A stretch of 64,000 nt of DNA, from sequence record MW822008.1; one strand, 5' to 3'. The stretch comes from Escherichia phage BF17. The position numbers and the translations under genes are program-made. The notes beneath the pieces were generated by a model. It did not search any database and was not told the origin of the DNA. It was given only the letters and a program-made list of their open reading frames with translations. Positions 1 through 64,000 of the stretch are shown piece after piece; positions within the stretch are counted from its first letter, which is position 1; each line of letters opens with the position of its first letter.

Positions 1-441
1 ATTGACAAGTCTGTAGCACTACTACGTTACCTACAGGTTACACGTCTACTATCAACATATTCTGTTCCAGTGTATTGTACTGTTGAATTTGCTACCCCAG
101 GCACAGCAGCAACTATTCCAACTGGTGCAACCATCAATGTTGGTTATATCAGCTACGAGCCATTCCTAAGCACTCTAAGTGTTGAAGAACAAGCTGCACT
201 AACCACTGTTGATCTTAAAACTGCTAAAGCAGCAGAAGTTATTCAAGAGTTGCTAAACGAATCCCTAAAAGGTGACGGTACTAACGCAATTGAGAATGAA
301 GAAATTTCTGTTCAGAAAACAATCCAACGTGTTAAAGATGCACTATCTACCACCACTGTTGATTTCATTGAGTACGAGAATGTGTACCTAAACGTACCTT
401 CTATTACTGATGCTTCTGTAGTTTCTTACGTAAAATTATAA
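1..441 (+). CDS. hypothetical protein, 5' end truncated by window edge
   Basis: Frame open from nt 1 to stop at 439-441; ORF-track 70..441 starts at internal GTG. Confidence 0.4.
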   Translation: MDKSVALLRYLQVTRLLSTYSVPVYCTVEFATPGTAATIPTGATINVGYISYEPFLSTLSVEEQAALTTVDLKTAKAAEVIQELLNESLKGDGTNAIENEEISVQKTIQRVKDALSTTTVDFIEYENVYLNVPSITDASVVSYVKL

Positions 442-464
442 TTTAACCACATGGAGTTCTTGAC

Positions 465-659
465 ATGACTGACAAAACCTTTTATGATCGTATTATTGAA
501 GACAAGGGTGTTTTCGATAAAGTTGTTTATGACTTAGAACTTATGATCAAAGACGCACCAAATCCACGCGTGCGTACTCAAGCAGAGTTTGCTAAAACTT
601 ATCTAGTGCAAGTTCAAGCAATCTGTGAAGCAATTAAAAAACATAATGATAGTGCTTGA
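465..659 (+). CDS. hypothetical small protein
   Basis: ORF track; ATG start, tight spacing to neighbours. Confidence 0.45.
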   Translation: MTDKTFYDRIIEDKGVFDKVVYDLELMIKDAPNPRVRTQAEFAKTYLVQVQAICEAIKKHNDSA

Positions 660-684
660 CAGAACATTAGTTCTTAACTATAAT
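656..684 (+). promoter_or_regulatory. sigma70-like early promoter (TTGACA-17-TATAAT)
   Basis: ttgaca 656-661, tataat 679-684, 17-nt spacer, upstream of 729 ORF. Confidence 0.6.
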
Positions 685-728
685 TACTATCGAATTGAAC
701 ATTAAAACCATATCGGAGCTTTTATTAC

Positions 729-1791
<1,063 letters not shown>

Positions 1792-1805
1792 CAGTATATA
1801 ACCTA

Positions 1806-3971
<2,166 letters not shown>

Positions 3972-3972
<1 letters not shown>

Positions 3973-4766
3973 TGCCAAGTAAAAGTAAAAGCCAAGCGAA
4001 ATTCTTCGCTGCTGCTGCCCATAATCCTGAATTCGCCAAAAAAGCAGGGATTTCACAAAGTGCAGCAAAAGAGTGGAATGCAGCCGATGAAAAAGAGGGA
4101 AATCTTAAGAAAGGTTCAAAACTCCCTAATAAAGTAAAAGAATCTAGTATGCGTGGTTTGGTTGATATTGTACAAGATGCAGAATTAGCTGATACAGAAG
4201 ACAGAACTAGTGATATAATGGATTCATGTGAAGAAGACCATAAAGAGAAATTGGAAGAAATGCCACAACGTTTCGATAGTTTCCAAGGCCAAGACCGTGA
4301 CGAGTTCGTTGACAAAACTGCCGAGATGACAGGTAAGCACAACATGGTTAAGTTCGCAGAACACAAAGATTATGATGTGTTTATGAATAAGAATGGTACT
4401 GGGTTTATTGCCTATGATAAAGCGGGTAAACAGCTTGCTATCGTTAGTGGACATTTGTCGAATGATGCAGTGGTTGGTGTACCACAAGTGTTTGAGATTT
4501 CTGCTACGGCCTCTAAAACTGGCACTAAAGGTATCATCTATAATATCTTTATGGATATGGTTTCTCATGGTATTAAAGTACTAAGTGACAGTCTTCACAC
4601 AGATGATGCAATTAAATTCTGGACCCGATTGATTGGTTCACACCAAGTCTACATTGTGGGTGGTGGTGAAGTACTGGCTAAGGCTAGTCCAGAGAAGGTT
4701 CACAAGTACTGGAGTGATGATGAATTTAGTCCTAGTGCTGAATTACAATTACTTCTGGTAAAATAA
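3972..4766 (+). CDS. hypothetical protein
   Basis: ORF track; ATG overlaps upstream stop (taATGcc). Confidence 0.55.
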
Positions 4767-4772
4767 TAATTG

Positions 4773-4802
4773 TCGGGACATTTAATGTCCCGATATTTTT
4801 TT
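4773..4802 (+). terminator. rho-independent terminator
   Basis: tcgggacatttaatgtcccga hairpin plus T-run. Confidence 0.7.
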
Positions 4803-4865
4803 GAGACAAACAAAGCATTGATGATACAATGTTGCATGACAAAGAGACATTAAAAAGGAATTCAA

Positions 4866-6830
4866 ATGGCTAAGAAAGAAAGTGCTGTTCTTCAGGAACA
4901 TGATGTACAACGTCTAAACGATTATCAACATGCTCGCTTACGTACTGAGATGTATCTGGGTTCACGTTCTGTTCACGAAAGTCAAGTACTGATCTTTGGT
5001 GAGTCTGGATATGAAGTTAAAAACGTTGAGTGGGTTCCTGCAATTCTAACTGCTACTCGTGAAATTATCGATAACAGCTTAGATGAATTTAAAAAAGCTG
5101 GAACAAAAGAGCCAGTACTCAAAGTTGATTTCAATGAAGAAGAGTTATCCTTTGAGATCAGTGATAATGGTCGTGGTATTCCAATTGACTATGTTCCTGA
5201 GTATCAGAAAAATCTATGTACAATGGTAATGACTGAAACTAAAACTGGTCGCAACTTTGATGACTCGAAGCGTGATGAAACAATCGGTCAGAATGGATTG
5301 GGTGGTTCAGTTGCAATGATTGTAAGTTCTAAAGCTGAACTTGAAATCCATCGCCAAGGTCGCCCGTATAAAACACAAAGTAGCAATGACGGATATGACG
5401 GTTTTTATAAGTTCAATCAGAAGTTCGAAGAAGGAACTATTATGTTTCCTGAACTTCATGTACATGAACCAACTATTCGTAAGGTTCAAGCAGATAAGAC
5501 TGGAACAACAATTCGCTTCACTCTGAGTTCTGAGGTATTTCCTAACCGTAAACTGCCAACCGAATTGTTATACAGTATTTTGAAAGAAATGTCTGCTGCT
5601 AACCCTACCTATAAGATTTTCCTTAACGGTAAGCGTATTGCAATTAAAGGAACTACTGAAAAAGCACTATTCAACGCATCTAAACTGATGCAATTGAACG
5701 TTAAAGATGAATCATTCAACTTTAACAGTACTTTCTACATTGTTCCTAATGCAGTATCGGGTATGAACAATAACTTCCATATGCATGGTTTGGTTAACAA
5801 TGCCCCAGCATTTGATGGTGGTACACATCTTGATACATTCAAGAAATTCTTCTCATTAGGAGTAGGAACTGCTCTAGAGAAAGAATCAAAGAAACGCAAG
5901 ATGAAACCTAACCGCTCTGATATTGAAGAAGGTCTGTTGATTTATAACGTAACAACGATGAAAGCACCATCATTCAACTCACAGATTAAATCAAAACTAA
6001 CCAACGAAAACGTTATTCGTCCAATTCAACAAGCGATGAATTCTGAATGGTTCGATGAATTAGTCAAGAAGAACAAAGAGTGGATTGATGAAATTTTTGA
6101 ACGCTGTGCTGCTCGTACCAACAAGAAAGATGCAGAAGAAGATCGCCGTCTAGCTAAAAAACTACTGAAAGGTAAAGTTGCAAAACTATTGGACAGTACA
6201 GGTACGGATCGTTCCAAATGCATCCTACTAATTGCTGAGGGTGATTCTGCTATTTCCAACATGGCGAGTGCTCGTGATCCTAAAGTTCATGGTATTCTAC
6301 CATTGCGTGGTAAAATTATGAACGTCAGTGGTAATGAGAAAACCAAAGAATTAATGGATTCAATGGCATTGCATGATATAATGGCGAGTATCAACCTGAT
6401 TCCTGGTGTAAAAGCGGAAAGAGCAGACCTTAACTATGGTAAGCTTTATATCTGTGCCGATGAAGATGAGGATGGAAAGAACATTGGTGCTTTAGTATGT
6501 AACTTCCTATACAAATTCTGGCCTGAACTATTCCAAGACCCAGAGAATCCATTTGTGTATATATTCAAAACACCATTCATCATTCTAGAGAAAGGTAAGG
6601 AATCCAAGTACTACTATGGTCATGATGTACATGAATACAACCCAGATGATTGGAAAGGTTGGAAAGCAACCCGTGCGAAAGGATTGGGTACGTTAGAAAA
6701 AGCAAACTTCCGTGATGCATTCACTAACAGTGTTACAGTAGCGATCACTGATGATGGACGTCTTGGTGAAACACTTGATTTGATTTTCAACAAGAAACGT
6801 GCAGATGATCGTAAGAACTGGATGGAATAA
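4866..6830 (+). CDS. 39: DNA topoisomerase II large subunit (GyrB-like ATPase plus Toprim; T4 gp39 and gp60 equivalent as a single ORF)
   Basis: GHKL box ISDNGRGIP; Toprim LLIAEGDSAISNMASARDPKVHGILPLRGKIMNV; ICADEDEDGKNIG. Confidence 0.85.
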   Translation: MAKKESAVLQEHDVQRLNDYQHARLRTEMYLGSRSVHESQVLIFGESGYEVKNVEWVPAILTATREIIDNSLDEFKKAGTKEPVLKVDFNEEELSFEISDNGRGIPIDYVPEYQKNLCTMVMTETKTGRNFDDSKRDETIGQNGLGGSVAMIVSSKAELEIHRQGRPYKTQSSNDGYDGFYKFNQKFEEGTIMFPELHVHEPTIRKVQADKTGTTIRFTLSSEVFPNRKLPTELLYSILKEMSAANPTYKIFLNGKRIAIKGTTEKALFNASKLMQLNVKDESFNFNSTFYIVPNAVSGMNNNFHMHGLVNNAPAFDGGTHLDTFKKFFSLGVGTALEKESKKRKMKPNRSDIEEGLLIYNVTTMKAPSFNSQIKSKLTNENVIRPIQQAMNSEWFDELVKKNKEWIDEIFERCAARTNKKDAEEDRRLAKKLLKGKVAKLLDSTGTDRSKCILLIAEGDSAISNMASARDPKVHGILPLRGKIMNVSGNEKTKELMDSMALHDIMASINLIPGVKAERADLNYGKLYICADEDEDGKNIGALVCNFLYKFWPELFQDPENPFVYIFKTPFIILEKGKESKYYYGHDVHEYNPDDWKGWKATRAKGLGTLEKANFRDAFTNSVTVAITDDGRLGETLDLIFNKKRADDRKNWME

Positions 6831-6841
6831 TATAGATTAAT

Positions 6842-6864
6842 GGGGAACATGGTGTTCCCCTTTT
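6842..6864 (+). terminator. rho-independent terminator
   Basis: ggggaacatggtgttcccc hairpin plus TTTT. Confidence 0.7.
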
Positions 6865-6880
6865 ACAAAGAGACAATGGA

Positions 6881-8293
6881 ATGGCTAAAAGTAAAAAAAC
6901 CGAAAATCAAAGCATCGATAACCAAACACTAACTCTACTAGATTATAACAGTTCTGATTATGTGAATACCACATCACTAGAATATTCAATGTACACACTA
7001 GACCGTGCAATCCCTGGGATTGATGGCCTTAAGAGTTCACAGCGTAAAGCAATCTTCACCCTCTCAAAAGTTAGTGGTGAAATCAAAACTGTATCATGTG
7101 CTGGTAAAATGATTAGTGATGGTATCTATCTACACGGTGATACATCTGCATCTGGTACTCTTCAGAACCTAGCATCACCAGTCGTAAACAACTACCCACT
7201 CATTGGTAAACGTGGTGGTTTTGGTACACAAGTAAACAGTACTCCAGCTTCTGCTCGTTATACTTATGTTAAAAAGAATAAAAGTACTGAAATGTTAGTA
7301 CTGCGTGACTCTGACATTATTCCAATGAAAGAGAACTATGATGGTACTACAATGGAACCAAGTTTCTTTTTACCTATTATCCCACTATCTTTGTTTGGTA
7401 ACGATAGTATGTCAGTAGGTTATAAGAGTACAATTCTACCACATAAGATTGAAGATGTTATTGATAACTGTATTCGTGCTATTGATAAAAAACCATTAAA
7501 AGAAATGACTCCATACTATGTTTCATGTGGTGCAAGTGATATCGTAACTAAGCTTGATGAAAACAAATATGAGTTCTATGGTAAAGCACAAGTAATTGAT
7601 GCCAGTACTGTTAAAGTAACAGGTCTACCACCTAACTACAGTATTGAGAAATTCATCGAGAAACTCATTAAGATGAGCGATGATGGTGATATTCGTGATT
7701 ATGATAATGATAGTACTGATGTTATTGATATTACAATCAAATTGCCACGCGGAACATCTGCTAAATGGGTGGAGAAAGATGTAATTGAATACTTTGGCAT
7801 TCATAAGAAGATGACACAAATCCTAACTGTTCTAGGTGAGAATGGTAAGGTTAAAGTCTATGATAACACAATGGATTTGATTAAGGACTTTGTTGAATTC
7901 CGTTTCAAATACTATGTGAAACGCTATGAGAAGAAACTTGATGATTGTGCTGCTGAAGTACGTTATAAGATTCTAATCAAAGAATGTTTTGATAATGATA
8001 TGATTGCTAAGGTTAAGGGTTTTGCTAACCGTTCAGAAATGGTTGAGTTTGTTAAATCATTAAACACTGAAATCGAAGCAACCGATGAGAATATTCAAAG
8101 CATCGTAAACTTCCCATCATATCGTTGGACCCAAGACAATTATCAATCAGTACTAGCTGATATTCAACATAACTTGGATTTAATGGATGAATATAACAAT
8201 CTCCTGTCGAATCATGATTTGATTTGGAACATCTATAAAGATGAGTTGAAAGAACTACGTAAGATTGACTTCACGCCAAAAACTGAAGATTGA
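6881..8293 (+). CDS. 52: DNA topoisomerase II medium subunit (GyrA-like breakage-reunion domain; T4 gp52-like)
   Basis: N-terminal YSMYTLDRAIPGIDGLKSSQRKAIF resembles GyrA [24 protein letters not shown]; follows gp39-like gene. Confidence 0.75.
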   Translation: MAKSKKTENQSIDNQTLTLLDYNSSDYVNTTSLEYSMYTLDRAIPGIDGLKSSQRKAIFTLSKVSGEIKTVSCAGKMISDGIYLHGDTSASGTLQNLASPVVNNYPLIGKRGGFGTQVNSTPASARYTYVKKNKSTEMLVLRDSDIIPMKENYDGTTMEPSFFLPIIPLSLFGNDSMSVGYKSTILPHKIEDVIDNCIRAIDKKPLKEMTPYYVSCGASDIVTKLDENKYEFYGKAQVIDASTVKVTGLPPNYSIEKFIEKLIKMSDDGDIRDYDNDSTDVIDITIKLPRGTSAKWVEKDVIEYFGIHKKMTQILTVLGENGKVKVYDNTMDLIKDFVEFRFKYYVKRYEKKLDDCAAEVRYKILIKECFDNDMIAKVKGFANRSEMVEFVKSLNTEIEATDENIQSIVNFPSYRWTQDNYQSVLADIQHNLDLMDEYNNLLSNHDLIWNIYKDELKELRKIDFTPKTED

Positions 8294-8302
8294 TTATAAA
8301 CA

Positions 8303-8334
8303 GGGAAGACCTTTGTGGGTCTTCCTTGTCCTTT
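8303..8334 (+). terminator. rho-independent terminator
   Basis: ggaagacc tttgt gggtcttcc hairpin then T-rich. Confidence 0.6.
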
Positions 8335-8335
8335 A

Positions 8336-8343
8336 TATAAATA
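8336..8343 (+). promoter_or_regulatory. T4-type late promoter box TATAAATA
   Basis: Only perfect TATAAATA found by eye in the window, about 39 nt upstream of ATG 8382. Confidence 0.5.
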
Positions 8344-8381
8344 ATCTATAGATAATGGTAGCTTGGCTATGGAGAATTATA

Positions 8382-10778
8382 ATGACAACTTTTACCCCTA
8401 GATGGGATATAAAAGCCGATGCTCGATATATACAAGAAGGACAAGACATTCTTGTGCGTTTGAGTATCAACAAAGAAACCACAACGGATGATAGTTATAT
8501 ACTTAATGAAAACGAATACTTAGAGATGATTCTAACTATTCAGGGTTTGGACAGTTCTGATGCAGTATTTCAACCAGAAGATCACTACGCAGTGTATGTT
8601 GGTAATGATGAATCTAATCTCACACCTATATCATCAGGTATTACTGGTAACAAGTTGATTAATGGTAAGCACAAATGTAAAATTGATAAAACTCAATTTG
8701 ATCTATCGGCAAGCACTAATACCGAAGATGTTTATTTTATTAAATTGCATTGTAAAGATGATGGTACATTTAACAACTCTGAACAGATTAACTTCTATCT
8801 TCAAGCAGTAAATGTTATGTACTATGGTAACATTTCCCCTAGTGGTGAAATTGGTTCAAATGAAGTAACAATTGAATATGATAGTCAGGAAGTGTGGGTT
8901 ACTCCTGGAATCGAAATCGGTGATGATGACAAATTATATTGTATTGGTGATATTGAATACGGTTCCAACAGTACTTTATTTGTACAGGGATTTGGTCGTC
9001 GTCGTCCATTTATTTTAGGAACGGATACATCAACTGACCTATCTCCTAGAGTATTTTATCCAGCGTATCGTCTACTCGATATGACCCCAGCAGAAGTTCC
9101 TGCTCGCCACATTACTGATGATTATGCAATCCTACGTCCTATTGATAATATATGGCCTGTATTTGGTATTAATAAAGAAATTAAGGTTAATATTCAAACT
9201 AGCTCTGGGGAGTTACTAGATTCAGGATTGGTTTTCAACCCAAATGGACAATTTCTGCAAACATTCCTATATGACTCTGATGCATGTGATGCATATTTCA
9301 AAGTTGAAATTGTTGATATTTTGAGTACATATAGTTATGACACTGACCGCTTCGCTATAAACCAACGTTTCAAAGCATATCAAATGTGGGTATGTCCAGA
9401 CAATGTAGATGGTATATACGCTGATGGTGATAAACCTTTACCTAATCATTTGTATCAGTTGAAAGATAACGTTGTATATCCATATGTAATCTCTGGTGAA
9501 TATGATCTAGGTGAAACAAAGCCAGTGTTTAAAAGTTCAGATTGGATTGATTTAGGATATTATGATTCAAGCTTAGGTGAGAATATTATAGGTGAAGAGA
9601 AGATGTTCCGTGTTCTAGTGAACGCAGAAGAAGGAAACTCAATAGACTTCACAACTGATAGTGATTTAGGTAGTATTCATGTGGGTGAATATTTCGGTCA
9701 CAGTACTTATCCACAAATACAAACTACCAGTACTAATCAGGTATCTTATGTATTAGATGGTGGACCTGATGATATTCGCAAATATGGTTTGGACCTCACC
9801 GCAGATGGGTTCTTGGTCGGGACGGCATATGCAAAAAGTTTAGATTTCAGTGCAAATGATGATATAAAATTAGAATTCAATATCAAAGCATATGACACTG
9901 AAGGTGGTGTTGCGTCCAAGTTATTTAAACTGAAAATTGTACGTGGTTTTGGACAAAACTACTTAAGTGCACATATTGTACCTTCTGTTTATTTTGAACG
10001 TGAATGGTTTAAGTGTATTAGTACACCATCATTTACAAAACAAGCTTTCCATCGTCAATCAGATGATAGATACGGGTTACAAAAAGTACCACGTATTCTA
10101 TTAAAAGAAAACTTTTTGAGTCAGAACTATACTTACACTACGTTGAGTGATATTAAAAAAGTACTTAGGGAAAATATCATAAACCAAACTGGTGCAACTA
10201 TACCTGATGGAAAATTTAGAATGGTAATAGGCAACTATAAAGTAATGTCAGCACTTGACAACCAAGGTAACTTACAGTATGATATATTATACCGTGAAGT
10301 TTTACCAGCAGGTTCATTGGTGTCGGTTTCTAAGAATCCAAGAAGTTACACGCAAATTGATAACGGAACACTCGGTGAAATATTTGGCTTGCGTCAAAAT
10401 ATTTTTGCAGCAATTGGCGAAGACACAACTAACCTTGTGAAAGACCCAACTGATTTACAGAACCGTGGTTTGTATGTAGATGCTATACCTGGAATTTCTG
10501 ATGAGATGCTAGATACTGTTCCTCGCTTCATGAATCACCCATACGAAGAAGATGGAGTTAAAAAGAAATTCATGCCAATCATTCCAGTTGCATACTGTGC
10601 ACCAGGAAAGGGTGAAGCATTCTTTAACACTTTACTTCAGAACAATGAACATGGTAAGATGGTTGGTGTTGAGTTTGAAATCACAGGAGTTGAATTTGGA
10701 TTCTTTGCACATGAATTCGAAAACTACGTTCATGATACATTTTTGATTTCATTACAAAACAGCAATTTAGGAGGATGA
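8382..10778 (+). CDS. large hypothetical protein, probably late/structural
   Basis: ORF track 8355..10778; ATG 8382 preferred because of RBS ggag at 8371-8374; late promoter box upstream. Confidence 0.6.
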   Translation: MTTFTPRWDIKADARYIQEGQDILVRLSINKETTTDDSYILNENEYLEMILTIQGLDSSDAVFQPEDHYAVYVGNDESNLTPISSGITGNKLINGKHKCKIDKTQFDLSASTNTEDVYFIKLHCKDDGTFNNSEQINFYLQAVNVMYYGNISPSGEIGSNEVTIEYDSQEVWVTPGIEIGDDDKLYCIGDIEYGSNSTLFVQGFGRRRPFILGTDTSTDLSPRVFYPAYRLLDMTPAEVPARHITDDYAILRPIDNIWPVFGINKEIKVNIQTSSGELLDSGLVFNPNGQFLQTFLYDSDACDAYFKVEIVDILSTYSYDTDRFAINQRFKAYQMWVCPDNVDGIYADGDKPLPNHLYQLKDNVVYPYVISGEYDLGETKPVFKSSDWIDLGYYDSSLGENIIGEEKMFRVLVNAEEGNSIDFTTDSDLGSIHVGEYFGHSTYPQIQTTSTNQVSYVLDGGPDDIRKYGLDLTADGFLVGTAYAKSLDFSANDDIKLEFNIKAYDTEGGVASKLFKLKIVRGFGQNYLSAHIVPSVYFEREWFKCISTPSFTKQAFHRQSDDRYGLQKVPRILLKENFLSQNYTYTTLSDIKKVLRENIINQTGATIPDGKFRMVIGNYKVMSALDNQGNLQYDILYREVLPAGSLVSVSKNPRSYTQIDNGTLGEIFGLRQNIFAAIGEDTTNLVKDPTDLQNRGLYVDAIPGISDEMLDTVPRFMNHPYEEDGVKKKFMPIIPVAYCAPGKGEAFFNTLLQNNEHGKMVGVEFEITGVEFGFFAHEFENYVHDTFLISLQNSNLGG

Positions 10779-10779
10779 T

Positions 10780-11091
10780 ATGTTCAATCCATTTTTTGAT
10801 CCATCAACCATGACCGAGAAAGAGTTACAATTGAAAATTAACGAACAATCGATGCGTATTACGTCTGCTCGTGCAGCAGGTATGAGTGATATGATTGTTG
10901 GTAACATGCAAACCGTTCTGAATCAGTGCTATGCTGAATTAGAGATTCGTCAGGGACAAAAAGAAAAAACCTCCTATGATGAGCAAGACCCATGTGTATT
11001 TGACATGAACTCTTACTTAACGGATAACGAAGAGGATCAGAAGAAGAAAAATGAAAGTACAAGGAAACAGATTTATAAGTCCCAATGGTGA
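10780..11091 (+). CDS. hypothetical protein
   Basis: ORF track; RBS aggagg before ATG. Confidence 0.5.
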   Translation: MFNPFFDPSTMTEKELQLKINEQSMRITSARAAGMSDMIVGNMQTVLNQCYAELEIRQGQKEKTSYDEQDPCVFDMNSYLTDNEEDQKKKNESTRKQIYKSQW

Positions 11092-11569
11092 TGTAAAATG
11101 TAACCTTAATGCAGTCGTGTATGCAATCAACTGTGGTGCAGATATTCAGTACTTACAGCTACAGGAGATTGATGAACCGGAACGATTGAAATTTAACGAT
11201 AATTGTAAAAAATTTGGTTTAGAACAGCGTATGCTGGATTATACAATAGAACATGATAAAAACCATGAACTATGGCGTTATGATCCAGTGTACGATAACA
11301 TCAACTTGCGTGAGTACTTTTTACAGAAATGTACATCGGATGAAGCCCGTGAACGTGTAATGTATGAGATTGATTTGTTTGAACATTACAACATGACTAA
11401 GCTTTTAAGATGTATGATCTGGTTAGTTGATTATATGGAAGAGCACAATATTTTTTGGGGTCTTGGGCGTGGTAGTTCAGTGGCTTCGTATTGTTTGTTC
11501 CTGATTGATTTGCATATGGTTGATTCTTTGAAGTATAAACTAGATGTAAATGAATTTTTGAAATGGTAG
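11051..11569 (+). CDS. hypothetical protein with DnaE (Pol III alpha) palm-like segment
   Basis: C-terminal WGLGRGSSVASYCLFLIDLHMVDSLKYKLDVNEFL resembles DnaE [35 protein letters not shown]; true start uncertain. Confidence 0.4.
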   Translation: MKVQGNRFISPNGDVKCNLNAVVYAINCGADIQYLQLQEIDEPERLKFNDNCKKFGLEQRMLDYTIEHDKNHELWRYDPVYDNINLREYFLQKCTSDEARERVMYEIDLFEHYNMTKLLRCMIWLVDYMEEHNIFWGLGRGSSVASYCLFLIDLHMVDSLKYKLDVNEFLKW

Positions 11570-11632
11570 AAAAACATGTGATATAATGTTGTTTGAGGCG
11601 TTATATCACTCACATAGAAAAAGGATTTTTAT

Positions 11633-11977
11633 ATGTCAAAACACACAACTTATCGTGGAACCACCATTGATATGGATATGCTAAAGTATCAAAACCAGCA
11701 CAAAGTAGCACTAGGTAATGCAAACCTAAATGCTCGTGGTGATAAGATTGGTTCGGGTGGAACGGTCATTAAAACCCGTGAAGAACTAATCCAAGAAAAA
11801 GAACGTGAAATGCAAATTCCTGATTTCATTCCTGAACACCAACTTCACAGTGCTGAATATAGTACTGAAGAAGTATGGGATGATGAAAGCTTTGAAGTTC
11901 AACCACAAGAACCAGAAGTTGAAGTATCTGAAGAGAAGAAAGCTCCACGCAGAGCAAAAACTAAAGATCAGGAGTGA
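11633..11977 (+). CDS. hypothetical acidic protein
   Basis: ORF track; RBS aaaagga upstream. Confidence 0.5.
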   Translation: MSKHTTYRGTTIDMDMLKYQNQHKVALGNANLNARGDKIGSGGTVIKTREELIQEKEREMQIPDFIPEHQLHSAEYSTEEVWDDESFEVQPQEPEVEVSEEKKAPRRAKTKDQE

Positions 11978-11980
11978 TTC

Positions 11981-12307
11981 ATGACCAATAAAGTAATGAC
12001 AGCTTGTAAAGGTAAAGTTATTGTAACTGAACTAGAACATGGTGAGCGTAAAACCGCAGGTGGTATTGTACTGACAAGTGATGATGGTAAGATACGTGGT
12101 ATTCGTTGTCGTTGGGCTAAAGTATATTCTGTTGGTGAAGACATTACCGATATCAAAGAAGGACAATGGATTCTAATTGACCACGGTCGTTGGTCGAGAA
12201 CTATTGAGATTGATGGTATTAAAATGAATCTCGTGGATTATCCAGCAGCAGTAAGTTTGGTATCTGACACTGATCCACGCATCTCTGCTCAAACATTTGG
12301 TCGTTAA
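11981..12307 (+). CDS. 31: GroES-like co-chaperonin (T4 gp31 analog)
   Basis: KTAGGIVLT motif and GroES-like length and layout. Confidence 0.55.
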   Translation: MTNKVMTACKGKVIVTELEHGERKTAGGIVLTSDDGKIRGIRCRWAKVYSVGEDITDIKEGQWILIDHGRWSRTIEIDGIKMNLVDYPAAVSLVSDTDPRISAQTFGR

Positions 12308-12318
12308 AACATAAATCT

Positions 12319-12350
12319 AAAGCTCGGATATATTATCTGGGCTTTTTATT
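12319..12350 (+). terminator. terminator-like hairpin
   Basis: agctcggatatattatctgggctt then TTTTT; G-U pairs in stem. Confidence 0.45.
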
Positions 12351-12363
12351 TGGATGAAAATAC

Positions 12364-12633
12364 ATGATAACTGATGATGGAAAATATAGTTTTTCTGACG
12401 TTACGTTAGTTTCTAAAAATGGACGATTTATGTTTGAAGATAGAACTAACACGAAGTACGTATATGAAGTTTCTCATGATATGTTTAAGTACTTACTTAT
12501 CGTATCAGCCCAGGCCGAAGCAATGGGCGTGAAGAACAAAGCAAACTCATTTAATTTTTTGTTTAATCAACTTGAAATGACAGAAGACTTATTCACTGCA
12601 TTGTTGTATGATTATGCAGATTGGATTTCATAA
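12364..12633 (+). CDS. hypothetical protein
   Basis: ORF track. Confidence 0.45.
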   Translation: MITDDGKYSFSDVTLVSKNGRFMFEDRTNTKYVYEVSHDMFKYLLIVSAQAEAMGVKNKANSFNFLFNQLEMTEDLFTALLYDYADWIS

Positions 12634-12659
12634 ACACCTAATATACAAGGAAATAAAAC

Positions 12660-13613
12660 ATGACTACATTATGGACTGAAAAATACCGCCCACTAACTAT
12701 GGAAGATTATGTATCTAAGAACGAAGCCCTACGTCAGAAGATGGAAGAATGGATTCGTACTGGTGATATCCCACATATTGGATTTTTTGGACCAGCAGGG
12801 ACAGGTAAAACTTCAGCAATCAAAGTACTACTGAATGGTCTGGAAGCTAACGGACACCTTGACCCTAGTGATGTAACAACACTGAATATGTCAGATGAAG
12901 GTATCGATGCTGTTCGTGATAAAATTGACGCAGCAGCAAAACTATCATGTTTTGGTCGTTATCGTGTATTTGTTCTGGAAGAAATGGAACAAATGAACCA
13001 CAAAGCACAGGGTAGCTTGAAACGTGTCATGGAAGATTACCATGAAAATGCTCGTTTCATTCTTACCAGTAATGAACCACATAAGATTCAGAAACCTATT
13101 ATCTCGCGTGTTCAGGTCATCACCATTGAGAAGCATGATATGGAACAATTTATGTCACGCATCTACAACGTACTATTAGCAGAAGGAGTAGATCTAAGTA
13201 CTGATGAAAGTATTGAGCAAGTACAAAAATACATCAATGCTTCATATCCTGATTTCCGCAAAACGCTAAACGTATTGCAAAGTTCAGTAGTCGATGGTAA
13301 ACTTGTAAAACTAGAAGACAGTATTGAGAACTCTGCTGGGTATCGTACTGCCATTATTGATGCACTAAAAGCTGGTAACATTCGTCAAATGCGTGAGCAG
13401 ATCGTGCAAAACATTCCTGATGATGAGATGGATGCATTCTTCTCTTATCTGTATCGTAATGCAGAAATGTTCAGTACTGATGAAATTACTCTAATGAAAA
13501 TTAAGGTTAAGATTCGTGACGCTGTTGTTAAACAAGCTACCGTGTCTGACCGTGAAATGAATCTCAGTGCATTACTGTGTGAGATTGACCTAATCTGTTC
13601 GGGGAACATGTAA
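12660..13613 (+). CDS. 44: clamp loader ATPase subunit (RFC small subunit / T4 gp44-like AAA+)
   Basis: N-terminal WTEKYRP, Walker A GPAGTGKTS, SYPDFRKTL matching gp44 NFPDFRKTI. Confidence 0.8.
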   Translation: MTTLWTEKYRPLTMEDYVSKNEALRQKMEEWIRTGDIPHIGFFGPAGTGKTSAIKVLLNGLEANGHLDPSDVTTLNMSDEGIDAVRDKIDAAAKLSCFGRYRVFVLEEMEQMNHKAQGSLKRVMEDYHENARFILTSNEPHKIQKPIISRVQVITIEKHDMEQFMSRIYNVLLAEGVDLSTDESIEQVQKYINASYPDFRKTLNVLQSSVVDGKLVKLEDSIENSAGYRTAIIDALKAGNIRQMREQIVQNIPDDEMDAFFSYLYRNAEMFSTDEITLMKIKVKIRDAVVKQATVSDREMNLSALLCEIDLICSGNM

Positions 13614-14239
13614 TGAAAGACCGTTGTATTGTATTCGACTGTGATGAAGTACTACTAGATCACATTGGTTCATTAGGAGAATACGCAAAACTCCAATATG
13701 ATATCAACCCAACAACACCATACCCACTCGCATACGATTTATCCGAATGGTTTGGTGTTTCACGAGAAAAAGTTCAAGAGATCATTACTGAATTCAATCA
13801 ACGTTCGTATATGTTTGGATTACTAAAACCTGTAGAAACTAACACTGTAAGTATTATGCATGAACTGCGTGATCGTTTTTACAAGGAAAAATTCATAGTA
13901 CTGACTAAGTGTGGTAAGAAAGGTTATAGCGAGGTACTTCGCAATACTAATCTTATGCATGTATTTGGTGAGACATGTTTTGATGAAATCATCATTGTTG
14001 AAATGAATGAATCTAAGCATGAAGCACTAGTAGAATTAAAAGAACGATATGACGTAAAACTGATGATTGATGATTATATCAATAATATTGAAACATCAAT
14101 GGAATTGGGTATCCCATCAGTTATGATGCGAGCGTCCCACAATCATATGTATAAAAATGGTTATGGGTATGACTATGTTAACAACTGGGATGAACTACGT
14201 TTAAAAATCTATTCAGTACTGTCGAAATATTACCAATAA
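13613..14239 (+). CDS. HAD-superfamily hydrolase, possibly 5'(3')-deoxyribonucleotidase-like
   Basis: N-terminal HAD motif I FDCDEVLLD; start overlaps gp44 stop. Confidence 0.45.
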   Translation: MKDRCIVFDCDEVLLDHIGSLGEYAKLQYDINPTTPYPLAYDLSEWFGVSREKVQEIITEFNQRSYMFGLLKPVETNTVSIMHELRDRFYKEKFIVLTKCGKKGYSEVLRNTNLMHVFGETCFDEIIIVEMNESKHEALVELKERYDVKLMIDDYINNIETSMELGIPSVMMRASHNHMYKNGYGYDYVNNWDELRLKIYSVLSKYYQ

Positions 14240-14254
14240 TATAGTAAAAACAAT

Positions 14255-14287
14255 GGGGATTATTTAATCCCCTTTTATTGTTTTTTA
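14255..14287 (+). terminator. rho-independent terminator
   Basis: ggggattatttaatcccc hairpin then T-run. Confidence 0.65.
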
Positions 14288-14338
14288 AAAGTAGTAAATA
14301 GTATTATATGTGCTAGTTTTTTAAGGATAATATAAAAC

Positions 14339-14905
14339 ATGGATGATTTAGATTATACAGATAATGCAGTCCAGCAGTTGTATGATAACAGCGGTATGCT
14401 AGATATACTTCTGGCTGTTGAAAAATATTTTGATGATAATGATTTGTACGCATATCATGGTATCATCGAAGGTGAACTCGTTGAAGGTCCGATTGTTAGT
14501 AAGTACTGGTGTACTGTGACGTTCAAATACTATCGTGAGAATTTCCCTGATCCTACAGCATTCTCAATTCTTGAGAAGCACGGAACTAAGGTGTATGTGA
14601 AAGCAGATTATGAAATTACACCTATTCAAGAACCTAACCGCCAGGCTGATATGAAGAGTGTGGCTACGCAATCTGGTTCTGTTCGCATTCCAAAAAATGA
14701 ACGAATTCCAGTTCTATTGGTTCGTGTGCAAATTCCTAGAAACTTAATTAACCCTGAAAGTTTTGATGAATACAAACTAATGGCTTCAGAGTTCAATAGT
14801 AATCCTATGAATGCACAAGAACCATCAGATGATCCAATTACTGGTGAAGATGTTGATTTAGATGTAGAAGTATCTGATGATGTACAACAAGGTGGTATGC
14901 AATGA
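14339..14905 (+). CDS. hypothetical acidic protein
   Basis: ORF track. Confidence 0.5.
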   Translation: MDDLDYTDNAVQQLYDNSGMLDILLAVEKYFDDNDLYAYHGIIEGELVEGPIVSKYWCTVTFKYYRENFPDPTAFSILEKHGTKVYVKADYEITPIQEPNRQADMKSVATQSGSVRIPKNERIPVLLVRVQIPRNLINPESFDEYKLMASEFNSNPMNAQEPSDDPITGEDVDLDVEVSDDVQQGGMQ

Positions 14906-15582
14906 AAAAGAAACTAAATGAACAAGGTTTACGTCCACAAGTACTAAAGGATTTGATTCATCCTATTATTAGTGTAGATGAATATACTCCTAAGATTGAA
15001 GATAGTAATATCGTTGTTATGTTTCAAGTACTAAACAACTTTGATGCTGCATATGACCTGTCATCTTTTATTGAGAAGTCTCCAATTGATGCAGTTGATA
15101 CTGAAGCTTCTGAAACACCTAACCTGGATGGTCGTTATCAGGTATTCGTTGAAATGGAACGTGATGCGGAATTTCCAGAAAACCTACTTCGTCTTATCAA
15201 AACTATTGAAAACATTTGCCCAAATCCAGGCTGGAAGATTCAGCTTTATGGTGTAAATGATCCAATTGATGTTGATTTTGATGAAATTCAACAACGTATC
15301 GATTTGGGTATTCCTAAATCCATCAGTGAATTTTTAGACTTTGCTGGTGTATCTGTTGTTAAAGAAGGTCACATGCTTGCACTAAACACTGCATATGGTA
15401 AACTACATTACAGTACTGGTAGTGGCTTTGTGTCAGAAGCATACGTAAAACAGCTTCTATCGAACGATACGCAGGTAGATACATCTCGCTTAAGTTCAGT
15501 ACTAGGTGAAAGTTATAGCGTCCTACGTAGCGGTAATCAGTATGTAGTAGGTAAAGATGGGAAGTATTTGGTGTTACGATGA
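14902..15582 (+). CDS. hypothetical protein
   Basis: ORF track; ATGA overlap with upstream gene. Confidence 0.5.
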   Translation: MKKKLNEQGLRPQVLKDLIHPIISVDEYTPKIEDSNIVVMFQVLNNFDAAYDLSSFIEKSPIDAVDTEASETPNLDGRYQVFVEMERDAEFPENLLRLIKTIENICPNPGWKIQLYGVNDPIDVDFDEIQQRIDLGIPKSISEFLDFAGVSVVKEGHMLALNTAYGKLHYSTGSGFVSEAYVKQLLSNDTQVDTSRLSSVLGESYSVLRSGNQYVVGKDGKYLVLR

Positions 15583-16397
15583 GAATTTTAAACATGCTTA
15601 AATCTCTCCATGAGACTACCAAACTTCACCAAGACGACAAGTATCATCGTAGTACAACTAAAGATTTGGCATGTAGAATGTATATGAGACGATTCGAAAT
15701 TTCTCGAATCGGTAAAGGATGGGACGATATCAAACGTGAAGATATCGACCCTGATGCGGTATTCAAAGCATACATGGCACGAAAAGTTTTTATCAATGAG
15801 AAAACTTTTTATATTGACAGCGATAAAGAACTTGAAGTAAAATTTACGAAAGGCTTGTGGAAGATTTGGTGCTTAGAGACGTTCGGTGAAGTGTTACCAG
15901 AGCCACCAGTACCAGAAACTTACAAAGATCTAAAAGCTATATTTGACAATGAACATATACATACAAATTACTCACTATATGAAACTGTTTCCGAAGCGGT
16001 ATTTTATGGAGAGTTGAACGGTCATAACAAGTACTTTGATAGTATGGTGAGTTTTGATTTATTCTGTCATCTCCCTGGTATCTCTAGTTGGACATGTGAC
16101 CAGCATCGAGCTAGTAAGGTAGACAAGCGTAAGTTCTCTGCCCAACGCTTTATGCAAGCTGCTATGGGTATGTACAAATTGGATTATCTTGGGTGTCCAG
16201 AACCATATAAACATTTTTGGAAAGAACGTGCACAAAAGTGCATGAACTATTGTATAATTCGTTTAATGGATTCATACATTTTAAAATTCAGAAATGCAAC
16301 TGTGTATGATATGCCGGAACCACCAAAGAATGAAAAGTACCCACCAGTAAAAACATTTGTGTGGTACAAGGACAAGAGTAACAAAAGGATGCACTAA
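15579..16397 (+). CDS. hypothetical protein
   Basis: ORF track; ATGA overlap with upstream gene. Confidence 0.5.
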   Translation: MRILNMLKSLHETTKLHQDDKYHRSTTKDLACRMYMRRFEISRIGKGWDDIKREDIDPDAVFKAYMARKVFINEKTFYIDSDKELEVKFTKGLWKIWCLETFGEVLPEPPVPETYKDLKAIFDNEHIHTNYSLYETVSEAVFYGELNGHNKYFDSMVSFDLFCHLPGISSWTCDQHRASKVDKRKFSAQRFMQAAMGMYKLDYLGCPEPYKHFWKERAQKCMNYCIIRLMDSYILKFRNATVYDMPEPPKNEKYPPVKTFVWYKDKSNKRMH

Positions 16398-16414
16398 GGT
16401 GCGTCCTTTTTTTC
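16386..16414 (+). terminator. rho-independent terminator overlapping stop codon
   Basis: aggatgcactaaggtgcgtcct hairpin plus TTTTTTT. Confidence 0.6.
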
Positions 16415-16427
16415 TTTAAAAAATGGT

Positions 16428-16456
16428 TTGACAAATACATCGTGTGTATGTAGAAT
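16428..16456 (+). promoter_or_regulatory. sigma70-like early promoter
   Basis: ttgaca 16428-16433, 17-nt spacer, tagaat 16451-16456. Confidence 0.6.
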
Positions 16457-16496
16457 GTACGTATCGTATCAATTTTAATTAATTAAGAGGTTAGTA

Positions 16497-17624
16497 ATGA
16501 AAGGAAAATATTTTTTCATTGACAACGGCAAAGAAGTTGAAATCAAAGAATTTAACTTCAACTACGTTCTTAACTCACTGTTAAAACAGTATGATCGTTC
16601 ATCGAATCGAAAATATATGTATACAATTGTTGTGGACAGAACATACGATTCATTGGGAAATCCACATTTTGACACCCGTTCACTTTCACTCGACGAGATT
16701 TATTTTGATAATCGCCGTTTGAAGGTAATGGATTTGATGAAAGATAAAATTCATTTCTCAAATGTGAGAATCGTTCCAGATCTCCCAATTCCTCCGTTAG
16801 AGAAGGAGTACCGAGACTGGAAGGAAGGTAAACTTCGTCCAAACATGGCAGCAGTAGCTACTTCACCAGACGTTCCGGCTCCTATTGTTCTTAAGAAGAA
16901 ACCTATCGATCCTGAATGTGATATGGTTGCTGACATTGAACGTTGGATGGAATTCCCAGATACAATTAAAAAAGATTCGGTAAAAGTACTGGATTGGTAT
17001 GTTAACCTCCCAGTATGTGCACAAGAAGTTGGTATGAAGATTCAGAAGATCTCTGAGCGACAATTGGATTTGAACGCAGCACTACAACAACACAGTGATT
17101 ATATCCGTTTATTAATGGGTAACCTTACAACAGCACTGGAAAAGTTATTCCCGTTGAAGCCTACCTTTGCACAGAAGTTGTTTGGGAAAGCAGATATCAA
17201 AGTTCAACCATCTGATTTACCAAAAGTAATGAAAGCATTGAATGAGGCCGTGAAGTACGATACTAACAAGTTTAGTGGTATTACGTCTTTATTCACTGAA
17301 ATTCGTGATGAAGTTCGTGAAATCAAAAATGAACTTGAGTATGGTAAGATTGGGTGTGAATATGCAATTCGTCGTTTGGAAGATCCATTTGAATATGAAC
17401 TAACGCTTGAACGTATTATGAAAATGGGTATTTCAACAGCAATGACTGAAACTAGTATTGTTGGTGTTAGTAAGCAGTATCAGATTGATATGAGCCGAAT
17501 GATTGACATTCAAACTATCACTATCCCATTGATTATAGGTCGTTTACAAGCTCAAACTGGTAAAGCAGTCGATGAAGATACTGCCAATATCATTCGCAAC
17601 CTAGCGTATGGAAATAAAGAGTAA
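16497..17624 (+). CDS. hypothetical protein (375 aa)
   Basis: ORF track; RBS aagagg. Confidence 0.55.
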   Translation: MKGKYFFIDNGKEVEIKEFNFNYVLNSLLKQYDRSSNRKYMYTIVVDRTYDSLGNPHFDTRSLSLDEIYFDNRRLKVMDLMKDKIHFSNVRIVPDLPIPPLEKEYRDWKEGKLRPNMAAVATSPDVPAPIVLKKKPIDPECDMVADIERWMEFPDTIKKDSVKVLDWYVNLPVCAQEVGMKIQKISERQLDLNAALQQHSDYIRLLMGNLTTALEKLFPLKPTFAQKLFGKADIKVQPSDLPKVMKALNEAVKYDTNKFSGITSLFTEIRDEVREIKNELEYGKIGCEYAIRRLEDPFEYELTLERIMKMGISTAMTETSIVGVSKQYQIDMSRMIDIQTITIPLIIGRLQAQTGKAVDEDTANIIRNLAYGNKE

Positions 17625-17633
17625 AAAAAGTAG

Positions 17634-17662
17634 TTGACAGTACTGAGTGTTGCCTGTAGAAT
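17634..17662 (+). promoter_or_regulatory. sigma70-like early promoter with CAGTACTG palindrome
   Basis: ttgaca 17634-17639, tagaat 17657-17662; lies inside ORF-track start 17634, so real start is downstream. Confidence 0.6.
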
Positions 17663-17708
17663 GTTTATCACTGAGCAACACTATCTTAAATTAACTGAGG
17701 AATACACA

Positions 17709-18851
17709 ATGTCCGAGAAAGAAATCAATCCGAAAAAAGCAACAGTTAAACAAGCCAAAGCAACCAAAACTGCCAAACGTACTACCAAAACAGCAGCACA
17801 CACAATTGACGCAACTGATATCTTCGAACAACAGTCCAAGTCACTTCCAGTACTGAAAGATACTAAAGGCAACAGTATGGCGTTAACTGTGCAGAATATT
17901 AATACCATCGGGACCACTGCTGGGGCAGGTGTAGGACGTTTGGCTGATGAAATCATGTCAAAAGTTAACGTCACTGATGATAATACTGAATTCGGTAAGT
18001 CTATTACTACTATCTTGACATTGACACGTGCAGTTGATATTGATAGTCTACAGGATGATAAATCAATCGTAGGCTGGGTCAAAAAACTCTTTGTTAATGC
18101 TAAACAGAAAGTTGGCGATCAGTACAAAAACAGTAAAGAACAAATTGATGAAATCATGAACACTCTTCAGGTTGGTATTAACCGCCAGCATGGGGAATGT
18201 GCATGGCTAGACACTGCTTACAACGAAAACAAAAACTATCTCTTTGAACTGCGTGATACGTTAGTTGAGTTGGAAGAAGTTACCAAAGCACAAGATGCTG
18301 AATTGGTAGCAATGCAAGCGAACCCTGACGTTGATTCTTTTGCAATCCAGGAGCAAAAGATGATTTGTGAAGCTCTTTCTAAACAGGAAGATAAGATTCG
18401 TCGTCTTATCATGATGTGTGAACTGAGCGGTCCTCGCCTGATGAGTATGAAGAAAGTAAACCTCAACACTGTTTCTAAGTTTGAGGATTTGAAATCAGTT
18501 GTTATTCCAGCATGGAAATCACAATTGGCTGAACAGTTGATTTCCGAACGTCAACGTAAAGACAATGAGTTGGGTAATCTGATTGACAATGAAACTAACC
18601 GTTTACTCGAAGTAAACTCTAAAATGGTAGCAACTAACATGTTGGATGCTGCTAAGGCAAATAATCGTGGTATCGTGGATATTAAAACATTGCGTAATGT
18701 ACACAAAACAATGATTGATAGCATCGAAGCAGTACTGATTGAAGAGAAGAAAGGTAAAGAAGAGCGTGAGCGAGCAAAGATTGAAATCGCAAAACTCTCT
18801 CATGAACTTGAAGATACTCTTCGTGAAATTGCTGAAAAAGCTAACAAGTAA
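17709..18851 (+). CDS. hypothetical coiled-coil protein
   Basis: ATG 17709 with RBS gagg downstream of the promoter; ORF-track start 17634 rejected. Confidence 0.55.
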   Translation: MSEKEINPKKATVKQAKATKTAKRTTKTAAHTIDATDIFEQQSKSLPVLKDTKGNSMALTVQNINTIGTTAGAGVGRLADEIMSKVNVTDDNTEFGKSITTILTLTRAVDIDSLQDDKSIVGWVKKLFVNAKQKVGDQYKNSKEQIDEIMNTLQVGINRQHGECAWLDTAYNENKNYLFELRDTLVELEEVTKAQDAELVAMQANPDVDSFAIQEQKMICEALSKQEDKIRRLIMMCELSGPRLMSMKKVNLNTVSKFEDLKSVVIPAWKSQLAEQLISERQRKDNELGNLIDNETNRLLEVNSKMVATNMLDAAKANNRGIVDIKTLRNVHKTMIDSIEAVLIEEKKGKEERERAKIEIAKLSHELEDTLREIAEKANK

Positions 18852-18854
18852 TAG

Positions 18855-18905
18855 TTGACACAAGAGTGCGTTTTCAATATAATGTTCTTATTGAAACGCA
18901 CTCTT
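18855..18905 (+). promoter_or_regulatory. promoter embedded in stem-loop (PeSL-like: promoter and terminator hairpin combined)
   Basis: ttgaca 18855-18860 and tataat 18878-18883 inside inverted repeat agagtgcgttttcaa...ttgaaacgcactct followed by T-run. Confidence 0.55.
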
Positions 18906-18932
18906 TTTTAATATACGGATAAGGAACGAAAT

Positions 18933-19622
18933 ATGAAACGTCGTCATGTTAGTGTTGATATTGAAGCTCTTGGAACTCCTGAAAACTCTGGTTATGATAT
19001 TATTATTCCAAATTATGCAGCAGTAGTTGTTCCAAGTAAACCTGAACATGATATCAGACAATTTGTATATGTTAAGTTACCATACCAAGCACAAGTCAAC
19101 GCTGGGCTGAAATCAGATGCAGGTGCAATGGATTTCTGGATGAATACATGTCAGAAGGAATATCCTAATGCATATGCTGAAGTTGCCAGTACTATGGCAC
19201 TAGTTGCACCAGAATTGTACGGTCCTAATGGTAAATCCAAACAAATCTTTACTTCTAATGGTATTGTCGATTTCTGGAAAGATATCCGTTTTGATTGTTA
19301 TGGTAAAGAGGTTGAACATTCAATTTGGGGAAATGGCTGCAACTTCGACTGTAGTATTTTACAAGCTAATCACTTAAAACTATTGAATGTTGGTGATTTG
19401 TGGAAATATGATGCTCCTGAAAACGCACGAACCCTGAAGCGTTTATTGAATGAAGAAGCTCGCACCGAAATGGATGAGATTGTGTCAGTGCAGTTAGCTA
19501 AATTCGTGAAGTATGTAGAAAAATGTGGTATTAATGGTTTGGAATTACATCACCCTCTGTATGATGCAGCACGTGAAGCTATCCAAATCTCCTATTGTCT
19601 CAATAAACTTAAACTGGACTAA
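18933..19622 (+). CDS. dexA: DnaQ-like 3'-5' exonuclease (T4 DexA-like)
   Basis: Exo motifs VSVDIEALGT, WGNGCNFDCSIL, HHPLYDAAR; size about 229 aa. Confidence 0.5.
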   Translation: MKRRHVSVDIEALGTPENSGYDIIIPNYAAVVVPSKPEHDIRQFVYVKLPYQAQVNAGLKSDAGAMDFWMNTCQKEYPNAYAEVASTMALVAPELYGPNGKSKQIFTSNGIVDFWKDIRFDCYGKEVEHSIWGNGCNFDCSILQANHLKLLNVGDLWKYDAPENARTLKRLLNEEARTEMDEIVSVQLAKFVKYVEKCGINGLELHHPLYDAAREAIQISYCLNKLKLD

Positions 19623-19625
19623 TAC

Positions 19626-20720
19626 ATGAATTTTATTATTCTGTTGATTCCTTCACTTATCGTTGTATTTGTTATGAAATACATGTATGATAAGCATATC
19701 AGTACTAAAGAACTGTTGATTCATATTGGTTGTTGTATAGTTGGTGCTGCTCTTGTGCTTGGTATCTCATATGCAATCAACTACAGCCAATTGTACGATG
19801 TAGAGATTCTAAATGGGCAGGTAACATCCAAATATAATCACAAGGAGTTTTGTACACAATCAAGCTCATGTAAGCATTACACGTGGCACGAGAAATGCAG
19901 AACTCGTTATGATAGTAAGGGGAAATCCCATCGTGAATGTGAGTCCTATAAGGTATTTGATTATTCATACGAAGTTGACTGGTATGTAAAAAGTACTGTA
20001 GGGAAGTTTGAGATTGAGCGAGTAAACCGTCAGGGTACAATGACCCCTCCACGCTGGCAACAGGTTAACATTGGGGATTATGCTGCCGCAGAAAGTTCTT
20101 ATATTAACTATCTGTTCGCTGATAAAAACTCATTGTTCAGTCCTGATGAATTACATGAAATGTATGATGAGAAATATCTTAGTACTTTACCAGAATACCC
20201 AAGTGTGGTAGACTATTATAAAACACACCATGTAATCAACACTACTAATTATAATGTAGATGGTTATGATGAGTATCTGCGTGAAGAACTAAAAACTATG
20301 GGTGCACGTAAACAAGTCAACATCCAAGTTTTGGTTTATGATTATAAAAACGTAGATTTTGTTGAGGCAACACTCGCTTCGTGGCGTGGTGGTAAGAAGA
20401 ATGATGTTATTATGTTCTTTGGAATTGATAATGATGGGAAGATTGTTAAATTTGATAGCACTTCCTTTGCACAAGGCATGAAGAACGAAGAACTACATGC
20501 TAAGATGCGAATGGATGCATTAAATGAAAAATTAACTCTTGACTTGTTGAGCAAAGAAGTGCATAATATTGACACAAAGTTTGAAAGACTCTCTAATAAA
20601 GAGTTCGAGTACTTGTCTGTAAAAATGGAACCACGTAAAGATGTTCTCATCGGTGCTTCTATTTTGTTACTGATTGTATCTATTTTCATTGGCCTTTATA
20701 TGAGGGATAACGAGTTATGA
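19626..20720 (+). CDS. membrane protein, N- and C-terminal TM helices
   Basis: Hydrophobic stretches at both termini. Confidence 0.5.
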   Translation: MNFIILLIPSLIVVFVMKYMYDKHISTKELLIHIGCCIVGAALVLGISYAINYSQLYDVEILNGQVTSKYNHKEFCTQSSSCKHYTWHEKCRTRYDSKGKSHRECESYKVFDYSYEVDWYVKSTVGKFEIERVNRQGTMTPPRWQQVNIGDYAAAESSYINYLFADKNSLFSPDELHEMYDEKYLSTLPEYPSVVDYYKTHHVINTTNYNVDGYDEYLREELKTMGARKQVNIQVLVYDYKNVDFVEATLASWRGGKKNDVIMFFGIDNDGKIVKFDSTSFAQGMKNEELHAKMRMDALNEKLTLDLLSKEVHNIDTKFERLSNKEFEYLSVKMEPRKDVLIGASILLLIVSIFIGLYMRDNEL

Positions 20721-21271
20721 ATGGTAAAATTATTGCATTGATTGGTGTTGTTGTTGTATTCGGTCTTATGGCAATTGGTTCAGTTAGTATGTATGTAGAT
20801 GCACACGACCGTGCTGTTGAATTTGAAGGTAATATTAAAAAGTACTATGATGCATCAGAAAGTCAACTAAGTAAATACACTCTTGTCATTCAAGAAAAAG
20901 TACAAGTTTCTGATAAGTATAAGGATGCATTGAAAGAAACCATCGAAACATACTTTAAAGGTCGTGAAGGTGTTGACCAGAAGTTTGTGATGTCACAGAT
21001 TCAACAACAGGTTCCTAATCTCGATCCTAAGATTTATCAAGAACTTATGGTAACTATCGAGTCAGGACGTACACAGTTCAACAATCTTCAGAAAATGAAA
21101 ATTGACCAGTGTACTGATTATGCTAAGTTCCGTAAAGGTTTCTGGAACTCCAAAATTCTTGATACTAACACATTCCCAAGTGAAAATATTGAACATTTAT
21201 GTACAGTAGTTTCTGATACACGCACTAAGAAAGCAATGGATACTGGTATCCAAGAAGTAATTAAACTATAA
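20717..21271 (+). CDS. membrane-anchored hypothetical protein
   Basis: N-terminal TM IIALIGVVVVFGLMAIGSV; ATGA overlap. Confidence 0.5.
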   Translation: MNGKIIALIGVVVVFGLMAIGSVSMYVDAHDRAVEFEGNIKKYYDASESQLSKYTLVIQEKVQVSDKYKDALKETIETYFKGREGVDQKFVMSQIQQQVPNLDPKIYQELMVTIESGRTQFNNLQKMKIDQCTDYAKFRKGFWNSKILDTNTFPSENIEHLCTVVSDTRTKKAMDTGIQEVIKL

Positions 21272-21280
21272 TCTAAATCT

Positions 21281-21305
21281 GGGAGTACATTGTACTCCCA
21301 TTTTC
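21281..21305 (+). terminator. rho-independent terminator
   Basis: gggagtacattgtactccc hairpin plus TTTT. Confidence 0.7.
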
Positions 21306-21318
21306 TATAGGATTTATT

Positions 21319-21906
21319 ATGTTTTTAAAAAATACTTATGAATTAATTAAAATGCTTCAAAATATGAATTTCGGTGGTCTATTCCCGTATCACTCTGAGG
21401 ATAAAACTCATCGTTTAGTTTTGAAATTGGATGAAACTGGGCGTATTGCATCACTAAGAACGGCTGTTCCAAATATGGATCAAGTAATTATGCCAACAAC
21501 TCCGAATTCAGGAACTGCTGTTAATACACCACAAACATATAACTCAAACTACCAACACCCACAGATGTATACGATTAGTACTCCATCTATTACAAGAGTT
21601 GCTTGTATTGTTACTATAAAAGTATCAAAAGACTATCGTGATTTAATATCAGTTGAATGGTCGGAACTAACATCAGCATTTGCAAACAATGGGCTTGTTG
21701 TAACAAATGCTGGTATAGCAGTCAATGCAAAAGAAGGACAACAGATAATGAGTGCGTTGTATCTTAGCAATGGTTATGTTATCATTAATGGGAAGTTGTA
21801 TTGTAACACCGAACCAGAAGCACTCACTGAAGATTTGATTAGTGAAAAAGAATATAGTCTTCTTGAAATTATGAATTTAAAAAAGGTATATGAAAACTGT
21901 GATTAG
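21319..21906 (+). CDS. hypothetical protein
   Basis: ORF track. Confidence 0.5.
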   Translation: MFLKNTYELIKMLQNMNFGGLFPYHSEDKTHRLVLKLDETGRIASLRTAVPNMDQVIMPTTPNSGTAVNTPQTYNSNYQHPQMYTISTPSITRVACIVTIKVSKDYRDLISVEWSELTSAFANNGLVVTNAGIAVNAKEGQQIMSALYLSNGYVIINGKLYCNTEPEALTEDLISEKEYSLLEIMNLKKVYENCD

Positions 21907-22474
21907 ATTTGATCAAGACGATTTGCCATTTATCCAAGAACTAGAAGAACTAGTTACGGTAACGATGCAAGAAATTAGTTCATGGGATATAACAGTTTTT
22001 AGGAACGTATATGATAAAATCACAAACTTTAAAACTGTTAATATTGAGGTAAAACACAATAACTTTTACTTAACAAAAGAATTCATTCTAAAAAGACCAG
22101 GAACGATCCAACCGAAACGTAATTTGTCTTTTGCTCAAGTTCTCGGTGCTAAGACAAGGAATGATGATGATTTGAATGAATCAATATATTCGTATATTAA
22201 AGAGCGTTCTCCTGATGTTAAGAAGAGATATTACCTTTGTGTTACATTTGATGAACAAGGAAAACTAAATGCGTATTCTATAAATTCATCAGCACACGTC
22301 CCATTACATTCAACGTCAATTGGTGATAAACAATTACTAATCGATTCATCAACATGGCATAATAGGGAAAATTTTGCCACTGAAACTTTTCAGTACTCGG
22401 TATCTGAACCAAAGTCTCCATTTGATTTTGTGTTTGTTAATAACATCCTTTTACGTTTTGGGGTAGGAGTCTAA
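21890..22474 (+). CDS. hypothetical protein
   Basis: ORF track. Confidence 0.45.
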   Translation: MKTVIRFDQDDLPFIQELEELVTVTMQEISSWDITVFRNVYDKITNFKTVNIEVKHNNFYLTKEFILKRPGTIQPKRNLSFAQVLGAKTRNDDDLNESIYSYIKERSPDVKKRYYLCVTFDEQGKLNAYSINSSAHVPLHSTSIGDKQLLIDSSTWHNRENFATETFQYSVSEPKSPFDFVFVNNILLRFGVGV

Positions 22475-22476
22475 AT

Positions 22477-22830
22477 ATGCTAATTTATTTGAGTGTTCTT
22501 GTTATTTCATTACTGGTATCATTAGCAGTACTGAAAGTTGTTGCTATCGGTCGTAGTAAAATTGATAGTACTGAAACCAGTTCTGTGTTGGACCTAATTA
22601 TGGATCATCCAAAGATCTGTACTGGGATTGTTGTGTTTGTTCTTCTTATAGGAACATTCATTGTACGTACACATTTATACAATATGTATGACTGTAGTGT
22701 TCGTTCAATTTCTCAGGGTGTTGAAACCGACTATAGCTGGTACTATGAGAAATGTCGCTTCAAAAACCAGCATGGTATTTGGGTTGATTTTGATAAACTG
22801 CGTGGCACACCATCTGGTGAAGAAGAGTAA
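22477..22830 (+). CDS. small membrane protein
   Basis: Two hydrophobic helices. Confidence 0.5.
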   Translation: MLIYLSVLVISLLVSLAVLKVVAIGRSKIDSTETSSVLDLIMDHPKICTGIVVFVLLIGTFIVRTHLYNMYDCSVRSISQGVETDYSWYYEKCRFKNQHGIWVDFDKLRGTPSGEEE

Positions 22831-22832
22831 TT

Positions 22833-23324
22833 ATGTTTGAATTTCCTGAAGAGTCATTTAACTATATTGACCCTACTGATGATGGATACAGACATATTAA
22901 TATCTATAGTAAAGCTAAGACTAAGTTAGGTAGGGATCTATCTAACTTTTCTTCACATAGTTTTACCTTAGAACCATATGGTTGGTTCCCATCGGTAGAA
23001 ACTTTTTATTTTTGGTTTTTAACAGGCCAGAAACATGATGATCTTAGAAAAGTGTCGGGTGCTGCTGCAAAAGCAGCGGCGAACAAGTATATGCACGACC
23101 GTATTGAAATGACACCCGAATGCATTTCTTGTATACAGGATGCAATATGTGCTAAGATATTTCAAAACCCAGAACTTGCTGAACGATTGAGGAAAAGTAA
23201 GTTACCCTTCTATCATTACTATGTTTATGGTGGGAAGGTGGTTGATGTATCTGATGAACATGACTGGTTTGTTAAAACATTCGAAGATATAAGAATTGTT
23301 TTGAAGGAGAACCACAATGAGTAA
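22833..23324 (+). CDS. NADAR (DUF1768)-like protein, candidate ADP-ribose processing enzyme
   Basis: LSNFSSHSF, FPSVETFY, KIFQNPELAERLRKS resemble the YbiA/NADAR family. Confidence 0.4.
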   Translation: MFEFPEESFNYIDPTDDGYRHINIYSKAKTKLGRDLSNFSSHSFTLEPYGWFPSVETFYFWFLTGQKHDDLRKVSGAAAKAAANKYMHDRIEMTPECISCIQDAICAKIFQNPELAERLRKSKLPFYHYYVYGGKVVDVSDEHDWFVKTFEDIRIVLKENHNE

Positions 23325-23595
23325 ATGTTGGGTATGTTGTAAGCAATTCGATGAAGATTATATTATTTCTTTGGATGTATTACCACAACAATACATGATA
23401 TCTTCAGGGAAATATAAACTAGATACAGTTCCAACACCTAAGTATATGGGGATTTGTCCATTGTGTAATGGGAATGGTGTATCGAATGAAGTTGTTGCAT
23501 TCACAAATACACAAACTACTGATTGTGTCGCCGAATATATAAGAAAGAATCTGGCTTTTTTCACTAGGAGATTATATGAACGAGAGAATCTTTAA
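23317..23595 (+). CDS. zinc-ribbon small protein
   Basis: CWVCC ... CPLCNG cysteine pairs. Confidence 0.45.
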   Translation: MSKCWVCCKQFDEDYIISLDVLPQQYMISSGKYKLDTVPTPKYMGICPLCNGNGVSNEVVAFTNTQTTDCVAEYIRKNLAFFTRRLYERENL

Positions 23596-23812
23596 TTCAT
23601 ATGATATGGAAGATTTACTAATACCATCTGATAACAGTACTGTTAAAATGCAAATGTATTGGTTAGTAAAAGATGGCAAGGTATTCCAGCACAAAGTTAC
23701 AAAAGTATGGCAATGTAATAAAAACAAATCTATAGTTGATGCACTCGCAACTGCATTTCCTGGGGTAGAGGTTGTATTTTTACCATTTGCCTACATTAAG
23801 GAAATAAAATGA
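23576..23812 (+). CDS. hypothetical small protein
   Basis: ORF track. Confidence 0.45.
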   Translation: MNERIFNSYDMEDLLIPSDNSTVKMQMYWLVKDGKVFQHKVTKVWQCNKNKSIVDALATAFPGVEVVFLPFAYIKEIK

Positions 23813-23954
23813 AAAAACATGGACAATATTCGTAATACCTACTATAATGTTGTTATTGTCACTTACGGTCCCACAAGGAAATAAAATGAAAAAAACATTG
23901 ACAATATTCGTAATACCTACTATAATGTTGTTATTGTCACTTACGGTCCCGCAA
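23800..23954. repeat. tandem direct duplication (~77 bp x 2) carrying a promoter
   Basis: Unit ggaaataaaatgaaaaaacatggacaatattcgtaatacctactataatgttgttattgtcacttacggtccc repeated back-to-back with 2-3 differences. Confidence 0.8.
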
Positions 23955-24053
23955 GGGCATGTTGTGGCACTGAATGTAGTAGAAATTATTCTTCTTGTAA
24001 TTCACTGCATTGTATGTTACTATTATGTAAAATCGGATGATAAAAAAATATGA
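23886..24053 (+). CDS. small hydrophobic protein, start uncertain
   Basis: ORF-track 23847..24053 spans repeat junction; in-frame ATGs at 23886 and 23925. Confidence 0.3.
   Translation: MKKTLTIFVIPTIMLLLSLTVPQGHVVALNVVEIILLVIHCIVCYYYVKSDDKKI
23898..23926 (+). promoter_or_regulatory. sigma70-like promoter in second repeat copy
   Basis: ttgaca 23898-23903, tataat 23921-23926; first copy has degenerate -35 (tggaca). Confidence 0.5.
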
Positions 24054-24472
24054 AGTACTATCGAATTCGAGTTGGTGTAAGCTCTGGTTTTAGTAATTGG
24101 GTATATTATGATTTACCTGATAGCTATACCGTAGAAGATGTAATTGACTTATATTATGAAGAAGAGTCATGGGTATCCAGTACTGAAACACACAGTGTTG
24201 TGTGTGAAGAACTGAGTGCTGAAGATTACAAGCACTGTACCCAAGCAATGAAGTATTACAGTAAAGATGTGAAGATGTTATCTGAAAACGTTTTTCCTGT
24301 AAAAGAATGGGCAATTTTGCTTGCAAATCCTAACAAACCTGTTAGAATAGGTTATCCAAACAATCATATGGTTTATCGAATGAATGATAAACGTGAGCTA
24401 AGTTATCAGTATGATTACAGTGCTTCTAAGTTTGGAGTTCTAAAACAATTTATGAAGGCTTATCCAGTATGA
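24050..24472 (+). CDS. hypothetical protein
   Basis: ORF track; ATGA overlap. Confidence 0.5.
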   Translation: MKYYRIRVGVSSGFSNWVYYDLPDSYTVEDVIDLYYEEESWVSSTETHSVVCEELSAEDYKHCTQAMKYYSKDVKMLSENVFPVKEWAILLANPNKPVRIGYPNNHMVYRMNDKRELSYQYDYSASKFGVLKQFMKAYPV

Positions 24473-24804
24473 GCAAAGACAGCAAAGAATTTATAGTGCG
24501 TTGTAGTTGTGGCGATAATACGGAACATTGTGTTCACATTTCACAATTTGACTTGACACAAGAACATGGAGATGATAAACTTGGTCAATGTCTGGTGAGT
24601 ATGCGTTTGAATCCTTTCTTAAAATGGTACAAACGTGTATGGGTTGCATTGAAGTATATTTTCGGCGTAAACGACTTTCAATACAAAGAAGCAATGATTG
24701 ATGTTGACATTCTGAAAGAAGTTGTGTTACAATTAGAAGATACCCGCTCCGATGAGGTAAAGAAAGAAGAAAGAGATAAACGTACTGATGTGAAGGTTTT
24801 ATGA
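24469..24804 (+). CDS. hypothetical protein
   Basis: ORF track; ATGA overlap. Confidence 0.5.
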   Translation: MSKDSKEFIVRCSCGDNTEHCVHISQFDLTQEHGDDKLGQCLVSMRLNPFLKWYKRVWVALKYIFGVNDFQYKEAMIDVDILKEVVLQLEDTRSDEVKKEERDKRTDVKVL

Positions 24805-24995
24805 GTACTGAACTTTATGAAAAAAAGTACTGTACAAATTGTTCAACCGAGTATACAATACAGGGTATGTTGATTTGTACAATATGCCAATCAAAACAGG
24901 CTGCCACTTTTATCGTTGATGATAGATTTGGTGATTTAAAACAGTTTAAAGCAAACCGTAATCTTCGTAACTTTAGCAATCTATATAAGGAATAA
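24801..24995 (+). CDS. zinc-ribbon small protein
   Basis: CTNCS ... CTIC cysteine pairs. Confidence 0.45.
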   Translation: MSTELYEKKYCTNCSTEYTIQGMLICTICQSKQAATFIVDDRFGDLKQFKANRNLRNFSNLYKE

Positions 24996-24998
24996 CAC

Positions 24999-25427
24999 AT
25001 GAATATCGAACAAACTATCCGTAACCACTCTTTCTTCGCTGCTGAAACTGGTCGTGTAATCGAGAGCGTCAAAATTGAAGAACTGATGATTAACGTTAAA
25101 TATAAAGAACTGAATGATGAGATTAGCAGCACCATTTGTGCACTACGTGCTCCATTCCGTTCTGAAGCAGCTAAGAAACCTGCCTATGTACTGGCGATTG
25201 CATTGGGTTGTGTAGTGAAATTGGTCGTTGATGAAAATCAACTAAATATCAAAGTTGCTCCAACCAACGATGAAGAAAACATCGACCTGAACTTTGAAGG
25301 TAATCTGGCTGAAGACGTATTCTTCCAACAATCACTGGTTTATGATTTCCGTACTGTAACTCATGACCACATCAACTTTGTCAATGAGATGGTTGACATT
25401 GTAGCTGAATACGAAGCTTCCCTATAA
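24999..25427 (+). CDS. family-A paralog (C-terminal EE-x-FFQ-x-S module)
   Basis: C-terminal EDVFFQQSLVYD. Confidence 0.6.
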   Translation: MNIEQTIRNHSFFAAETGRVIESVKIEELMINVKYKELNDEISSTICALRAPFRSEAAKKPAYVLAIALGCVVKLVVDENQLNIKVAPTNDEENIDLNFEGNLAEDVFFQQSLVYDFRTVTHDHINFVNEMVDIVAEYEASL

Positions 25428-25440
25428 TTAGATTAACAAA

Positions 25441-25463
25441 AGCCTCCGTAATGGGGGCTTTTC
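25441..25463 (+). terminator. terminator-like hairpin
   Basis: agcctccgtaatgggggct then TTT. Confidence 0.45.
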
Positions 25464-25482
25464 CAACATAAGGATATGAATA

Positions 25483-26034
25483 ATGATTGACCAAATTAAA
25501 ATCCTAACTGAACAAATCACTGATTTTCTAGCAGATAAAGATGGATTCAGTACTGAAGTTAAAATGCATGGTGTTAGTCTCGATGTAACTGCACCAAATG
25601 GCGAAACAACCAATTATGATATGTATGAAATCCTACTTTATACATTGGCTGTTCGTAAACTTGGTAGTGATATTGAACTAAACATTAACAAAACCGAGAA
25701 CGGTGACCAAGTGTTTGCAATCAACACTGGTGCACAAATGGACGTGGTAGCTGAAATCAACAAGATCAACCAATCTTTTGTGGGTTTCAAGCATGATACA
25801 ATCCAATCTGTGTTCCTGGGTAAACAAACCGGAAACAGCCACTGTCCTTATTGTGTAATGACAACCTATAAGAATGGTAACTGGATGCGTCAGGATCTAG
25901 TACTTGCTGAAATGCTTTATGCAATCACACACGGCCTAGAACTTGAACTTGATGATAGCGTGTACTGTTTCAAGAAAATCCGTAAACTTTCTGGTGATAT
26001 ACAAGCTCAATTAAAAGAATTAAATGATAAATAA
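25483..26034 (+). CDS. hypothetical protein
   Basis: ORF track; RBS aaggat. Confidence 0.55.
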   Translation: MIDQIKILTEQITDFLADKDGFSTEVKMHGVSLDVTAPNGETTNYDMYEILLYTLAVRKLGSDIELNINKTENGDQVFAINTGAQMDVVAEINKINQSFVGFKHDTIQSVFLGKQTGNSHCPYCVMTTYKNGNWMRQDLVLAEMLYAITHGLELELDDSVYCFKKIRKLSGDIQAQLKELNDK

Positions 26035-26146
26035 TTATACCAGTAATGGTTAACATTATCATGTTACTTTCCTCCCTTACATAATAATGATGCGTTATTA
26101 TTTTATTGTATTATTCCCCTTTTTCGTACAAAATCTTTTTCGTACT

Positions 26147-26170
26147 GCCCCGACCTTCGGGGCATTTTTC
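26147..26170 (+). terminator. rho-independent terminator
   Basis: gccccgaccttcggggc plus TTTTT. Confidence 0.7.
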
Positions 26171-26191
26171 TTGTCTAAATTTTGAGGTTCT

Positions 26192-26587
26192 ATGAATAAT
26201 ACTATTGGTAGTACAATATCTAAACCACTCTCTTATTACCTTGAAAAATTCAGAAGTACAAATGGTAAAAAATTTAATGGCATATACCAATTCTCACATA
26301 AAGAATATATCACAGTTGATTGTTATTCAAATAAACTTATGTACGTAGATGATACTGAATACTGTATGAAATTGTCATTGGATGTAGAATTAGATAAGTT
26401 AACATTTATTGAATATACATCCAAAAGAACATCATTTCTTGGGAAATGTAATCGAAAAGTATATAAAAATATTTCAATGTACTTAAATGAAGATTACCAC
26501 TTCCAACAAACAACGATTGAAGATGTTCTATTCAGTACTGAAGAATTGAAAGAACTATATTATTGGTATAAGAAATTTACAACTTGA
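26192..26587 (+). CDS. family-A paralog
   Basis: C-terminal NEDYHFQQTTIED. Confidence 0.55.
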   Translation: MNNTIGSTISKPLSYYLEKFRSTNGKKFNGIYQFSHKEYITVDCYSNKLMYVDDTEYCMKLSLDVELDKLTFIEYTSKRTSFLGKCNRKVYKNISMYLNEDYHFQQTTIEDVLFSTEELKELYYWYKKFTT

Positions 26588-26642
26588 CATTATCGTGGAT
26601 TTATCCTACACTGTAAGATAATGATGAATAGAGGATAAATTT

Positions 26643-27053
26643 ATGAGTTTAGATTTACACAATGAACTAAAATATTATTTCGATTTGGATATATCACATT
26701 TGAACCAACACGTCAATTATATGACTAGTACTATTTGGTGGTCTGATGAGTTTGATGAACCAAAAATCCAACTTTGTGGTGATTTGTCCGTTTTGAGGTT
26801 GTATGCCCTTGATTCGGAAATGAATATCAAGATCACATACATACCATACACAAACAAACTTATTGTAAACACCCTAAACCCAGTTACAGTATTGAAAATT
26901 TCTGATTTGGACACGATACAGTCAGATGAATCACTATTCCAACGTTCTTTGATTGATGATATGGGTGGTATTTTATATGAAGATATTGTACAATTGAAGA
27001 AGATGTATAGTGAATTGTTAGAAATTAAAAACACAGTAATTGTGGGGAGTTGA
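26643..27053 (+). CDS. family-A paralog
   Basis: C-terminal DESLFQRSLIDD; RBS gagga. Confidence 0.6.
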   Translation: MSLDLHNELKYYFDLDISHLNQHVNYMTSTIWWSDEFDEPKIQLCGDLSVLRLYALDSEMNIKITYIPYTNKLIVNTLNPVTVLKISDLDTIQSDESLFQRSLIDDMGGILYEDIVQLKKMYSELLEIKNTVIVGS

Positions 27054-27054
27054 T

Positions 27055-27459
27055 ATGGTAAGTTTACTTGATATTGATAATACCAGTCTAGTACTGGCAA
27101 AAAAAGGTGTAATTCCCAATTCTACAAAAATTGATTATGCAGTTATTGAAACAAATATTGGAAATATCTGGTATGACTCCGAAAGGGATATTGTGATTAG
27201 CTGCGTAGACAGTGACCGTGCTGAGTGTTGTAGGGTTGGTCATGACGGGCAATTTATTTTCGAATTCCGTTACTGGAAAGATGCTAAATTCCATCATGAG
27301 CATGTTTCAATTACAGGTGTGTATTGCACCGAAGAATCGTTCTTCATGGATAGTACTGTTAATGATTTTGGTTCAGTTACATTTGAGTACTATAAAAAAG
27401 TATACAACGTATCCAGAGAAGTAATGCGAATCATCAGAAATGCTGAGGGCCAAGATTAA
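27055..27459 (+). CDS. family-A paralog
   Basis: C-terminal TEESFFMDSTVND; ATG 27055 with RBS ggggag preferred over ORF-track TTG 27040. Confidence 0.55.
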   Translation: MVSLLDIDNTSLVLAKKGVIPNSTKIDYAVIETNIGNIWYDSERDIVISCVDSDRAECCRVGHDGQFIFEFRYWKDAKFHHEHVSITGVYCTEESFFMDSTVNDFGSVTFEYYKKVYNVSREVMRIIRNAEGQD

Positions 27460-27460
27460 C

Positions 27461-27835
27461 ATGACTACTATATATGACATTCTAGGTGACTTGAATAAAA
27501 ATATAGATAATGATTTTGTTATTGTTGGAACTACACAAAATATAATCCATCTTCCATTGGGTACACCAGATAGGTTAATTTTTAATATATACGGAAAAAC
27601 ACTGACATACCTACACAATGGTATGGTTATATTGGTACTTGATATTAAAGAAAATACAATACGATATGCATATGACTTCAACGATTATTGGTCAAGAACC
27701 CATAGTATTGATATTGAGGAAGATGAACTATTTCAATTGTCGTTAATCGAGAAAAATGTAATAGGAGTTACCGAAATTGGCATTGTTAAAAAAGCATTAG
27801 AATATGTAAATAGCAAATTAAATGGTGAGCTATGA
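27461..27835 (+). CDS. family-A paralog
   Basis: C-terminal EEDELFQLSLIEK; ATG 27461 just after upstream stop preferred over 27440. Confidence 0.55.
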   Translation: MTTIYDILGDLNKNIDNDFVIVGTTQNIIHLPLGTPDRLIFNIYGKTLTYLHNGMVILVLDIKENTIRYAYDFNDYWSRTHSIDIEEDELFQLSLIEKNVIGVTEIGIVKKALEYVNSKLNGEL

Positions 27836-28287
27836 TGAAAATTGATGAAATAAAAAATCATTTTGAAATTGCATTGTCTTGTAAATTTGATGGCTCTTAT
27901 GTTCCTGATCCAGAAGAGATAATTAGAATTTCCACATCGTTTTCGGAAGAGTACAATGTTCTTATTGAGAAAACATATGACAGCACTGAACTCGCATTTT
28001 ACAATAAGAATTCACGAACAACAACATTTATATTATTATATAACACAACATCGGATATAATAGAAATTATAACATGTAAAACAAGCAAAGATATACATTA
28101 TGAGACTATCTCAAATGTGAGTTATTGCTCAACTGAAGAAGGATACTTTCAGGAATCTCTTGTTAAAAATTTAACAGTTAGTTATTCTGATTTAAGCACT
28201 ATAATCAATTGTGTTGAAAAGCTAAATGATTTCGTTCTATCTATGTTTGATATCACAGAGCAAAACCCGAAGGTAATCAAATGCTAA
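27832..28287 (+). CDS. family-A paralog
   Basis: C-terminal TEEGYFQESLVKN. Confidence 0.6.
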   Translation: MMKIDEIKNHFEIALSCKFDGSYVPDPEEIIRISTSFSEEYNVLIEKTYDSTELAFYNKNSRTTTFILLYNTTSDIIEIITCKTSKDIHYETISNVSYCSTEEGYFQESLVKNLTVSYSDLSTIINCVEKLNDFVLSMFDITEQNPKVIKC

Positions 28288-28736
28288 ATCCAGGACAGTT
28301 TTTTCATTTACTTGGTATTACACCTATACCGGATTTAATCAGTGAAGCGAATCAATATCGTGATATAGGAATTGTATCTATGGAATACGATTCACCTGAC
28401 TTTAAATGTTACGTAACATATGATTTGGTAGCCTATGAGTCAGAAACTGAGATAAAAAAACCATCATACATTTTTGTGTTCATATATAATGATTATAGTG
28501 GTGATCTACTCAATGATGTTCATATTGACACATTTGAAATATGTGATAATATTATAACAGATGATTCATCATGTACATTTGATTTATCAGAAAACAGTAC
28601 TGAAGAGGCACTTTTTCAGTTGAGCACTGTTAGTGACACTGTACTAACTCTTGATGACATTGAGAAATTTAAAGAACAGCTTGACGCAGTACGTGAGATG
28701 TTCTATAATCATTATCCAGAAATCGAGTTCAATTAA
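28281..28736 (+). CDS. family-A paralog
   Basis: C-terminal TEEALFQLSTVSD. Confidence 0.6.
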   Translation: MLNPGQFFHLLGITPIPDLISEANQYRDIGIVSMEYDSPDFKCYVTYDLVAYESETEIKKPSYIFVFIYNDYSGDLLNDVHIDTFEICDNIITDDSSCTFDLSENSTEEALFQLSTVSDTVLTLDDIEKFKEQLDAVREMFYNHYPEIEFN

Positions 28737-28750
28737 CTAAAGGTATCAAA

Positions 28751-29011
28751 ATGACTAAAGTAGTTCGTAAACGCCACATGATGAACATGGATGAATTTCG
28801 CACCTTTGACAAATACCGTACTATGTTTCGTATGCTGTCACAGGGCCGTCCAATCGTCATTGTAACGGAGAATTACATGTCACCTGAGATGATGTTCGGT
28901 AATTATGAAAAGGTCTTCATGTTGTACGTGAAGCGTGAATTGCTAACGATTAAGACCTTAGCTGAAGCTACAGATGAAGATATGGATGGTGATAATACAT
29001 TTACCATGTGA
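28751..29011 (+). CDS. hypothetical protein
   Basis: ORF track. Confidence 0.5.
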   Translation: MTKVVRKRHMMNMDEFRTFDKYRTMFRMLSQGRPIVIVTENYMSPEMMFGNYEKVFMLYVKRELLTIKTLAEATDEDMDGDNTFTM

Positions 29012-29089
29012 GGAAATATATGGCAGAAAAACCAAAAGAACCATTGGACCGTGATGATGATTTTTACGACGAACGATATGGGGAATCAG

Positions 29090-29341
29090 ATGAGTGAACA
29101 TCGTGCAGTACTTAAAAAGATTTTAAATGAACTTGGTGATGAGTTTAATGTTACTGAAGAAGAATATCAATGTTGGAAGAAGGATTTTGAACTCCTTGCT
29201 GAGTATGATAAAGTCTTCAATATGATTGGTGTCATTAGCCAGTACTTACTTGGTGGTGGTCGAGCCAGTGCTTCAATTCTTGCATCTGCGATCATCTGTA
29301 CTTCTCGATGGTGCGATGAAAAAAGTCTGGAAGATTTCTAA
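29090..29341 (+). CDS. hypothetical protein
   Basis: ATG 29090 with RBS gggga preferred over ORF-track 29051. Confidence 0.45.
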   Translation: MSEHRAVLKKILNELGDEFNVTEEEYQCWKKDFELLAEYDKVFNMIGVISQYLLGGGRASASILASAIICTSRWCDEKSLEDF

Positions 29342-29393
29342 ATAAGATGCTATAATGTATTATAGTACCTTAACAATATAAAAAGGATTTTAT

Positions 29394-30254
29394 ATGAAAC
29401 CTATCAGAGTACTGTCACTTTTTAATGGAATGAGCGTTGGATATATGGCATTGGCAGATGCAGGTATTCCAGTTGAAAAATATTACTCATCTGAAATTGA
29501 CAAGTACGCAATTGCTGAATCTTCCGAGAATTTTCCTGATATTATCCAGTTAGGTGATGTGACTAAGTGGAAAGAATGGGATATTGAGTGGGATAAGATA
29601 GATTTACTCATGGGAGGATTCCCATGTCAAGCCTGGTCTGTTGCTGGTAAGCAAGGTGGCTTGAATGATATACGTGGACAGTTATTTTTGGTTATGGTTG
29701 ACATTTTTGAGCACATCAAAAGTGTAAATCCAAACTTGCAATTTCTGTTCGAGAATGTTAAAATGAAGGAAGATTTCAAAGAATACATTAATAGTATTTT
29801 AGGAATCACACCAGTACTGATAAATTCCCAGCATTATACGCCTCACTTCAGGCAGAGATACTACTGGTGCAGTACTGATAAGCTTTTTATACCACCTGCA
29901 TTATCAAATGCCCCTAAACTTCAAGATATCATTGAAGATGGTTGGTACACTGACAGAACCGCTTCGTACTGTATAGATGCTAACTATTTTAAGGGTGGTG
30001 ATTGTAACCAGTACTTTAATAAATCAAGACGACAGTTGGTGTTTCGTGACCCAACGATTAATCGTCAATATCTATTGGAGAATGGTAAAAGAAATATTGA
30101 CTATAGACACTTAAGTGTAGTAGAATGTTGTAAATTACAGGGTATTCCTGTAGATTTCTTTAAAGTGTCTAGTAAGACACAAGCATACAAAATGCTTGGG
30201 AATGGATGGACTATGCCAGTTATATCACACTTACTAAGAGAGATATTCTTTTGA
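29394..30254 (+). CDS. DNA (cytosine-5)-methyltransferase, compact
   Basis: Motif I FNGMSVG, motif IV GGFPCQAWSVAGK, motif VI FLFENV, motif VIII-like FRQRYYW. Confidence 0.65.
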   Translation: MKPIRVLSLFNGMSVGYMALADAGIPVEKYYSSEIDKYAIAESSENFPDIIQLGDVTKWKEWDIEWDKIDLLMGGFPCQAWSVAGKQGGLNDIRGQLFLVMVDIFEHIKSVNPNLQFLFENVKMKEDFKEYINSILGITPVLINSQHYTPHFRQRYYWCSTDKLFIPPALSNAPKLQDIIEDGWYTDRTASYCIDANYFKGGDCNQYFNKSRRQLVFRDPTINRQYLLENGKRNIDYRHLSVVECCKLQGIPVDFFKVSSKTQAYKMLGNGWTMPVISHLLREIFF

Positions 30255-30256
30255 AC

Positions 30257-30736
30257 ATGAAGAACTACCCCACCTATACTGAACGTGTAATGAAATTTCA
30301 ACGTCAGTCATCAAAGGAAGAATTAGAATTTAATTTGTACTATCCTAATATTGGTGATGAGGTATTCTATTGTTCTCATACAAAGAATGGAACTTTACTT
30401 AAATCTGGTAAAGGTATTATTGTTGATATGATTAGAACTTTCAAAGGTAAACTTAATGTAATGTACAAAGTACAAGATTCAAGTACTGAGTGCATTCATG
30501 AAGTGATGCATAATATACCTGCATATCCAAAGGATTTTGTTGAGCTAATATCTCGAAGGGAGAAACCTATGTTTTATTGTGGTTATGACAAACTAACCAA
30601 ACAAATTATTCCTAATACTATGGGAAAATTTAAAAGTGATGTTAAAACTGAACTTAATAAGAAATTAGGTTCATCATGGGAAACTGAAAACGAATTCATC
30701 GAAATTCGTTTGATTGAAGTTACTATACTCGATTAA
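30257..30736 (+). CDS. hypothetical protein
   Basis: ATG 30257 right after MTase stop preferred over ORF-track 30206. Confidence 0.5.
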   Translation: MKNYPTYTERVMKFQRQSSKEELEFNLYYPNIGDEVFYCSHTKNGTLLKSGKGIIVDMIRTFKGKLNVMYKVQDSSTECIHEVMHNIPAYPKDFVELISRREKPMFYCGYDKLTKQIIPNTMGKFKSDVKTELNKKLGSSWETENEFIEIRLIEVTILD

Positions 30737-30780
30737 TTACAGATCCACGCTATGCGTGGATTTTTCATAGGTGCATATAT

Positions 30781-31293
30781 ATGACAGTTCCTTATGTTAA
30801 AATTATTAATAATATCCTTGATTCGTGGGAAGATGTTATTACTGGTAAAAAGAACCCAATGCCAGTACACGCACTAACCGGAAGACTACAATTCAGAATG
30901 TCAAACCAAACTGAAACTTTTAATAATCATGATGTTCACATTACTATAACACCTGTACGTATTGTAATTAAAAAAAATCAAGATGATGAATTGACATTAT
31001 CTATTGGTAGTGATAAAATCATTTTAAGTAATTTATCCGAAGAAGAATTCTTTCAACGAAGTACTATCATCGACATGAAAGATTTCACATATGAATCATT
31101 GGTTGAACTCAATACACGTTTCAACGATATTCAGGAACGATTGCGACCAATCCTCCGCAAAGAAGAAGAAGCCTGGAATGAAAGTGTGAGAAAGATGCAA
31201 GAAATGTTGAAAGAAAATATTAACAATCTGGGTAAAGCTACAATGGAATTTGGTAAAACTTTAAAACTGAACTTTTCAAAGGATCGTAAATGA
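30781..31293 (+). CDS. family-A paralog
   Basis: SEEEFFQRSTIID. Confidence 0.6.
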   Translation: MTVPYVKIINNILDSWEDVITGKKNPMPVHALTGRLQFRMSNQTETFNNHDVHITITPVRIVIKKNQDDELTLSIGSDKIILSNLSEEEFFQRSTIIDMKDFTYESLVELNTRFNDIQERLRPILRKEEEAWNESVRKMQEMLKENINNLGKATMEFGKTLKLNFSKDRK

Positions 31294-31745
31294 AAATTGA
31301 TAATTTGATTCATGTCTTAGGGACTTTACATAAAATATTATTACATCTTAACGAGATGAATAAACTAGGTTATAATGTCCATAATGTATTTGAACCTACA
31401 TTTAAATATAACTCAATCACTGGAGATGGTAATTACATAATCGAATATACATATGAAACCGATCCAGACTTCTATCCTCTTACGTTGAGAATTTATCCAA
31501 CAAATCCGATAGGAATTCACGACATATCATCAATTTCACTTGATCCAGATGGTGAAACGAGTATTGAATACAATAATGATTCAAAACCAGAATTTTACAT
31601 TGATGACATTAAAAAGTTGTTCAATGATGAATATGTTTTCCAACAAAGTACTGTGCATGATGTTGGTAGTACTACTGGGCAATTTTGGAATACATGTTAT
31701 TATCATATGATTGAAATTTGTAAATTACTAAAAGGTGTTGAATAA
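31290..31745 (+). CDS. family-A paralog
   Basis: NDEYVFQQSTVHD. Confidence 0.6.
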   Translation: MKIDNLIHVLGTLHKILLHLNEMNKLGYNVHNVFEPTFKYNSITGDGNYIIEYTYETDPDFYPLTLRIYPTNPIGIHDISSISLDPDGETSIEYNNDSKPEFYIDDIKKLFNDEYVFQQSTVHDVGSTTGQFWNTCYYHMIEICKLLKGVE

Positions 31746-32128
31746 TGAAATACTGCATTGAAGTACATTACACTACAGGTGATACTGAAAATTGTTATGA
31801 CGTTCTTAATACAATTGATATTCAATGGTCTTCTAAAGAGGAAGCAGTTGCTGCTTTACAGTGCCTAAAAGAGCATTGGGTGTTTTATATGAAGCAAGAT
31901 AATTGCTATACAAAAGAACACGAAACGATCATGGAAAATGCTAAACAAAAAGAGTGGTTTGACCCAATATCACCAGAATATTCATTCTTGGTTAAAGTTG
32001 GCGATGTGACTGTTCCATTACGAACACCGTGGAACGGCTACTTTGAAACGCTTCATAATGCACGAGTTGTCGCTGTTGATAACCCTGAACAAATCGATTT
32101 CGATTCATTGGACTGGAAAAAACTATGA
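31745..32128 (+). CDS. hypothetical protein
   Basis: ORF track. Confidence 0.5.
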   Translation: MKYCIEVHYTTGDTENCYDVLNTIDIQWSSKEEAVAALQCLKEHWVFYMKQDNCYTKEHETIMENAKQKEWFDPISPEYSFLVKVGDVTVPLRTPWNGYFETLHNARVVAVDNPEQIDFDSLDWKKL

Positions 32129-32568
32129 CAGTACTGCACCGATTGAAGAAGGTTAAGCATCCAGTTGTATATGAGGACTGGAAACGACAGAAGTTGCTGG
32201 GTGATTTTTATTACCCAAAATCTAAAGTTCTTGCGAATTCAAGATGTACATATTTCAAACATAATGATAAAGATACAGTATTTGTTGAAATGGGTTTCAA
32301 TCCATCAAATACAATGTTCAGCACTAACCAAACATTTTACAAATTTCATATCCAAAAAGATTCATTTTCTATCATGATTTTAAAACTTTTAGTTGAAGAT
32401 CTGCTATACCGTGGTGAACGTGTTCCTTTATCATTAGTGGATATTCCTTATAATAATTTAGAGGAAATGTACTTCCAACAGTTGACAGTACAAGAAAACT
32501 TCGGTATGATAGGACTTCAAGAGTTAGAGATGATTAAGCAAATTCGTGATATCTACTTTAAGGAGTAA
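32125..32568 (+). CDS. family-A paralog
   Basis: LEEMYFQQLTVQE. Confidence 0.55.
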   Translation: MTVLHRLKKVKHPVVYEDWKRQKLLGDFYYPKSKVLANSRCTYFKHNDKDTVFVEMGFNPSNTMFSTNQTFYKFHIQKDSFSIMILKLLVEDLLYRGERVPLSLVDIPYNNLEEMYFQQLTVQENFGMIGLQELEMIKQIRDIYFKE

Positions 32569-32570
32569 CT

Positions 32571-32714
32571 ATGCCAGTACGTAACAGTACTTCACGCTTT
32601 ACGCTTCAACAGAAAGCAGATCTTTTGAATATGGCAAACAAAGATTCTAATTTTCACTATCTAGTACTCGGTGGTTCAGTTGAAAAGATTGACCTACGTG
32701 AGTGTATGAAATAA
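32571..32714 (+). CDS. small ORF (47 aa), hypothetical
   Basis: Own translation; RBS aaggag upstream; below ORF-track cutoff. Confidence 0.35.
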   Translation: MPVRNSTSRFTLQQKADLLNMANKDSNFHYLVLGGSVEKIDLRECMK

Positions 32715-32727
32715 CAAAGGGGATAAA

Positions 32728-32898
32728 ATGAGCCTACGTGAATCATGGGAACAATTTAAAGAAGAGATTGGTTATCGTGGTGTTAAGATTGAACCAATCA
32801 ATCGTACTGAAAGCATCAAAGCTAGTACTAATGGCACTACCTATGATCGTTATGATGAAAAGTATGGTTTACATTCTAAACCAAAGGATACTGAATAA
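32728..32898 (+). CDS. small ORF (56 aa), hypothetical
   Basis: Own translation; RBS aggggataaa upstream. Confidence 0.35.
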   Translation: MSLRESWEQFKEEIGYRGVKIEPINRTESIKASTNGTTYDRYDEKYGLHSKPKDTE

Positions 32899-33037
32899 TG
32901 GTGTATACTAACATTTTTACTGGTATTATGCGTAAGTTTGTTAATGGTATTGGATATGTATCCAATGACAACGGTAGTACATGGGTAAAAAATAATACGT
33001 CAGAATCTTTAGTGAAAAGTCTTCCGTATTATAAAGC

Positions 33038-33066
33038 TTGACACATGAAAATGGAGTATGTATAAT
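33038..33066 (+). promoter_or_regulatory. sigma70-like early promoter
   Basis: ttgaca 33038-33043, 17-nt spacer, tataat 33061-33066. Confidence 0.6.
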
Positions 33067-33098
33067 ACTCCTATATTAATCAAATGAGGATATACGAA

Positions 33099-33671
33099 AT
33101 GGCTGGTGTTGATAAAATTTGTGAATTCAGTGGCGATTATGAAGGTTACGAAATGTACAAGTCCAAGCGTAATCACATTCAAGTTCTGTCAAAGTACCGT
33201 AAAGAATTCCGAGGACACAAAGCAACATTGTATGTTTTTGAGAATGGATATTCTGAAGTTTTCACAAGTGGTGGGTATAGTACAGCTAACATGGCACATA
33301 TCAACCCAAACCCAACTGAAGATGATTGGAATAGTGGTAACGCTTTTCGTATTTCAATTTTGAATAAAATGAATCGTTACGACCGTTATTGTACATTCTT
33401 TGAAAATATTTCAGAATACAAGCAAGCATTAAAGAAATATAATCAACGCTTACTAATGAATTATGATTACATTCTTCATGTTCCTACTGTTCCAGGTCAG
33501 GTTAATGGTCTGTATACGAACAGTACACATGATTTAACTGCGGTGAAGCGTCGCCTCAAACGTATGTTGGGTTGTGGTAATTTAACAATCAAGGTTATGC
33601 GTAATGAATCAATGTATAACTTTTTAAATGTACTACACTACACATTGAAGGATAATAATGGAAACGATTAA
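33099..33671 (+). CDS. hypothetical protein
   Basis: ATG 33099 preferred; ORF-track ATG 33084 sits inside the likely RBS (tgagga). Confidence 0.5.
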   Translation: MAGVDKICEFSGDYEGYEMYKSKRNHIQVLSKYRKEFRGHKATLYVFENGYSEVFTSGGYSTANMAHINPNPTEDDWNSGNAFRISILNKMNRYDRYCTFFENISEYKQALKKYNQRLLMNYDYILHVPTVPGQVNGLYTNSTHDLTAVKRRLKRMLGCGNLTIKVMRNESMYNFLNVLHYTLKDNNGND

Positions 33672-33855
33672 GTTTATGTTTGAGGTGTTTGTTGCATTCA
33701 TCTTATGTGCTGTATCTATTGCTATTGCTTTAATCCCAGTAATCGTTTACCAAGTTAATGGTGGTACAGACCCAACAGTTGATCTGTTTCTTCGTTGCGT
33801 GGGATTCTGCATATGGTTGGCGATGTTTATGTACTATATGCATCGTGAGGATTGA
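33658..33855 (+). CDS. small membrane protein
   Basis: Two hydrophobic helices. Confidence 0.5.
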   Translation: METIKFMFEVFVAFILCAVSIAIALIPVIVYQVNGGTDPTVDLFLRCVGFCIWLAMFMYYMHRED

Positions 33856-34688
33856 TTATGTCATTGGAAAAAGTAATTATTTCTGAATTCCGAAAGTACA
33901 TCATTGATTGTGATAGAGATATACAGCGTAAGTTCAATGAGTATCTTGACAAATATCCATATTTGATGTTTAATCCATTTGAAACTCAATCCGATGTTAA
34001 TCTTGGATTTTACATTGGGTTTACACAACGAATTCTACAACAATATGAGATGAAACAGCCAGAGGTTTGGGTAGAAACTGATTCGAATGAGACGAATGTT
34101 TTTTATCTGTACTCTTATTATGCTGAAATTGTTAGTTCAATGACGCTAGAAGGGTATCTATTCGTCAAAACATCTGATATTGAAAAAATATACATAGAAC
34201 CTGTATCTTTGGATATGGTTGCCCAGCTTCCAACAGTCCAATATTTGGATGCAAATGAGTTGACATATTCGGTGTTTGAGTACCTTAACCGAGACGATTT
34301 AACTCAAGAAATTGAGAATATGGTTTCAAAATATACCACAACTCTTATATCTAATGGTTCACTTAGAATAGAACTGATTTACGACGATACTAGTACTAAT
34401 GCAGTACGAGGAACTCGAATTGGAAAAGTTACTATACGTGTTGTCCACAATGATGTAGTACTTGGTTATATTTCGAAACGTGGTCATGACTTGTGTTTGA
34501 TTAACACATATGTTATTGAACGAAAAGAATGGAACGATTTAATGCAAAAAATCGTAGACGGAAGTGGAATTCGTGATATAATGTGTAATGAGGTAGTGAC
34601 GATGAATCCTGACATTGACTGTGATGTATATTTCCCAGTTCCTGGATTTACTCTACGTAATTTTGGTACATTAAAGGGTACAAAATGA
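33852..34688 (+). CDS. hypothetical protein
   Basis: ORF track; ATGA overlap. Confidence 0.55.
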   Translation: MIMSLEKVIISEFRKYIIDCDRDIQRKFNEYLDKYPYLMFNPFETQSDVNLGFYIGFTQRILQQYEMKQPEVWVETDSNETNVFYLYSYYAEIVSSMTLEGYLFVKTSDIEKIYIEPVSLDMVAQLPTVQYLDANELTYSVFEYLNRDDLTQEIENMVSKYTTTLISNGSLRIELIYDDTSTNAVRGTRIGKVTIRVVHNDVVLGYISKRGHDLCLINTYVIERKEWNDLMQKIVDGSGIRDIMCNEVVTMNPDIDCDVYFPVPGFTLRNFGTLKGTK

Positions 34689-34975
34689 AAATTTTAGAAG
34701 TCTTACTTGAAAAGGATGCATCCGGCACTCTTTATGTTGGTAATGAGTTCAGTCCTGATCCAATTGATATGATGCAGCGTATTCAAACACTGACCCAATC
34801 AATTTCAGTTAAACAACCTTTCCTAAAAGAATTGGAAATTCACTGCGATAAAGATATGGAACAACATGATAATGTTATTTCTGATATCAAAAGTCTATTG
34901 ACAAAGAATGGATATGTGGAGTATAATCCTTCTATCGTAATCGTTATCCCTGACTTTATGAAAGGAACATTGTAA
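34685..34975 (+). CDS. hypothetical protein
   Basis: ORF track. Confidence 0.5.
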   Translation: MKILEVLLEKDASGTLYVGNEFSPDPIDMMQRIQTLTQSISVKQPFLKELEIHCDKDMEQHDNVISDIKSLLTKNGYVEYNPSIVIVIPDFMKGTL

Positions 34976-35244
34976 TGACTAAAGAAGAAATGAAATCTCG
35001 CCTAAGCGAACTTAAGAAAGAACGAAAACTAGTCCGTTTGGACTGGGACATTCTTAACAAAAAAGATGAGCAATCATATGCTAACTGGAGTTCCGATAAA
35101 GTTCGCAATGACCGTTCCAAAGAAGACGCTAAACAGTTTATGGCATTGACCAAACGTTTATCTTCACTGAATAGTGAAATTACAGGTCTTCAAAAGGAAA
35201 TTATTTCAATTCTTCAAGTGGAGATCAACTCACTGTATGAATAA
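34975..35244 (+). CDS. coiled-coil small protein
   Basis: ORF track. Confidence 0.5.
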   Translation: MTKEEMKSRLSELKKERKLVRLDWDILNKKDEQSYANWSSDKVRNDRSKEDAKQFMALTKRLSSLNSEITGLQKEIISILQVEINSLYE

Positions 35245-35530
35245 ACATGAAGTGATTCATTTTGATGGTAAGATTTATGTACCAAACAATGATAGTACTG
35301 AATCTTATTATCTAATCAATGCAATTATGTCAGAAACACAAACATGTTGCCGTCAGCGTCCAGGTGAGTATGAGTTCAGTCAGACCATTGGTTATTATCG
35401 TTATACTGAACTTGATAAATTTACAATCGATTCTAAAAAAGTTATTGACGTTCTCACGAAGAACGGATATAATGAATCCGAATCAAACGAAACAGAGTTA
35501 CCAGTCGTGAAATTTGTTCTAAAAAAATAA
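35237..35530 (+). CDS. hypothetical protein
   Basis: In-frame ATG 35237 overlapping upstream stop; ORF-track start 35174 rejected. Confidence 0.45.
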   Translation: MNKHEVIHFDGKIYVPNNDSTESYYLINAIMSETQTCCRQRPGEYEFSQTIGYYRYTELDKFTIDSKKVIDVLTKNGYNESESNETELPVVKFVLKK

Positions 35531-35651
35531 TTAATTTTTGGGACAACGCTGAAAAGCATGATATAATGTATATTATCGGCAGATGTAAAAATGCAAACCA
35601 TTCCTCAATGATGAGGGTTTTTCATAAAAAAGAAATAAAAGGGTATTAAAA

Positions 35652-35861
35652 ATGGCTAAAGAAACTAACGCACAAGTACTAGATATCACCGACTTCGACC
35701 GCACTGTGAACTACATTCAGTTCCAGATTCATCAAGCTGAAGAAGCTCTCGCAGTATTCCACGGTACTGGTGCAAGGCCAATCCGTTTTGCTCATCTAAT
35801 TGCATGGAAGAAAAGTCTACAAGAAGAACTTTCTGAACTGCGTAAAGCAAACCGTAAGTAA
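35652..35861 (+). CDS. hypothetical small protein
   Basis: ORF track. Confidence 0.5.
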   Translation: MAKETNAQVLDITDFDRTVNYIQFQIHQAEEALAVFHGTGARPIRFAHLIAWKKSLQEELSELRKANRK

Positions 35862-35868
35862 TTGATTT

Positions 35869-35899
35869 CCCGCCTCATCAATGTTGATGGGGCTTTTTT
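35869..35899 (+). terminator. rho-independent terminator
   Basis: cccgcctcatcaatgttgatggggc plus TTTTTT. Confidence 0.6.
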
Positions 35900-35926
35900 A
35901 ATAAAATACAAACTGAGGATATATTA

Positions 35927-36433
35927 ATGAGTGTTGAATATTGGTTTTTGTTTATATGTCTTGGTACACTAGTACTGATTACATTGGGCTTAATCTTCAA
36001 TACGGTAATCAGTGGTAGTAATTACTTCAAGTCCTTTCAACTTCTAATGTCAGCTATGCAGTACAGTGACGAGGCAGAAGAAACCACTACGTTGATTTTG
36101 AATAAACTTGAAGCTAACTTACTGGTTGCTAAAATTTCTTCGTGTAATACAAATATTGTATTTTATGCATCACCCGTGGACATTAATGGGTACGAAATGA
36201 GTTACCAGCCAGCCGTTGCTGAAATTTTTATTGGTTCTAAGTATTATGCATATGGATATATCCGAAAGTATTATACTGAAGCAAAAGCCGAGCTAACAAA
36301 GAAACGACCGTCAATTAAGACATTAAAGCGTATCATCGCACTAGAAAAGAAACTACGAGGTGATGTGACAAAAAATGATTCACCCACTGTAGTAAATACA
36401 AAGAAAAAAAATAACGTAGTGGAGTTGGATTAA
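35927..36433 (+). CDS. membrane-anchored hypothetical protein
   Basis: N-terminal TM helix; RBS gagga. Confidence 0.55.
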   Translation: MSVEYWFLFICLGTLVLITLGLIFNTVISGSNYFKSFQLLMSAMQYSDEAEETTTLILNKLEANLLVAKISSCNTNIVFYASPVDINGYEMSYQPAVAEIFIGSKYYAYGYIRKYYTEAKAELTKKRPSIKTLKRIIALEKKLRGDVTKNDSPTVVNTKKKNNVVELD

Positions 36434-36738
36434 TGGACGCAGATAAATCAAACAGTATTCTTATTGATGTACAAACGAAGTTATTAGATGTTATGGAAAT
36501 CATCAAAGATTTACCACAAGGATATCAGTTTAAAGTTCGTGAAATGTTATCTTGTGCAGAAACGGTTGTGTCTATGTACAATGATGTGCAGCATGGAATT
36601 ATCCCTGAAATTCTTCAAGATGGTCTAAATATTAACACAAAGATTCCAGCACAAGAGCCTGAAGAGGTTGTTCAGCCTGAACCAGAACCTCCTATACGTA
36701 AAGTACTGGATCTGTCTGGCATCAAAATTAACATCTAA
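36433..36738 (+). CDS. hypothetical protein
   Basis: ORF track. Confidence 0.5.
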   Translation: MDADKSNSILIDVQTKLLDVMEIIKDLPQGYQFKVREMLSCAETVVSMYNDVQHGIIPEILQDGLNINTKIPAQEPEEVVQPEPEPPIRKVLDLSGIKINI

Positions 36739-36760
36739 AATACATTCAATAGGAGAAGTA

Positions 36761-36910
36761 ATGAGTAATCAAAAAATCGACTTAGTAGTAAAACTTCAAG
36801 AGATTCAAGCACTAGCTAAAGAACTTGATGAAAAACGTGCAGCAGCAGTTGATTCACTGTGTGCAACAATTCTGACTGTTTTTGCAGATTACGAAAAGAA
36901 ATCTGATTAA
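36761..36910 (+). CDS. small hypothetical protein (49 aa)
   Basis: ATG 36761 with RBS aggag; ORF-track 36668 start overlaps upstream gene. Confidence 0.4.
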   Translation: MSNQKIDLVVKLQEIQALAKELDEKRAAAVDSLCATILTVFADYEKKSD

Positions 36911-36921
36911 ACATTACTTTA

Positions 36922-36949
36922 TACCCAGTCTAGTACTGGGTATTTTTTT
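36922..36949 (+). terminator. rho-independent terminator
   Basis: tacccagtctagtactgggta plus TTTTTTT. Confidence 0.7.
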
Positions 36950-36960
36950 AAGGAAATAAA

Positions 36961-37353
36961 ATGACTGAATCAGAACTACATGAAATGATAGATTTCATTT
37001 ATGAAATGATACAAGATAAAAATAACATCAATACAATTATTTCTGGTCCAAGACAAATTGGTAATCAAATGACATATTCTTTATCTTTATGGATAAAACA
37101 GAACTACAAAGTTGATTGTTTGTATTTCCGTCCTGATATTGATGCTTATTATTTTGTCAATCATGATGCATTAATGAAACCAAATAAGCGTCCAGTTGAT
37201 GATACCTTTGTGACACACCCATTTTACCTGGCTGATTCCGAAGAAGATGAGTTTCAAAAGAACACAACGTTAAGCCCAGGTGAAATTTGCATCCCTTACA
37301 CACTAAAAGATAAAATGATTTACATCACAGAAGTTATGAAAACATGCTGGTAA
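36961..37353 (+). CDS. family-A paralog (divergent)
   Basis: SEEDEFQKNTTLS. Confidence 0.5.
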   Translation: MTESELHEMIDFIYEMIQDKNNINTIISGPRQIGNQMTYSLSLWIKQNYKVDCLYFRPDIDAYYFVNHDALMKPNKRPVDDTFVTHPFYLADSEEDEFQKNTTLSPGEICIPYTLKDKMIYITEVMKTCW

Positions 37354-37401
37354 GTGCAATGAAACTCTGATATAATACAAATAATGATAATAGGAGGATA
37401 T

Positions 37402-37620
37402 ATGAAATTTATTAATTTTGATATTTCTAAGGTCAAAGAATTATTTGTAAGAAATGCAGTTTATGATATCATGTTACATAACGGTACTGTACAAGAAGAT
37501 GTTGTATTGTTTTCGTTTGATGGTGAAAATCTCGAAACTATATATAAATTCAGCAACTTAGATGGTGACTTTTGGGAAACCAGTGCTGTTAAAATGTATA
37601 GAATTAAAAAGGAGCATTAA
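37402..37620 (+). CDS. hypothetical small protein
   Basis: ATG 37402 with RBS aggagg. Confidence 0.5.
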   Translation: MKFINFDISKVKELFVRNAVYDIMLHNGTVQEDVVLFSFDGENLETIYKFSNLDGDFWETSAVKMYRIKKEH

Positions 37621-37621
37621 T

Positions 37622-38110
37622 ATGCCAATTCGTGGTGTACCAGAACCATTAATGGAAGTTATTAAGCATGTTCGCATTGGAGATCGAGAAGTTAATCTTC
37701 GCCGTAATAACATTTTTTACTTTAAAACTTCAGAAATGAGTTCTGTACAGATTGTCATTGGTACATCTATTAAGATTACTCGTGTACTTGATGGTAGTAC
37801 TGACTTCGTTGAATATAATGTACTTACTAATAAAGTAACGCATATATATAAATGGAGTGGGTATAAAACTATTAAGTATGAATTTGACTTAGCTAGAACT
37901 GAAGAAGAACGATTTATGCTGAGTACTATCAATCCAGCAAACTATCCTGACCTTGATGCATTTTTGCTAATTTTAAAATTGTATAATGAAGCAAATCAGA
38001 AAGCCAAAGATTATGATAGAATCATGTATGAACGCCGAAAAGAACGTGCACAAAAAAGTTATGATCTGTATGATAGCCCATACGTGAAATATAGTAAGGG
38101 GTCGAAATGA
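37622..38110 (+). CDS. family-A paralog
   Basis: TEEERFMLSTINP; ATG 37622 with RBS aaggag preferred over 37562. Confidence 0.55.
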   Translation: MPIRGVPEPLMEVIKHVRIGDREVNLRRNNIFYFKTSEMSSVQIVIGTSIKITRVLDGSTDFVEYNVLTNKVTHIYKWSGYKTIKYEFDLARTEEERFMLSTINPANYPDLDAFLLILKLYNEANQKAKDYDRIMYERRKERAQKSYDLYDSPYVKYSKGSK

Positions 38111-38511
38111 ATAAAGAAGTTCAAATTATCATAACTCCACCTATACAAAGTCTGGATGTATCCATTAGTGATTTTTTGGAAAAATACTATGAATGGTTTA
38201 ATGAAGATTCAGTAATTTATAACCATTCATTACCTGATGGTTTCGTTGAGCTTATTGAATTAAATGCCAAATCACTATACTTCTGTGTTGAATACAATGA
38301 TTATATGACAGATGAAGCATATCGTTTTCGTTGTACATTGTATCCTAACCATTTTTCCATTGGTTATAAAGACTATCAGTACTGCACCACAAACTATAGT
38401 GTAGAGGAAGAATTTCAGTACAATTTACTTTATCCTGATTTAGATTATACGATTGCAGTACTGTTGACTAAAATCATGGATTTTTATAAAGATAAATATA
38501 ATGCAGCCTAA
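38107..38511 (+). CDS. family-A paralog (divergent)
   Basis: VEEEFQYNLLYPD. Confidence 0.5.
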   Translation: MNKEVQIIITPPIQSLDVSISDFLEKYYEWFNEDSVIYNHSLPDGFVELIELNAKSLYFCVEYNDYMTDEAYRFRCTLYPNHFSIGYKDYQYCTTNYSVEEEFQYNLLYPDLDYTIAVLLTKIMDFYKDKYNAA

Positions 38512-38686
38512 GACATTTGATGAGTGGTTTAATCTACACTATAATATAAATGCAGCAGATATATACTATTTTAAGCTTGAATTGTATATATCATTGCGTA
38601 ACCCAATTGAGTACTATAACAACATTATCAATTGTGATGATTTTGGTACATATTTTAGTATAGCAGTCATGGACAAAATAAGATGA
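38501..38686 (+). CDS. hypothetical small protein
   Basis: ORF track. Confidence 0.4.
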   Translation: MQPKTFDEWFNLHYNINAADIYYFKLELYISLRNPIEYYNNIINCDDFGTYFSIAVMDKIR

Positions 38687-38853
38687 CACACAAAGAATGG
38701 TTAGATGAACTAAAATTTAAACATAATCCTTTTGGTTTTGGTATACGCCAAGGTCATTATGATGTGTTAAAAGATAAACAACTTTTCAAATCATTTGTAC
38801 TTGATGAGGATAGTAATCACTGGTACATCTATGAGCTTGCAATTAGGAAATAG
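38683..38853 (+). CDS. MTHEEWM mini-protein family member (56 aa)
   Basis: Own translation MTHKEWLDELKFKHNPFGFG..., similar to the 40188-40674 triplet. Confidence 0.5.
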   Translation: MTHKEWLDELKFKHNPFGFGIRQGHYDVLKDKQLFKSFVLDEDSNHWYIYELAIRK

Positions 38854-38863
38854 AAGATATAGT

Positions 38864-39213
<350 letters not shown>

Positions 39214-39226
39214 CGAGGAATCCAAA

Positions 39227-39424
39227 GTGACTAAAGCAGAACTTGTAGCATTATTGGAATCATATCCCGATGATGCATGTATTGAAGTTGTTCATAGTGC
39301 GAGACATTTTGACATTGAAGATGTAGTACGTTATAATGATAAAGGTGTACTCATCATGGAACTATGTATTGGTGAAATGAAAACTGTACCCGAATCAGAA
39401 AAACGTAAAAATAGTAAACCGTAA
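39227..39424 (+). CDS. hypothetical small protein (GTG start)
   Basis: ORF track; RBS gagga. Confidence 0.45.
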   Translation: MTKAELVALLESYPDDACIEVVHSARHFDIEDVVRYNDKGVLIMELCIGEMKTVPESEKRKNSKP

Positions 39425-39434
39425 GGAAAATAAA

Positions 39435-39653
39435 ATGGAATCTACTCTATTAGAAGTTATTAACTCATTAAACGCTGGCGACAATGTTCAAGTACTCCTT
39501 CAGGGATACCGTGTAAAAGGTTCAGTAGTTTTAGTTAATGATACCACTGTTGTTGTAACTGAAACTAACCCGTTTGACAGTAATGAACTTGCTAATATCC
39601 ATATTGATATTAAAAGTATTATTGGTGTTGGTGTAACTAAACCACAAGAATAA
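39435..39653 (+). CDS. hypothetical small protein
   Basis: ORF track; RBS aaggaaaa. Confidence 0.5.
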   Translation: MESTLLEVINSLNAGDNVQVLLQGYRVKGSVVLVNDTTVVVTETNPFDSNELANIHIDIKSIIGVGVTKPQE

Positions 39654-39674
39654 CAATTGTTATTGGGGATTACT

Positions 39675-39947
39675 ATGCATTTTGAAAAATTCAATACAAA
39701 TCGTAACACACGCATTGACGTTCTTTATGAAACACAAGACTCAATAAGCATTCGTACACGTAGTGGTGATGTATATCATGACTGTACTATTGGTTGGGAA
39801 CAGGGAAGAACACGTAGTGCAGAATTCGATAACTATCGCTTCTACCAAGGGGACACCACAATCTGGCCTGAAGACGTAGAAGATATTGCGTTTGAAGATG
39901 AACATAAAGATGAATTTATAAAATTTAATCCCAAAACCGAATCATAA
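39675..39947 (+). CDS. hypothetical small protein
   Basis: ATG 39675 preferred over ORF-track 39657. Confidence 0.45.
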   Translation: MHFEKFNTNRNTRIDVLYETQDSISIRTRSGDVYHDCTIGWEQGRTRSAEFDNYRFYQGDTTIWPEDVEDIAFEDEHKDEFIKFNPKTES

Positions 39948-39964
39948 ATATTGGAACAGACTAT

Positions 39965-40080
<116 letters not shown>

Positions 40081-40084
40081 AAAT

Positions 40085-40170
<86 letters not shown>

Positions 40171-40187
40171 CAATTAAAGGTTAAACC

Positions 40188-40348
<161 letters not shown>

Positions 40349-40352
<4 letters not shown>

Positions 40353-40509
40353 CACATGAAGAATGGATGAATGACATTAATTTTAGATATTCGGGTATCG
40401 GTAAATGGCTAAAGTATCATTGGGAATTCATTTCAGAGCCACATCTGTATGATAAACTTATCAACGATCCAGCATATGAAATGTACTTAATTGAACTACT
40501 GGTACGAAT

Positions 40510-40513
<4 letters not shown>
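40349..40513 (+). CDS. MTHEEWM mini-protein, copy 2 (54 aa)
   Basis: Own translation MTHEEWMNDINFRYSGIGKWLKYHWEFISEPHLYDKLINDPAYEMYLIELLVRI; ATGA overlaps. Confidence 0.55.
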
Positions 40514-40681
<168 letters not shown>

Positions 40682-40682
40682 G

Positions 40683-41136
<454 letters not shown>

Positions 41137-41164
41137 GTATCTTAACAACAGAAGGTATATTGAA

Positions 41165-41404
41165 ATGGGTAAGTATTTTGTGAGTTATAGTTATAATGTA
41201 TCACGAAAGATTCCACGTGGTGACGGAATGGGATGGTCTTATGATGCATATACTTTAAATGAGTCATGTATCATCGAATTACAAGAAAAAGACCTTGACA
41301 TTTTAAAAATCAAACAATATATTCTTGATGTTGAATTGGCACATCGTACTGATACCTATCCAGATGTAAACAACATCAGCATCTTAGTACTAACCAAAGT
41401 ATAA
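41165..41404 (+). CDS. hypothetical small protein
   Basis: ATG 41165 downstream of promoter; ORF-track 41135 start lies in promoter. Confidence 0.45.
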   Translation: MGKYFVSYSYNVSRKIPRGDGMGWSYDAYTLNESCIIELQEKDLDILKIKQYILDVELAHRTDTYPDVNNISILVLTKV

Positions 41405-41483
41405 GATAAAAAGAACTTTACTAAATAATTCCACTGGAGATTAATATGTTTAAAGATGAACGTCCAGATTTGTAAAAAGTACT

Positions 41484-41511
41484 TGAATAAATAATTCAGT
41501 ACTGATATAAT
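41484..41511 (+). promoter_or_regulatory. early promoter with CAGTACTG, heading an ORF-poor region
   Basis: ttgaat 41484-41489, cagtactg, extended -10 tgatataat 41503-41511. Confidence 0.5.
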
Positions 41512-41519
41512 GAATTCCA

Positions 41520-41870
41520 CAATCAGACGTATATGGTGTAAGTTACGTCGATGTAATCCAGAACAAGATCTCTGGTACTCTAGGAAGTGGTGAATGTTAA
41601 CCTAGACGGGTTTGATAATTGGACGATAGGCAATTATTACTTGACTAGCAGGTTTAAACTAGAGGTGACCGTCCTTCACCAAACTGGAAAACCGGATGGA
41701 CTTTTATTTAAAAGGGTAAGGCGTGGAAATATGTTTACAGAAGTTGCTTTTAGTAGCCTGTACGCCCCACGTCAAGGTAGTCGAAAGGTAAGTTAAAACG
41801 GGTGGTTATAAAGCTGAATTAACAGCGGCGTTTAAAAGCGTCACCATCCATTTTTTTTTAATTAAAGTTG
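41520..41870 (+). ncRNA. candidate structured non-coding RNA (unclassified)
   Basis: About 350 nt after a promoter with no ATG-initiated ORF of 60 aa or more and no RBS; ends near a T8 run. Confidence 0.3.
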
Positions 41871-41875
41871 GTGAT

Positions 41876-42685
<810 letters not shown>

Positions 42686-42709
42686 ACGAAATTACAATAG
42701 GAAATTAAA

Positions 42710-42895
42710 ATGCAACTTTTAATTCTTTCAATATTGTATATTATTATAATGGTTCCGATATCAATACGTTTAATTACAGTTGAACGATTTTTATCGAAAC
42801 ATGGAAATAGATCTATGATCTTTGTACCAATCGGGTTGATATTGTTTGGTATATTTTCATTTATAATGGGAATTAACGCTACATTCATTTCATAG
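42710..42895 (+). CDS. small membrane protein
   Basis: Two TM helices; RBS aggaaa. Confidence 0.45.
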   Translation: MQLLILSILYIIIMVPISIRLITVERFLSKHGNRSMIFVPIGLILFGIFSFIMGINATFIS

Positions 42896-42904
42896 GAAAC
42901 AAAT

Positions 42905-43435
<531 letters not shown>

Positions 43436-43480
43436 GATTCCCGATTCAGTAGCTTATAAAGCAGTTCCGTGTGTGCCTAT

Positions 43481-43533
<53 letters not shown>

Positions 43534-43534
43534 T

Positions 43535-43572
<38 letters not shown>

Positions 43573-43591
43573 AGAGGTACTTCGAGTATGC

Positions 43592-43658
<67 letters not shown>

Positions 43659-43733
43659 TAATTGACATATCATTGAATGGGGTGTATTATGGTTCAAGAA
43701 GAAAACTGGGGTTTTTAACCTAACGAGGTCATT

Positions 43734-43876
<143 letters not shown>

Positions 43877-43917
43877 AATGCGAAAGAGTATAGAGACTTG
43901 TTGGTTATCTTACTTCT

Positions 43918-44000
<83 letters not shown>

Positions 44001-44003
44001 TCA

Positions 44004-44076
<73 letters not shown>

Positions 44077-44093
44077 CAAAATAAAGGTACACT

Positions 44094-44510
44094 ATGAAAT
44101 ACAACATTGTCAAAATGGTGAACTACGTATTAAAAAACAACGCATGGTCACTGCATGATGTACAATTAGAAGATATTGGTGAAGTTAGAGTTTTTTGCTA
44201 TGATGGCGATTTGAACGAAACCACTGATTTGAGTAAATGTTTTAATATTTTTCTTGGTTATGAAATCAATAATCATTTTTATTCATTTGATGTGTATTTT
44301 GAACGAGTTAAAATCAGAATTGCTAATGTAAATAGTGATTATTATGACACTAGAATTGAATTGAATTTTGACGATATTGATACTGAAGAAAAATTCTTTC
44401 AGTACTGTCTCGTAAACGATCCAAATGGATTGACATTTGAGGACATTAAAGCTATACTTATAGTTCAAAGATTAATTCCAGAAGAGGTTATAAATCCCTT
44501 TAATGACTAG
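44094..44510 (+). CDS. family-A paralog
   Basis: TEEKFFQYCLVND. Confidence 0.6.
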   Translation: MKYNIVKMVNYVLKNNAWSLHDVQLEDIGEVRVFCYDGDLNETTDLSKCFNIFLGYEINNHFYSFDVYFERVKIRIANVNSDYYDTRIELNFDDIDTEEKFFQYCLVNDPNGLTFEDIKAILIVQRLIPEEVINPFND

Positions 44511-44862
44511 TTTAATAACTCGTATAATGCAAGATGTTCGTAAGAATCTTAATACTGGTAATTTTGATGATCCTAACATAAAAATATTATGTTATGATGG
44601 ATTCACCCTAGTACATCCATCAGAATCTAATAATTTATACATAGTATATACTTCTCCTAATCTTTTGTATCGATTTGATTTATATACTACAATGGCTAAG
44701 ATAACATTAGGTGTTTCTAAGGAGCCAATTTTTATAGCAGTACGTGATTTTGAGTACACAGAAGAGTCATTATTCCAGTACTCAATGGTAAATGACATTG
44801 GTGACTTGACATTAGAAGAGATAAATGTTATAGTTGGTATGTGTCGTTTGATTAATCCATAA
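44503..44862 (+). CDS. family-A paralog
   Basis: TEESLFQYSMVND. Confidence 0.6.
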   Translation: MTSLITRIMQDVRKNLNTGNFDDPNIKILCYDGFTLVHPSESNNLYIVYTSPNLLYRFDLYTTMAKITLGVSKEPIFIAVRDFEYTEESLFQYSMVNDIGDLTLEEINVIVGMCRLINP

Positions 44863-44875
44863 CTCGGAGCTTAAT

Positions 44876-45067
44876 ATGTTTTTGAATTTGTTATGCTTAT
44901 TTGGTCGTACATTGGTTCTTGCTATTATTCATACACCTGGTATTCGTAATTATGTTTCTTATGAATTTAAGAAAAATTACCACAACAATACTGAAGTTCG
45001 TGCAACTAAGATGTGCAAAGACTTCAATGGAGATGTTCCACCATTCAAGAAGTACGAGGATGAATAA
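44876..45067 (+). CDS. hypothetical small protein
   Basis: ORF track; RBS ggagc. Confidence 0.45.
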   Translation: MFLNLLCLFGRTLVLAIIHTPGIRNYVSYEFKKNYHNNTEVRATKMCKDFNGDVPPFKKYEDE

Positions 45068-45351
45068 TGGAATTTATTGTTGCACCTGATGAACTAAAAA
45101 CATTCACGTTCCGAGACAATAACAATTATCCTTATACAAATCATTCATTGAATTCATTGCATGTTATTTCAATCATTGCATCTGAATACAGAGACAATCC
45201 ATGTATTGATTTTAAAACCACTGATGGTGAATATACATGGGTAGTTCCGAACGATAAATACAGTTATCAGGGTGCAGTAGAGATCCGCGACTCGATTCTA
45301 AAGCAAATCGAAGATGGACATACTCATCCTAAACTAAACATTCAGTACTGA
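45067..45351 (+). CDS. hypothetical protein
   Basis: ORF track. Confidence 0.5.
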   Translation: MEFIVAPDELKTFTFRDNNNYPYTNHSLNSLHVISIIASEYRDNPCIDFKTTDGEYTWVVPNDKYSYQGAVEIRDSILKQIEDGHTHPKLNIQY

Positions 45352-45542
45352 AATCGTTTAACCGGATAGCTTCTAGTCGGTACTGAATTCCTCCTTTTGT
45401 CTAGAAGCTATCACTCTTTTAAAGTATAATGATATCACCCTCATGGTTCATTATATTCGTTACCCTCTAACAGTATCTTTTTATTCCTCTTTGATACTGT
45501 ATTTTAGAAGTTGACATTTTTACTTCTACTGTGTTATACTTA

Positions 45543-45573
45543 AGGCTGATTCATTATGAATCGGCCTTTTTTC
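45543..45573 (+). terminator. rho-independent terminator
   Basis: aggctgattcattatgaatcggcct plus TTTTTT. Confidence 0.65.
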
Positions 45574-45590
45574 TTGTGGGGATTAATGTA

Positions 45591-46007
45591 ATGAATAAAG
45601 AAGTTATTAGTTTAATGGATGAGTATATCAACCAAACATATCGTTTTATATTTTTTAATGCATTTGAGTCCAGAACAACGTATTATTCTGGTGAATATGA
45701 GATAATAACTGGATCATTTCTTAACGGATACATGGAGTTTTTAGAACAAAGCGATAATGTGTTCATTTCCATATCTGAAAAACATGGTAATGATTATGTT
45801 ATTGATATGTGGCCTAATAAAGTAGAGATTGATACCACGCACAAAATCGTAATTGATGTGGATGAATCGTTGTATGATTTAACTGAAGATATGTACATGC
45901 AACTAAATTTCGTATACGATCTAACTAACATAAGTTATTCTAATCTAAGTAAATTATTTTATATTTGTGGTGTACTACATAAAAACGTACAACAAAATAA
46001 AGGATAA
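45591..46007 (+). CDS. family-A paralog (divergent)
   Basis: TEDMYMQLNFVYD; ATG 45591 used because ORF-track start 45531 is upstream of a terminator hairpin. Confidence 0.5.
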   Translation: MNKEVISLMDEYINQTYRFIFFNAFESRTTYYSGEYEIITGSFLNGYMEFLEQSDNVFISISEKHGNDYVIDMWPNKVEIDTTHKIVIDVDESLYDLTEDMYMQLNFVYDLTNISYSNLSKLFYICGVLHKNVQQNKG

Positions 46008-46079
46008 ACATTTAAATGTTGACAATTTACAACATAAATGGTATCTTTGAAATTGCCAGAACCCTACGAGGAAGATGAT

Positions 46080-46487
46080 ATGGTCAAAATTTTAAGTGAC
46101 AATGCAGTTGATATTGTCATTGATGTACTTGAAAACAGTAATACATTTGAGAAGAAACACAGTACTGTATACTTCGGTAAAGATTGCTGGTTGAGCTATA
46201 TATCTGATAAATCGTTTGTAATTCGTGTTGAAACGGGTGATATTGGATTTACGGTACATGCGGCACATACCAAAACTGATAAACAAATCACTGTTATTGC
46301 TGACACGCCAAGTATCTGGGATAGAATTGATGATTGTGAACACTACACGTCAACATTCTATGATACAGAAGAAGAACATTTCATGGATAGTACTGTTAAA
46401 GAATTAGCTATTCCATTTAAACTTATGAAAGCAGCAAGAGATTTTATTTTAAAATACAAAAAAATAGGAGTTGATGATGCAATTTAA
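46080..46487 (+). CDS. family-A paralog
   Basis: TEEEHFMDSTVKE; ATG 46080 with RBS gagga preferred over 46038. Confidence 0.55.
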   Translation: MVKILSDNAVDIVIDVLENSNTFEKKHSTVYFGKDCWLSYISDKSFVIRVETGDIGFTVHAAHTKTDKQITVIADTPSIWDRIDDCEHYTSTFYDTEEEHFMDSTVKELAIPFKLMKAARDFILKYKKIGVDDAI

Positions 46488-46923
46488 TGGTAAGGTTTCT
46501 AAAGTAGGTTTAGTTTTTGAAAATTGTGAGTTCATTGAGATTGATGTAAAGAATGTTTTATGGATGCATATTGCTGACGAGAAAACTCTTTGTAGTCGTT
46601 TTTCCAACGGTCTAACTATTAGTACTGGTATTGGTGAGTTCGGTATTGCATTGCGTAGTGATACACCATCGGATTTCATGGATAACTCTACACTGTTAGA
46701 CCGTTTAAAAATGCGTGATGTTACACACGTTTATCTTTATGATACTAATGGTGTTGAACAGCGTTATGTAGTTGAATGGGCTAATTATAACCTTAGTGAT
46801 CAATATTCAGTAAACCAGCGTGTTCAACTCACCCCTGGTGGTAATATTGTGTTTGTTAGTTCAACTGGTAAATTAATCAGTGTAGATGATGAAAGTATCG
46901 ATCTATTCACTTCATATAACTAA
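46471..46923 (+). CDS. hypothetical protein (possible distant family-A relative)
   Basis: Contains SDFMDNSTLLD, weaker version of the motif. Confidence 0.5.
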   Translation: MMMQFNGKVSKVGLVFENCEFIEIDVKNVLWMHIADEKTLCSRFSNGLTISTGIGEFGIALRSDTPSDFMDNSTLLDRLKMRDVTHVYLYDTNGVEQRYVVEWANYNLSDQYSVNQRVQLTPGGNIVFVSSTGKLISVDDESIDLFTSYN

Positions 46924-46934
46924 TATGAGCTACT

Positions 46935-47354
46935 ATGAAAACAATCAAAACACATTTCAAAGATACATGGACAGAAGTAAGTACTGGTAATATTCAAGAT
47001 ATTTTATACAGTACTGAAACTATTCATGTCTATGACGAAGAGACAGCAGCGGAGCAGTTAAAGGTATTGCATCGTAGTGTAGGTGAACACACCGAGTACG
47101 GTGTTAAACATACTCGTGAATTGGTAAGTACTGATCATATTGACACCTGTACTGTAAATCTATCAAAAGAAGAAATGTTTGATTTTATTCTAAACAATAC
47201 TTTAATAATTCATCCAGATGGATCACTATACAGTAAAACAGATGGTACACAAGTTCATAAAAAGTACAATGTGACCATCAATGATACGGTGATGTCTGGA
47301 TATGATTTAGTTGATGCAATCAACGAGTACGTTTCTATGCAGAGGTTGAAATGA
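46935..47354 (+). CDS. hypothetical protein
   Basis: ORF track. Confidence 0.5.
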   Translation: MKTIKTHFKDTWTEVSTGNIQDILYSTETIHVYDEETAAEQLKVLHRSVGEHTEYGVKHTRELVSTDHIDTCTVNLSKEEMFDFILNNTLIIHPDGSLYSKTDGTQVHKKYNVTINDTVMSGYDLVDAINEYVSMQRLK

Positions 47355-47716
47355 TTAATCTGATATATTTTACAATTATTTGTTGCATTACTATTGTACT
47401 TTGTCGTCTAATTCATGTATACTCATATCATAAAGCGTTGAGAATCGAACAAGAGATTTACAACGAAAACCGTGAGCCAGAGCCAGAGAAGCTACCCCGC
47501 TCACCATATGCATTGAAGCGTGAGATGCATTCCGAGAGTAAGAAGTGGGGTTATGCAATAACCAAGCATGGTTATATCTACACTGCTGCAAATGGCTATT
47601 TTCAAATTCACCATGATCTTTCAGTTGCGATTGGAATTTTATGGGAAATGGAGGATATAGGTGGTTATGAGCGTACTAAATTTCCAAACTTACAAAATGA
47701 TCCAGGAACTTCATGA
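47351..47716 (+). CDS. membrane-anchored hypothetical protein
   Basis: N-terminal TM; ATGA overlap. Confidence 0.5.
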   Translation: MINLIYFTIICCITIVLCRLIHVYSYHKALRIEQEIYNENREPEPEKLPRSPYALKREMHSESKKWGYAITKHGYIYTAANGYFQIHHDLSVAIGILWEMEDIGGYERTKFPNLQNDPGTS

Positions 47717-47870
47717 AGAACATGATATAATTGTAGATGTAGAAAAGAAGGAAGTTGTTATGAAGAAGCAAGCATACCGCATCTTAGACAACTTCTATCT
47801 TAAGGCATTTATAATGAAGTTCTGTGCAGACGAGCACTTAACAGGACGTGTTATACGCAAGGAGTCGTAG
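47661..47870 (+). CDS. hypothetical small protein, start uncertain
   Basis: ORF track; overlaps upstream gene, alternative ATG 47697. Confidence 0.35.
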   Translation: MVMSVLNFQTYKMIQELHEEHDIIVDVEKKEVVMKKQAYRILDNFYLKAFIMKFCADEHLTGRVIRKES

Positions 47871-48212
47871 ATGGACATGAGTTCAACAATTCAGTACTTG
47901 AGCGAGAATTTTGTCAAAATCATTTCACGTGGTGGTATGATTGTGCATCCTAAAACTGAAGATATGTATATCATTCGTTTTGATGCAAATTCTTATGATC
48001 AAGTACTTGTTGTTTCGAAATTAGTAGGTTATAATGAAGTCGTTCAGTTCTGCTGTACCGAGTTCGGTATCTATATTAAAGATGCAGAAACCAATGAGAT
48101 TTCACATTATTTTTATCACACACTGATGGGTACTAAAGATTTTGGATTGAAATTCAATGATTTAGTACAATGTCACTATATGTTTAAAACATACCCAGCA
48201 TCTGGGAAATAA
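47871..48212 (+). CDS. hypothetical protein
   Basis: ORF track. Confidence 0.5.
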   Translation: MDMSSTIQYLSENFVKIISRGGMIVHPKTEDMYIIRFDANSYDQVLVVSKLVGYNEVVQFCCTEFGIYIKDAETNEISHYFYHTLMGTKDFGLKFNDLVQCHYMFKTYPASGK

Positions 48213-48223
48213 GGAGTAACAAT

Positions 48224-49039
48224 ATGAGCAACATTTTCTTCAAAACCATTTCCTTCAAAAAAGAATCTTACTCTTACGCTTATGTAGATGGTAAAGTACT
48301 CAATATCGTTCTAGATGGTGTTGATGTGCCTGTTCAATTTACCAGTCATCAAGAAGCGATTGAGGGTGCTCAAGAGCTTAACAGCTTACTAAATGGTATT
48401 GAGAAGAAACCTGAAGTTAAATCTGACCTTGATTTATTGGTTGACAAAATTAAAAGTGGTGAACTATTATCAATTCTAGACCAGTGTAATGAAAAATTAC
48501 GTGGTGTTGTTGGTGATGTACGTACTACAGTTCAAGATCGTCTACTTGAGCAAGCATTCAAAGAAGTTACTAAGAAAACTGAAGAACGTGTTGAAGGTAT
48601 GATTAAAAACATTGATGACGTTCTCACTCATATGTTCACCAAGCCATACGAATCAAGTACTGATTCTGACGAGAAACAAGAAGAACCAGTAGAACGCACT
48701 AAGCCATCTATTGTTACTAAAGTTAAACATAGTTTTGGGTCACTGGATGATGTATTTGGCTTTACAAATGTACGTGTTAGTACTGATGAAAAGCCAGAAG
48801 TTGATGAAATGCTAATTGGTGACATGACAACTGGACAACTCAAAAAAGAGATTGATACCTTTGTTAATGAACTAATTAGTTCTGAACGTGCTGAAAATAT
48901 GTTTAGCAGTATTTCAGCTAACTTCGGTAAAGAAGCAACTGAGCAAGCAGTACAGGCATTCAAAGATTTGATTTACACTGTCGCAATTGCTAATCCAGAA
49001 CAAACACTGGAAGAAGTTCTACGTAAAAACTTCAAATAA
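48224..49039 (+). CDS. hypothetical protein
   Basis: ORF track; RBS aaggag. Confidence 0.55.
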   Translation: MSNIFFKTISFKKESYSYAYVDGKVLNIVLDGVDVPVQFTSHQEAIEGAQELNSLLNGIEKKPEVKSDLDLLVDKIKSGELLSILDQCNEKLRGVVGDVRTTVQDRLLEQAFKEVTKKTEERVEGMIKNIDDVLTHMFTKPYESSTDSDEKQEEPVERTKPSIVTKVKHSFGSLDDVFGFTNVRVSTDEKPEVDEMLIGDMTTGQLKKEIDTFVNELISSERAENMFSSISANFGKEATEQAVQAFKDLIYTVAIANPEQTLEEVLRKNFK

Positions 49040-49050
49040 GATATAGATAA

Positions 49051-49083
49051 AAGAAAAGCCACTACATTGTAGTGGCTTTTTTG
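49051..49083. terminator. bidirectional terminator between convergent genes
   Basis: agccactacattgtagtggct hairpin flanked by A-run and T-run. Confidence 0.65.
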
Positions 49084-50241
49084 TTATGCGTTATAACCAA
49101 CAATGACTACAGTACAGCCAAATGGTTCAACAACTTTTAATACAACATTATCATCTGCATCGAGTTCAACTTCACTTAGAACAACATGATTGTCTTCAGC
49201 ATATACTTGAACTTGTGGGAGGATTTTACCATGTTCACTGACAGGAATGGACAGTGTGTACATAGAATCACCATCAACTACCCAATCACTATCGGTATAC
49301 GTGTTGTGATATGGAGTGGTGTGTAAGGTTTTACCAATAATACTCAATGAGATTGGAGCGTCATCAGTTTGGTACACAGTAATATTACCGCTAGGATCTA
49401 CAATGAGGTCTACTCCAATTTGGAATAAATCACCACTGTATGCTTGTAGAGCAAGATACTCACCACGCTCATGCACAGTAGCTGGTACAGTTGCCATGTA
49501 CATACCATCGGACGTGTACTCAAACTGAGATAGAAGTACTGAAGTAACGAAGTCAATATCTTCTCCGCTTTCTAGTATATCAAATTCAATAGTTTTGGTA
49601 TTATATATGTCAGAAGTGAGTATGATGGTTCCTTTACCGGATTGAGTAATTGGATCAACTGGAATACTAAAAACATCATCAATTATTTCAGTTGTGAAGT
49701 ACTCGGTTCCGTCAGGAAGTATAACGGTAATACGCATTCCAGTTGTATCAATGGCTGAACCTGCGTTGAATAGGCGACCACCTACCAAATCATCACCTAC
49801 GAACGTTGGGGACATAAGGATGTTGTCTATATCTCTATCTATAATCCCGCATTCAGGGGTGTACATATTATATAGTGTTTGTGAACTACCTAGAATTGTT
49901 TTGTGCAAAAGAAACTTATAAACAAACCCAGTAGGATCTGATTCAAGTTTAGCATCTGAGTATCCTCTTACGAAAAAAGAGTTCTTTCTTATTTCACTTA
50001 GGATTTGGTCATTAGTTTTGTTGTAGTTTAATTGATATCCTTGTATATCCTTTGTTGTAATTTGTACTTTACGATAAATTACATTACTTACAGGATCAAG
50101 TAAATCATATAATCTATGGCTTCTCTGACGATAGATTCGAACATTTTTGAGTTTAGTCCCATCGTTGAGAATTGCACCATCGACTACATATCCACATTCA
50201 CCGAACTTATATCGTCCAGCAGCAGCAATCGATCTTGACAT
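49084..50241 (-). CDS. hypothetical protein (385 aa), only minus-strand gene in window; possibly structural
   Basis: Long minus-strand ORF, convergent with 48224..49039. Confidence 0.55.
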   Translation of the reverse strand: MSRSIAAAGRYKFGECGYVVDGAILNDGTKLKNVRIYRQRSHRLYDLLDPVSNVIYRKVQITTKDIQGYQLNYNKTNDQILSEIRKNSFFVRGYSDAKLESDPTGFVYKFLLHKTILGSSQTLYNMYTPECGIIDRDIDNILMSPTFVGDDLVGGRLFNAGSAIDTTGMRITVILPDGTEYFTTEIIDDVFSIPVDPITQSGKGTIILTSDIYNTKTIEFDILESGEDIDFVTSVLLSQFEYTSDGMYMATVPATVHERGEYLALQAYSGDLFQIGVDLIVDPSGNITVYQTDDAPISLSIIGKTLHTTPYHNTYTDSDWVVDGDSMYTLSIPVSEHGKILPQVQVYAEDNHVVLSEVELDADDNVVLKVVEPFGCTVVIVGYNA

Positions 50242-50357
50242 TCATCCCTCCATTGGTATAATTATTATAACGTATTTATTCTAGATAGGTAAAAAAGCAC
50301 CTTGACTGAGTTGTGTTTTTGACGTATACTTAAATGGAATATCAATAAGGGGATTTT

Positions 50358-50942
50358 ATGAGTGTTGTAGAAAAACGTTTAGTACTGAAAAATGGTAAAA
50401 TGACTGTTAAGCTATACAAAGATGAAGCTGATTCTTTTATGGCTAAAGCAATTGAGAAATCCGAACGATATAAAATTCTTGCACCTGCAAGTAAATCGCC
50501 GTATGGATTTAATCACGCTCACAGTCATTTTGTAGGGATGGTATGTGAACATGCATCATTTGTACTTTTTAATGAAATTGAAAACTATTCAGGTATTGCA
50601 CTTAACATTGATCCAGCGTTCCAAAGTGATGGTCGTGATGGTGAATGTGATATCAAAGTAAACAACTTAAGAATTGAAGTGAAAGGCATCAAGTACAAAT
50701 CGTGGACCGACTTTGGACCATGTGTTAGTACTCGACAGTTAAAAAATATACAGAAAAAAGCTGACGTTATTCTGTGGGTATTGTATAATGAGAAAAAGCA
50801 AGAATTCACATTTGAGGGATTCAACTATGTAAAAGACATTAGTTCGATTCCAGTTGTGCTAACAGGTGTACCAGGGCGACCGATGATTGAAAATCACCCA
50901 GTACTGAGTATTATTAAACCACTTCAGGAGTTACCATTATGA
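50358..50942 (+). CDS. hypothetical protein (possible PD-(D/E)xK-like motif)
   Basis: GECDIKV...LRIEVKG; weak motif-level hint only. Confidence 0.45.
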   Translation: MSVVEKRLVLKNGKMTVKLYKDEADSFMAKAIEKSERYKILAPASKSPYGFNHAHSHFVGMVCEHASFVLFNEIENYSGIALNIDPAFQSDGRDGECDIKVNNLRIEVKGIKYKSWTDFGPCVSTRQLKNIQKKADVILWVLYNEKKQEFTFEGFNYVKDISSIPVVLTGVPGRPMIENHPVLSIIKPLQELPL

Positions 50943-51166
50943 TTACTGCCACTGTATATCAAGATATTAATGAAGAATTTAATTCTAAAATTGCATTTTT
51001 ATCCTTTCCCGTATTGCCAGCTATTGGTGCTACGTTGAATCTTACAATCTGTGGCTTTGAAAAATACTATGAAGTACTAGATATTGAGTACTGTGCAGAT
51101 GTTTATTCATGCAACAGTGAGATTGCTATTCCTGTGCAAATCGACATTATTGTAAAAGAGGTTTGA
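50939..51166 (+). CDS. hypothetical small protein
   Basis: ORF track. Confidence 0.45.
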   Translation: MITATVYQDINEEFNSKIAFLSFPVLPAIGATLNLTICGFEKYYEVLDIEYCADVYSCNSEIAIPVQIDIIVKEV

Positions 51167-51627
51167 TTATGTTTAAACACTTTCTAGTAATCACTGCTGT
51201 TGTATTCAGTACTTCCTGCTTTGTAGCACCAGTACATGCGGAAGACCAGCGTCAAACAATCAAGACGATTGGAACAGGGAAAGCCCAACCAAAACGTACT
51301 GCTGAAGAATACATGCCTGAGATGCGTGAACGTTACCGCCAGCAATACCGTGAAAAACATGCTAATGATAAGCCTATCAAAAAGCATAAATGGAATGTAG
51401 TCAAATCGCCATCGTTTTGTGCTGGGTATGCTAAGGTTAAGGATGAACAGCACAACAAGCAGTACTATAAAGATATGTACACATTCTATGATTCGAGGAT
51501 CTCGGATGATGACATGATGGCTGCTAAGGTTGATAAAGAAGAATTTCTTCAGGGTTATGACATGACCGATGATGACAAGATCATGGAATGTGTTGAAGTA
51601 TATGAAAAATACAGAGGTTTTGAATGA
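51163..51627 (+). CDS. secreted protein
   Basis: Signal-peptide-like N-terminus MIMFKHFLVITAVVFSTSCFVAPVHA. Confidence 0.5.
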   Translation: MIMFKHFLVITAVVFSTSCFVAPVHAEDQRQTIKTIGTGKAQPKRTAEEYMPEMRERYRQQYREKHANDKPIKKHKWNVVKSPSFCAGYAKVKDEQHNKQYYKDMYTFYDSRISDDDMMAAKVDKEEFLQGYDMTDDDKIMECVEVYEKYRGFE

Positions 51628-52067
51628 CACTTTTGCTGATTCTAGGTTTATTAGTGTCATATTTCATTTTTCTTAACATCTTCTCTGATGCATCACATTT
51701 TGCATATGCTTCAGCTATTGCAAAACACGAAGGGATAAAGAAGTATATTCCTGCATTGTTATTCTCATATATGTACCATCCAAGGTACTTTACACTAGGT
51801 GTGTTTGACAAGTATGTATACGACGAAAAAGCACTCAATGAAATTGAATACTTTGTAAGAACTCATGCTAATAACAATCCAAAATCATTAATTAACTTTA
51901 CTGATAATCGTAAACGTGTTAGTATTAGAACTGACTTGTATCCTACCAGTCACTTTCATCTAGGTGATTGGGGTGTGTACAGGATTAGATACGAAAACTT
52001 ACTGTTACCACCATCACATGTAAGATACATAGAAAAATATTTGTTGAAATGTGTTGACTCCAAATAG
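51624..52067 (+). CDS. membrane-anchored hypothetical protein
   Basis: N-terminal TM. Confidence 0.5.
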   Translation: MTLLLILGLLVSYFIFLNIFSDASHFAYASAIAKHEGIKKYIPALLFSYMYHPRYFTLGVFDKYVYDEKALNEIEYFVRTHANNNPKSLINFTDNRKRVSIRTDLYPTSHFHLGDWGVYRIRYENLLLPPSHVRYIEKYLLKCVDSK

Positions 52068-52120
52068 TAAATGGCAGTATAATAGCTTCATACCGCAATA
52101 ACTGACAAGAGGATTTAACG

Positions 52121-52579
52121 ATGGACGTATTAGCTACTCAATTCAAACGCAACGCAGAAGAACGTGAAGGTTACCTAAGTATCAGTGAAGTGGTTGAGGA
52201 TGGATTCAAGCAGTACATTTTCAACAGTGCAATTAAACTGAAGCCAACAAAAGATTCACCGGATCGCAGCTTCACCAAGTGGATTGCATTCTGGGAAGAG
52301 TCACCAATTGCAATCGAAATGACTGTCATTACTACAGTACTAGAAACTGGTTACATCAAAGCAATTGTAGTTGATAAGAAAGTTCGTACTCTTGATGAAA
52401 TCGGGACATACCCAGCACGTAACTCTAAAGTATTTGGGTGTTTAGTTGATGGTAAGTTTATGATTGAAAAAGATGCTAAGAACTATGTAATTGATAAACT
52501 ACAAACCAGTGCTACTAAACAGGAAGTCGTAGACCAGAACGCAGTGGATGCTATTAAAAAGGCATGGGGACTGAAATAA
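52121..52579 (+). CDS. hypothetical protein
   Basis: ORF track. Confidence 0.5.
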   Translation: MDVLATQFKRNAEEREGYLSISEVVEDGFKQYIFNSAIKLKPTKDSPDRSFTKWIAFWEESPIAIEMTVITTVLETGYIKAIVVDKKVRTLDEIGTYPARNSKVFGCLVDGKFMIEKDAKNYVIDKLQTSATKQEVVDQNAVDAIKKAWGLK

Positions 52580-53001
52580 TGTTCACACTTAGCAATGCAA
52601 AGTATCTATTTCTTATTGCTATTATTGGTTGGGTTATGGCTCCAGTGCTTAATGCACTGGGGTTTCCAGACGGACATAAACTTGTAAATGTTTCAGGTGT
52701 AATCCAGGGCATTTCATGGTATTCATTGATTATATTTTCTATATGTATTCATACTTTTGCACGTGATTGCCGCCGTCTGCTTTTTGTTAAAGTATTCGGT
52801 ACTAAGAGATATAGTTTTGTGTTTACATTTATTTTAATACCATGTATTATCTATGCTTTTGTATTTGATTACTATACTTATCTGTGGGTGTGTGGTTCTA
52901 TGTTTGTTATGTTGGAATATACAAGAACTGTTCAAAACTCATATGCTGATGAGTATTATGATCTTGAAGTTAAACGAAAATTAACGGAGCTAAACAAATG
53001 A
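52564..53001 (+). CDS. integral membrane protein
   Basis: Several hydrophobic helices. Confidence 0.5.
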   Translation: MGTEIMFTLSNAKYLFLIAIIGWVMAPVLNALGFPDGHKLVNVSGVIQGISWYSLIIFSICIHTFARDCRRLLFVKVFGTKRYSFVFTFILIPCIIYAFVFDYYTYLWVCGSMFVMLEYTRTVQNSYADEYYDLEVKRKLTELNK

Positions 53002-53423
53002 GGGGATACAATAAGATTTGTATTTTTGTATTTTTAGTTTGTGCAATCAATACATTTGGATATTACTGTACTGAAAACAACATTTCATATGGTTTAAATC
53101 CTTTGTGGTTTACAATTGCCAATGTAGCACAAATTGGTATTGCTGTTATGTCTGCACTTATGTTCTGTCCAATTGTCACTATGGATACTGATCATGAAAG
53201 GCTTGGATTTATCCGTGATACTGGAGACGAACCTTACAGTAGATTGATTGTGTTGTATCCATTTATTGTTATTTTAGGTACTAACATCCAACTTGGGTCT
53301 TTATCTAATAGTGTTACTTCAGCAGCCATTACAGTCTTTGCATTCACATTTTTTATGGTACACAAATCAGTACTCAAATGGCACATCACCAAAATGGCAG
53401 AGAAAGGTACAGAAAACAGTTGA
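52998..53423 (+). CDS. integral membrane protein
   Basis: Several hydrophobic helices. Confidence 0.5.
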   Translation: MRGYNKICIFVFLVCAINTFGYYCTENNISYGLNPLWFTIANVAQIGIAVMSALMFCPIVTMDTDHERLGFIRDTGDEPYSRLIVLYPFIVILGTNIQLGSLSNSVTSAAITVFAFTFFMVHKSVLKWHITKMAEKGTENS

Positions 53424-53448
53424 CGTGAGTTATTGAGAGATATATAAT
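53420..53448 (+). promoter_or_regulatory. sigma70-like promoter
   Basis: ttgacg 53420-53425, 17-nt spacer, tataat 53443-53448. Confidence 0.5.
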
Positions 53449-53482
53449 TATTACATCAAAACTGGGAAATGGTAAGGAACTT

Positions 53483-53734
53483 ATGAACATCGATAAGGTC
53501 AAAGAACTTAGTGAAGCACTAATTAAGAACGAAGAAGCTTGTGAAGAACTTCGCAGTACTATCAAAGTTGAGTACGCACGACTCCAAGGTATGCTTCAAG
53601 AATCAGAATGGGTAGTAACTAAATCTATCGAAGCAATCTATAAGGATATCGAATCCCTTTTCAACAAGAAAAGTAAGATTGAATCTGATTCATATAACAA
53701 ACGTAAAGAGTTATCTACTGCACTTGGTATCTAA
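53483..53734 (+). CDS. hypothetical coiled-coil protein
   Basis: ORF track. Confidence 0.5.
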   Translation: MNIDKVKELSEALIKNEEACEELRSTIKVEYARLQGMLQESEWVVTKSIEAIYKDIESLFNKKSKIESDSYNKRKELSTALGI

Positions 53735-53808
53735 AAGTATTTGACATAACAAATAATATGGAGTACAATGTGCTCCTAATTTAATTATCAGCTAAAAAGG
53801 AAAACATT

Positions 53809-54069
53809 ATGAAATCTATTCTCGTTGCAGTTAACCAGGTTGCTTCCCCATCTTTTAACTTCAAACAAGTTGTTGCTGATAATCTGAAGAAGATCTGTCC
53901 AAACGCTGAATTGACTTTCTGTGTGTTTGATTCAGAAAAAGTAACTAAAGTTGATCTAAACTATCTTTTGAACGAAGTACAAAGTATTTCTGGTGAAAGT
54001 AACTTAAAAGTTCTTCATGAGATTGCAGAAGATTATGATGCCACTCTAGTAATTTCGGAGAAATTCTAA
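53809..54069 (+). CDS. hypothetical protein
   Basis: ORF track. Confidence 0.5.
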   Translation: MKSILVAVNQVASPSFNFKQVVADNLKKICPNAELTFCVFDSEKVTKVDLNYLLNEVQSISGESNLKVLHEIAEDYDATLVISEKF

Positions 54070-54074
54070 ATCAA

Positions 54075-54494
54075 ATGATTACATTCATTCAGTACTTAAT
54101 CATTAAATTTTTTGGCTATTATACGATTGAAGGCAAAGCTACACTTGCACATAAAATCTTCGTAGCATTATGTACTGGTGATTACCCTGTATTGAATAAG
54201 TACTGTAAATCTCAAGCATGTATTGATATAATGGCACTTCGCATCTATGAGTGCCGTTCAAATAGATACAATTTTTTCCAGTACAGATATGATAAAGATA
54301 ATTTTGATAGCATTAAAATGCTAAAGAATTTATGTAATAATAAAAAGAATATGCATATATCTGAATTTGTTGCATTGTATTTTTATTTAAAAAGTTCATT
54401 ATACATGAATACACTTCAACGCTTCGATACTAGAATTAATGTATTCAACGATAAAGAATTTTATATCTATGATAAATTTTTAGATAAGGTTTAA
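54075..54494 (+). CDS. hypothetical protein
   Basis: ORF track. Confidence 0.45.
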   Translation: MITFIQYLIIKFFGYYTIEGKATLAHKIFVALCTGDYPVLNKYCKSQACIDIMALRIYECRSNRYNFFQYRYDKDNFDSIKMLKNLCNNKKNMHISEFVALYFYLKSSLYMNTLQRFDTRINVFNDKEFYIYDKFLDKV

Positions 54495-54495
54495 T

Positions 54496-54993
54496 ATGAC
54501 GACTGTTTATATTGATAAACGCTTGGGAGTATTACTTACTGATTCAAAAGTGACATCAACTGAGCAACGTTCATTTTTGAACCTATTCCCGTTGAAGCCA
54601 AAACTTAGTTATGGTGTAGTTTCACAAAAAACATTGTATGTACACGACCGACTGTTTAGTGCTTGCGGTGAAGTTAGTGAAATTAACAAAGTACTGAGAT
54701 ACTTGATTTCACAAGAGACTGTGATACCAGACCGCAAGGCGAGTTGTCACTGTGTTCTTGTGTCAAAAGATTACATCATTCACTTAATCGTTAATAAGGG
54801 TAAGTTTACCAAGAAGATTGATTATCTCCATAATGATTATACATTCTTTATGGGTAGTGGTGGTGAATACATGCTTGATGCAGCAGTACATGAAGAGTAT
54901 AATACTCTTCTTGATAAGGTATTTGATACCTTCATGGATGTTCATAACCATGATATCTATACCGATGATAATATTAATGTATACCGTTTTTGA
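54496..54993 (+). CDS. hypothetical protein
   Basis: ORF track. Confidence 0.5.
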   Translation: MTTVYIDKRLGVLLTDSKVTSTEQRSFLNLFPLKPKLSYGVVSQKTLYVHDRLFSACGEVSEINKVLRYLISQETVIPDRKASCHCVLVSKDYIIHLIVNKGKFTKKIDYLHNDYTFFMGSGGEYMLDAAVHEEYNTLLDKVFDTFMDVHNHDIYTDDNINVYRF

Positions 54994-55015
54994 TTTCATT
55001 CATTAGGAGAAGTAA

Positions 55016-55984
55016 GTGAAAAAGCTTGATTTAAATGCAATTTCTGAAGAAGTACTGGATGAGTGTTTTGCTAGTGAAGAAGTCAACGTATTAGAGGCTC
55101 TTGATTCCGTCGAAGAAGAAGAAGAACATGACGGTCACAAGTTTGAGAAACCAAAAACAGGTATCAGCTTAACTCGCCCTAAAGGGATAACGAATGAAAT
55201 GCTCATCCAAGCAGTGCGTGATGGTATTGACGTTGAAAAGAACATTGACCTTTTGGTTCGCTACAACTATCCAATGGTAGTAAGTGTTGCACGTAAGTGT
55301 ACATGTTTTATCCCATTTGAAGATAAGATTTCTTATGGTGTTGAAGGTTTAATGCGAGCAATTCATACGTTCGACACTACCAAAAATGTTAAGTTCATTA
55401 CATATGCAACAACAACTGTGTACATGACAATCTATAACGAAAGTGCAGATGCTAATTATCTAGTGCATTTCCCACGTTATATGAGTGTTAATAACATTTA
55501 TGTGAAACGTTGTGTAGAAGAGTATCAAAGGAAACATGGTAAATACCCAACTCCTGAGATGGTGTCAAAAGAGACTGGTATTGAGATTCAACACGTTAAG
55601 AATTGTCTAACTTACAATAACACTTATGTAGCATTGAATATGAAAATGAGTAATGATTCAGAAAGTACATTATCTGACATTGTTACTTCAGTTGAACCTG
55701 ATTACAACTTAGGCGTAGAAACTGTCAGTACCCCACTGGTACAAAGTATTGCAGAAATGATGAGTAACCTATCTGCCAAAGACCGTGAATTGATTGAACG
55801 TGTACATGGTATTGGTTCTTATTCTGAACCAGAAACGCTACGAGAAATCATTGAGAGTGGTTTTGAAGATGAGAAGGGTAAGGTCATGACTGCTCGTTCT
55901 TCATTGCACCGCAAGTACTCTGAAGCAATGGAACGTCTTCGTAAGATGGTGAAGACGCAAGGTTACGAGTTCGAAGATTTTTAA
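55016..55984 (+). CDS. sigma-70 family RNA polymerase sigma factor (regions 2, 3, 4)
   Basis: Region 2 LLVRYNYPMVVSVARK...YGVEGLMRAIHTFD...KFITYATTTV; region 4-like C-terminus; GTG start with RBS aggaga. Confidence 0.7.
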   Translation: MKKLDLNAISEEVLDECFASEEVNVLEALDSVEEEEEHDGHKFEKPKTGISLTRPKGITNEMLIQAVRDGIDVEKNIDLLVRYNYPMVVSVARKCTCFIPFEDKISYGVEGLMRAIHTFDTTKNVKFITYATTTVYMTIYNESADANYLVHFPRYMSVNNIYVKRCVEEYQRKHGKYPTPEMVSKETGIEIQHVKNCLTYNNTYVALNMKMSNDSESTLSDIVTSVEPDYNLGVETVSTPLVQSIAEMMSNLSAKDRELIERVHGIGSYSEPETLREIIESGFEDEKGKVMTARSSLHRKYSEAMERLRKMVKTQGYEFEDF

Positions 55985-55991
55985 GATTAAA

Positions 55992-56017
55992 GGGTTGACT
56001 TCGGTCAGCCTTTTTTT
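55992..56017 (+). terminator. rho-independent terminator
   Basis: gggttgacttcggtcagcc plus TTTTTTT. Confidence 0.7.
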
Positions 56018-56551
56018 ATGGGACAAATTTATTAATGGTGATACAATGATCTATGTACAATCACAATGACAGTACTGGTACTGACAATCTTCCCCTACTT
56101 CACTTGAAAATGTAAAGGATAGATGAGCTTTTCATTGTAGCGAACAGCAAAAGAAACCCGTTAGATGTGGGCATAGTTTGAACCCCTCACGGCAATGCGG
56201 CTGTATAAAGAACCACGTTAGGATAGCTGGTGGTTCCTTGATAGACATATAAGGATAACACCTTACGAATTATCTAAGGGAGAGTTATCGAATTTTGTAC
56301 AGGAAAGTTGCGTCCAAAATTTGAGTACTCACATTAAGTATTTGATTGCATAGATACTTAATGAAGATACACTATGTTTAAAAGTGTAGACCGTCATATG
56401 AAACTGAAGTAGAGAGAAACAGGATGACCCGCTTTCGCACTCATTATGAGTAATCTTCAATGCAATAGCTCTGATACCATCAGCGTCAAATTCCCCTCCA
56501 TGCGGGGGGAAGAAAAATCCCTTCCTCAAATCCCGTCAATATTAAAAGTCC

Positions 56552-56580
56552 TTGACAGTTATGATTCATTCGCGTAGAAT
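56552..56580 (+). promoter_or_regulatory. sigma70-like promoter
   Basis: ttgaca 56552-56557, 17-nt spacer, tagaat 56575-56580. Confidence 0.55.
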
Positions 56581-56644
56581 ACGTAGTATTAGAAGCGAAC
56601 AGACATCTCGAAGAGATGGATGATTAACCACTAAGGAATATCTA

Positions 56645-56854
56645 ATGAATTCAGTAATCTTTTTAATTATTGCTCTTTCACCACAATCTGGTGTACAAAT
56701 CACCCCAATGAATTCAATGAATCAATGCATTGCAGTACGTGACAGTACGTATGAACAAGTAAACAGCGTATCACTTAGAACAGTTGGTGAAGAATTAATG
56801 TGGTGTTACAATAGTAATACTAAAGAGAAACTTATTGTTGGACAAACAAAATGA
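56645..56854 (+). CDS. small protein with N-terminal hydrophobic segment
   Basis: ORF track. Confidence 0.45.
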   Translation: MNSVIFLIIALSPQSGVQITPMNSMNQCIAVRDSTYEQVNSVSLRTVGEELMWCYNSNTKEKLIVGQTK

Positions 56855-57078
56855 GTTATGGTGTTCGTTTTGAGATTCGTTCTATTGTTACCAACAACAA
56901 GAAAGAAGCATCGGTGGATGGATCTATACGCGAATTATATCTATCATGTATCCGTGCCAAATCAGAAGCTGATGCATTAGCACAAATGTTTAGTTTTAAT
57001 TTCTTACATGGATACTATTTGGTAAGAGTTATCGAAGTTAAAAAAGTAAATTTTGGGTGTCTTGAAGGAGAACTATGA
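56851..57078 (+). CDS. hypothetical small protein
   Basis: ORF track. Confidence 0.45.
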   Translation: MSYGVRFEIRSIVTNNKKEASVDGSIRELYLSCIRAKSEADALAQMFSFNFLHGYYLVRVIEVKKVNFGCLEGEL

Positions 57079-57873
57079 ATGAATACTATTGATGAATTGA
57101 TTCGCCGGAATTCAAAATACTACGAACCATCAGAAATTGTAGGTAACATTACTAAATCTGAGTTCGGCCCAAATACGCGAAAACTCATTCATGTCATGTC
57201 TCGTGATGGCTTTAAATGTGATTGTTGTGGTGAATCCAATGTGGTATTCACTTTGCATAAACACAGTACTAAAGACCGTTATAAATTCAGACCTTATGTA
57301 CTTAAAGGGAAACGCCTTGTACGCATGACGTTAGACCATAATGTACTGGACTGTCTCCAGGGCGGTAATGATAAAGAGAACATGACTGCACTGTGTGAGG
57401 ATTGTAACGCATTACGCCAGCATAAGTTTGCTGAGTACAGTGAGTTTAAACACTGGTATCATAACGCGGATCGTTCAATTGAGCCGGACGTTAACTACTG
57501 CTTTATTGAGTACATTAAGAATGCCAAAGATACATACATTCTAAAATCAATGTCACCTATTACAGTGTTCCCTGAGAATCTATTCAGTACTATGCAGCGT
57601 GATTTTAAACGTGGTATCATGAATGCATTCAAACACTTAGACAAAGGTATCAAGCACTTTGAGGTGCAATGCTTAAATGAAGGAATGAATCGTTTAGTAC
57701 AAATTTACATGAAATCATTTATAGGTGTTGACAACGCACGTCTACCAGTATATAATTACTTCATTGAAAGCGAAGAAGGTGAATCACTTCGTGATTATGG
57801 TGAAAGATTTAATAATAAAGTCTTCACTGCAATCGCAAACGAGATTCATTACTATAAACCGTATGTAATTTAA
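57079..57873 (+). CDS. HNH endonuclease (free-standing homing-endonuclease-like)
   Basis: CDCCGES zinc knuckle; HNH core MTLDHNVLDCLQGGNDKENMTALCEDCN. Confidence 0.65.
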   Translation: MNTIDELIRRNSKYYEPSEIVGNITKSEFGPNTRKLIHVMSRDGFKCDCCGESNVVFTLHKHSTKDRYKFRPYVLKGKRLVRMTLDHNVLDCLQGGNDKENMTALCEDCNALRQHKFAEYSEFKHWYHNADRSIEPDVNYCFIEYIKNAKDTYILKSMSPITVFPENLFSTMQRDFKRGIMNAFKHLDKGIKHFEVQCLNEGMNRLVQIYMKSFIGVDNARLPVYNYFIESEEGESLRDYGERFNNKVFTAIANEIHYYKPYVI

Positions 57874-57887
57874 TTAGAGGATATATC

Positions 57888-58070
57888 ATGCAAATCATCA
57901 TTCTTATCGTAGGTATCATTCTTGGTGTATATGGTCACTCCTGGATGAACGAGAAGTTCCCTAATACCCGTCCTGAGTATTGCAGTACTAATGTATTCCA
58001 GAATGGTGAGAAACCAAAGGATAGTATTGGTAAGAAACTGGACAAAGTACTTGACGTAATCAACGAATAA
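57888..58070 (+). CDS. small membrane protein
   Basis: N-terminal TM. Confidence 0.45.
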   Translation: MQIIILIVGIILGVYGHSWMNEKFPNTRPEYCSTNVFQNGEKPKDSIGKKLDKVLDVINE

Positions 58071-58079
58071 GGGTAAAGT

Positions 58080-58280
58080 ATGTTTAAATCAAATACAAAT
58101 GTTGGTAAGAAGGTTCAATTACTTGAGGATGTATCCACTATGAGTGGAACCTTCACTAAAGGTCACATCATGACTATTATTGCCGAAACATCCCGTGGGT
58201 GGGATTTGGAAGATGCTGATGGTAATCGCATCCTTGAGGCTGGATACTTTGGTCATATTGAATATAAAATCCTTGATTAA
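58080..58280 (+). CDS. hypothetical small protein
   Basis: ORF track. Confidence 0.45.
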   Translation: MFKSNTNVGKKVQLLEDVSTMSGTFTKGHIMTIIAETSRGWDLEDADGNRILEAGYFGHIEYKILD

Positions 58281-58377
58281 GGATGCAACATGACTTTAGA
58301 GATTGTCTTTGGTATTGTTAGCTTAGTCGTCTGTGTGGGTTGGTTTGGGTATCTGATGATTTTTGGTGATTAATACT

Positions 58378-58405
58378 TGACATAAGATATCAGTACTGTA
58401 TAATG
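58378..58405 (+). promoter_or_regulatory. early promoter with CAGTACTG
   Basis: ttgaca 58378-58383, cagtactg, tataat 58400-58405. Confidence 0.6.
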
Positions 58406-58449
58406 TTTATATCAAACGACACCCACTTTAACAAATAATAGGAAATATT

Positions 58450-58728
58450 ATGTCTTTTACCAAAGAAGAACGTGACCTTATTAAAAAAGCAATCTGGTTT
58501 TATGCTAATGAAGGGGAGTGCGATGAAGAAAAAGCACGTGAACTGTGTAATATCCTTGAGCAGAAACAAGAACTGAAAGTTTATCGTATCCGTGTTTTGG
58601 ATGACGGGGATCGTATTGTCCTAGCTGAAACAAAAGAAGAAGCAGAACAAATCTTCACTGATAAAAACGAAAATCCACATTGGATGGAAGAAGTCTGTGA
58701 AGTAAAAAAAGGTACTTATATCGATTGA
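58450..58728 (+). CDS. hypothetical small protein
   Basis: ORF track; RBS taggaaa. Confidence 0.5.
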   Translation: MSFTKEERDLIKKAIWFYANEGECDEEKARELCNILEQKQELKVYRIRVLDDGDRIVLAETKEEAEQIFTDKNENPHWMEEVCEVKKGTYID

Positions 58729-58754
58729 CTGTACTGAATAATAGCAGTATAATG
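58726..58754 (+). promoter_or_regulatory. early promoter followed by leader hairpin
   Basis: ttgact 58726-58731, tataat 58749-58754; downstream ggaatgcagtg...cactgcgtttcc hairpin before gene 58847. Confidence 0.5.
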
Positions 58755-58846
58755 TTTATATCAAAGGGAATGCAGTGAAAGGAAAGACAGCATAATCGTA
58801 CTCGTCACTGCGTTTCCACCCTTTTAAATTAAATGAGGAATTAACT

Positions 58847-59155
58847 ATGTTTCAAACTAACACTCAAGGTTTTGTAATCATCGATTTGAACCAAAACAGC
58901 GGTTATTGGATGAAACCTACTGACGCATGTATGCAGTTTGATTTTTTAGGTTACAGGATTAGTGTAAGTACTGGTGCTTCTGTACTGCGTGGTGGTTGTA
59001 TCGTTGAACATCTGGTAACTGATCCAGAAGGTCGTGAGTATGAAATCGCAGGTTCAGTACAAGATGCCATTATGTTTGTATGTCAGCGTGAAATGAATAG
59101 TTCGAATTCAAATGCACTGACTCATGCTCTTTCTCAAGAAGTGGAGGTTCGTTAA
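58847..59155 (+). CDS. hypothetical protein
   Basis: ORF track; RBS gagga. Confidence 0.5.
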   Translation: MFQTNTQGFVIIDLNQNSGYWMKPTDACMQFDFLGYRISVSTGASVLRGGCIVEHLVTDPEGREYEIAGSVQDAIMFVCQREMNSSNSNALTHALSQEVEVR

Positions 59156-59406
59156 TGAAATATATCGTAGCAGTACTCGTTGCATTTTTACTCACTGCAT
59201 GTGACGCTTCAACAAAAGAACGCACAAGTGATTTTATTCTCCCTATTGAATTACAAGAAGCAGGATGTAAGATTTATCGTATGCAAAAGGACGGTGCTGG
59301 TGTAACCTTGTATACAGTTTATTGCCCTAATGCAAATACCAGTACTGGATACAGCAGCGGTAAAACACGAATCAATACTTCAGTGATTAATGGAGTACAA
59401 CAATGA
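59155..59406 (+). CDS. putative lipoprotein
   Basis: Signal peptide with lipobox LLTAC. Confidence 0.5.
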   Translation: MKYIVAVLVAFLLTACDASTKERTSDFILPIELQEAGCKIYRMQKDGAGVTLYTVYCPNANTSTGYSSGKTRINTSVINGVQQ

Positions 59407-59771
59407 GCCTTGATACAACCCGTGCAACAGATTTATTAACTCGTATGAATAATGAAGAATTTCTTGCTGAAATAAAGTACAAGCTTGAAAAACTGGCACG
59501 AAGTGCTGAAGTAATTGAAGTTGAAGGTCACTTACCAATGGACCAATTCAATACGTTCAACGAAGATATGGTTTATTATCCAAATGAAATTTGGATTGAG
59601 TGGGAGTCATGGACTAACAAAACTCTACGCATTGAAGGTTATTGTGTGAATTATGAATCTGAACCTGGTGATGTTACAAAAACTCTCTCCATTTGGTGTA
59701 CAAAAACACATGAACTCGTTGAGGTGAATTTGAATTATATGAAAGGTTTCCGTTGGGGTGATGTTCAATGA
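59403..59771 (+). CDS. hypothetical protein
   Basis: ORF track. Confidence 0.5.
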   Translation: MSLDTTRATDLLTRMNNEEFLAEIKYKLEKLARSAEVIEVEGHLPMDQFNTFNEDMVYYPNEIWIEWESWTNKTLRIEGYCVNYESEPGDVTKTLSIWCTKTHELVEVNLNYMKGFRWGDVQ

Positions 59772-60043
59772 TTAAAAAACTATTGACAGTTGTCTTTGTA
59801 TTCTGTACAATGTTTCTTACAGCATGTAATGATGACGGCAGGTTTAGTGCAAAAGACTTAGTTCGTCAGGATTGTACATTCACAGGTAAGTCTTTTATTA
59901 ACGAGTATGAAATATGTACACAATCAGGTCGTATCTGTGGTGGTTGGGAAAAACGTCAGGAGCGATTGTATGTATATGAATGCCCTGGTCATCTCAACAA
60001 AGTACTAAGCACACACAAACTTGTTTATGATAAGGTTGAATAA
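59768..60043 (+). CDS. putative lipoprotein
   Basis: Signal peptide with lipobox FLTAC. Confidence 0.5.
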   Translation: MIKKLLTVVFVFCTMFLTACNDDGRFSAKDLVRQDCTFTGKSFINEYEICTQSGRICGGWEKRQERLYVYECPGHLNKVLSTHKLVYDKVE

Positions 60044-60258
60044 TGACTACCAATGAAATGATGCAGGTTATTTGGGATAAAGGTTGCGATCTTAAAATCA
60101 CCAGTACTGATGTTCGTGTATTCAAAACTGAATATATGGAGTACTTGGACCTTGATACTTATAATAATATTGTATCAATTGAACACAAAGGTGCAGTACT
60201 GGAAACAATTGACGTAGTACTGAAGAAAGCTACCGACCTATTAGGAGCGGCAGTGTGA
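60043..60258 (+). CDS. hypothetical small protein
   Basis: ORF track. Confidence 0.45.
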   Translation: MTTNEMMQVIWDKGCDLKITSTDVRVFKTEYMEYLDLDTYNNIVSIEHKGAVLETIDVVLKKATDLLGAAV

Positions 60259-60412
60259 ATAACAAAGAGTGGGAAGAGTACCGTAAGAAGTGCAGGGAGT
60301 TTGATAAAGAACTAACTGGTACAGTGAATGCAGTAATGTGGGTATCTGTAATTATTGCAGTTCTTGCGTTGGGTGCTATTATTATTAATAAATTATTCTA
60401 AGGCGAATATCA

Positions 60413-60612
60413 TGTTTACTTTATATCTCGCAGTAGTTCTCACCAATGGTGAAATCACTCGTACTATTGGTGAAGGTGTATATAAAACACCAGACCAGTG
60501 CTACTCTGCTACTCATTGGCCTCGCGATAGTGGGGATGAAACTCGCACTGAATTCAAATGCATGAAAGTAAAAGGTGATTTTGTTAACCTTAAGGTTATC
60601 GAGGCGAAATAA
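60413..60612 (+). CDS. hypothetical small protein
   Basis: ATG 60413 preferred over ORF-track TTG 60355. Confidence 0.4.
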
Positions 60613-61127
60613 TGGATATTAATGAGTTGTTGATCTTATTGTTTAATCGTGGAAATGATGTAAGACGTTCTGAATATCAAGACAAAATTCACATTGAAAC
60701 TGATAAATGTTATGGTAAAACAACTCATGAGATTTTGAAGCCAAATGGCAAACGATATGCCGATGTATGTTTTCATGAACGAAGTGATGGTAGTGAAATA
60801 ATCAGTACTGAAATTGTGTTTTATGATAGATCCTCGGCAGGTTCGTATGAAATAGAACTTATATATTGTCCTGGTTCAGAAACACACAATAAACGTCAGA
60901 TATTATATGATGTTTATTCACCTCCAGGTGTAGCTGAATATTTTGTTATTGATTACAGTACTGAAGAAAGTGTGTTTCAACAGAGCTTGATTCATAACTT
61001 CCAGTTGAATGATCCAAATGTACCAAAGTTGTTCAAACTACTCGATACTATCGATGTTGATTTTGAATTTGTTATGTGCATTAGAACTTCCTTGATCGAT
61101 GAATTTATGGAACTACTTAATATATGA
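60612..61127 (+). CDS. family-A paralog
   Basis: TEESVFQQSLIHN. Confidence 0.6.
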   Translation: MDINELLILLFNRGNDVRRSEYQDKIHIETDKCYGKTTHEILKPNGKRYADVCFHERSDGSEIISTEIVFYDRSSAGSYEIELIYCPGSETHNKRQILYDVYSPPGVAEYFVIDYSTEESVFQQSLIHNFQLNDPNVPKLFKLLDTIDVDFEFVMCIRTSLIDEFMELLNI

Positions 61128-61345
61128 ATCGTTACTACATTGTGTATGAGCATGTATCTGAGTTTAATAATGTACGTGGTTATAAGAAAGAAGTACAGAA
61201 GATTGATGTATTTGTTCGTGCATTAAGTCCAACACATGCACTATTTAAATTGTTTGATGAAGTAACTAAGTACAACACACCAAAAACACAACGCTATATT
61301 GAAACAGTACATAGTGTAATACTCACTGAATATGATGGAGAATGA
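61124..61345 (+). CDS. hypothetical small protein
   Basis: ORF track. Confidence 0.45.
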   Translation: MNRYYIVYEHVSEFNNVRGYKKEVQKIDVFVRALSPTHALFKLFDEVTKYNTPKTQRYIETVHSVILTEYDGE

Positions 61346-61348
61346 CAA

Positions 61349-61567
61349 ATGAATTTATATCTAGTTGAAGGGTCAGTACAAGTATCCAAGCAAGACGGAG
61401 AAGGGTATCGTTTTTCACATGTAGAATATTTTAAGTACGTAGTAAAGGCCGATGGTCAGTACGACGCAGAAATTCAGGTTGAAGAATCATTCCGTAAGAA
61501 GAATGATATTGGTAAATTTGAATACCAAGACTTACAATTCACTGTATGGCCTAGCATTAATGACTAA
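61349..61567 (+). CDS. hypothetical small protein
   Basis: ORF track. Confidence 0.45.
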   Translation: MNLYLVEGSVQVSKQDGEGYRFSHVEYFKYVVKADGQYDAEIQVEESFRKKNDIGKFEYQDLQFTVWPSIND

Positions 61568-61772
61568 GATGTGGTGGTGTCATGGTGTCTACAATGTCTA
61601 TGAATATGGTAGATTCAAAATGAGCAGCACCTATGCCAGACGTGTTAATGCGAAAAACCAAGTTGATGCTGCTTGTGAGATTGTAGAGTGGTATGCAGAG
61701 TTCAATGCCATTGATTTTATGTACGAAATAGTTACAATAAATGTTGTACAAATTGACACGTCTTTGATATAA
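61560..61772 (+). CDS. hypothetical small protein
   Basis: In-frame ATG 61560 overlapping upstream stop; ORF-track 61452 start rejected. Confidence 0.4.
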   Translation: MTKMWWCHGVYNVYEYGRFKMSSTYARRVNAKNQVDAACEIVEWYAEFNAIDFMYEIVTINVVQIDTSLI

Positions 61773-61806
61773 TAACTGTATCAAAACAACCGCAACTGAG
61801 GATACT

Positions 61807-62469
61807 ATGTTAGTTAATCTTAATTTCATCACTTCTCCTGATTGGGCATTGCGTGGTGTTTCTTTGAACTTTAAAGAAACTAATTTCGACAACATTGGTG
61901 ATTGTACTTTAGTTAATGCTACATTTGATCCTCATCATCCTTTTTGGGCTGAAATTCATGATCCTAATGTAAACAATAGTACATCTGTTATGACTATTGT
62001 ACAGACGAAACATACAGGTATCCTCGCAGGTTACAGACCAGGACATGCGATTGAACACTTCACTGATTATGATGTAGTGGATGAGTATCCAATGATCCAT
62101 GAAGATGGAAGTTTATACACGTCAGAAGACTTCCGTGCTATCTTTAATAGTACTGATAACATTCTACCAAGTGGTCGTCCACGCCCTGAGTCTTATCTTA
62201 TGCACTCGTCTTATGGTGTAGCAGATACGCTTGAACAGATTTTGACGAAGTACAAGAACCTTATTGAAGGTCCAGAAGAAATTGTCATGTGCTATCATCC
62301 AGTCCTGAAGTCTGACCAACCAGAGAGTGGTGGGTGGCGTTGGCATAAGAATGGTGAGTACATTGGTACTAAGCGTAGTAAAGAACGCTTTGAGTACTTG
62401 TATGATGAGCCAGATGTTGAGGTTGTTTTATGTTATAATTTTCTTAAGGTGAAAAAGAAATGTATCTAG
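61807..62469 (+). CDS. hypothetical protein
   Basis: ORF track; RBS gagga. Confidence 0.55.
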   Translation: MLVNLNFITSPDWALRGVSLNFKETNFDNIGDCTLVNATFDPHHPFWAEIHDPNVNNSTSVMTIVQTKHTGILAGYRPGHAIEHFTDYDVVDEYPMIHEDGSLYTSEDFRAIFNSTDNILPSGRPRPESYLMHSSYGVADTLEQILTKYKNLIEGPEEIVMCYHPVLKSDQPESGGWRWHKNGEYIGTKRSKERFEYLYDEPDVEVVLCYNFLKVKKKCI

Positions 62470-62702
62470 TATTGAGTTTTGTAGTTGCATTATTGTTTAT
62501 GTTCTACCCTACACTAGTAGCAGTAGCCACTAAACGAAAGCTGGTGGATATCACTACTGTATTCTTGCTAAACGTGGCACTCGTTCTAGTGTCTATTATC
62601 ATTCCCGTGAGCTTTACGGTTATTGATATGGCATCTGTATTACTATTCGTCTTCAGTTATCTTATGCTTATTGAAGAAAAACCTGTTGACAAACGTTTGT
62701 AG
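62460..62702 (+). CDS. small membrane protein
   Basis: Two TM helices. Confidence 0.45.
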   Translation: MYLVLSFVVALLFMFYPTLVAVATKRKLVDITTVFLLNVALVLVSIIIPVSFTVIDMASVLLFVFSYLMLIEEKPVDKRL

Positions 62703-62713
62703 TACTGTATAAT
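62686..62713 (+). promoter_or_regulatory. early promoter with AGTACTG
   Basis: ttgaca 62686-62691, tataat 62708-62713. Confidence 0.55.
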
Positions 62714-62760
62714 GGTTCTTGTAGTCTGAAACTTAACACTTAAACTTGAGGATATAAAAC

Positions 62761-63087
62761 ATGTTATCAGTTCTAATTTCAATTCCTGCTCTAATTCTGT
62801 TATGGGTTATGGTTTTCGAATTCTTCATTAAAGACGAAACCGAGCGTGATGAGTTTCGTGAGTTGTTTATGTTAGACTCACCCATTGTACGAATCTTCTT
62901 CGTTGTAGTACTTATTTCAGTACTGTCATGGTTAGTAAGTTTTGTATTACCAATTGGACCATTTGTTTCAATTATGAATTTAGTTGAGAACATTGTTGGT
63001 ATTGTGTGGTTTACTAATGCATTGTTTGCTGGTAAAGTTTCCATTTGGTTTGATATCTTGAAAGATAAACTAACTAGTAAGAAGTAA
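62761..63087 (+). CDS. integral membrane protein
   Basis: Hydrophobic helices. Confidence 0.5.
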   Translation: MLSVLISIPALILLWVMVFEFFIKDETERDEFRELFMLDSPIVRIFFVVVLISVLSWLVSFVLPIGPFVSIMNLVENIVGIVWFTNALFAGKVSIWFDILKDKLTSKK

Positions 63088-63165
63088 CGTTCAAAAAGTC
63101 TCTAATAGTATTAAATACTTCTGTACAAATAATATGTGCAGAAGTATTGCTCGTTAGAGGTTATA

Positions 63166-63531
63166 ATGAAAAAATATATAAGAATGATAATGGTGTTTGT
63201 AGTATTCATGCTTTATTCAAGGTTCAGTACAGCCGTACCTGCTTACCTTGATTGTATGGGAAACGATGGAACATGGCATGTACTTTCTAATGACCCACAA
63301 AATGGAAACAATATTGTCGTAGATAATGAGGTTTACCGTTTCAGGGCCGAGAGTTTGATTGGGAATAAAAAGGTATCGACATATAAATCAGATGCTGGTA
63401 TAATAGCAAATGTAATATTGATAGTGGACCCCAAGACAAAGGATGGGGATATTTACATAGTCATTTATCAAGATTCGTCGAACAAACGCGATCAGGATAT
63501 TGATAAATTGAATATTCATTGTGAACTTTAA
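63166..63531 (+). CDS. secreted protein
   Basis: ATG 63166 with RBS agagg and signal-peptide-like N-terminus; ORF-track start 63136. Confidence 0.45.
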   Translation: MKKYIRMIMVFVVFMLYSRFSTAVPAYLDCMGNDGTWHVLSNDPQNGNNIVVDNEVYRFRAESLIGNKKVSTYKSDAGIIANVILIVDPKTKDGDIYIVIYQDSSNKRDQDIDKLNIHCEL

Positions 63532-63541
63532 GGTATAACAA

Positions 63542-63925
63542 ATGATAAACGATGTAATGCTTTATGTATTAATTACTCCGATTCTTATTAACTCAGTAAT
63601 AACTATTTCAATGGCATTATTTGGTATAGTAGCAATTGTTTATGCGGTTAGTACTGGAAAGTATACTTTAATTAGTAAGGTTGATTCATGGTTCGCATCT
63701 GATAGTGTACCATATTCAGCTAGTATGATTACGATTGGTATTCTAATCGTTGCATTTACACTGCACTGTATTGGTTTTATTAATACAAGTATTTTTTCAG
63801 TTTTTATTGGTCTATCATTATATCCATCACTTTGGTACTTGATTTATGTAATCGATGTTTGGTATAATAACTACAAGCAGTACAAAGTGAAGAAATCCAT
63901 TTTATCCAAAGGAAACAAATCATGA
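63542..63925 (+). CDS. integral membrane protein
   Basis: Several TM helices. Confidence 0.5.
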   Translation: MINDVMLYVLITPILINSVITISMALFGIVAIVYAVSTGKYTLISKVDSWFASDSVPYSASMITIGILIVAFTLHCIGFINTSIFSVFIGLSLYPSLWYLIYVIDVWYNNYKQYKVKKSILSKGNKS

Positions 63926-64000
63926 AAGTAATTTTGTTTTTTGTTTGTATGATTATATGTGGTATGTCTTATGCAGAACCATTACCTGGACTAGTCTGTA
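63922..64000 (+). CDS. hypothetical secreted or membrane protein, 3' end truncated by window edge
   Basis: ATG 63922, hydrophobic N-terminus, frame open to window end. Confidence 0.35.
   Translation, partial: MKVILFFVCMIICGMSYAEPLPGLVC

Follow-up and report, generated by a model that had tools for sequence, protein, structure and literature searches.

Covarying, triple-pseudoknotted RNA in the tRNA arrays of unrelated virulent phages, and a second structured RNA beside it in Escherichia phage BF17

Known RNAs of phage tRNA clusters

Stable RNAs encoded in phage tRNA clusters, among them species 1 and 2 of T4 and the T5 RNAs, have been known since the 1970s. T4 rnaC and rnaD (species 1 and 2) and eight T5 "stable RNAs with unknown functions" (RNAI, III, IV, 1, 2, 2H, 3 and X) are annotated within tRNA regions, and the T4 RNAs are presumably freed by tRNA-processing enzymes. 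T4-type phages also carry promoter-flanked modular cassettes, the mobile regulatory cassettes, and phage tRNA arrays are now tied to escape from tRNA-targeting defences. The RNAs ROOL and GOLLD, 500-800 nt or longer and forming homo-oligomeric cages in their cryo-EM structures (PMC12286853), lie near phage tRNA islands and occur mainly in Firmicutes, Actinobacteria and their prophages. In the Pseudomonas jumbo phage PA5oct, which is related to 121Q and RaK2, ncRNAs reach ~5% of phage reads (PMC7318152); ncRNA001 and ncRNA002 are abundant ORF-free transcripts.

The locus described here (41405-41875) lies in a 64,000-nt stretch of Escherichia phage BF17 (MW822008.1), the whole of which is called the window below. 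In the initial annotation it was proposed as a candidate promoter-driven, structured or stable RNA beside the tRNA genes, not a protein gene. Strong covariation and the lack of conservation of a 69-aa ORF support this. The assumption of one RNA had to be given up, since the region consists of two independent modules, RNA A and RNA B, that are found apart in other phages.

Like the T4 and T5 stable RNAs, RNA A is small and dispensable and lies in the tRNA cluster of virulent phages, sharing the strand of the tRNA genes and directly adjoining them. It is larger, has three pseudoknots and spans phage families, whereas the T4 and T5 RNAs are lineage-specific; T4 rnaC has a tRNA-like T-arm (CCGGGUUCGAAUCCCGG), which RNA A lacks. 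The analogy with the stable RNAs of the T4 tRNA cluster had been drawn earlier, and it holds for context but not for homology of sequence or structure: R1, the covariance model of RNA A, found no match in T4 69500-73500 (rnaC/rnaD) or T5 24000-50000 (stable RNAs), and the T4 rnaC/rnaD locus gave no blastn match to A or B either. With ROOL and GOLLD, RNA A shares a complex fold with three covarying pseudoknots, phage carriage, a place in tRNA islands and the absence of a partner protein gene. It differs in being found only in virulent gamma-proteobacterial phages and in its size, A (189 nt) and B (about 145 nt) both falling short of the >500 nt of those classes and matching neither model. The PA5oct RNAs lie outside the tRNA array, and R1 found no homology to ncRNA001 or ncRNA002.

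Rfam 15 (4,227 families) was searched with cmscan, at gathering thresholds for the whole window and at E<=10 for 41300-42000. The whole window gave six tRNAs and nothing else; 41300-42000 gave just two matches, SpF56 (17 bits, threshold 80) and SNORD45 (16 bits, threshold 42), which were discarded as junk at E of 4 or more. A comparison with Rfam that included group I intron and tmRNA models had been suggested with the initial annotation; neither these nor the RNase P, 6S, ROOL, GOLLD, Y RNA-like, riboswitch or self-cleaving ribozyme families matched the region, and the divergent members L065 and L013 gave nothing relevant. ARAGORN predicted six tRNAs in the window, none of them in 41405-41875, and no tmRNA. 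The T-arm motif (GUUCRANYC loop) is absent from A and B, and acceptor stem and CCA are absent from A. To our knowledge, the helix topology of RNA A, with its two terminal pseudoknots (PK-A and PK-C) and an internal H-type pseudoknot, is unlike that of these classes. RNA A sits among tRNAs, in the context shared by the stable RNAs of T4 and T5; that it is nevertheless a degenerate tRNA or tmRNA, a group I intron, an RNase P RNA or a homologue of T4 rnaC/rnaD or a T5 stable RNA missed by the models is, given these searches, highly improbable. RNase P-like CR-I/CR-V motifs, T-box-like UGGN loops, CsrA-type GGA sponges and an HDV- or hatchet-like 5'-cleaving ribozyme were also considered and dropped, support being lacking.

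Promoter and coding content of the region

The promoter claimed at 41484-41511 was recovered by scan on the + strand at 41483-41511, with 10 of 12 matches. The predicted sigma-70-type promoter has a -35 hexamer TTGAAT (41483-41488) and a TG-extended -10 hexamer TATAAT (41506-41511), separated by 17 nt, within the 16-18-nt spacing of such promoters. It is part of a box of ~30 nt, cTTGAcTAAATAgTTCAGTACTGnTATAAT, that is repeated at 41097-41132 and at 42238-42272, the latter copy immediately preceding tRNA-Ser. The box at 41483-41511 is also kept in 121Q and in metagenome L019. Promoter-like sites as a class were not enriched in 39000-45000 (25 found vs 29 expected). In both the window and 121Q, the -10 hexamer ends just 1 nt upstream of the conserved AAUUCCAC, so with a normal start, taken as 6-8 nt downstream of the -10, transcription predicted to begin at ~41517-41519 would clip a strand of PK-A. 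The predicted promoter itself stands, but its relation to the RNA is less simple than proposed, as its predicted start lies within the conserved 5'-terminal part of RNA A. Either the complete RNA is made by read-through transcription or the window copy functions with its 5' end truncated.

The GTG-initiated 69-aa ORF at 41587..41796 (+) proved to be the sole + strand ORF of at least 30 aa within 41520-41860, as had been noted, and several depositors annotated a hypothetical protein there. It has no RBS, and it crosses the A/B boundary, so that it spans two modules that occur apart. An inserted promoter splits it in RaK2 into unrelated ORFs of 50 aa and 45 aa and it is down to 20 codons in PM2, despite 81-92% conservation at the nucleotide level. 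Substitutions are compensatory and keep base pairs, G-U pairs included, on the + strand; it is the G-U pairs that fix the strand of RNA A as +. We judge the ORF to be a non-gene, and a functional protein product is exceedingly unlikely.

The G+C content of the 41405-41875 region is 0.40-0.42, compared with about 0.30 in the flanks. Folding energies of the single sequence did not beat those of shuffled controls, z being -0.87 (RNA A), -1.64 (RNA B) and -1.23 (whole region), and the thermodynamic single-sequence fold conflicts with the helices supported by covariation. The case for structure is thus built on comparison between sequences and not on folding energy. A second ORF-poor stretch of the window, 43387-43923, showed conservation limited to the genus.

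Comparative structure of RNA A and RNA B

RNA A occupies 41513..41701 (+), ~189 nt with six hairpins and three pseudoknots, and R1 found it as a single copy in the 64-kb window (212 bits). A structure-conservation analysis across homologues, proposed with the initial annotation, was carried out, and comparison of the sequences established the structure of RNA A by the covariation of its helices and pseudoknots. Seventeen sequences aligned with MAFFT gave 831 cells, of which 90.3% were paired vs 30-42% in slid controls, and double-sided (compensatory) changes were present in 27 of the 50 pairs. The covariation score was 0.407 vs <=0.114 in controls and was reached by none of 500 shuffles, a statistic that overstates independence, the 20 sequences known representing few clades. 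More reliance can be placed on the slid controls and on how many distinct pair types occur. RNAalifold independently predicted 29 pairs in RNA A, 17 of them compensatory. The three pseudoknots were left out of the covariance model and so could be scored independently of it; on the model alignment of 20 sequences, 92.7% of their cells were paired vs 19-48% in slid controls. All-against-all column covariation was uninformative for further tertiary pairs because the sequences form few clades.

Both termini of RNA A are held in pseudoknots. At the 5' end, PK-A (41517..41590) pairs CCAC of the 5' tail (41517-41520) with GUGG (41587-41590) in the loop of H3. The pairing is kept as CCUC/GAGG in KP13-16 and L022, GCAC/GUGC in Aeromonas phages, CUACA/UGUAG in L065 and CUCAU/AUGAG in L064, and 94% of cells were paired in the MAFFT alignment. 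H1 (41522..41552) consists of AUCAGACGUA and UACGUCGAU around the loop UAUGGUGUAAGU, and its inner pairs covary (CG:9 GC:5 UA:2 AU:1 and UA:12 GC:5). H2 (41558..41575, CCAGA/UCUGG) varies in length, is missing in L064 and differs by clade (CCG/CGG, CCCACA/UGUGGG); it is the worst-aligned helix, with 64% of cells paired. H3 (41579..41606, UCUAGG/CCUAGA), whose 16-nt loop bears the 3' strand of PK-A, has compensatory changes in all six pairs and 99% of cells paired.

A near-invariant CGGG (41607-41610; CGGU in SdyM006) lies upstream of H4 (41614..41638), in which GAUAAUUG pairs with CAAUUAUU and five of eight pairs are compensatory. The conserved H4 loop contains GACGAUA in every homologue, L064 and L065 included; a 4-5-nt insertion shifts the Aeromonas and L064 rows of the alignment. 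An H-type pseudoknot follows at 41639..41662, with S1 ACUUG/CAGGU (41639-41643/41649-41653), S2 CUAG/CUAG (41645-41648/41659-41662), an L1 of 1 nt and an L3 of UUAAA. S1 and S2 were each 100% paired, with pair types AU:10 CG:7 and CG:10 AU:4 GC:3 in S1 and UA:12 AU:5 and AU:14 GC:2 in S2; the latter was also checked on a model-independent footing. The repeats ctagacg (41602-41608) and gactagc (41643-41649) pointed out in the initial annotation are real and correspond to strands of these covarying helices, namely the 3' strand of H3 and S1/S2 of the pseudoknot.

The 3' part (41664..41701) consists of H6 and PK-C. H6 (GGUGA/UCACC, 41664-41668/41676-41680) shows the pair types GC:11 AU:4 UA:2 and becomes GGUCU/AGACC in L065. 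PK-C pairs GUCC (41671-41674) in the H6 loop with the 3'-terminal GGAC (41698-41701); the variants GUCC/GGAC, ACCC/GGGU, GCCC/GGGC and AUCC/GGAU were found, with 98.5% of cells paired. Shine-Dalgarno mimicry by GAGGUGA was considered and dropped, the covarying stem there changing to GGUAA, GGUUA or GGUCU. About 50 nucleotides of RNA A are invariant. The family core comprises PK-A, H3, CGGG, H4 with its GACGAUA loop and the H-type pseudoknot (UGAC-NN-GCAG ... AAC-NN-GAGG), and the window copy has all of these elements in register with 19 other members.

RNA B (41716-41859, +, about 145 nt) consists of a long hairpin, a three-way-junction terminator-like element, X, and a run of nine T. Its 5' domain (41716..41799) is an irregular long hairpin, GGCGUGG...CCACGUC around UACAG/CUGUA and GUUGCU/AGUAGC, followed by a small hairpin with a GAAA loop; the 5' hairpin is common to Kuravirus phages. 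The predicted structure is thinly supported compared with that of RNA A, RNAalifold on 4-5 distinct sequences giving four compensatory pairs. Element X (41800..41849, +), with which RNA B ends, is a three-way junction whose outer stem of 7 bp (GGGUGGU/ACCAUCC) encloses the hairpins GCUG-AAUUAA-CAGC and GGCG-UUUAAAAG-CGUC. RaK2 and L020 each have three copies of X and the window has one. In an alignment of seven copies, both the outer stem (GGGUGG/CCAUCC, GGAUAG/CUAUCC, GGAUGA/UUAUCC) and the inner stem (GGCG/CGUC, GACU/AGUC, GACA/UGUC, AACA/UGUU) covary. Seven IMG/VR matches that might have indicated a wider spread of X were rejected, as they represent one coding sequence and not X.

The T-run was expected as T8 near 41862-41869; it is present, but as T9 at 41851..41859 (+), ~10 nt away. 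It begins after a single A following X and is a probable transcription stop. The outer stem and T9 are 1 nt apart. The scan for consensus terminators made no call here because this stem, closing a three-way junction, differs from a simple G+C-rich hairpin. In RaK2, one copy of X lies directly 5' of RNA A with no space for a new promoter, so that this copy would be leaky or a processing signal.

The order in the window, namely promoter, structured RNA, terminator-like element with T9 and an ORF (41876-42247) 17 nt further on, would suit a leader, riboswitch or attenuator in which A and B act as sensor and X with T9 as regulated terminator. In most other lineages, RNA A has tRNA genes on both sides and no ORF follows it; RNA B is a separate unit in RaK2, L019 and L020, with its own predicted promoter (-10 box), and X is also found after tRNA genes. 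Moreover, phage Sharanji has the same promoter ahead of the same downstream gene without A, B or X. Regulation of this ORF by the two RNAs is thus very unlikely.

Distribution and proposed role of RNA A

The R1 search for family members covered pattern-seeded subsets of the sequence collections, and the 20 distinct homologues aligned came from lineages of six annotated taxa and from metagenomic contigs. RNA A is apparently an undescribed family carried by unrelated virulent enterobacterial and Aeromonas phages, namely 121Q-like and RaK2-like jumbo phages, T5-like Proteus phages, a phi92-like Klebsiella phage and T4-like Proteus, Morganella, Shigella and Aeromonas phages. Its identity to the T4-like and T5-like Proteus, Morganella and Shigella phages is 85-92%, strictly within 41512-41700; the flanks of this segment show no similarity to those phages, and the genes flanking RNA A are not conserved between lineages. 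More than 60 GenBank records had a blastn match, none of which annotates an RNA; the locus is given as a hypothetical protein or left blank, and the covariance model would correct these annotations. No account of RNA A was found in the literature, the 10,006-csRNA catalogue list (PMC10690425) lying outside the comparison.

RNA A is missing from the bacterial genomes and plasmids searched. The first RNA A pattern had zero matches in 185,579 bacterial species, all 34 matches to a relaxed pattern failed the RNA A model, blastn gave no match in 5,426 E. coli genomes, and plasmids yielded only a weak 31-nt match (E 0.3). On these searches, a host or plasmid origin of RNA A was dismissed.

All aligned copies sit in tRNA arrays on the tRNA strand. 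Most begin 0-3 nt past the 3' end of a tRNA, as RNA A does in PM2, SdyM006, Proteus phage 1, KP13-16, ZPAH1, L021b, L022 and L064, as well as in the Aeromonas Ceceduovirus phages AP1, AS-zj, CC2 and P19. In these phages, with the exception of ZPAH1, L021b and L064, the downstream tRNA is at most about 100 nt away. L021 has two diverged copies, one on either side of tRNA-Arg. RNA A is preceded by a promoter and not by a tRNA in the window and L019, and by a CDS in Mm5.

The position next to the CCA end of the upstream tRNA in many lineages, taken by X with its 7-bp acceptor-like stem in RaK2 and L020, would fit a cis-acting processing or insulation element. RNA A and the tRNA-like X would then guide maturation of neighbouring tRNAs, for example by presenting a tRNA 3' end or blocking exonucleases, with no role as free RNA. 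We consider this improbable, as the flanking tRNAs vary (Gly, Leu, Arg or Pro upstream; Asp, Ser, Thr, Met or Glu downstream), RNA A also stands behind a promoter or a CDS, and most phage tRNA arrays lack it. In addition, ~50 invariant nucleotides and three pseudoknots far exceed the needs of a spacer or processing signal.

The best explanation, to which we assign a probability of roughly 0.8, is that the region encodes two + strand ncRNAs and that A is a tRNA-processed, stable accessory RNA, likely trans-acting. RNA A would be transcribed together with tRNAs, here from the early-type sigma-70 promoter or by read-through, and be excised by host tRNA-processing enzymes. Its 5' end would be set by 3' maturation of the upstream tRNA and its 3' end by RNase P cleavage of the next tRNA with exonuclease trimming, or by termination at X, and it may build up as a nuclease-resistant stable RNA. 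Action in trans is most likely because RNA A moves alone between unrelated phages with no constant neighbour gene. It is most likely directed at host machinery; the target may be something common to all hosts, either translation or the metabolism of tRNAs, or else a defence directed at RNA or tRNA. RNA A would probably act as a binder or decoy, a ribozyme being less likely, and its function would be accessory rather than essential.

More tentatively, RNA A might be a new class of self-contained RNA that virulent phages swap horizontally with their tRNA genes, an RNA-only device for counter-defence or takeover. In that case the three pseudoknots would hold the ~50 invariant nucleotides as an active site or as a surface that binds with high affinity. 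RNA A could then be a ribozyme, or it could serve as decoy or sponge for a host factor, for instance a component of translation or a defence nuclease that targets tRNA or RNA. We regard this as possible but doubtful. Since RNA A travels with tRNA arrays, which are tied to escape from defence, it is a candidate RNA-based counter-measure, and its 85-92% identity across jumbo, T4-like, T5-like and phi92-like phages argues for a portable host-directed function. The covarying triple-pseudoknot fold is well suited to mutational and structural study.

RNA A is modularly independent of RNA B, with B occurring without A in JNE01 and A without B in EJP2. Four sister phages (Sharanji, G17 and two others) have deleted A and B, leaving just the first 37 nt of A, and both RNAs are therefore accessory. 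In Sharanji, the left end of the deletion fuses two of the ~30-nt promoter boxes. Each small RNA or tRNA here lies behind a copy of this box, as in the cassettes of T4-type phages, and this junction agrees with modules being gained and lost through recombination between the promoter repeats; the cassette model explains how the modules move, not what the RNA does. Natural deletion variants are thus at hand within one genus, Sharanji and G17 without RNA A and 121Q and PBECO4 with it, all of which infect E. coli.

Two RNA modules within the tRNA region

By blastn, the region belongs to the 121Q/PBECO4/slurp01 group of coliphages (Asteriusvirus, ~350 kb; 96-99% identity). It sits in a tRNA region where six tRNAs, all on the + strand, were identified at 39991-44077 using ARAGORN and Rfam. 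The initial annotation had described 41405-41875 as a promoter-driven, ORF-poor stretch and a candidate structured RNA. The scan recovered it as a promoter-like site, TTGAAT-17-TATAAT, at 41483-41511 with TG preceding the -10; promoter-like sites as a class were not locally enriched. The T run proposed at about 41862-41869 exists, but it is a T9 at 41851-41859, ~10 nt further left. The G+C content of the region was 0.40-0.42 compared to ~0.30 in the surroundings, and single-sequence folding was no better than that of shuffles. The feature is real, and the structured-RNA reading was supported by covariation.

In distant blastn comparisons, the full 350 nt was kept at ~81% in Klebsiella jumbo phages of the RaK2/K64-1 type. 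The segment 41512-41700 alone was kept at 85-92% identity in T4-like phages (Proteus PM2 and Pm5461, Morganella Mm5 and Shigella SdyM_006; Straboviridae) and in the T5-like Proteus phages 1, 2 and M4H10_20 (Demerecviridae), and more weakly in Klebsiella KP13-16 (Stephanstirmvirinae) and ~20 Aeromonas T4-like phages. The segment 41706-41862 was restricted to the two jumbo genera, apart from its first ~55 nt, which also occurred in ~76-kb Kuravirus coliphages. A TATAAT box was found 5' of the second module in RaK2 and the comparison sequences L019 and L020; in RaK2 this box, between the modules, has a matching -35 (TTGAAC-17-TATAAT). In the metagenome contig L019 the modules are separated by another promoter-driven RNA and tRNA-Arg, while JNE01 carries the second without the first and EJP2 the first without the second. 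Since the halves are separately conserved, promoted, spaced and found, they were treated as RNA A (41513-41701) and RNA B (41716-41859). The 69-aa GTG ORF of the initial annotation is present at 41587-41796 and could represent a protein gene, a reading that was rejected as the ORF straddles both modules, is broken in RaK2 and is down to 20 codons in PM2.

A promoter box of ~30 nt (cTTGAcTAAATAgTTCAGTACTGnTATAAT) occurs at 41097-41132, 41478-41511 and 42238-42272 (+). The units headed by these copies are an ORF, RNA A and tRNA-Ser, the 42238-42272 copy lying immediately 5' of tRNA-Ser. In L019 this box also precedes RNA A, tRNA-Arg and RNA B, each as a separate unit, and an RNA candidate of ~165 nt has a variant of it. 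The repeated boxes look like sites at which recombination could add or remove cassettes.

Some smaller features were also observed. The octamer AATTCCAC that opens RNA A is also present at 41427-41434. A nine-codon ORF, MFKDERPDL* (41447-41476, +), with GGAG 7 nt upstream, lies between the ORF 41135-41404 and the promoter. Between tRNA-Ser and the RNA A/B region, three tandem paralogous 54-aa ORFs with MTHEEWM... starts and successive 4-nt overlaps occupy 40188-40674 (+); they are probably the "family-A genes" of the initial annotation.

Structures of RNA A and RNA B

Seventeen RNA A sequences were aligned with MAFFT without structural information. On this alignment RNAalifold predicted 29 pairs, and compensatory changes were present in 17. 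Further helices and three pseudoknots were added by inspection, giving a tested set of 50 pairs in 9 helices. Standard pairs were found in 90.3% of cells, compared to 30-42% when the 3' partners were slid by 1-3 columns. Two-sided changes occurred in 27 of the 50 pairs (5-11 in slid controls), and the covariation score was 0.407 (at most 0.114 in controls); none of 500 shuffles reached the observed values.

The 5' pseudoknot PK-A pairs CCAC with GUGG (41517-20 with 41587-90). Its 5' strand is followed by H1 (AUCAGACGUA/UACGUCGAU, 41522-31/41544-52), H2 (CCAGA/UCUGG, 41558-62/41571-75), H3 (UCUAGG/CCUAGA, 41579-84/41601-06) and H4, which has a GACGAUA loop (GAUAAUUG/CAAUUAUU, 41614-21/41631-38). 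An H-type pseudoknot is formed by S1 (ACUUG/CAGGU, 41639-43/41649-53) and S2 (CUAG/CUAG, 41645-48/41659-62). In the third pseudoknot, PK-C, the loop GUCC (41671-74) of H6 (GGUGA/UCACC, 41664-68/41676-80) pairs with the 3'-terminal GGAC (41698-41701). PK-A appeared as CCAC/GUGG, CCUC/GAGG, GCAC/GUGC, CUACA/UGUAG and CUCAU/AUGAG, and PK-C as GUCC/GGAC, ACCC/GGGU, GCCC/GGGC and AUCC/GGAU. H6 varied as GGUGA, GGUAA, GGUUA and GGUCU with a matching complement in each. R1, the covariance model of RNA A, was built without pseudoknots, and therefore the pseudoknot columns in its alignment (20 sequences) served as an independent check: 92.7% were paired, compared to 19-48% in slid controls. The frequent G-U pairs place RNA A on the + strand.

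Both termini lie inside pseudoknots, as expected for an RNA with trimming-defined ends that needs exonuclease resistance. About 50 positions showed no variation, and many of these do not belong to a helix (GACGAUA, UGAC, GCAG, AGAGGU, CCUU, ACCAAAC and GAUGG; CGGG was near-invariant). This pattern is typical of RNAs that adopt a specific tertiary fold and have a site for binding or catalysis. In the window and 121Q, 1 nt separates the -10 hexamer from the conserved AAUUCCAC, and a start at the usual distance in the window would clip part of PK-A. In L019 this gap is 6 nt, and the predicted start would fall exactly on the conserved 5' end.

RNA B was represented by few distinct sequences; RNAalifold was run with the four full-length ones and, for the 5' hairpin, with five. 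The predicted 5' domain is a long irregular hairpin (41720-41773) with four compensatory pairs, some of these changes being common to Kuravirus. A small GAAA-loop hairpin follows, and then element X (41800-41849), in which a 7-bp outer stem closes a three-way junction carrying two 4-bp hairpins; a single A residue and the T9 come next. Outer and inner stems of X both covary. Three copies of X were found in RaK2, three in L020 and one in the window, those in RaK2 and L020 being placed 3' of tRNA genes, at the 3' end of B and immediately 5' of A. Element X may serve as a terminator or as punctuation. From its 7-bp stem, and from its taking the place of a tRNA 5' of A in RaK2, one may conjecture that processing enzymes treat X as they would a tRNA.

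Location, mobility and loss of RNA A

RNA A was embedded in a tRNA array in every lineage examined, with the same orientation as the tRNAs. It is found between tRNA-Gly and tRNA-Asp in PM2 (tRNA ending at 2997, RNA A at 3001-3192, tRNA from 3199) and SdyM_006 (2500, RNA A from 2501). Between tRNA-Leu and tRNA-Ser it begins at 2501 in Proteus phage 1 (tRNA-Leu ending at 2499) and at 2433 in KP13-16 (ending at 2433), and in Aeromonas AP1, AS-zj, CC2 and P19 it begins at 349, between tRNA-Pro (ending at 345-349) and tRNA-Thr. Two diverged copies flank tRNA-Arg in L021, and the copy in L022 lies between tRNA-Leu and tRNA-Met. Two more divergent members came from IMG/VR pattern scans: L065 (88.6 bits) is 5' of a tRNA array, and L064 (25 bits, E about 1e-5 to 1e-4) begins at the last base of tRNA-Leu. 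The upstream tRNA is replaced by the promoter in the window and L019, and by a copy of X in RaK2 and L020. In Aeromonas phage 65 the hypothetical CDS 65p135 (L006 2243-2443) runs into the 5' portion of the local RNA A copy (2390-2582), and therefore its 3' end is probably over-called or the CDS spurious. In Morganella phage vB_Mm5 (L018 597-915) four tRNAs are annotated opposite to the ARAGORN strand, which is also that of RNA A, probably a strand error in the GenBank deposit.

Similarity to T4-like and T5-like phages ends exactly at the RNA A boundaries, and flanking genes and tRNA identities vary among lineages; therefore RNA A moves as a unit by itself. In four Asteriusvirus genomes (Sharanji, G17, ECO103 4-12-1 and EC22.5-2) nothing matched beyond the promoter and the initial 37 nt of A, which marks both RNAs as accessory, on E. 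coli K-12 at least. Sharanji was the genome inspected: after these 37 nt it continues directly with the ribosome-binding site of the following gene, ORF 41135-41404 on the upstream side is missing as well, and the two promoter boxes are fused. The region could also be a leader of the downstream ORF; this reading was rejected, because most lineages have no ORF 3' of RNA A and because in Sharanji the ORF is driven by the same promoter with A, B and X all missing.

A host origin of RNA A was likewise rejected. A first pattern gave no match in 185,579 bacterial species (one genome each), and a relaxed pattern gave 34, about the chance expectation, all of which failed the model. Blastn gave no match in 5,426 E. 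coli genomes and one weak 31-nt match (E 0.3) in PLSDB plasmids.

Proposed role and further RNA candidates

Stable RNAs without assigned function are already known within phage tRNA clusters, for example T4 species 1 and 2 and the T5 RNAs. ROOL and GOLLD are larger-scale examples near phage tRNA islands (PMC12286853). R1 revealed no homologue of RNA A in the T4 rnaC/rnaD region, among PA5oct ncRNA001/002 or in any of the eight stable RNAs annotated in T5. The Rfam search proposed initially, tmRNA included, gave no Rfam 15 family at E<=10 for the region and none for the divergent members, and ARAGORN found no tmRNA there. The RNA A family itself is not a known one: Rfam has no model for it, none of >60 GenBank records annotates it as RNA, and no description turned up in the literature that was searched, the list of the 10,006-candidate catalogue (PMC10690425) excepted. 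It is thus a new family within a known, unexplained category, and of moderately high interest as a structurally well-defined, genetically tractable way into an old question.

The fold, family, context, phage-only distribution, modularity and dispensability of RNA A were established. With a probability of about 0.8, we consider it a structured ncRNA that is stable, acts in trans and represents a new family. It would be co-transcribed with the tRNAs early in infection, freed by host tRNA-maturation enzymes, trimmed back to its pseudoknotted ends and accumulate as a stable RNA. Because the carrier phages share no obvious specific partner gene, its target is most likely common to Enterobacterales and Aeromonas hosts. 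Candidate targets are translation or tRNA metabolism, or RNA- or tRNA-directed defence, and RNA A might act by binding, as a decoy or sponge, catalysis being less likely. That it is specifically a counter-defence device or a ribozyme is a less likely reading.

Further RNA candidates were also observed. In the window, at 39083-39152 (+), lies a tRNA-like cloverleaf without CCA, called by neither ARAGORN nor Rfam. Its acceptor-like stem has 7 bp (GCGGCAU/AUGCCGC), its T-arm reads GUCGA-UUCGAUU-UCGAC, and its anticodon-like stem (GGUGAAA/UUUCCACC) is over-long and bears a 7-nt loop, CUUCCGA; a 92% identical copy is located 3' of tRNA-Leu in L019. Between RNA A and tRNA-Arg of the same contig (775-600, minus), a promoter box precedes ~165 nt free of ORFs, which a 24-nt long-range stem (UUUUAUCAACGGUGAGUAACAUUG/CAAUGUUACUCACCAUUGAUAAAA) closes; this stretch, of which the window has no copy, is a further small-RNA candidate from these jumbo phages. 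An ORF-free, G+C-rich region of ~640 nt in Kuravirus XT32 (L008 1230-1870) and FH3 (L060 357-1005), 97% conserved between both and without ARAGORN or Rfam call, could be a large ncRNA. One of its hairpins is homologous to the RNA B 5' hairpin. Its 3' end is T-arm/acceptor/CCA-like (GCGUAGGUCCGAACCCUAC-ACCUGUA-ACCA), and the T-stem there shows a compensatory change. Finally, 537 nt without a convincing ORF or an Rfam match (43387-43923, +) lie 5' of two tRNA-Thr genes; this stretch is kept only within Asteriusvirus (83-98%), where it is annotated as assorted hypothetical proteins.

Follow-up and report, generated by a model that had tools for sequence, protein, structure and literature searches.

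In the Bacillus phage SPO1 the host sigma factor serves early transcription, gp28 serves middle transcription and gp33/34 serve late transcription. In T4 the middle regulon controlled by MotA and AsiA consists of replication and recombination genes, and its promoters keep a sigma-70-like -10 element while a phage-specific box replaces the -35 element. T4 also encodes gp55, a member of the sigma family that uses the host core polymerase; proteins of the gp55 type lack region 4. RaK2-like jumbo phages have no RNA polymerase of their own (Iyer et al., 2021), and an RpoD-like sigma gene has been cited as a hallmark of this group. Such genes have been annotated as fEgEco12 g519, 121Q gp167, CBB_513 and Sharanji WNN14470, and are gathered in PHROG 351. 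The literature found on these sigmas and on Asteriusvirus promoters consists of annotations and predictions, with no work on RNA polymerase binding, timing or start sites, and none of the papers found assigns a promoter class to a jumbo-phage RpoD-like sigma.

The sequence analysed here, referred to as the window, is a stretch of 64,000 nucleotides from Escherichia phage BF17 (MW822008.1). It is 96-98% identical to the Asteriusvirus-type jumbo phages TH47, Ecwhy_1 and fEgEco12, and its source is a coliphage of the Asteriusvirus/RaK2-like jumbo type with a genome of approximately 350-385 kb. The initial annotation had described the gene context as T4-like, which is true of the T4-type replication and late-transcription modules but of nothing further, this being a RaK2-like jumbo phage. 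Orthologs of the BF17 sigma are found at 99% identity in Ecwhy_1 and fEgEco12, at 59% in 121Q and at 33-39% in RaK2-like, CBB, Yersinia and Xanthomonas phages. The annotated jumbo-phage proteins are of equal length (about 320 aa) and likewise lie within a run of small early genes, and there is no essential difference between them and the BF17 protein, which by its sequence belongs with the RpoD-like sigmas of group 2 jumbo phages (PHROG 351). Since the sigma annotation is already present in near-identical genomes and has been discussed in the literature, the identification was already known and by itself adds nothing. What is new here is a hypothesis that gives the phage sigma a promoter class which is clean statistically and had no factor assigned to it before, together with a joint change of recognition helix and promoter box across four lineages. 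The gene and its parts are as follows.

55016-55984, plus strand: coding sequence of the sigma factor, 322 aa, end including the stop codon; RpoD/RpoS-like sigma of group 2 jumbo phages.
55005-55009, plus strand: Shine-Dalgarno sequence AGGAG, 6 nt 5' of the GTG start of the sigma gene.
55016-55168, plus strand: acidic N-terminal region, residues 1-51; predicted disorder, low confidence in the AlphaFold (AF2) model.
55253-55441, plus strand: region 2, residues 80-142; Pfam Sigma70_r2, E=2.6e-9, 37.2 bits (cut-off 24).
55502-55690, plus strand: region 3, residues 163-225; Pfam Sigma70_r3, E=1.3e-11, 44.9 bits (cut-off 25.3).
55721-55963, plus strand: region 4 (4.1 and 4.2 with helix-turn-helix), residues 236-316; from domain and profile searches and AF2.
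55850-55876, plus strand: 9 inserted residues, IESGFEDEK (279-287), within the turn of the helix-turn-helix of region 4.2.
55889-55957, plus strand: recognition helix TARSSLHRKY..., residues 292-314, placed by alignment with sigma-70.

The open reading frame lies exactly where the initial annotation had placed it, all four peptide strings quoted there are present in its translation, and the starts of the orthologs, which begin MKKLDL, coincide with its GTG codon. That it encodes a real sigma-70-family sigma factor is confirmed by sequence matches far beyond chance, which bear out the family assignment made earlier. Besides Pfam regions 2 and 3, the protein matches the PHROG 351 'RNA polymerase sigma factor' profile at E=5e-48, and a PDB sequence search returned 68 sigma-factor sequences with E values of 0.01 or below, the best being Mtb SigB, group 1 SigA and E. 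coli RpoS. Among NCBIfam models, RpoD_Cterm was matched at 2.7e-27 and the RpoS model aligned across residues 80-320, although the equivalog cut-offs are far above the scores of the protein (96 vs 354 bits). The AF2 model, with domain pLDDT values of about 78-89, found its best Foldseek structures in sigma-S initiation complexes (2.5e-11, 262-288 aligned columns).

The acidity noted earlier at the N-terminus is evident, with 16 D/E against 5 K/R in residues 1-51, and the first 18 or so residues (MKKLDLNAISEEVLDECF) are kept in every phage lineage compared. The description of the protein as full-length was overstated. Pfam Sigma70_r1_1 and Sigma70_r1_2 gave no match in it, whereas both are matched by the cellular sigmas aligned with it; of region 1.2 only the second half aligns, the non-conserved region of sigma-70 is absent and the N-terminal 51 residues are predicted to be disordered. 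Regions 2 and 3, both proposed from the sequence by eye, score above the Pfam gathering thresholds. Region 4 also proved to be present, with a divergent helix-turn-helix that was recovered by domain-level and profile searches and the structure model rather than by Pfam alone, where it fell below threshold in a search with the single protein. Searched on their own, the C-terminal 87 aa matched region 4 of RpoS (6fi7_A, E=0.0065), the top six matches all being RpoS, and a C-terminal profile of the phage sigma family matched region 4 at E=0.0011. Pfam Sigma70_r4 was passed by four of ten aligned members, two of them cellular sigmas and two phage orthologs. In the AF2 model region 4 forms helices at 234-250, 254-264, 275-280 and 294-314 (pLDDT 82-89). 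An insertion at the position of IESGFEDEK is seen in all phage lineages and not in the cellular sigmas of the alignment. The sigma-2/sigma-3/sigma-4 architecture is thus shared with E. coli sigma-S (RpoS) and the group 1 sigmas RpoD and SigA, from which the BF17 protein differs in having neither region 1.1 nor a complete region 1.2, in its replaced contact residues and in the 9-residue insertion of region 4.2.

The presence of region 4 agrees with the earlier view that this is not a gp55-type protein, although like T4 gp55 it is a phage-encoded sigma-family member, and would likewise use the host core polymerase. The gp55-like gene is separate and outside the window: with the gp55-like CBB_244 as query a TH47 gene (75% identity) and 87 phage records were found, and there was no match within the window. 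A T4-late-like sequence, TATAAATA, was observed at 8336, with a gene for a virion structural protein downstream of it.

Alignment with sigma-70 shows which contacts are kept. In region 2 the equivalents of N383, D403, F419, K426 and Y430 are retained, as are G408 and the GLMRA motif, so that the pocket for A-11 (F419, K426, Y430) is preserved. The equivalents of W433, W434, Q437, T440 and R441 are T, T, M, Y and N. In region 3.0 (residues 154-158) V454, H455 and E458 correspond to R, Y and V, and in the recognition helix R584 is retained while E585, R586, R588 and Q589 are replaced by S, S, H and R. All ten residues of the group 1/2 promoter-contact set (W433, W434, Q437, T440, H455, E458, E585, R586, R588, Q589) are therefore replaced, and we infer that the residues with which sigma-70 recognises -10, extended -10 and -35 DNA have nearly all changed in the phage sigma. 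Also altered in the alignment are the equivalents of Q406, E407 and N409, three of the five region 2.2 residues classically assigned to core binding in sigma-70, and their alteration counts against the sigma function proposed below.

The sigma gene is the last of a four-gene operon (53809-54069, 54075-54494, 54496-54993 and 55016-55984, with gaps of 5, 1 and 22 nt), a layout observed in the sequence. Its boundaries are as follows.

53741-53769, plus strand: host sigma-70-type promoter TTGACA-17-TACAAT at the head of the four-gene sigma operon; use putative.
55989-56017, plus strand: intrinsic terminator GGGUUGAC-UUCG-GUCAGCC followed by U7, -13.9 kcal/mol, z = -5.55; closes the sigma operon.

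No informative Pfam domain was found in the operon neighbours (open reading frames 53809, 54075 and 54496), and the 'HslV' label of 54496-54993 is a weak PHROG match (2.8e-6). The 660 bp after the sigma gene contain no open reading frame and no Rfam family at E values of 1 or below, apart from a sub-threshold sRNA match overlapping the terminator; the folding z of this stretch is only modest (-2.57). Promoters of the type at the head of the operon are numerous. Sites with at least 11 of the 12 sigma-70 consensus positions number 38 on the plus strand of the window and none on the minus strand, one of them being that of the sigma operon, and in TH47 the TTGACA-type promoters are divided 47 to 1 between the coding and the other strand. 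The CBB ortholog CBB_513 likewise belongs to the early region and lies 3' of Porf_510, an RpoD-like promoter. This arrangement suggests that the sigma gene is expressed early, from a host-sigma-70-type promoter.

The abundance of these promoters on the coding strand, together with the resemblance of the phage protein to group 1 and group 2 sigmas, could be taken to mean that it drives the near-consensus TTGACA-N16-18-TATAAT class, replacing or reinforcing host sigma-70. We regard this as very improbable. The equivalents of E585, R586, R588, Q589, W433, W434, Q437 and T440 are all replaced in the phage sigma; the class is identical across lineages with differing sigma helices; and such promoters must act before any phage protein exists, the sigma gene itself lying behind one. 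For these reasons the TTGACA-17-TATAAT sites, one of two targets suggested by the initial annotation, are the less likely of the pair, and the other, a distinct promoter class, is the better candidate. Taken as a whole, that annotation stands on the family, on regions 2, 3 and 4 and on the distinction from gp55, and gives way on 'T4-like', on 'full-length' and, probably, on the TTGACA target.

A distinct class (class 2) does exist, and was found by dyad counting and by anchoring on extended -10 sites. Its consensus is tG(G/A)GACAa-N16-TATAAT with an extended -10 element gTGATATAAT. The pattern [GA]GACA-N12-14-TGnTAYAAT occurs 25 times in the sense and never in the antisense orientation in TH47 (96% identical to the window), with 0.2 expected, and in the window GACA-type matches number 7, with 0.19 expected. 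A 16-nt spacer is found at 22 of the 25 sites, and TGn is present in 25 of 31 class 2 boxes as against 6 of 30 TTGACA sites (p = 2.5e-6). Four putative targets of the phage sigma in the window are:

56020-56047, plus strand: class 2 promoter GGGACA-16-TACAAT with TGA extended -10, directly after the sigma-operon terminator.
35540-35567, plus strand: class 2 promoter GGGACA...TGATATAAT.
42062-42090, plus strand: class 2 promoter aGGACA...TGATATAAT, 5' of tRNA-Ser(gct) at 42279.
4803-4830, plus strand: class 2 promoter GAGACA...TGATACAAT, 5' of the topoisomerase II large subunit gene (4866-6830).

The genes downstream of class 2 promoters include those for a gp32-like SSB, a Dda-like helicase, a primase-like protein, topoisomerase II, nucleases and ClpP, and the late sigma gene of the gp55 type is also preceded by one. 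When 111 upstream segments that combine a good -10 with a poor sigma-70 -35 element were inspected by eye, no single alternative -35 was evident, and k-mer and dyad searches, run on 238 upstream regions, gave no other bipartite motif as an alternative target for the phage sigma. The CBB/GAP32-type -35 element TGAAACG was also considered; it has 16 matches in the window against 8.7 expected, and since a single one has a promoter-like context this motif is not in use in the window lineage.

The -35 box and the recognition helix change together across lineages. In the window/TH47/121Q lineage the box is G(G/A)GACA and the helix RSS[LI]HRKY; in the Munch/PHA46 lineage they are GGGACA (15/0 in the 100 kb of PHA46 from which its promoters were taken) and RTSLHRCY; in the CBB/XbC2/Yen9-04 lineage TG(A/G)AAC(G), from 17 of the 18 sequences of a published table, and KATLSRRY; and in the RaK2-like lineage TGAACA (15/0) and RGTLHYKF. 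The counts of the boxes are reciprocal across lineages (25 vs 1 and 1 vs 15). Over regions 1.2-3.1 the Munch sigma is nearer to that of CBB (58% vs 41%), but in both helix and box it goes with the window lineage. The -13 base behaves similarly, being A in 46 of 55 promoters of phages in which the equivalent of V454 is R or K and in 3 of 17 in CBB, where it is E. This correlation is observed in four lineages that are phylogenetically non-independent, and another lineage-specific DNA-binding factor could be the source of the pattern of boxes and helices. The RaK2-like box (TTGAACA), moreover, resembles a sigma-70 -35 element. The sigmas of the window lineage and CBB share only 36% identity, whereas the gp55-like sigmas of TH47 and CBB share 75%, and this difference fits co-evolution of a factor with the promoters it serves. 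We give about even chances to the proposal that the RpoD-like sigma of RaK2-like jumbo phages is the dedicated middle sigma of a three-tier cascade and that its region 4.2, with its extra loop in the helix-turn-helix, reads a lineage-specific -35 box, box and helix having co-evolved.

A different reading of class 2 is that host sigma-70 recognises it through the extended -10 element, either alone or, in the manner of MotA/AsiA sigma appropriation in T4, with a phage activator at the -35-like box, and that the phage sigma serves another set of promoters. Host sigma-70 has its optimum in TGnTATAAT, which in class 2 is constant across lineages although the -10 and extended -10 residues of the phage sigmas vary; the phage sigma, for its part, has lost the equivalents of W433, W434, H455 and E458. 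Extended -10 promoters of sigma-70 function without a -35 element and are resistant to AsiA, so that the host enzyme could read class 2 unaided. Reading by sigma-70 alone, however, does not account for the strong conservation of a box whose spacing is fixed at 16-17 nt, and both the box and the -13 base follow residues of the phage sigma, for which the searches of upstream regions offered no other bipartite target. As to an activator, tblastn with T4 MotA found no homolog in TH47, a RaK2-like genome or the window, and the one AsiA-like match (E=0.05, in a 188-aa protein) was rejected, having no Pfam AsiA domain and falling in a PHROG of unknown function. We consider this reading unlikely, although it is the most serious of the alternatives.

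It could also be supposed that the phage sigma has no promoters of its own and acts in host shut-off, as a competitor or decoy that occupies the host core RNA polymerase or a host regulator of sigma-S or sigma-70. The acidic extreme N-terminus conserved in all lineages, and the sigma-S-like fold and C-terminal tail, would suit such a role. The recognition helix and the helix-turn-helix insertion are nevertheless kept within lineages and the helix co-varies with the promoter box, which would be unexpected if the protein did not read DNA, and we hold this to be quite improbable.

The best explanation overall, towards which we lean slightly, is that the phage sigma redirects the host RNA polymerase away from early phage genes and towards phage-specific promoters of replication genes. 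After infection the host sigma-70 holoenzyme would transcribe the sigma gene as the last of an early operon running from the promoter at 53741 to the terminator at 55989-56017. The product would be a working factor, with sigma-2, sigma-3, sigma-4, part of region 1.2 and an acidic tail, that binds the host core polymerase through conserved surfaces of regions 2.1/2.2, 3.2 and 4.1. Its DNA-reading residues are unlike those of sigma-70 and a phage-specific class of 'middle' promoters is therefore proposed, to which it, rather than another factor, would steer the polymerase: tG(G/A)GACAa-16 nt-TATAAT with extended -10 gTGATATAAT. Class 2 would then supply the functions of replication and recombination as well as the late sigma of the gp55 type. 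The outcome would be a three-step cascade from host sigma-70 through the phage RpoD-like sigma to the gp55-like sigma.

The logic of this putative cascade is that of SPO1, although no close homology between the two systems is detectable and the late step in BF17-type phages would belong to a sigma of the T4 gp55 type. Class 2 resembles the T4 middle promoters both in its replication and recombination genes and in combining a sigma-70-like -10 element with a phage-specific box; it differs in that the box occupies the -35 position, at the distance set by a constant spacer of 16-17 nt, and these phages, unlike T4 with its MotA/AsiA system, encode a complete extra sigma. If confirmed, the proposal would explain the timing of middle genes, without MotA/AsiA, in jumbo phages that have no RNA polymerase of their own. 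The lineages would then hold natural orthogonal sigma/promoter pairs, all acting on the enterobacterial core RNA polymerase, and several such pairs for the E. coli core polymerase would be useful in synthetic biology.

The initial annotation had described a sigma-70-family sigma factor of 322 aa, and its coordinates proved exact; every peptide string that it quoted is found in the translation.

Features of the sigma gene
55016-55984, + strand: sigma CDS, 322 aa, GTG start
6 nt 5' of the sigma GTG, + strand: AGGAG ribosome-binding site

Placement of the start is supported in alignment by MKKLDL, with which the orthologs also begin. The family assignment was upheld by Pfam matches above gathering score to Sigma70_r2 (residues 80-142, E=2.6e-9) and Sigma70_r3 (residues 163-225, E=1.3e-11), by the NCBIfam models RpoD_Cterm (2.7e-27) and RpoS (aligned with residues 80-320), both far under the equivalog cut-off, and by PHROG 351, ‘RNA polymerase sigma factor’ (5e-48). 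The Pfam profile Sigma70_r4 was not matched by the window protein alone. Region 4, with its helix-turn-helix, is nevertheless present as had been claimed: a C-terminal-domain profile of the family gave E=0.0011, the C-terminal 87 residues alone found RpoS region 4 (6fi7_A, E=0.0065; the best six matches were all RpoS region 4), and two phage orthologs pass Sigma70_r4 unaided. An AlphaFold model has confident C-terminal helices at 234-250, 254-264, 275-280 and 294-314 (pLDDT 82-89), and Foldseek placed E. coli sigma-S in initiation complexes first (2.5e-11) and group 1 sigmas next, with 262-288 columns aligned. A 9-residue insertion in the turn of the helix-turn-helix, IESGFEDEK, is common to all phage lineages compared. 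No region 1.1 or 1.2 profile matched the protein, so the term ‘full-length’ is not strictly correct, and residues 1-51, rightly noted as acidic (16 D/E), are disordered in the model; the protein therefore consists of an acidic tail followed by sigma-2, sigma-3 and sigma-4. Residues 1-18 (55016-55069; MKKL[DN]L..I..E[VI]LDECF) are kept across lineages whose sigmas are elsewhere only 33-45% identical, which suggests that the extreme N-terminus may be a partner-binding or autoinhibitory element.

The window DNA is 96-98% identical to the 350-385 kb jumbo coliphages Ecwhy_1, WPEC3, fEgEco12 and TH47 (genus Asteriusvirus) and ~84% identical to 121Q and PBECO4. The ‘T4-like context’ proposed initially extends to shared replication and late-transcription modules but is otherwise loose. 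fEgEco12 carries the sigma gene as g519 (‘RNA polymerase sigma factor’), in a long series of small + strand genes that lies downstream of those for topoisomerase II, the clamp loader and tRNAs. The family has been treated by Iyer et al., the ortholog CBB_513 was annotated in the CBB paper with regions 2-4 and an early-region location, and the sigma is also mentioned in the fEgEco12 and Sharanji papers. With annotated relatives and this literature coverage, the identification is therefore already known, as annotation; no experimental study of the family was found in the literature. The fEgEco12 paper gives Gp519 as completely absent from Ecwhy_1, yet tblastn finds it there at 99.4% identity, labelled ‘similar to RNA polymerase sigma factor’ in the record, and the claimed lack looks like an annotation artefact. 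The six tRNA genes at window 39991-44077 (Ser-tga, Ser-gct, Met, Asn and two Thr-tgt) agree with the fEgEco12 description. The ORF immediately 5' of the sigma gene (54496-54993) is labelled ‘ATP-dependent protease subunit HslV’ in fEgEco12, a label resting solely on a weak PHROG match (2.8e-6), with no Pfam match.

The phage sigma was mapped onto E. coli sigma-70 via alignments with cellular RpoD. The -10, extended -10, -35 and A-11-pocket roles of the sigma-70 residues considered here are established. Equivalents of N383, D403, G408, F419, K426 and Y430 are retained together with the GLMRA motif, and these include structural positions and the A-11 pocket. Substitutions are found in the -10 region (W433->T, W434->T, Q437->M, T440->Y, R441->N), the extended -10 region (V454->R, H455->Y, E458->V) and the -35 region (E585->S, R586->S, R588->H, Q589->R), where the R584 equivalent is the only one of these -35 residues kept. 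The residue pattern marks a putative alternative sigma that would recognise promoters of its own.

Promoters were analysed across the whole TH47 genome, with genes called and 238 upstream regions, and three classes emerged. Class (a), TTGACA-N16-18-TATAAT, is host-type, has 47 sense and 1 antisense sites, and is concentrated in early regions, frequently in the form ..agtacTGTATAAT. Class (b), tG(G/A)GACAa-N16-TATAAT with the extended -10 gTGATATAAT, has 25 sense and 0 antisense sites against 0.2 expected, and is a promoter class not earlier described for the lineage of the window and TH47. Its spacer is 16 nt in 22/25 TH47 sites and its -13 base is A in 20/25; TGn accompanies the class (b) box at 25/31 sites vs 6/30 TTGACA sites (p = 2.5e-6). 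Class (c) is the T4-late-like ATAAATA, observed upstream of genes 27 times vs 1.2 expected. In the window GACA...TGNTAYAAT has 7 matches vs 0.19 expected, and class (b) promoters include the following.

Class (b) promoters in the window
4803-4830, + strand: upstream of topoisomerase II
35540-35567, + strand
42062-42090, + strand: upstream of tRNA
56020-56047, + strand: directly 3' of the sigma terminator

In TH47 class (b) promoters precede genes for a gp32-like SSB, a Dda/PIF1-like helicase, a Toprim protein, a PD-(D/E)XK nuclease, ClpP, topoisomerase II and the gp55-like late sigma.

The late-type octamer TATAAATA occurs once in the window (8336-8343; ~6 expected), where a virion structural gene follows at 8355, and is under-represented genome-wide on the TH47 coding strand (9 vs ~31 expected); this agrees with a T4-type late promoter being avoided wherever it does not belong. 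The decamer CAAAGAGACA has only two window copies (4840-4849 and 6866-6875), each ~15-25 nt 5' of a start codon, one per topoisomerase II subunit gene, and may be a translational operator shared by both.

Other lineages with an orthologous sigma were compared using the published CBB list, one unannotated RaK2-like genome (OU509535) analysed like TH47, and 100 kb of PHA46, whose sigma is 99.7% identical to that of Munch. The CBB ‘promoter 1’ list, TG(A/G)AAC(G)-N13-TGgTATAAT, includes the promoter of the CBB gp55-like gene. The counterparts of class (b) are termed class 2 across lineages.

Class 2 box and sigma helix (sigma-70 positions 584-591) by lineage
Window, TH47, 121Q: box G(G/A)GACA; 25 sense / 0 antisense; helix RSS[LI]HRKY
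Munch, PHA46: box cTTGGGACAAA...TGTGATATAAT; 15 / 0 in 100 kb; helix RTSLHRCY
CBB, XbC2, Yen9-04: box TG(A/G)AAC(G); 17 published sequences; helix KATLSRRY
RaK2-like: box tTGAACAaa...TGATATAAT; 15 / 0; helix RGTLHYKF

Box counts are reciprocal, with a single TH47-type box in the RaK2-like genome and a single RaK2-type box in TH47. Neither CBB-type nor RaK2-type boxes were found in the 100 kb of PHA46, and the genes that follow its class 2 sites are again those for DNA polymerase, SSB, primase, exonucleases, topoisomerase II and the late sigma. The orthologous promoters of the gp55-like gene carry GGGACA as their box in TH47, 121Q and Munch; in CBB, XbC2 and Yen9-04 they carry GGAACG, and in the RaK2-like genome TTGAAT. 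The Munch sigma is nearer overall to that of CBB (58% vs 41%, regions 1.2-3.1), yet its helix and box match the window lineage. With R/K as the V454 equivalent, 46/55 class 2 promoters have A at -13; in CBB, with E, only 3/17 do (p = 1.2e-6, uncorrected for phylogeny). The RpoD-like sigmas of the window lineage and CBB share only 36% identity; for the gp55-like sigmas of TH47 and CBB the figure is 75%. In the main alternative, host sigma-70 would read class (b) by way of the perfect extended -10 of these promoters, either alone or aided by some activator at the box; in favour of this, TGnTATAAT is constant in all lineages although the -10 residues of the phage sigma vary. Against it stand the fixed spacing of the box, the two covariations linking these promoters with the phage sigma, and a search that found no MotA or AsiA homologs. 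The host-type TTGACA class is abundant in both TH47 and the RaK2-like genome. The earlier suggestion that the phage sigma might drive TTGACA promoters is probably wrong. Its assignment to class (b) is inferred here for the first time and can be tested. Four near-identical class 2 promoters in OU509535 (332468-335126) have the box inside a palindrome, TTGAACAAAAAGTTCAA, which hints that an additional dimeric regulator may act at this subset.

TTGACA-N16-18-TATAAT sites with at least 11/12 positions number 38 on the + strand of the window and 0 on the - strand, and one of them precedes the sigma gene.

Sigma operon
53741-53769, + strand: host-type promoter, preceding four tightly packed genes of which the sigma gene is last
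55989-56017, + strand: strong terminator after the sigma gene (-13.9 kcal/mol, z = -5.55)

The CBB ortholog likewise lies behind an RpoD-like promoter, Porf_510, and the natural reading is that the sigma gene would be transcribed early by host sigma-70. The terminator hairpin, GGTTGAC-TTCG-GTCAGCC then a T-run (window 55993-56006), recurs in TH47 at 221152, 226792 and 229627 (reverse-complement coordinates), and in several places its TTGACT doubles as a promoter -35, with TATAAT 18 nt further on, so that terminator and promoter make up one compact unit. After the class 2 promoter of 56020-56047, and before the next sigma-70-type promoter (56552), ~500 nt (56048-56550) contain no ORF of at least 45 aa; as RNA they fold a little more stably than shuffled sequences (z = -2.57), and they matched no Rfam family. 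In TH47 the counterpart of this class 2 promoter instead precedes a 210-aa ORF.

Among all 4096 hexamers the palindrome AGTACT ranks first in frequency, with 167 copies in the window vs ~18 expected, 917 vs ~100 in TH47 and 945 vs ~83 in OU509535, about 2.6 per kb. It occurs in each of the three reading frames as well as in intergenic DNA, with flanks favouring CAGTACTG, is densest in early regions, and often adjoins an early promoter's -35 or -10. No mention of it for these phages was found in the literature searched; the pattern looks like selection at the DNA level for a binding or modification site.

A three-step cascade from host sigma-70 through the phage sigma to the gp55-like sigma is the best-supported model and, resting on four non-independent lineages, appears somewhat probable. 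Host sigma-70 would transcribe early genes, the phage sigma gene among them; the phage sigma would then turn core polymerase toward class (b) ‘middle’ promoters, including that of the gp55-like late sigma gene, whose product would serve late promoters of the TATAAATA type.

Follow-up and report, generated by a model that had tools for sequence, protein, structure and literature searches.

The interval 56018–56644 of the window (the whole 64,000-nucleotide stretch of Escherichia phage BF17, MW822008.1, that was analysed) very probably carries a real structured-RNA gene of a new family, read from the plus strand, as judged from comparative sequence evidence. A self-contained gene for an RNA of ~440–490 nt, belonging to a previously unannotated family and acting by the mechanism proposed below, is likely the best explanation as a whole. 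A large non-coding RNA was one of the candidates that a sequence-only reading of the window had offered for the interval. It is now strongly supported by a conserved promoter, 96% identity against 72–86% in the flanks, more than 100 homologues, covariation, three pseudoknots, and no coding signal.

The interval 56018–56644 is not coding. The sequence-only reading described it as ORF-free apart from one short minus-strand ORF, and the ORF listing agrees. On the plus strand, the longest ORF has 43 aa (56446–56577) and none reaches 60 aa. The single minus-strand ORF of at least 60 aa is 56329–56529 (66 aa, TTG start), and four shorter ones (27–45 aa) also overlap the interval. Small protein genes without annotation are a barely credible alternative, which would account for the 66-aa and 43-aa ORFs and is implied by the 'hypothetical protein' CDS placed over the region in GenBank records of WPEC3, 7t3, GAP32_503A, and others. 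Against it, a conserved frame, 3-base periodicity, and frame-preserving indels are all absent from the interval. Substitution variability in the aligned copies is flat over the codon phases (0.231, 0.234, and 0.239), and only 20% of their gap runs are multiples of three. The ORFs differ between copies and are not conserved, and base-pairing, not reading frames, tracks conservation.

The plus-strand intrinsic terminator of the upstream sigma-factor gene (55992–56017) comprises GGGTTGAC-TTCG-GTCAGCC and a T-run. It had been called from the sequence, where hairpin and T-run are indeed visible, and phages G17 and UE-S1 have a terminator annotated in the homologous place; a simple terminator scan does not list it (~55992–56017). 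The terminator separates the RNA unit from upstream transcription. Immediately upstream of the RNA lies a conserved promoter (56019–56047, plus strand), which is of the phage's 'TGAAAC/TGGGAC-N16-17-TATAAT' class. It consists of a −35-like TGGGACA (56019–56025), a 16-nt spacer, an extended −10 TG (56039–56040), and TACAAT (56042–56047), and its −10 is invariant in 34 of 34 aligned copies. In the bacterial copies, the promoter takes the form TGAAAY-17-TATACT. The same promoter class is known from CBB and GAP32 (PMC5259590). On the plus strand of the window, it occurs four times against 0.77 expected, once just before tRNA-Ser. The promoter at 56019–56047 is absent from the earlier reading and was found by a promoter scan. 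From its position, the RNA is predicted to start at ~56053–56055, which would give ~436 nt to direct repeat 1 and ~486 nt to direct repeat 2. In several copies, a hairpin and T-run separate the −10 element from the conserved 5′ end, which is odd for a simple promoter-to-RNA layout.

The conserved core of the RNA (56060–56489) runs on the plus strand, like all features of the fold given here, from AAUCAC... to ...CAUCAGCGUCAA, and ends in direct repeat 1, CGTCAA (56484–56489). The 5′ domain (56063–56141), drawn from covariation and MI, contains a pseudoknot of 56063–69 with 56132–38 (helix 1, 6 of 7 pairs covarying) and the hairpin CAGTA-CTGG-TACTG (56070–74/56079–83), which varies in length and aligns poorly. 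The 5′ arm of this hairpin is the palindrome CAGTACTG; the sequence-only reading had noticed it but placed it nine bases off, at 56079–56086 and not at 56070–56077. The domain also has a three-part helix with a GAAAAUGUA loop (56095–97/120–122, 56100–01/118–19, and 56103–05/115–17) and a clamp helix (56127–29/56139–41). Among the 34 copies, helix 3 is 88% paired with 7 of 8 pairs covarying, and helix 4 is 100% paired.

The central domain (56144–56248), also drawn from covariation, comprises a central helix (56144–48/56200–04), a variable arm (56158–61/189–92, 56164–65/187–88, and 56169–71/183–85) that a longer insert replaces in some copies, and the hairpin GAACCAC/GTGGTTC (56210–56216/56230–56236). 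Both GC-rich hairpins of the sequence-only reading are thereby confirmed, the other being CCCCTCC...CGGGGGG at 56493–56499/56503–56509. A 3-bp tertiary pairing joins AUG at 56195–97 to CAU at 56246–48 (helix 9, 100% paired). It reads AUA/UAU in 6 of 34 copies and ACA/UGU in one, so that its G-C pair is A-U in 7 of 34. Over the same 34 copies, helix 5 is 100% paired with three covarying pairs, and all seven pairs of helices 10–11 covary. The set of helices 12–14 includes the hairpin UAAGG/CCUUA (56250–54/56261–65) and a helix (56282–85/56327–30) that encloses a movable hairpin (56291–97/56315–21) with the palindrome UGUACA (56296–56301) in its loop. In other copies, the movable module sits inside the hairpin at 56439–51; some have it at both sites, and a few lack it. 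The alignment also contains the invariant single-stranded stretch CUAAGGGAG (56274–56282). Pairing of CCUUA with the downstream UAAGG of CUAAGGGAG was considered and rejected, covariation favouring the hairpin at 56250–54/56261–65.

The 3′ domain (56332–56466), again drawn from covariation, has a long hairpin (56332–41/56354–63; helix 15, 10 of 10 pairs covarying) and a loop-loop pseudoknot of AUUGCA (56345–50) with UGCAAU (56461–66), which is 99.5% paired with all six pairs covarying (helix 16). Two further hairpins, helix 17 (56369–72/56384–87) and helix 21 (56439–42/56448–51), each covary at 4 of 4 pairs. In the pseudoknotted junction, 56393–97/56424–28 crosses 56405–09/56455–59 and 56412–16/56432–36. 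Pairing is complete (100%) in helices 18, 19, and 20, of whose pairs 3, 4, and 2, respectively, covary. The domain also includes the invariant stretch GAGAGAAACAG....ACCCGCUUUCG.

Covariation was measured on an alignment of 34 non-redundant copies, with 117 proposed base pairs scored against shuffles and slid-partner controls. The pairs are formed in 86.1% of cells, compared with 69.8% in shuffles (0 of 500 reach the observed value) and 36–42% with partners slid, a 'percent paired' that is inflated because the structure was drawn partly from the alignment and then scored on it. Compensatory double changes occur in 81 of the 117 pairs, across ~20 helices, and three pseudoknots are supported. 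The compensatory cells number 623, against 202 shuffled and 81–169 slid, and these counts, compared with the slid controls, are inflated less than 'percent paired' by the circularity of structure and alignment. As judged from these copies, the covarying helices, pseudoknots, and long invariant single-stranded stretches show that the interval evolves as a folded RNA. Single-sequence folding is unremarkable on the plus strand (z = −2.15) and slightly better on the minus strand (z = −3.19), and folding energy was discarded as an uninformative strand test. The plus-strand reading pairs 86.1% of cells versus 82.7% on the minus strand, and G.U-rich helices favour plus. The conserved promoter and the T-run terminators found on the plus strand in many copies favour it further.

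The conserved 3′ extension (56490–56539, plus strand) contains a G-rich hairpin, UUCCCCUC...GGGGGGAA (56491–98/56504–11, helix 24), an A-rich linker, and direct repeat 2, CGTCAA (56534–56539). Its many U.G pairs allow the hairpin to form only on the plus strand. About half of the other copies have an intrinsic terminator between repeat 1 and the G-rich hairpin, and the BF17 window copy has none. Copies with this terminator probably end there, and transcription of the window copy may continue into the 3′ extension and the genes beyond it, or its RNA may be processed. Because half of the copies keep the extension past a terminator, some of the unit may act at the DNA level or in read-through transcripts. 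The two direct repeats change together: the variable R matches in 33 of 34 copies, and both repeats are CGACAA in L065 and CTTCAAG in K64-1. Among 54 units, no YTGACG complement of the CGTCAR repeats is found at a conserved place, and complementarity is limited to a partial match, the GAYGN arm of the terminal hairpin.

A downstream conserved module (56540–56644, plus strand) comprises the sigma-70-like promoter TTGACA-17-TAGAAT (56552–56580), AGAAGCGAACAGA, the hairpin CATCTC-GAA-GAGATG (56604–56618), and the Shine-Dalgarno of ORF 56645. This promoter, described as consensus in the sequence-only reading, matches at 11 of 12 positions. An equivalent module, AATGAATTGA...ACGAAGTGA...GAAAATTC plus hairpin, follows most copies, the bacterial ones included. 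The module may belong to the RNA unit or serve as promoter and leader for the genes that follow.

The core is 96.4% identical to that of phage G17, compared with 72–86% for the flanking CDS; the 3′ extension is 94% and the downstream module 97.1% identical. Searches with nhmmer profiles gave a total of 131 matches across phage, metagenome, and genome loci, with E-values of 1e-47 to 1e-174 for the 51 matches of the first set of loci. In a motif-only IMG/VR search, 5 of 43 matches arose by chance, in coding sequence or a terminator. Homologues ~70% identical occur at 3–5 per genome in 60–70 Rak2-like jumbo phages, and also in metagenomes. Mimasvirus, Eneladusvirus, 7t3-like, and Xanthomonas jumbo phages have ~70% identical copies in differing gene contexts, and K64-1 (Alcyoneusvirus) carries a copy that is full-length and divergent (E = 1e-49). 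One complete genome has four dispersed copies, all on the same strand. The 64-kb window has no second copy by blastn or nhmmer, the paralogues lying elsewhere in the genome. The paralogous copies are old, being >30% diverged and syntenic across genera. The 7t3-type copy lies antisense to the gene on either side and has a bidirectional terminator at its end, and copy C sits ahead of convergent genes.

Integrative islands of Serratia, Enterobacter, Silvania, Buttiauxella, and E. coli have single copies next to their integrase genes; an E. coli example is the island of LR-29-1 (ffs-ybaA). These islands are small, with no visible capsid genes, and one of them carries a Kiwa defence gene. Their RNA adjoins the integrase and cI, within the cI/cro immunity region, and retains the whole architecture. 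A tblastn of island proteins against the phage genome found no protein partner shared by phage and island near the RNA copies, and PHROGs and Pfam gave no function for a conserved 257/286-aa island protein. Compared across these genomes, the distribution shows a modular unit, with paralogous copies in unrelated phage gene neighbourhoods and a single copy in Enterobacterales islands.

The Rfam scan that the sequence-only reading had proposed finds nothing at the locus, which is read as an undescribed family and not as the absence of an RNA. Rfam 15 was used with 4227 models, including ROOL, GOLLD, OLE, raiA, HEARO, group I/II introns, RNase P, tmRNA, 6S, RNAI, and C4. At the gathering threshold, only 6 tRNAs pass in the whole window. 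At E <= 10, 55800–56900 gives chance-level matches only (snoRNA, miRNA, and terminator-like sRNAs), and four diverged copies give nothing recurrent at a homologous position. RefSeq annotates no feature over the RNA in E. coli, and a literature search that included literal sequence strings found no description of the family. In this phage group, RNA-seq supports no ncRNAs other than PA5oct ncRNA001/002 (PMC7318152), and these have no similarity to the family by nhmmer --max. Several known classes were rejected. A group I/II intron does not fit, as the unit lies between genes and has a promoter of its own in all contexts examined, and neither Intron_gpI nor group II models match it at E <= 10; for group I, the helix order maps neither onto P1–P9 nor onto P3/P7. 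There is no family match to RNase P RNA, and ACAG...ACCCGCUU resembles CR-IV/V but is without P4 pairing. ARAGORN finds no tmRNA in the window. The helix order fits neither the HDV-like double-pseudoknot nor the RNase P-like P4 topology.

The nearby HNH gene (57079–57873) invites comparison with HEARO/omega RNA (IscB), likewise a structured RNA near an HNH-type gene. The present RNA differs in that the HNH adjacency is not conserved, the HNH protein (264 aa) belongs to the free-standing homing-type enzymes and is not an IscB, and no Rfam HEARO match is found. Membership was rejected, the HNH gene being missing in ECO103 with the RNA present, and the downstream ORFs of other copies being unrelated. 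The gene forms an indel of its own (1.1 kb) that phage ECO103 4-12-1 lacks, and the HNH protein of the window is unrelated to the ~265-aa ORF that follows the GAP32/CBB copy; on these two grounds, a partnership of RNA and HNH nuclease was rejected. The sequence-only reading also offered a target or remnant of homing-endonuclease activity. Such a remnant or target of a homing endonuclease or mobile element (a decayed intron or intein host, or an insertion scar) would suit a multi-copy unit with an HNH gene, itself a mobile indel, 430 bp downstream. This reading is very improbable and already contradicted: the RNA is present without HNH in ECO103 and at >100 places, the GAP32/CBB downstream protein is of another kind, and the unit interrupts no gene and has no group I/II intron match. 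Strong purifying selection and compensatory changes on old paralogues show that it is not decaying.

Two further readings are weaker rivals of a trans-acting ornate RNA. A replication origin was also among the candidates of the sequence-only reading. The unit may be an RNA-primed replication origin, in which the promoter drives a folded pre-primer RNA like ColE1 RNA II or the T4 oriF/oriG R-loop transcripts. Its 3′ part (the G6 hairpin and CAAAUC(C/U)CGUCA) would form a persistent hybrid and be processed to prime DNA synthesis. Several such origins would be spread over a 350-kb genome, and a satellite or island would have one, so that the helper phage replicates it. The resemblance to these systems lies in a promoter-driven non-coding transcript of several hundred nt with a G-rich element near its 3′ end, on a self-contained module that occurs on different replicons and in several copies in a large genome. 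The size of RNA II is similar to the ~450–550 nt of the unit. Dispersed same-strand copies per genome with one per island, a 3′ block kept even past the terminator, and coupled repeats that could be DNA- or processing-level sites are all in keeping with an origin, and sharing by phages and capsid-less small islands resembles cis-acting helper signals. This reading is nevertheless unlikely. The present RNA is far more conserved than ColE1 RNA II and the T4 transcripts and has a more complex tertiary-type structure; its ornate, pseudoknotted, invariant core is unlike known primer RNAs, and we know of none with multiple pseudoknots or long invariant single-stranded stretches. At copies A, B, and D, the cumulative GC skew does not turn as it would at an origin, and in a complete relative it follows gene orientation only, although skew in phages mostly reflects transcription. 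The island RNA adjoins integrase and cI, not a rep gene. No antisense RNA I-type partner, no Rfam RNAI/RNA II-type match, and no evident AT-rich unwinding element downstream were found.

A cis-acting leader that controls terminator read-through, such as an HK022 put/EAR-like antiterminator or a very large riboswitch or attenuator, has a similarly low probability. In a variant of this reading, the unit is an immunity circuit like P4 CI/P1 C4, with repeated targets that pair with a processed RNA. The order of promoter, structured RNA, and terminator (in about half of the copies), the same-strand genes that follow copies A, B, and D, and the window copy without a terminator before ORF 56645 fit such a leader. 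Like P4 CI, P1-P7 C4, and HK022 put, the RNA follows closely on a phage promoter and precedes terminators, and the island copies are in the cI/cro region. The two short direct repeats that vary in concert recall seqA/seqC of P4 immunity. On the other side, those elements have 70–120 nt compared with ~450 nt here, the repeats have no conserved complement in cis in the same unit, and there is no Rfam match. A length of ~450 nt with three pseudoknots exceeds antiterminators and riboswitches, and to our knowledge none of these approaches it. The downstream genes are unrelated between copies, and a second promoter stands between the RNA and the next ORF in the window copy. Many copies have no gene downstream that they could regulate: some are followed by convergent genes or run antisense to the genes on both sides, and stop at a bidirectional terminator.

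The preferred reading, an RNA that acts in trans, finds its closest likeness in ROOL and GOLLD. These are large ornate RNAs of phages and prophages, which form RNA-only multimeric cages by cryo-EM (PMC5737381, PMC12286853). The present RNA has the size, the covarying helices and pseudoknots, and the phage location of that class, a likeness of kind and not homology. All are large (roughly 450–800 nt), pseudoknot-rich, with long invariant stretches, encoded by phages or prophage-like elements, and arranged as stand-alone transcription units without an obligatory protein neighbour. In contrast, the present RNA matches neither Rfam model, its hosts are Enterobacterales and Rak2-like jumbo phages and not Firmicutes, lake, or rumen organisms, and it has 3–5 paralogous copies per genome. 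It is also not beside tRNA genes, the tRNA cluster of the window being 12 kb away. A trans-acting ribonucleoprotein or assembly mechanism is proposed tentatively, by analogy. The RNA would act in trans as a folded molecule, either in an RNA-protein particle or in an RNA-only assembly as for ROOL/GOLLD. Self-association could run through the palindromic UGUACA loop on the movable peripheral hairpin. The RNA may serve phage takeover, or conflict between phage and island or satellite, and not a particular neighbouring gene.

Large, intricately folded RNAs are rare, and RNase P, group I/II introns, OLE, GOLLD, ROOL, and raiA each revealed new biochemistry or architecture. Most ornate RNAs are known only from metagenomes or hard-to-grow hosts. 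By contrast, this one is open to genetics, RNA-seq, probing, and cryo-EM, because it is found in culturable E. coli phages (PBECO4, 121Q, G17, phAPEC6, fEgEco12, and relatives) and in E. coli, Serratia, and Enterobacter chromosomes. The several copies per jumbo phage, the sharing with defence- or satellite-like islands, and the concerted 3′ repeats offer functional handles. In many GenBank records, spurious 'hypothetical protein' genes cover it. These phages are under development for therapy, which makes an RNA of this kind worth knowing about. A more speculative possibility is that it represents a new class of ornate RNA that ranks with ROOL, GOLLD, and OLE, the first centred on Enterobacterales, captured by islands at least twice, and an active weapon or handle in phage-host-satellite conflict. 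If so, it might be a ribozyme or RNA-only assembly for jumbo-phage takeover, the copy of the islands might be a decoy or a device for helper sensing or hijacking, and the co-varying CGUCAR repeats would mark processing or pairing sites.

The interval at 56018-56644, with its core at 56060-56489, very probably encodes a large structured RNA whose family has not been described before. The window comes from a jumbo phage of E. coli that falls in the Asteriusvirus / Rak2-like group. Over 851 bases around the finding, fEgEco12, WPEC3 and EC.P1 are 98-99% identical, and PBECO4, 121Q and G17 about 87%. In the G17 record the homologous gap carries no annotation. A putative sigma-factor gene, its terminator annotated, borders it on one side; on the other come small hypothetical genes and then an HNH-like gene. 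The sequence-only reading had reported no plus-strand ORF of 60 aa or more and one short minus-strand ORF, and this holds: the longest plus-strand ORF has 43 aa, the minus-strand ORF has 66 aa with a TTG start, and a few further minus-strand ORFs are all below 66 aa. The two GC-rich hairpins that it spelled out are located at 56210-16/56230-36 and 56493-99/56503-09, and its promoter at 56552-56580 (TTGACA-17-TAGAAT) matches consensus at 11 of 12 positions. The CAGTACTG palindrome exists, but at 56070-56077, nine bases earlier than reported. A second promoter, missed in that reading, stands at the interval start (GGGACA-16-TACAAT with an extended -10 TG, 56020-56047).

A search with the interval alone returns 61 phage records, every one a jumbo phage of 310-386 kb. 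Comparison with related phages shows that the interval is kept within Asteriusvirus at 96% identity, versus 87% for the 851-base query with its coding flanks. In the comparison with G17, identity is 96.4% for the RNA core (56094-56489), 94% for the segment after it (56490-56539) and 97% for the downstream block (56540-56644), whereas it is 72% for the sigma gene and the ORF preceding it, and 81-86% for the three ORFs downstream. In other genera, identity is about 70% over about 450 bases in GAP32, CBB, Serratia BF, Yersinia fHe-Yen9-04, Salmonella 7t3 and Xanthomonas XbC2, where the gene neighbourhoods differ and the copies again lie in ORF-free gaps of about 600 bp. Each phage record contains 3-5 matching places; OR844650.1, an unannotated whole relative, has four on the same strand at about 18, 128, 208 and 262 kb, and the window has one. 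The paralogues are more than 30% different from one another and their groups are common to several genera, so the duplications are old.

The large non-coding RNA put forward in the sequence-only reading is strongly supported by conservation above that of the flanks, compensatory pair changes and the lack of a coding signal. Neither substitutions nor gap runs in the interval show a protein-coding pattern; 3-base periodicity is absent from the aligned copies and just 20% of gap runs have a length divisible by three, so hidden small protein genes are rejected. Short "hypothetical protein" CDS, often on the wrong strand, are annotated over the RNA in WPEC3, WPEC5, 7t3 (7t3_0445-0447), GAP32_503A, BAU.Micro_ELP-22, JP4 and others, and are very likely spurious gene calls. 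The UE-S1 record labels part of the region "repeat_region". Five copies searched against Rfam 15 at E <= 10 match no family, ARAGORN finds no tmRNA, the RNA-seq ncRNAs of the related phage PA5oct have no homology to the RNA, and a literature search, literal sequence strings included, found no published description.

Compensation is visible already in an 8-sequence alignment, with GAACCAC/GTGGTTC here, GAAGTAC/GTACTTC in GAP32 and CAAGCGT/ACGCTTG in 7t3. A structure of 25 helix segments was drawn from RNAalifold, a mutual-information scan and inspection, and scored on A3, an alignment of 34 copies of less than 97% mutual identity, in which the 5' hairpin and the terminal hairpin are of variable length and poorly aligned. 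The share of paired cells, a figure favoured by the derivation of the structure from closely related alignments, is 86.1%, compared with 69.8% after shuffling (0 of 500 reach the observed value) and 36-42% when partners are slid by 1-3 columns. Of 117 pairs, 81 are changed on both sides (shuffled 63, slid 30-38), compensatory cells number 623 (202 and 81-169), and the covariation score is 0.427 (0.160 and about 0.09). In several helices pairing is 100%, with two to four pair types represented.

Three pairings are pseudoknots, since they cross other helices. The loop of a long hairpin (56332-63) pairs with 56461-66 (99.5% paired, 6 of 6 pairs covarying); 56393-97/56424-28 crosses 56405-09/56455-59 and 56412-16/56432-36, all 100% paired; and the loop of 56127-41 is paired with the 5' strand 56063-69. 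A 3-bp contact, AUG 56195-97/CAU 56246-48, is AUA/UAU in six copies, ACA/UGU in one and broken in none. Between the helices are the invariant stretches GAAACCCGU, CGGCAAUGCGGC, GAUAGACAUAUAAGG, CUAAGGGAG, GACCGU, AGAAACAG and ACCCGCUU. A hairpin module of the AAUUUUGUACAAUAUAGAUCCGUCCAAAAUU type, with the loop palindrome UGUACA/UUGUACAA, is found here at 56291-56321, elsewhere inside the 56439-51 hairpin, in some copies at both sites (A3 columns 380-425 and 553-590), and is absent in a few. In its placement, this movable hairpin behaves like a peripheral tertiary or intermolecular contact module.

Folding energy leaves the strand undecided (z = -2.15 for plus, -3.19 for minus). The plus strand is favoured by the conserved promoter, plus-strand terminators and some helices full of G.U pairs, which the minus strand would turn into A.C mismatches; overall, the plus strand has 86.1% of its cells paired and the minus strand 82.7%. 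Pair 56414-56434, for instance, is G.U in 25 of 34 copies; G.U pairs also abound in the G-rich hairpin. Every aligned copy is preceded by a promoter with an invariant -10 (TGAAAY-17-TATACT in bacterial copies), and in about half a plus-strand hairpin and T-run terminator follows ...CGUCAR. The RNA is predicted to start at about 56054; where the window copy ends on its 3' side is uncertain, since its first CGTCAA repeat has no terminator after it.

By its motif, the RNA promoter is one of a phage-wide class, TG(R)(R)ACA-N16-17-TGATAYAAT, with 4 copies on the window's plus strand versus 0.77 expected (4802-4830, 35539-35567, 39952-39980 and 56019-56047). The class corresponds to the "divergent RpoD-like promoter" described for CBB and GAP32, with -35 TGAAACG (PMC5259590). 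The copy at 39952-39980 lies 11 nt before tRNA-Ser at 39991, so the class appears to drive stable-RNA genes besides mRNAs. Six tRNA genes (Ser-TGA, Ser-GCT, Met, Asn, Thr-TGT twice) are clustered at 39991-44077, upstream of the RNA by 12 kb. In one paralogue group and two other copies (loci L037, L022, L018, L029, L043, L056 and L038; A3 columns 12-60), a GC-rich hairpin and T-run that resemble a terminator come between the -10 and the conserved 5' end.

The modular unit extends past the core. A G-rich hairpin (56491-56511), itself conserved, comes first, then an A-rich linker with a second CGTCAA (56534-39), and last another conserved block that reaches the next ORF. Equivalents of this last block follow most copies, bacterial ones included. 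The direct repeats CGTCAR (56484-56489 and 56534-56539) flank the G-hairpin block, with the terminator where present, and mutate in concert. Their R base is equal in 33 of 34 copies; one Serratia copy has CGACAA at both and its sister copy CGTCAA, and K64-1 has CTTCAAG at both (loci compared beyond the window: L065, L066, L139). No complement of the repeats was found within the unit. The repeats may serve as processing or protein sites, or as partners in alternative pairing.

Scanning IMG/VR with one invariant motif gave 43 loci: 5 chance matches and 38 true members, the latter confined to jumbo-phage-sized contigs or fragments. A two-motif pattern gave 69 metagenomic loci, all 69 confirmed by profile search, and 8 full-length loci in Enterobacterales (E about 1e-85) among bacteria sampled at one genome per species. 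A divergent, full-length copy (E = 1e-49) is also present in the RaK2 relative K64-1, a phage of Klebsiella. A 2.8-kb contig of a "Clostridium sp." MAG (L067, DPOH01000171.1) carries a copy nearly identical to the enterobacterial island type, and its assignment is probably a binning artefact.

In bacteria, the RNA is at the edge of small integrative elements, typically ordered as a large serine or tyrosine integrase, the RNA, a CI-like repressor in convergent orientation, a Cro-like gene and a protein of 286 aa that is conserved. The Serratia fonticola island adds two ParB/RepB-like genes and abuts rof/tilS, and metagenomic island L075 has KwaB of the Kiwa defence system (L075:13083-14033). 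In E. coli LR-29-1, the RNA is inside a 10.8-kb island between ffs and ybaA, with no RefSeq annotation over it; 2 of 5,426 complete E. coli genomes have the RNA. The same island contains a DUF4326-DUF488-dual-OB gene cluster (L138:11997-13728), a defence-type cargo. Between the integrase gene and the promoter of the RNA, bacterial islands (L061, L063, L064, L067, L068) have a perfect palindrome with 13-bp arms, CCCTATAAATATC-GGTA-GATATTTATAGGG, which could be a terminator or operator. No capsid genes are within view, and cI/cro switches are present; a link with jumbo phages, as satellites or defence islands, is possible. The copy in E. coli falls inside an Eneladusvirus-type paralogue and the other bacterial copies are nearest to a different jumbo-phage paralogue, which indicates at least two transfers. 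No protein common to islands and phage was found near the RNA.

The sequence-only reading also offered a homing-endonuclease target or remnant, and the remnant does not survive. The HNH segment of about 1.1 kb (56764-57869), comprising most of ORF 56851-57078 and a 264-aa HNH-like gene (57079-57873), has no counterpart in ECO103 4-12-1, where its flanks are about 150 bp apart, and the ORF downstream of the GAP32/CBB copy is unrelated to the HNH protein. To judge from these alignments, the segment resembles a free-standing homing-endonuclease indel unconnected with the RNA. An RNA-primed replication origin agrees with several copies dispersed in a genome, a conserved 3' block and an RNA common to phages and islands, and is improbable. 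Equally doubtful is a cis-acting RNA for terminator control or immunity, to which the terminators, the co-varying repeats and the cI/cro neighbourhood would lend themselves. Phage copies mostly share the orientation of their neighbouring genes, which are unrelated between copies; one group precedes convergent genes, and the 7t3-type copy is antisense to both neighbours with a bidirectional terminator at its end. The unit is therefore not the leader of a particular gene.

The RNA is most like ROOL and GOLLD, ornate phage-associated RNAs, with which it shares size, pseudoknots, invariant junctions, stand-alone transcription units and a distribution in phages and prophage islands. By this analogy, and tentatively, it would act in trans as an RNP or an assembly of RNA alone, serving takeover or conflict between phage and island.
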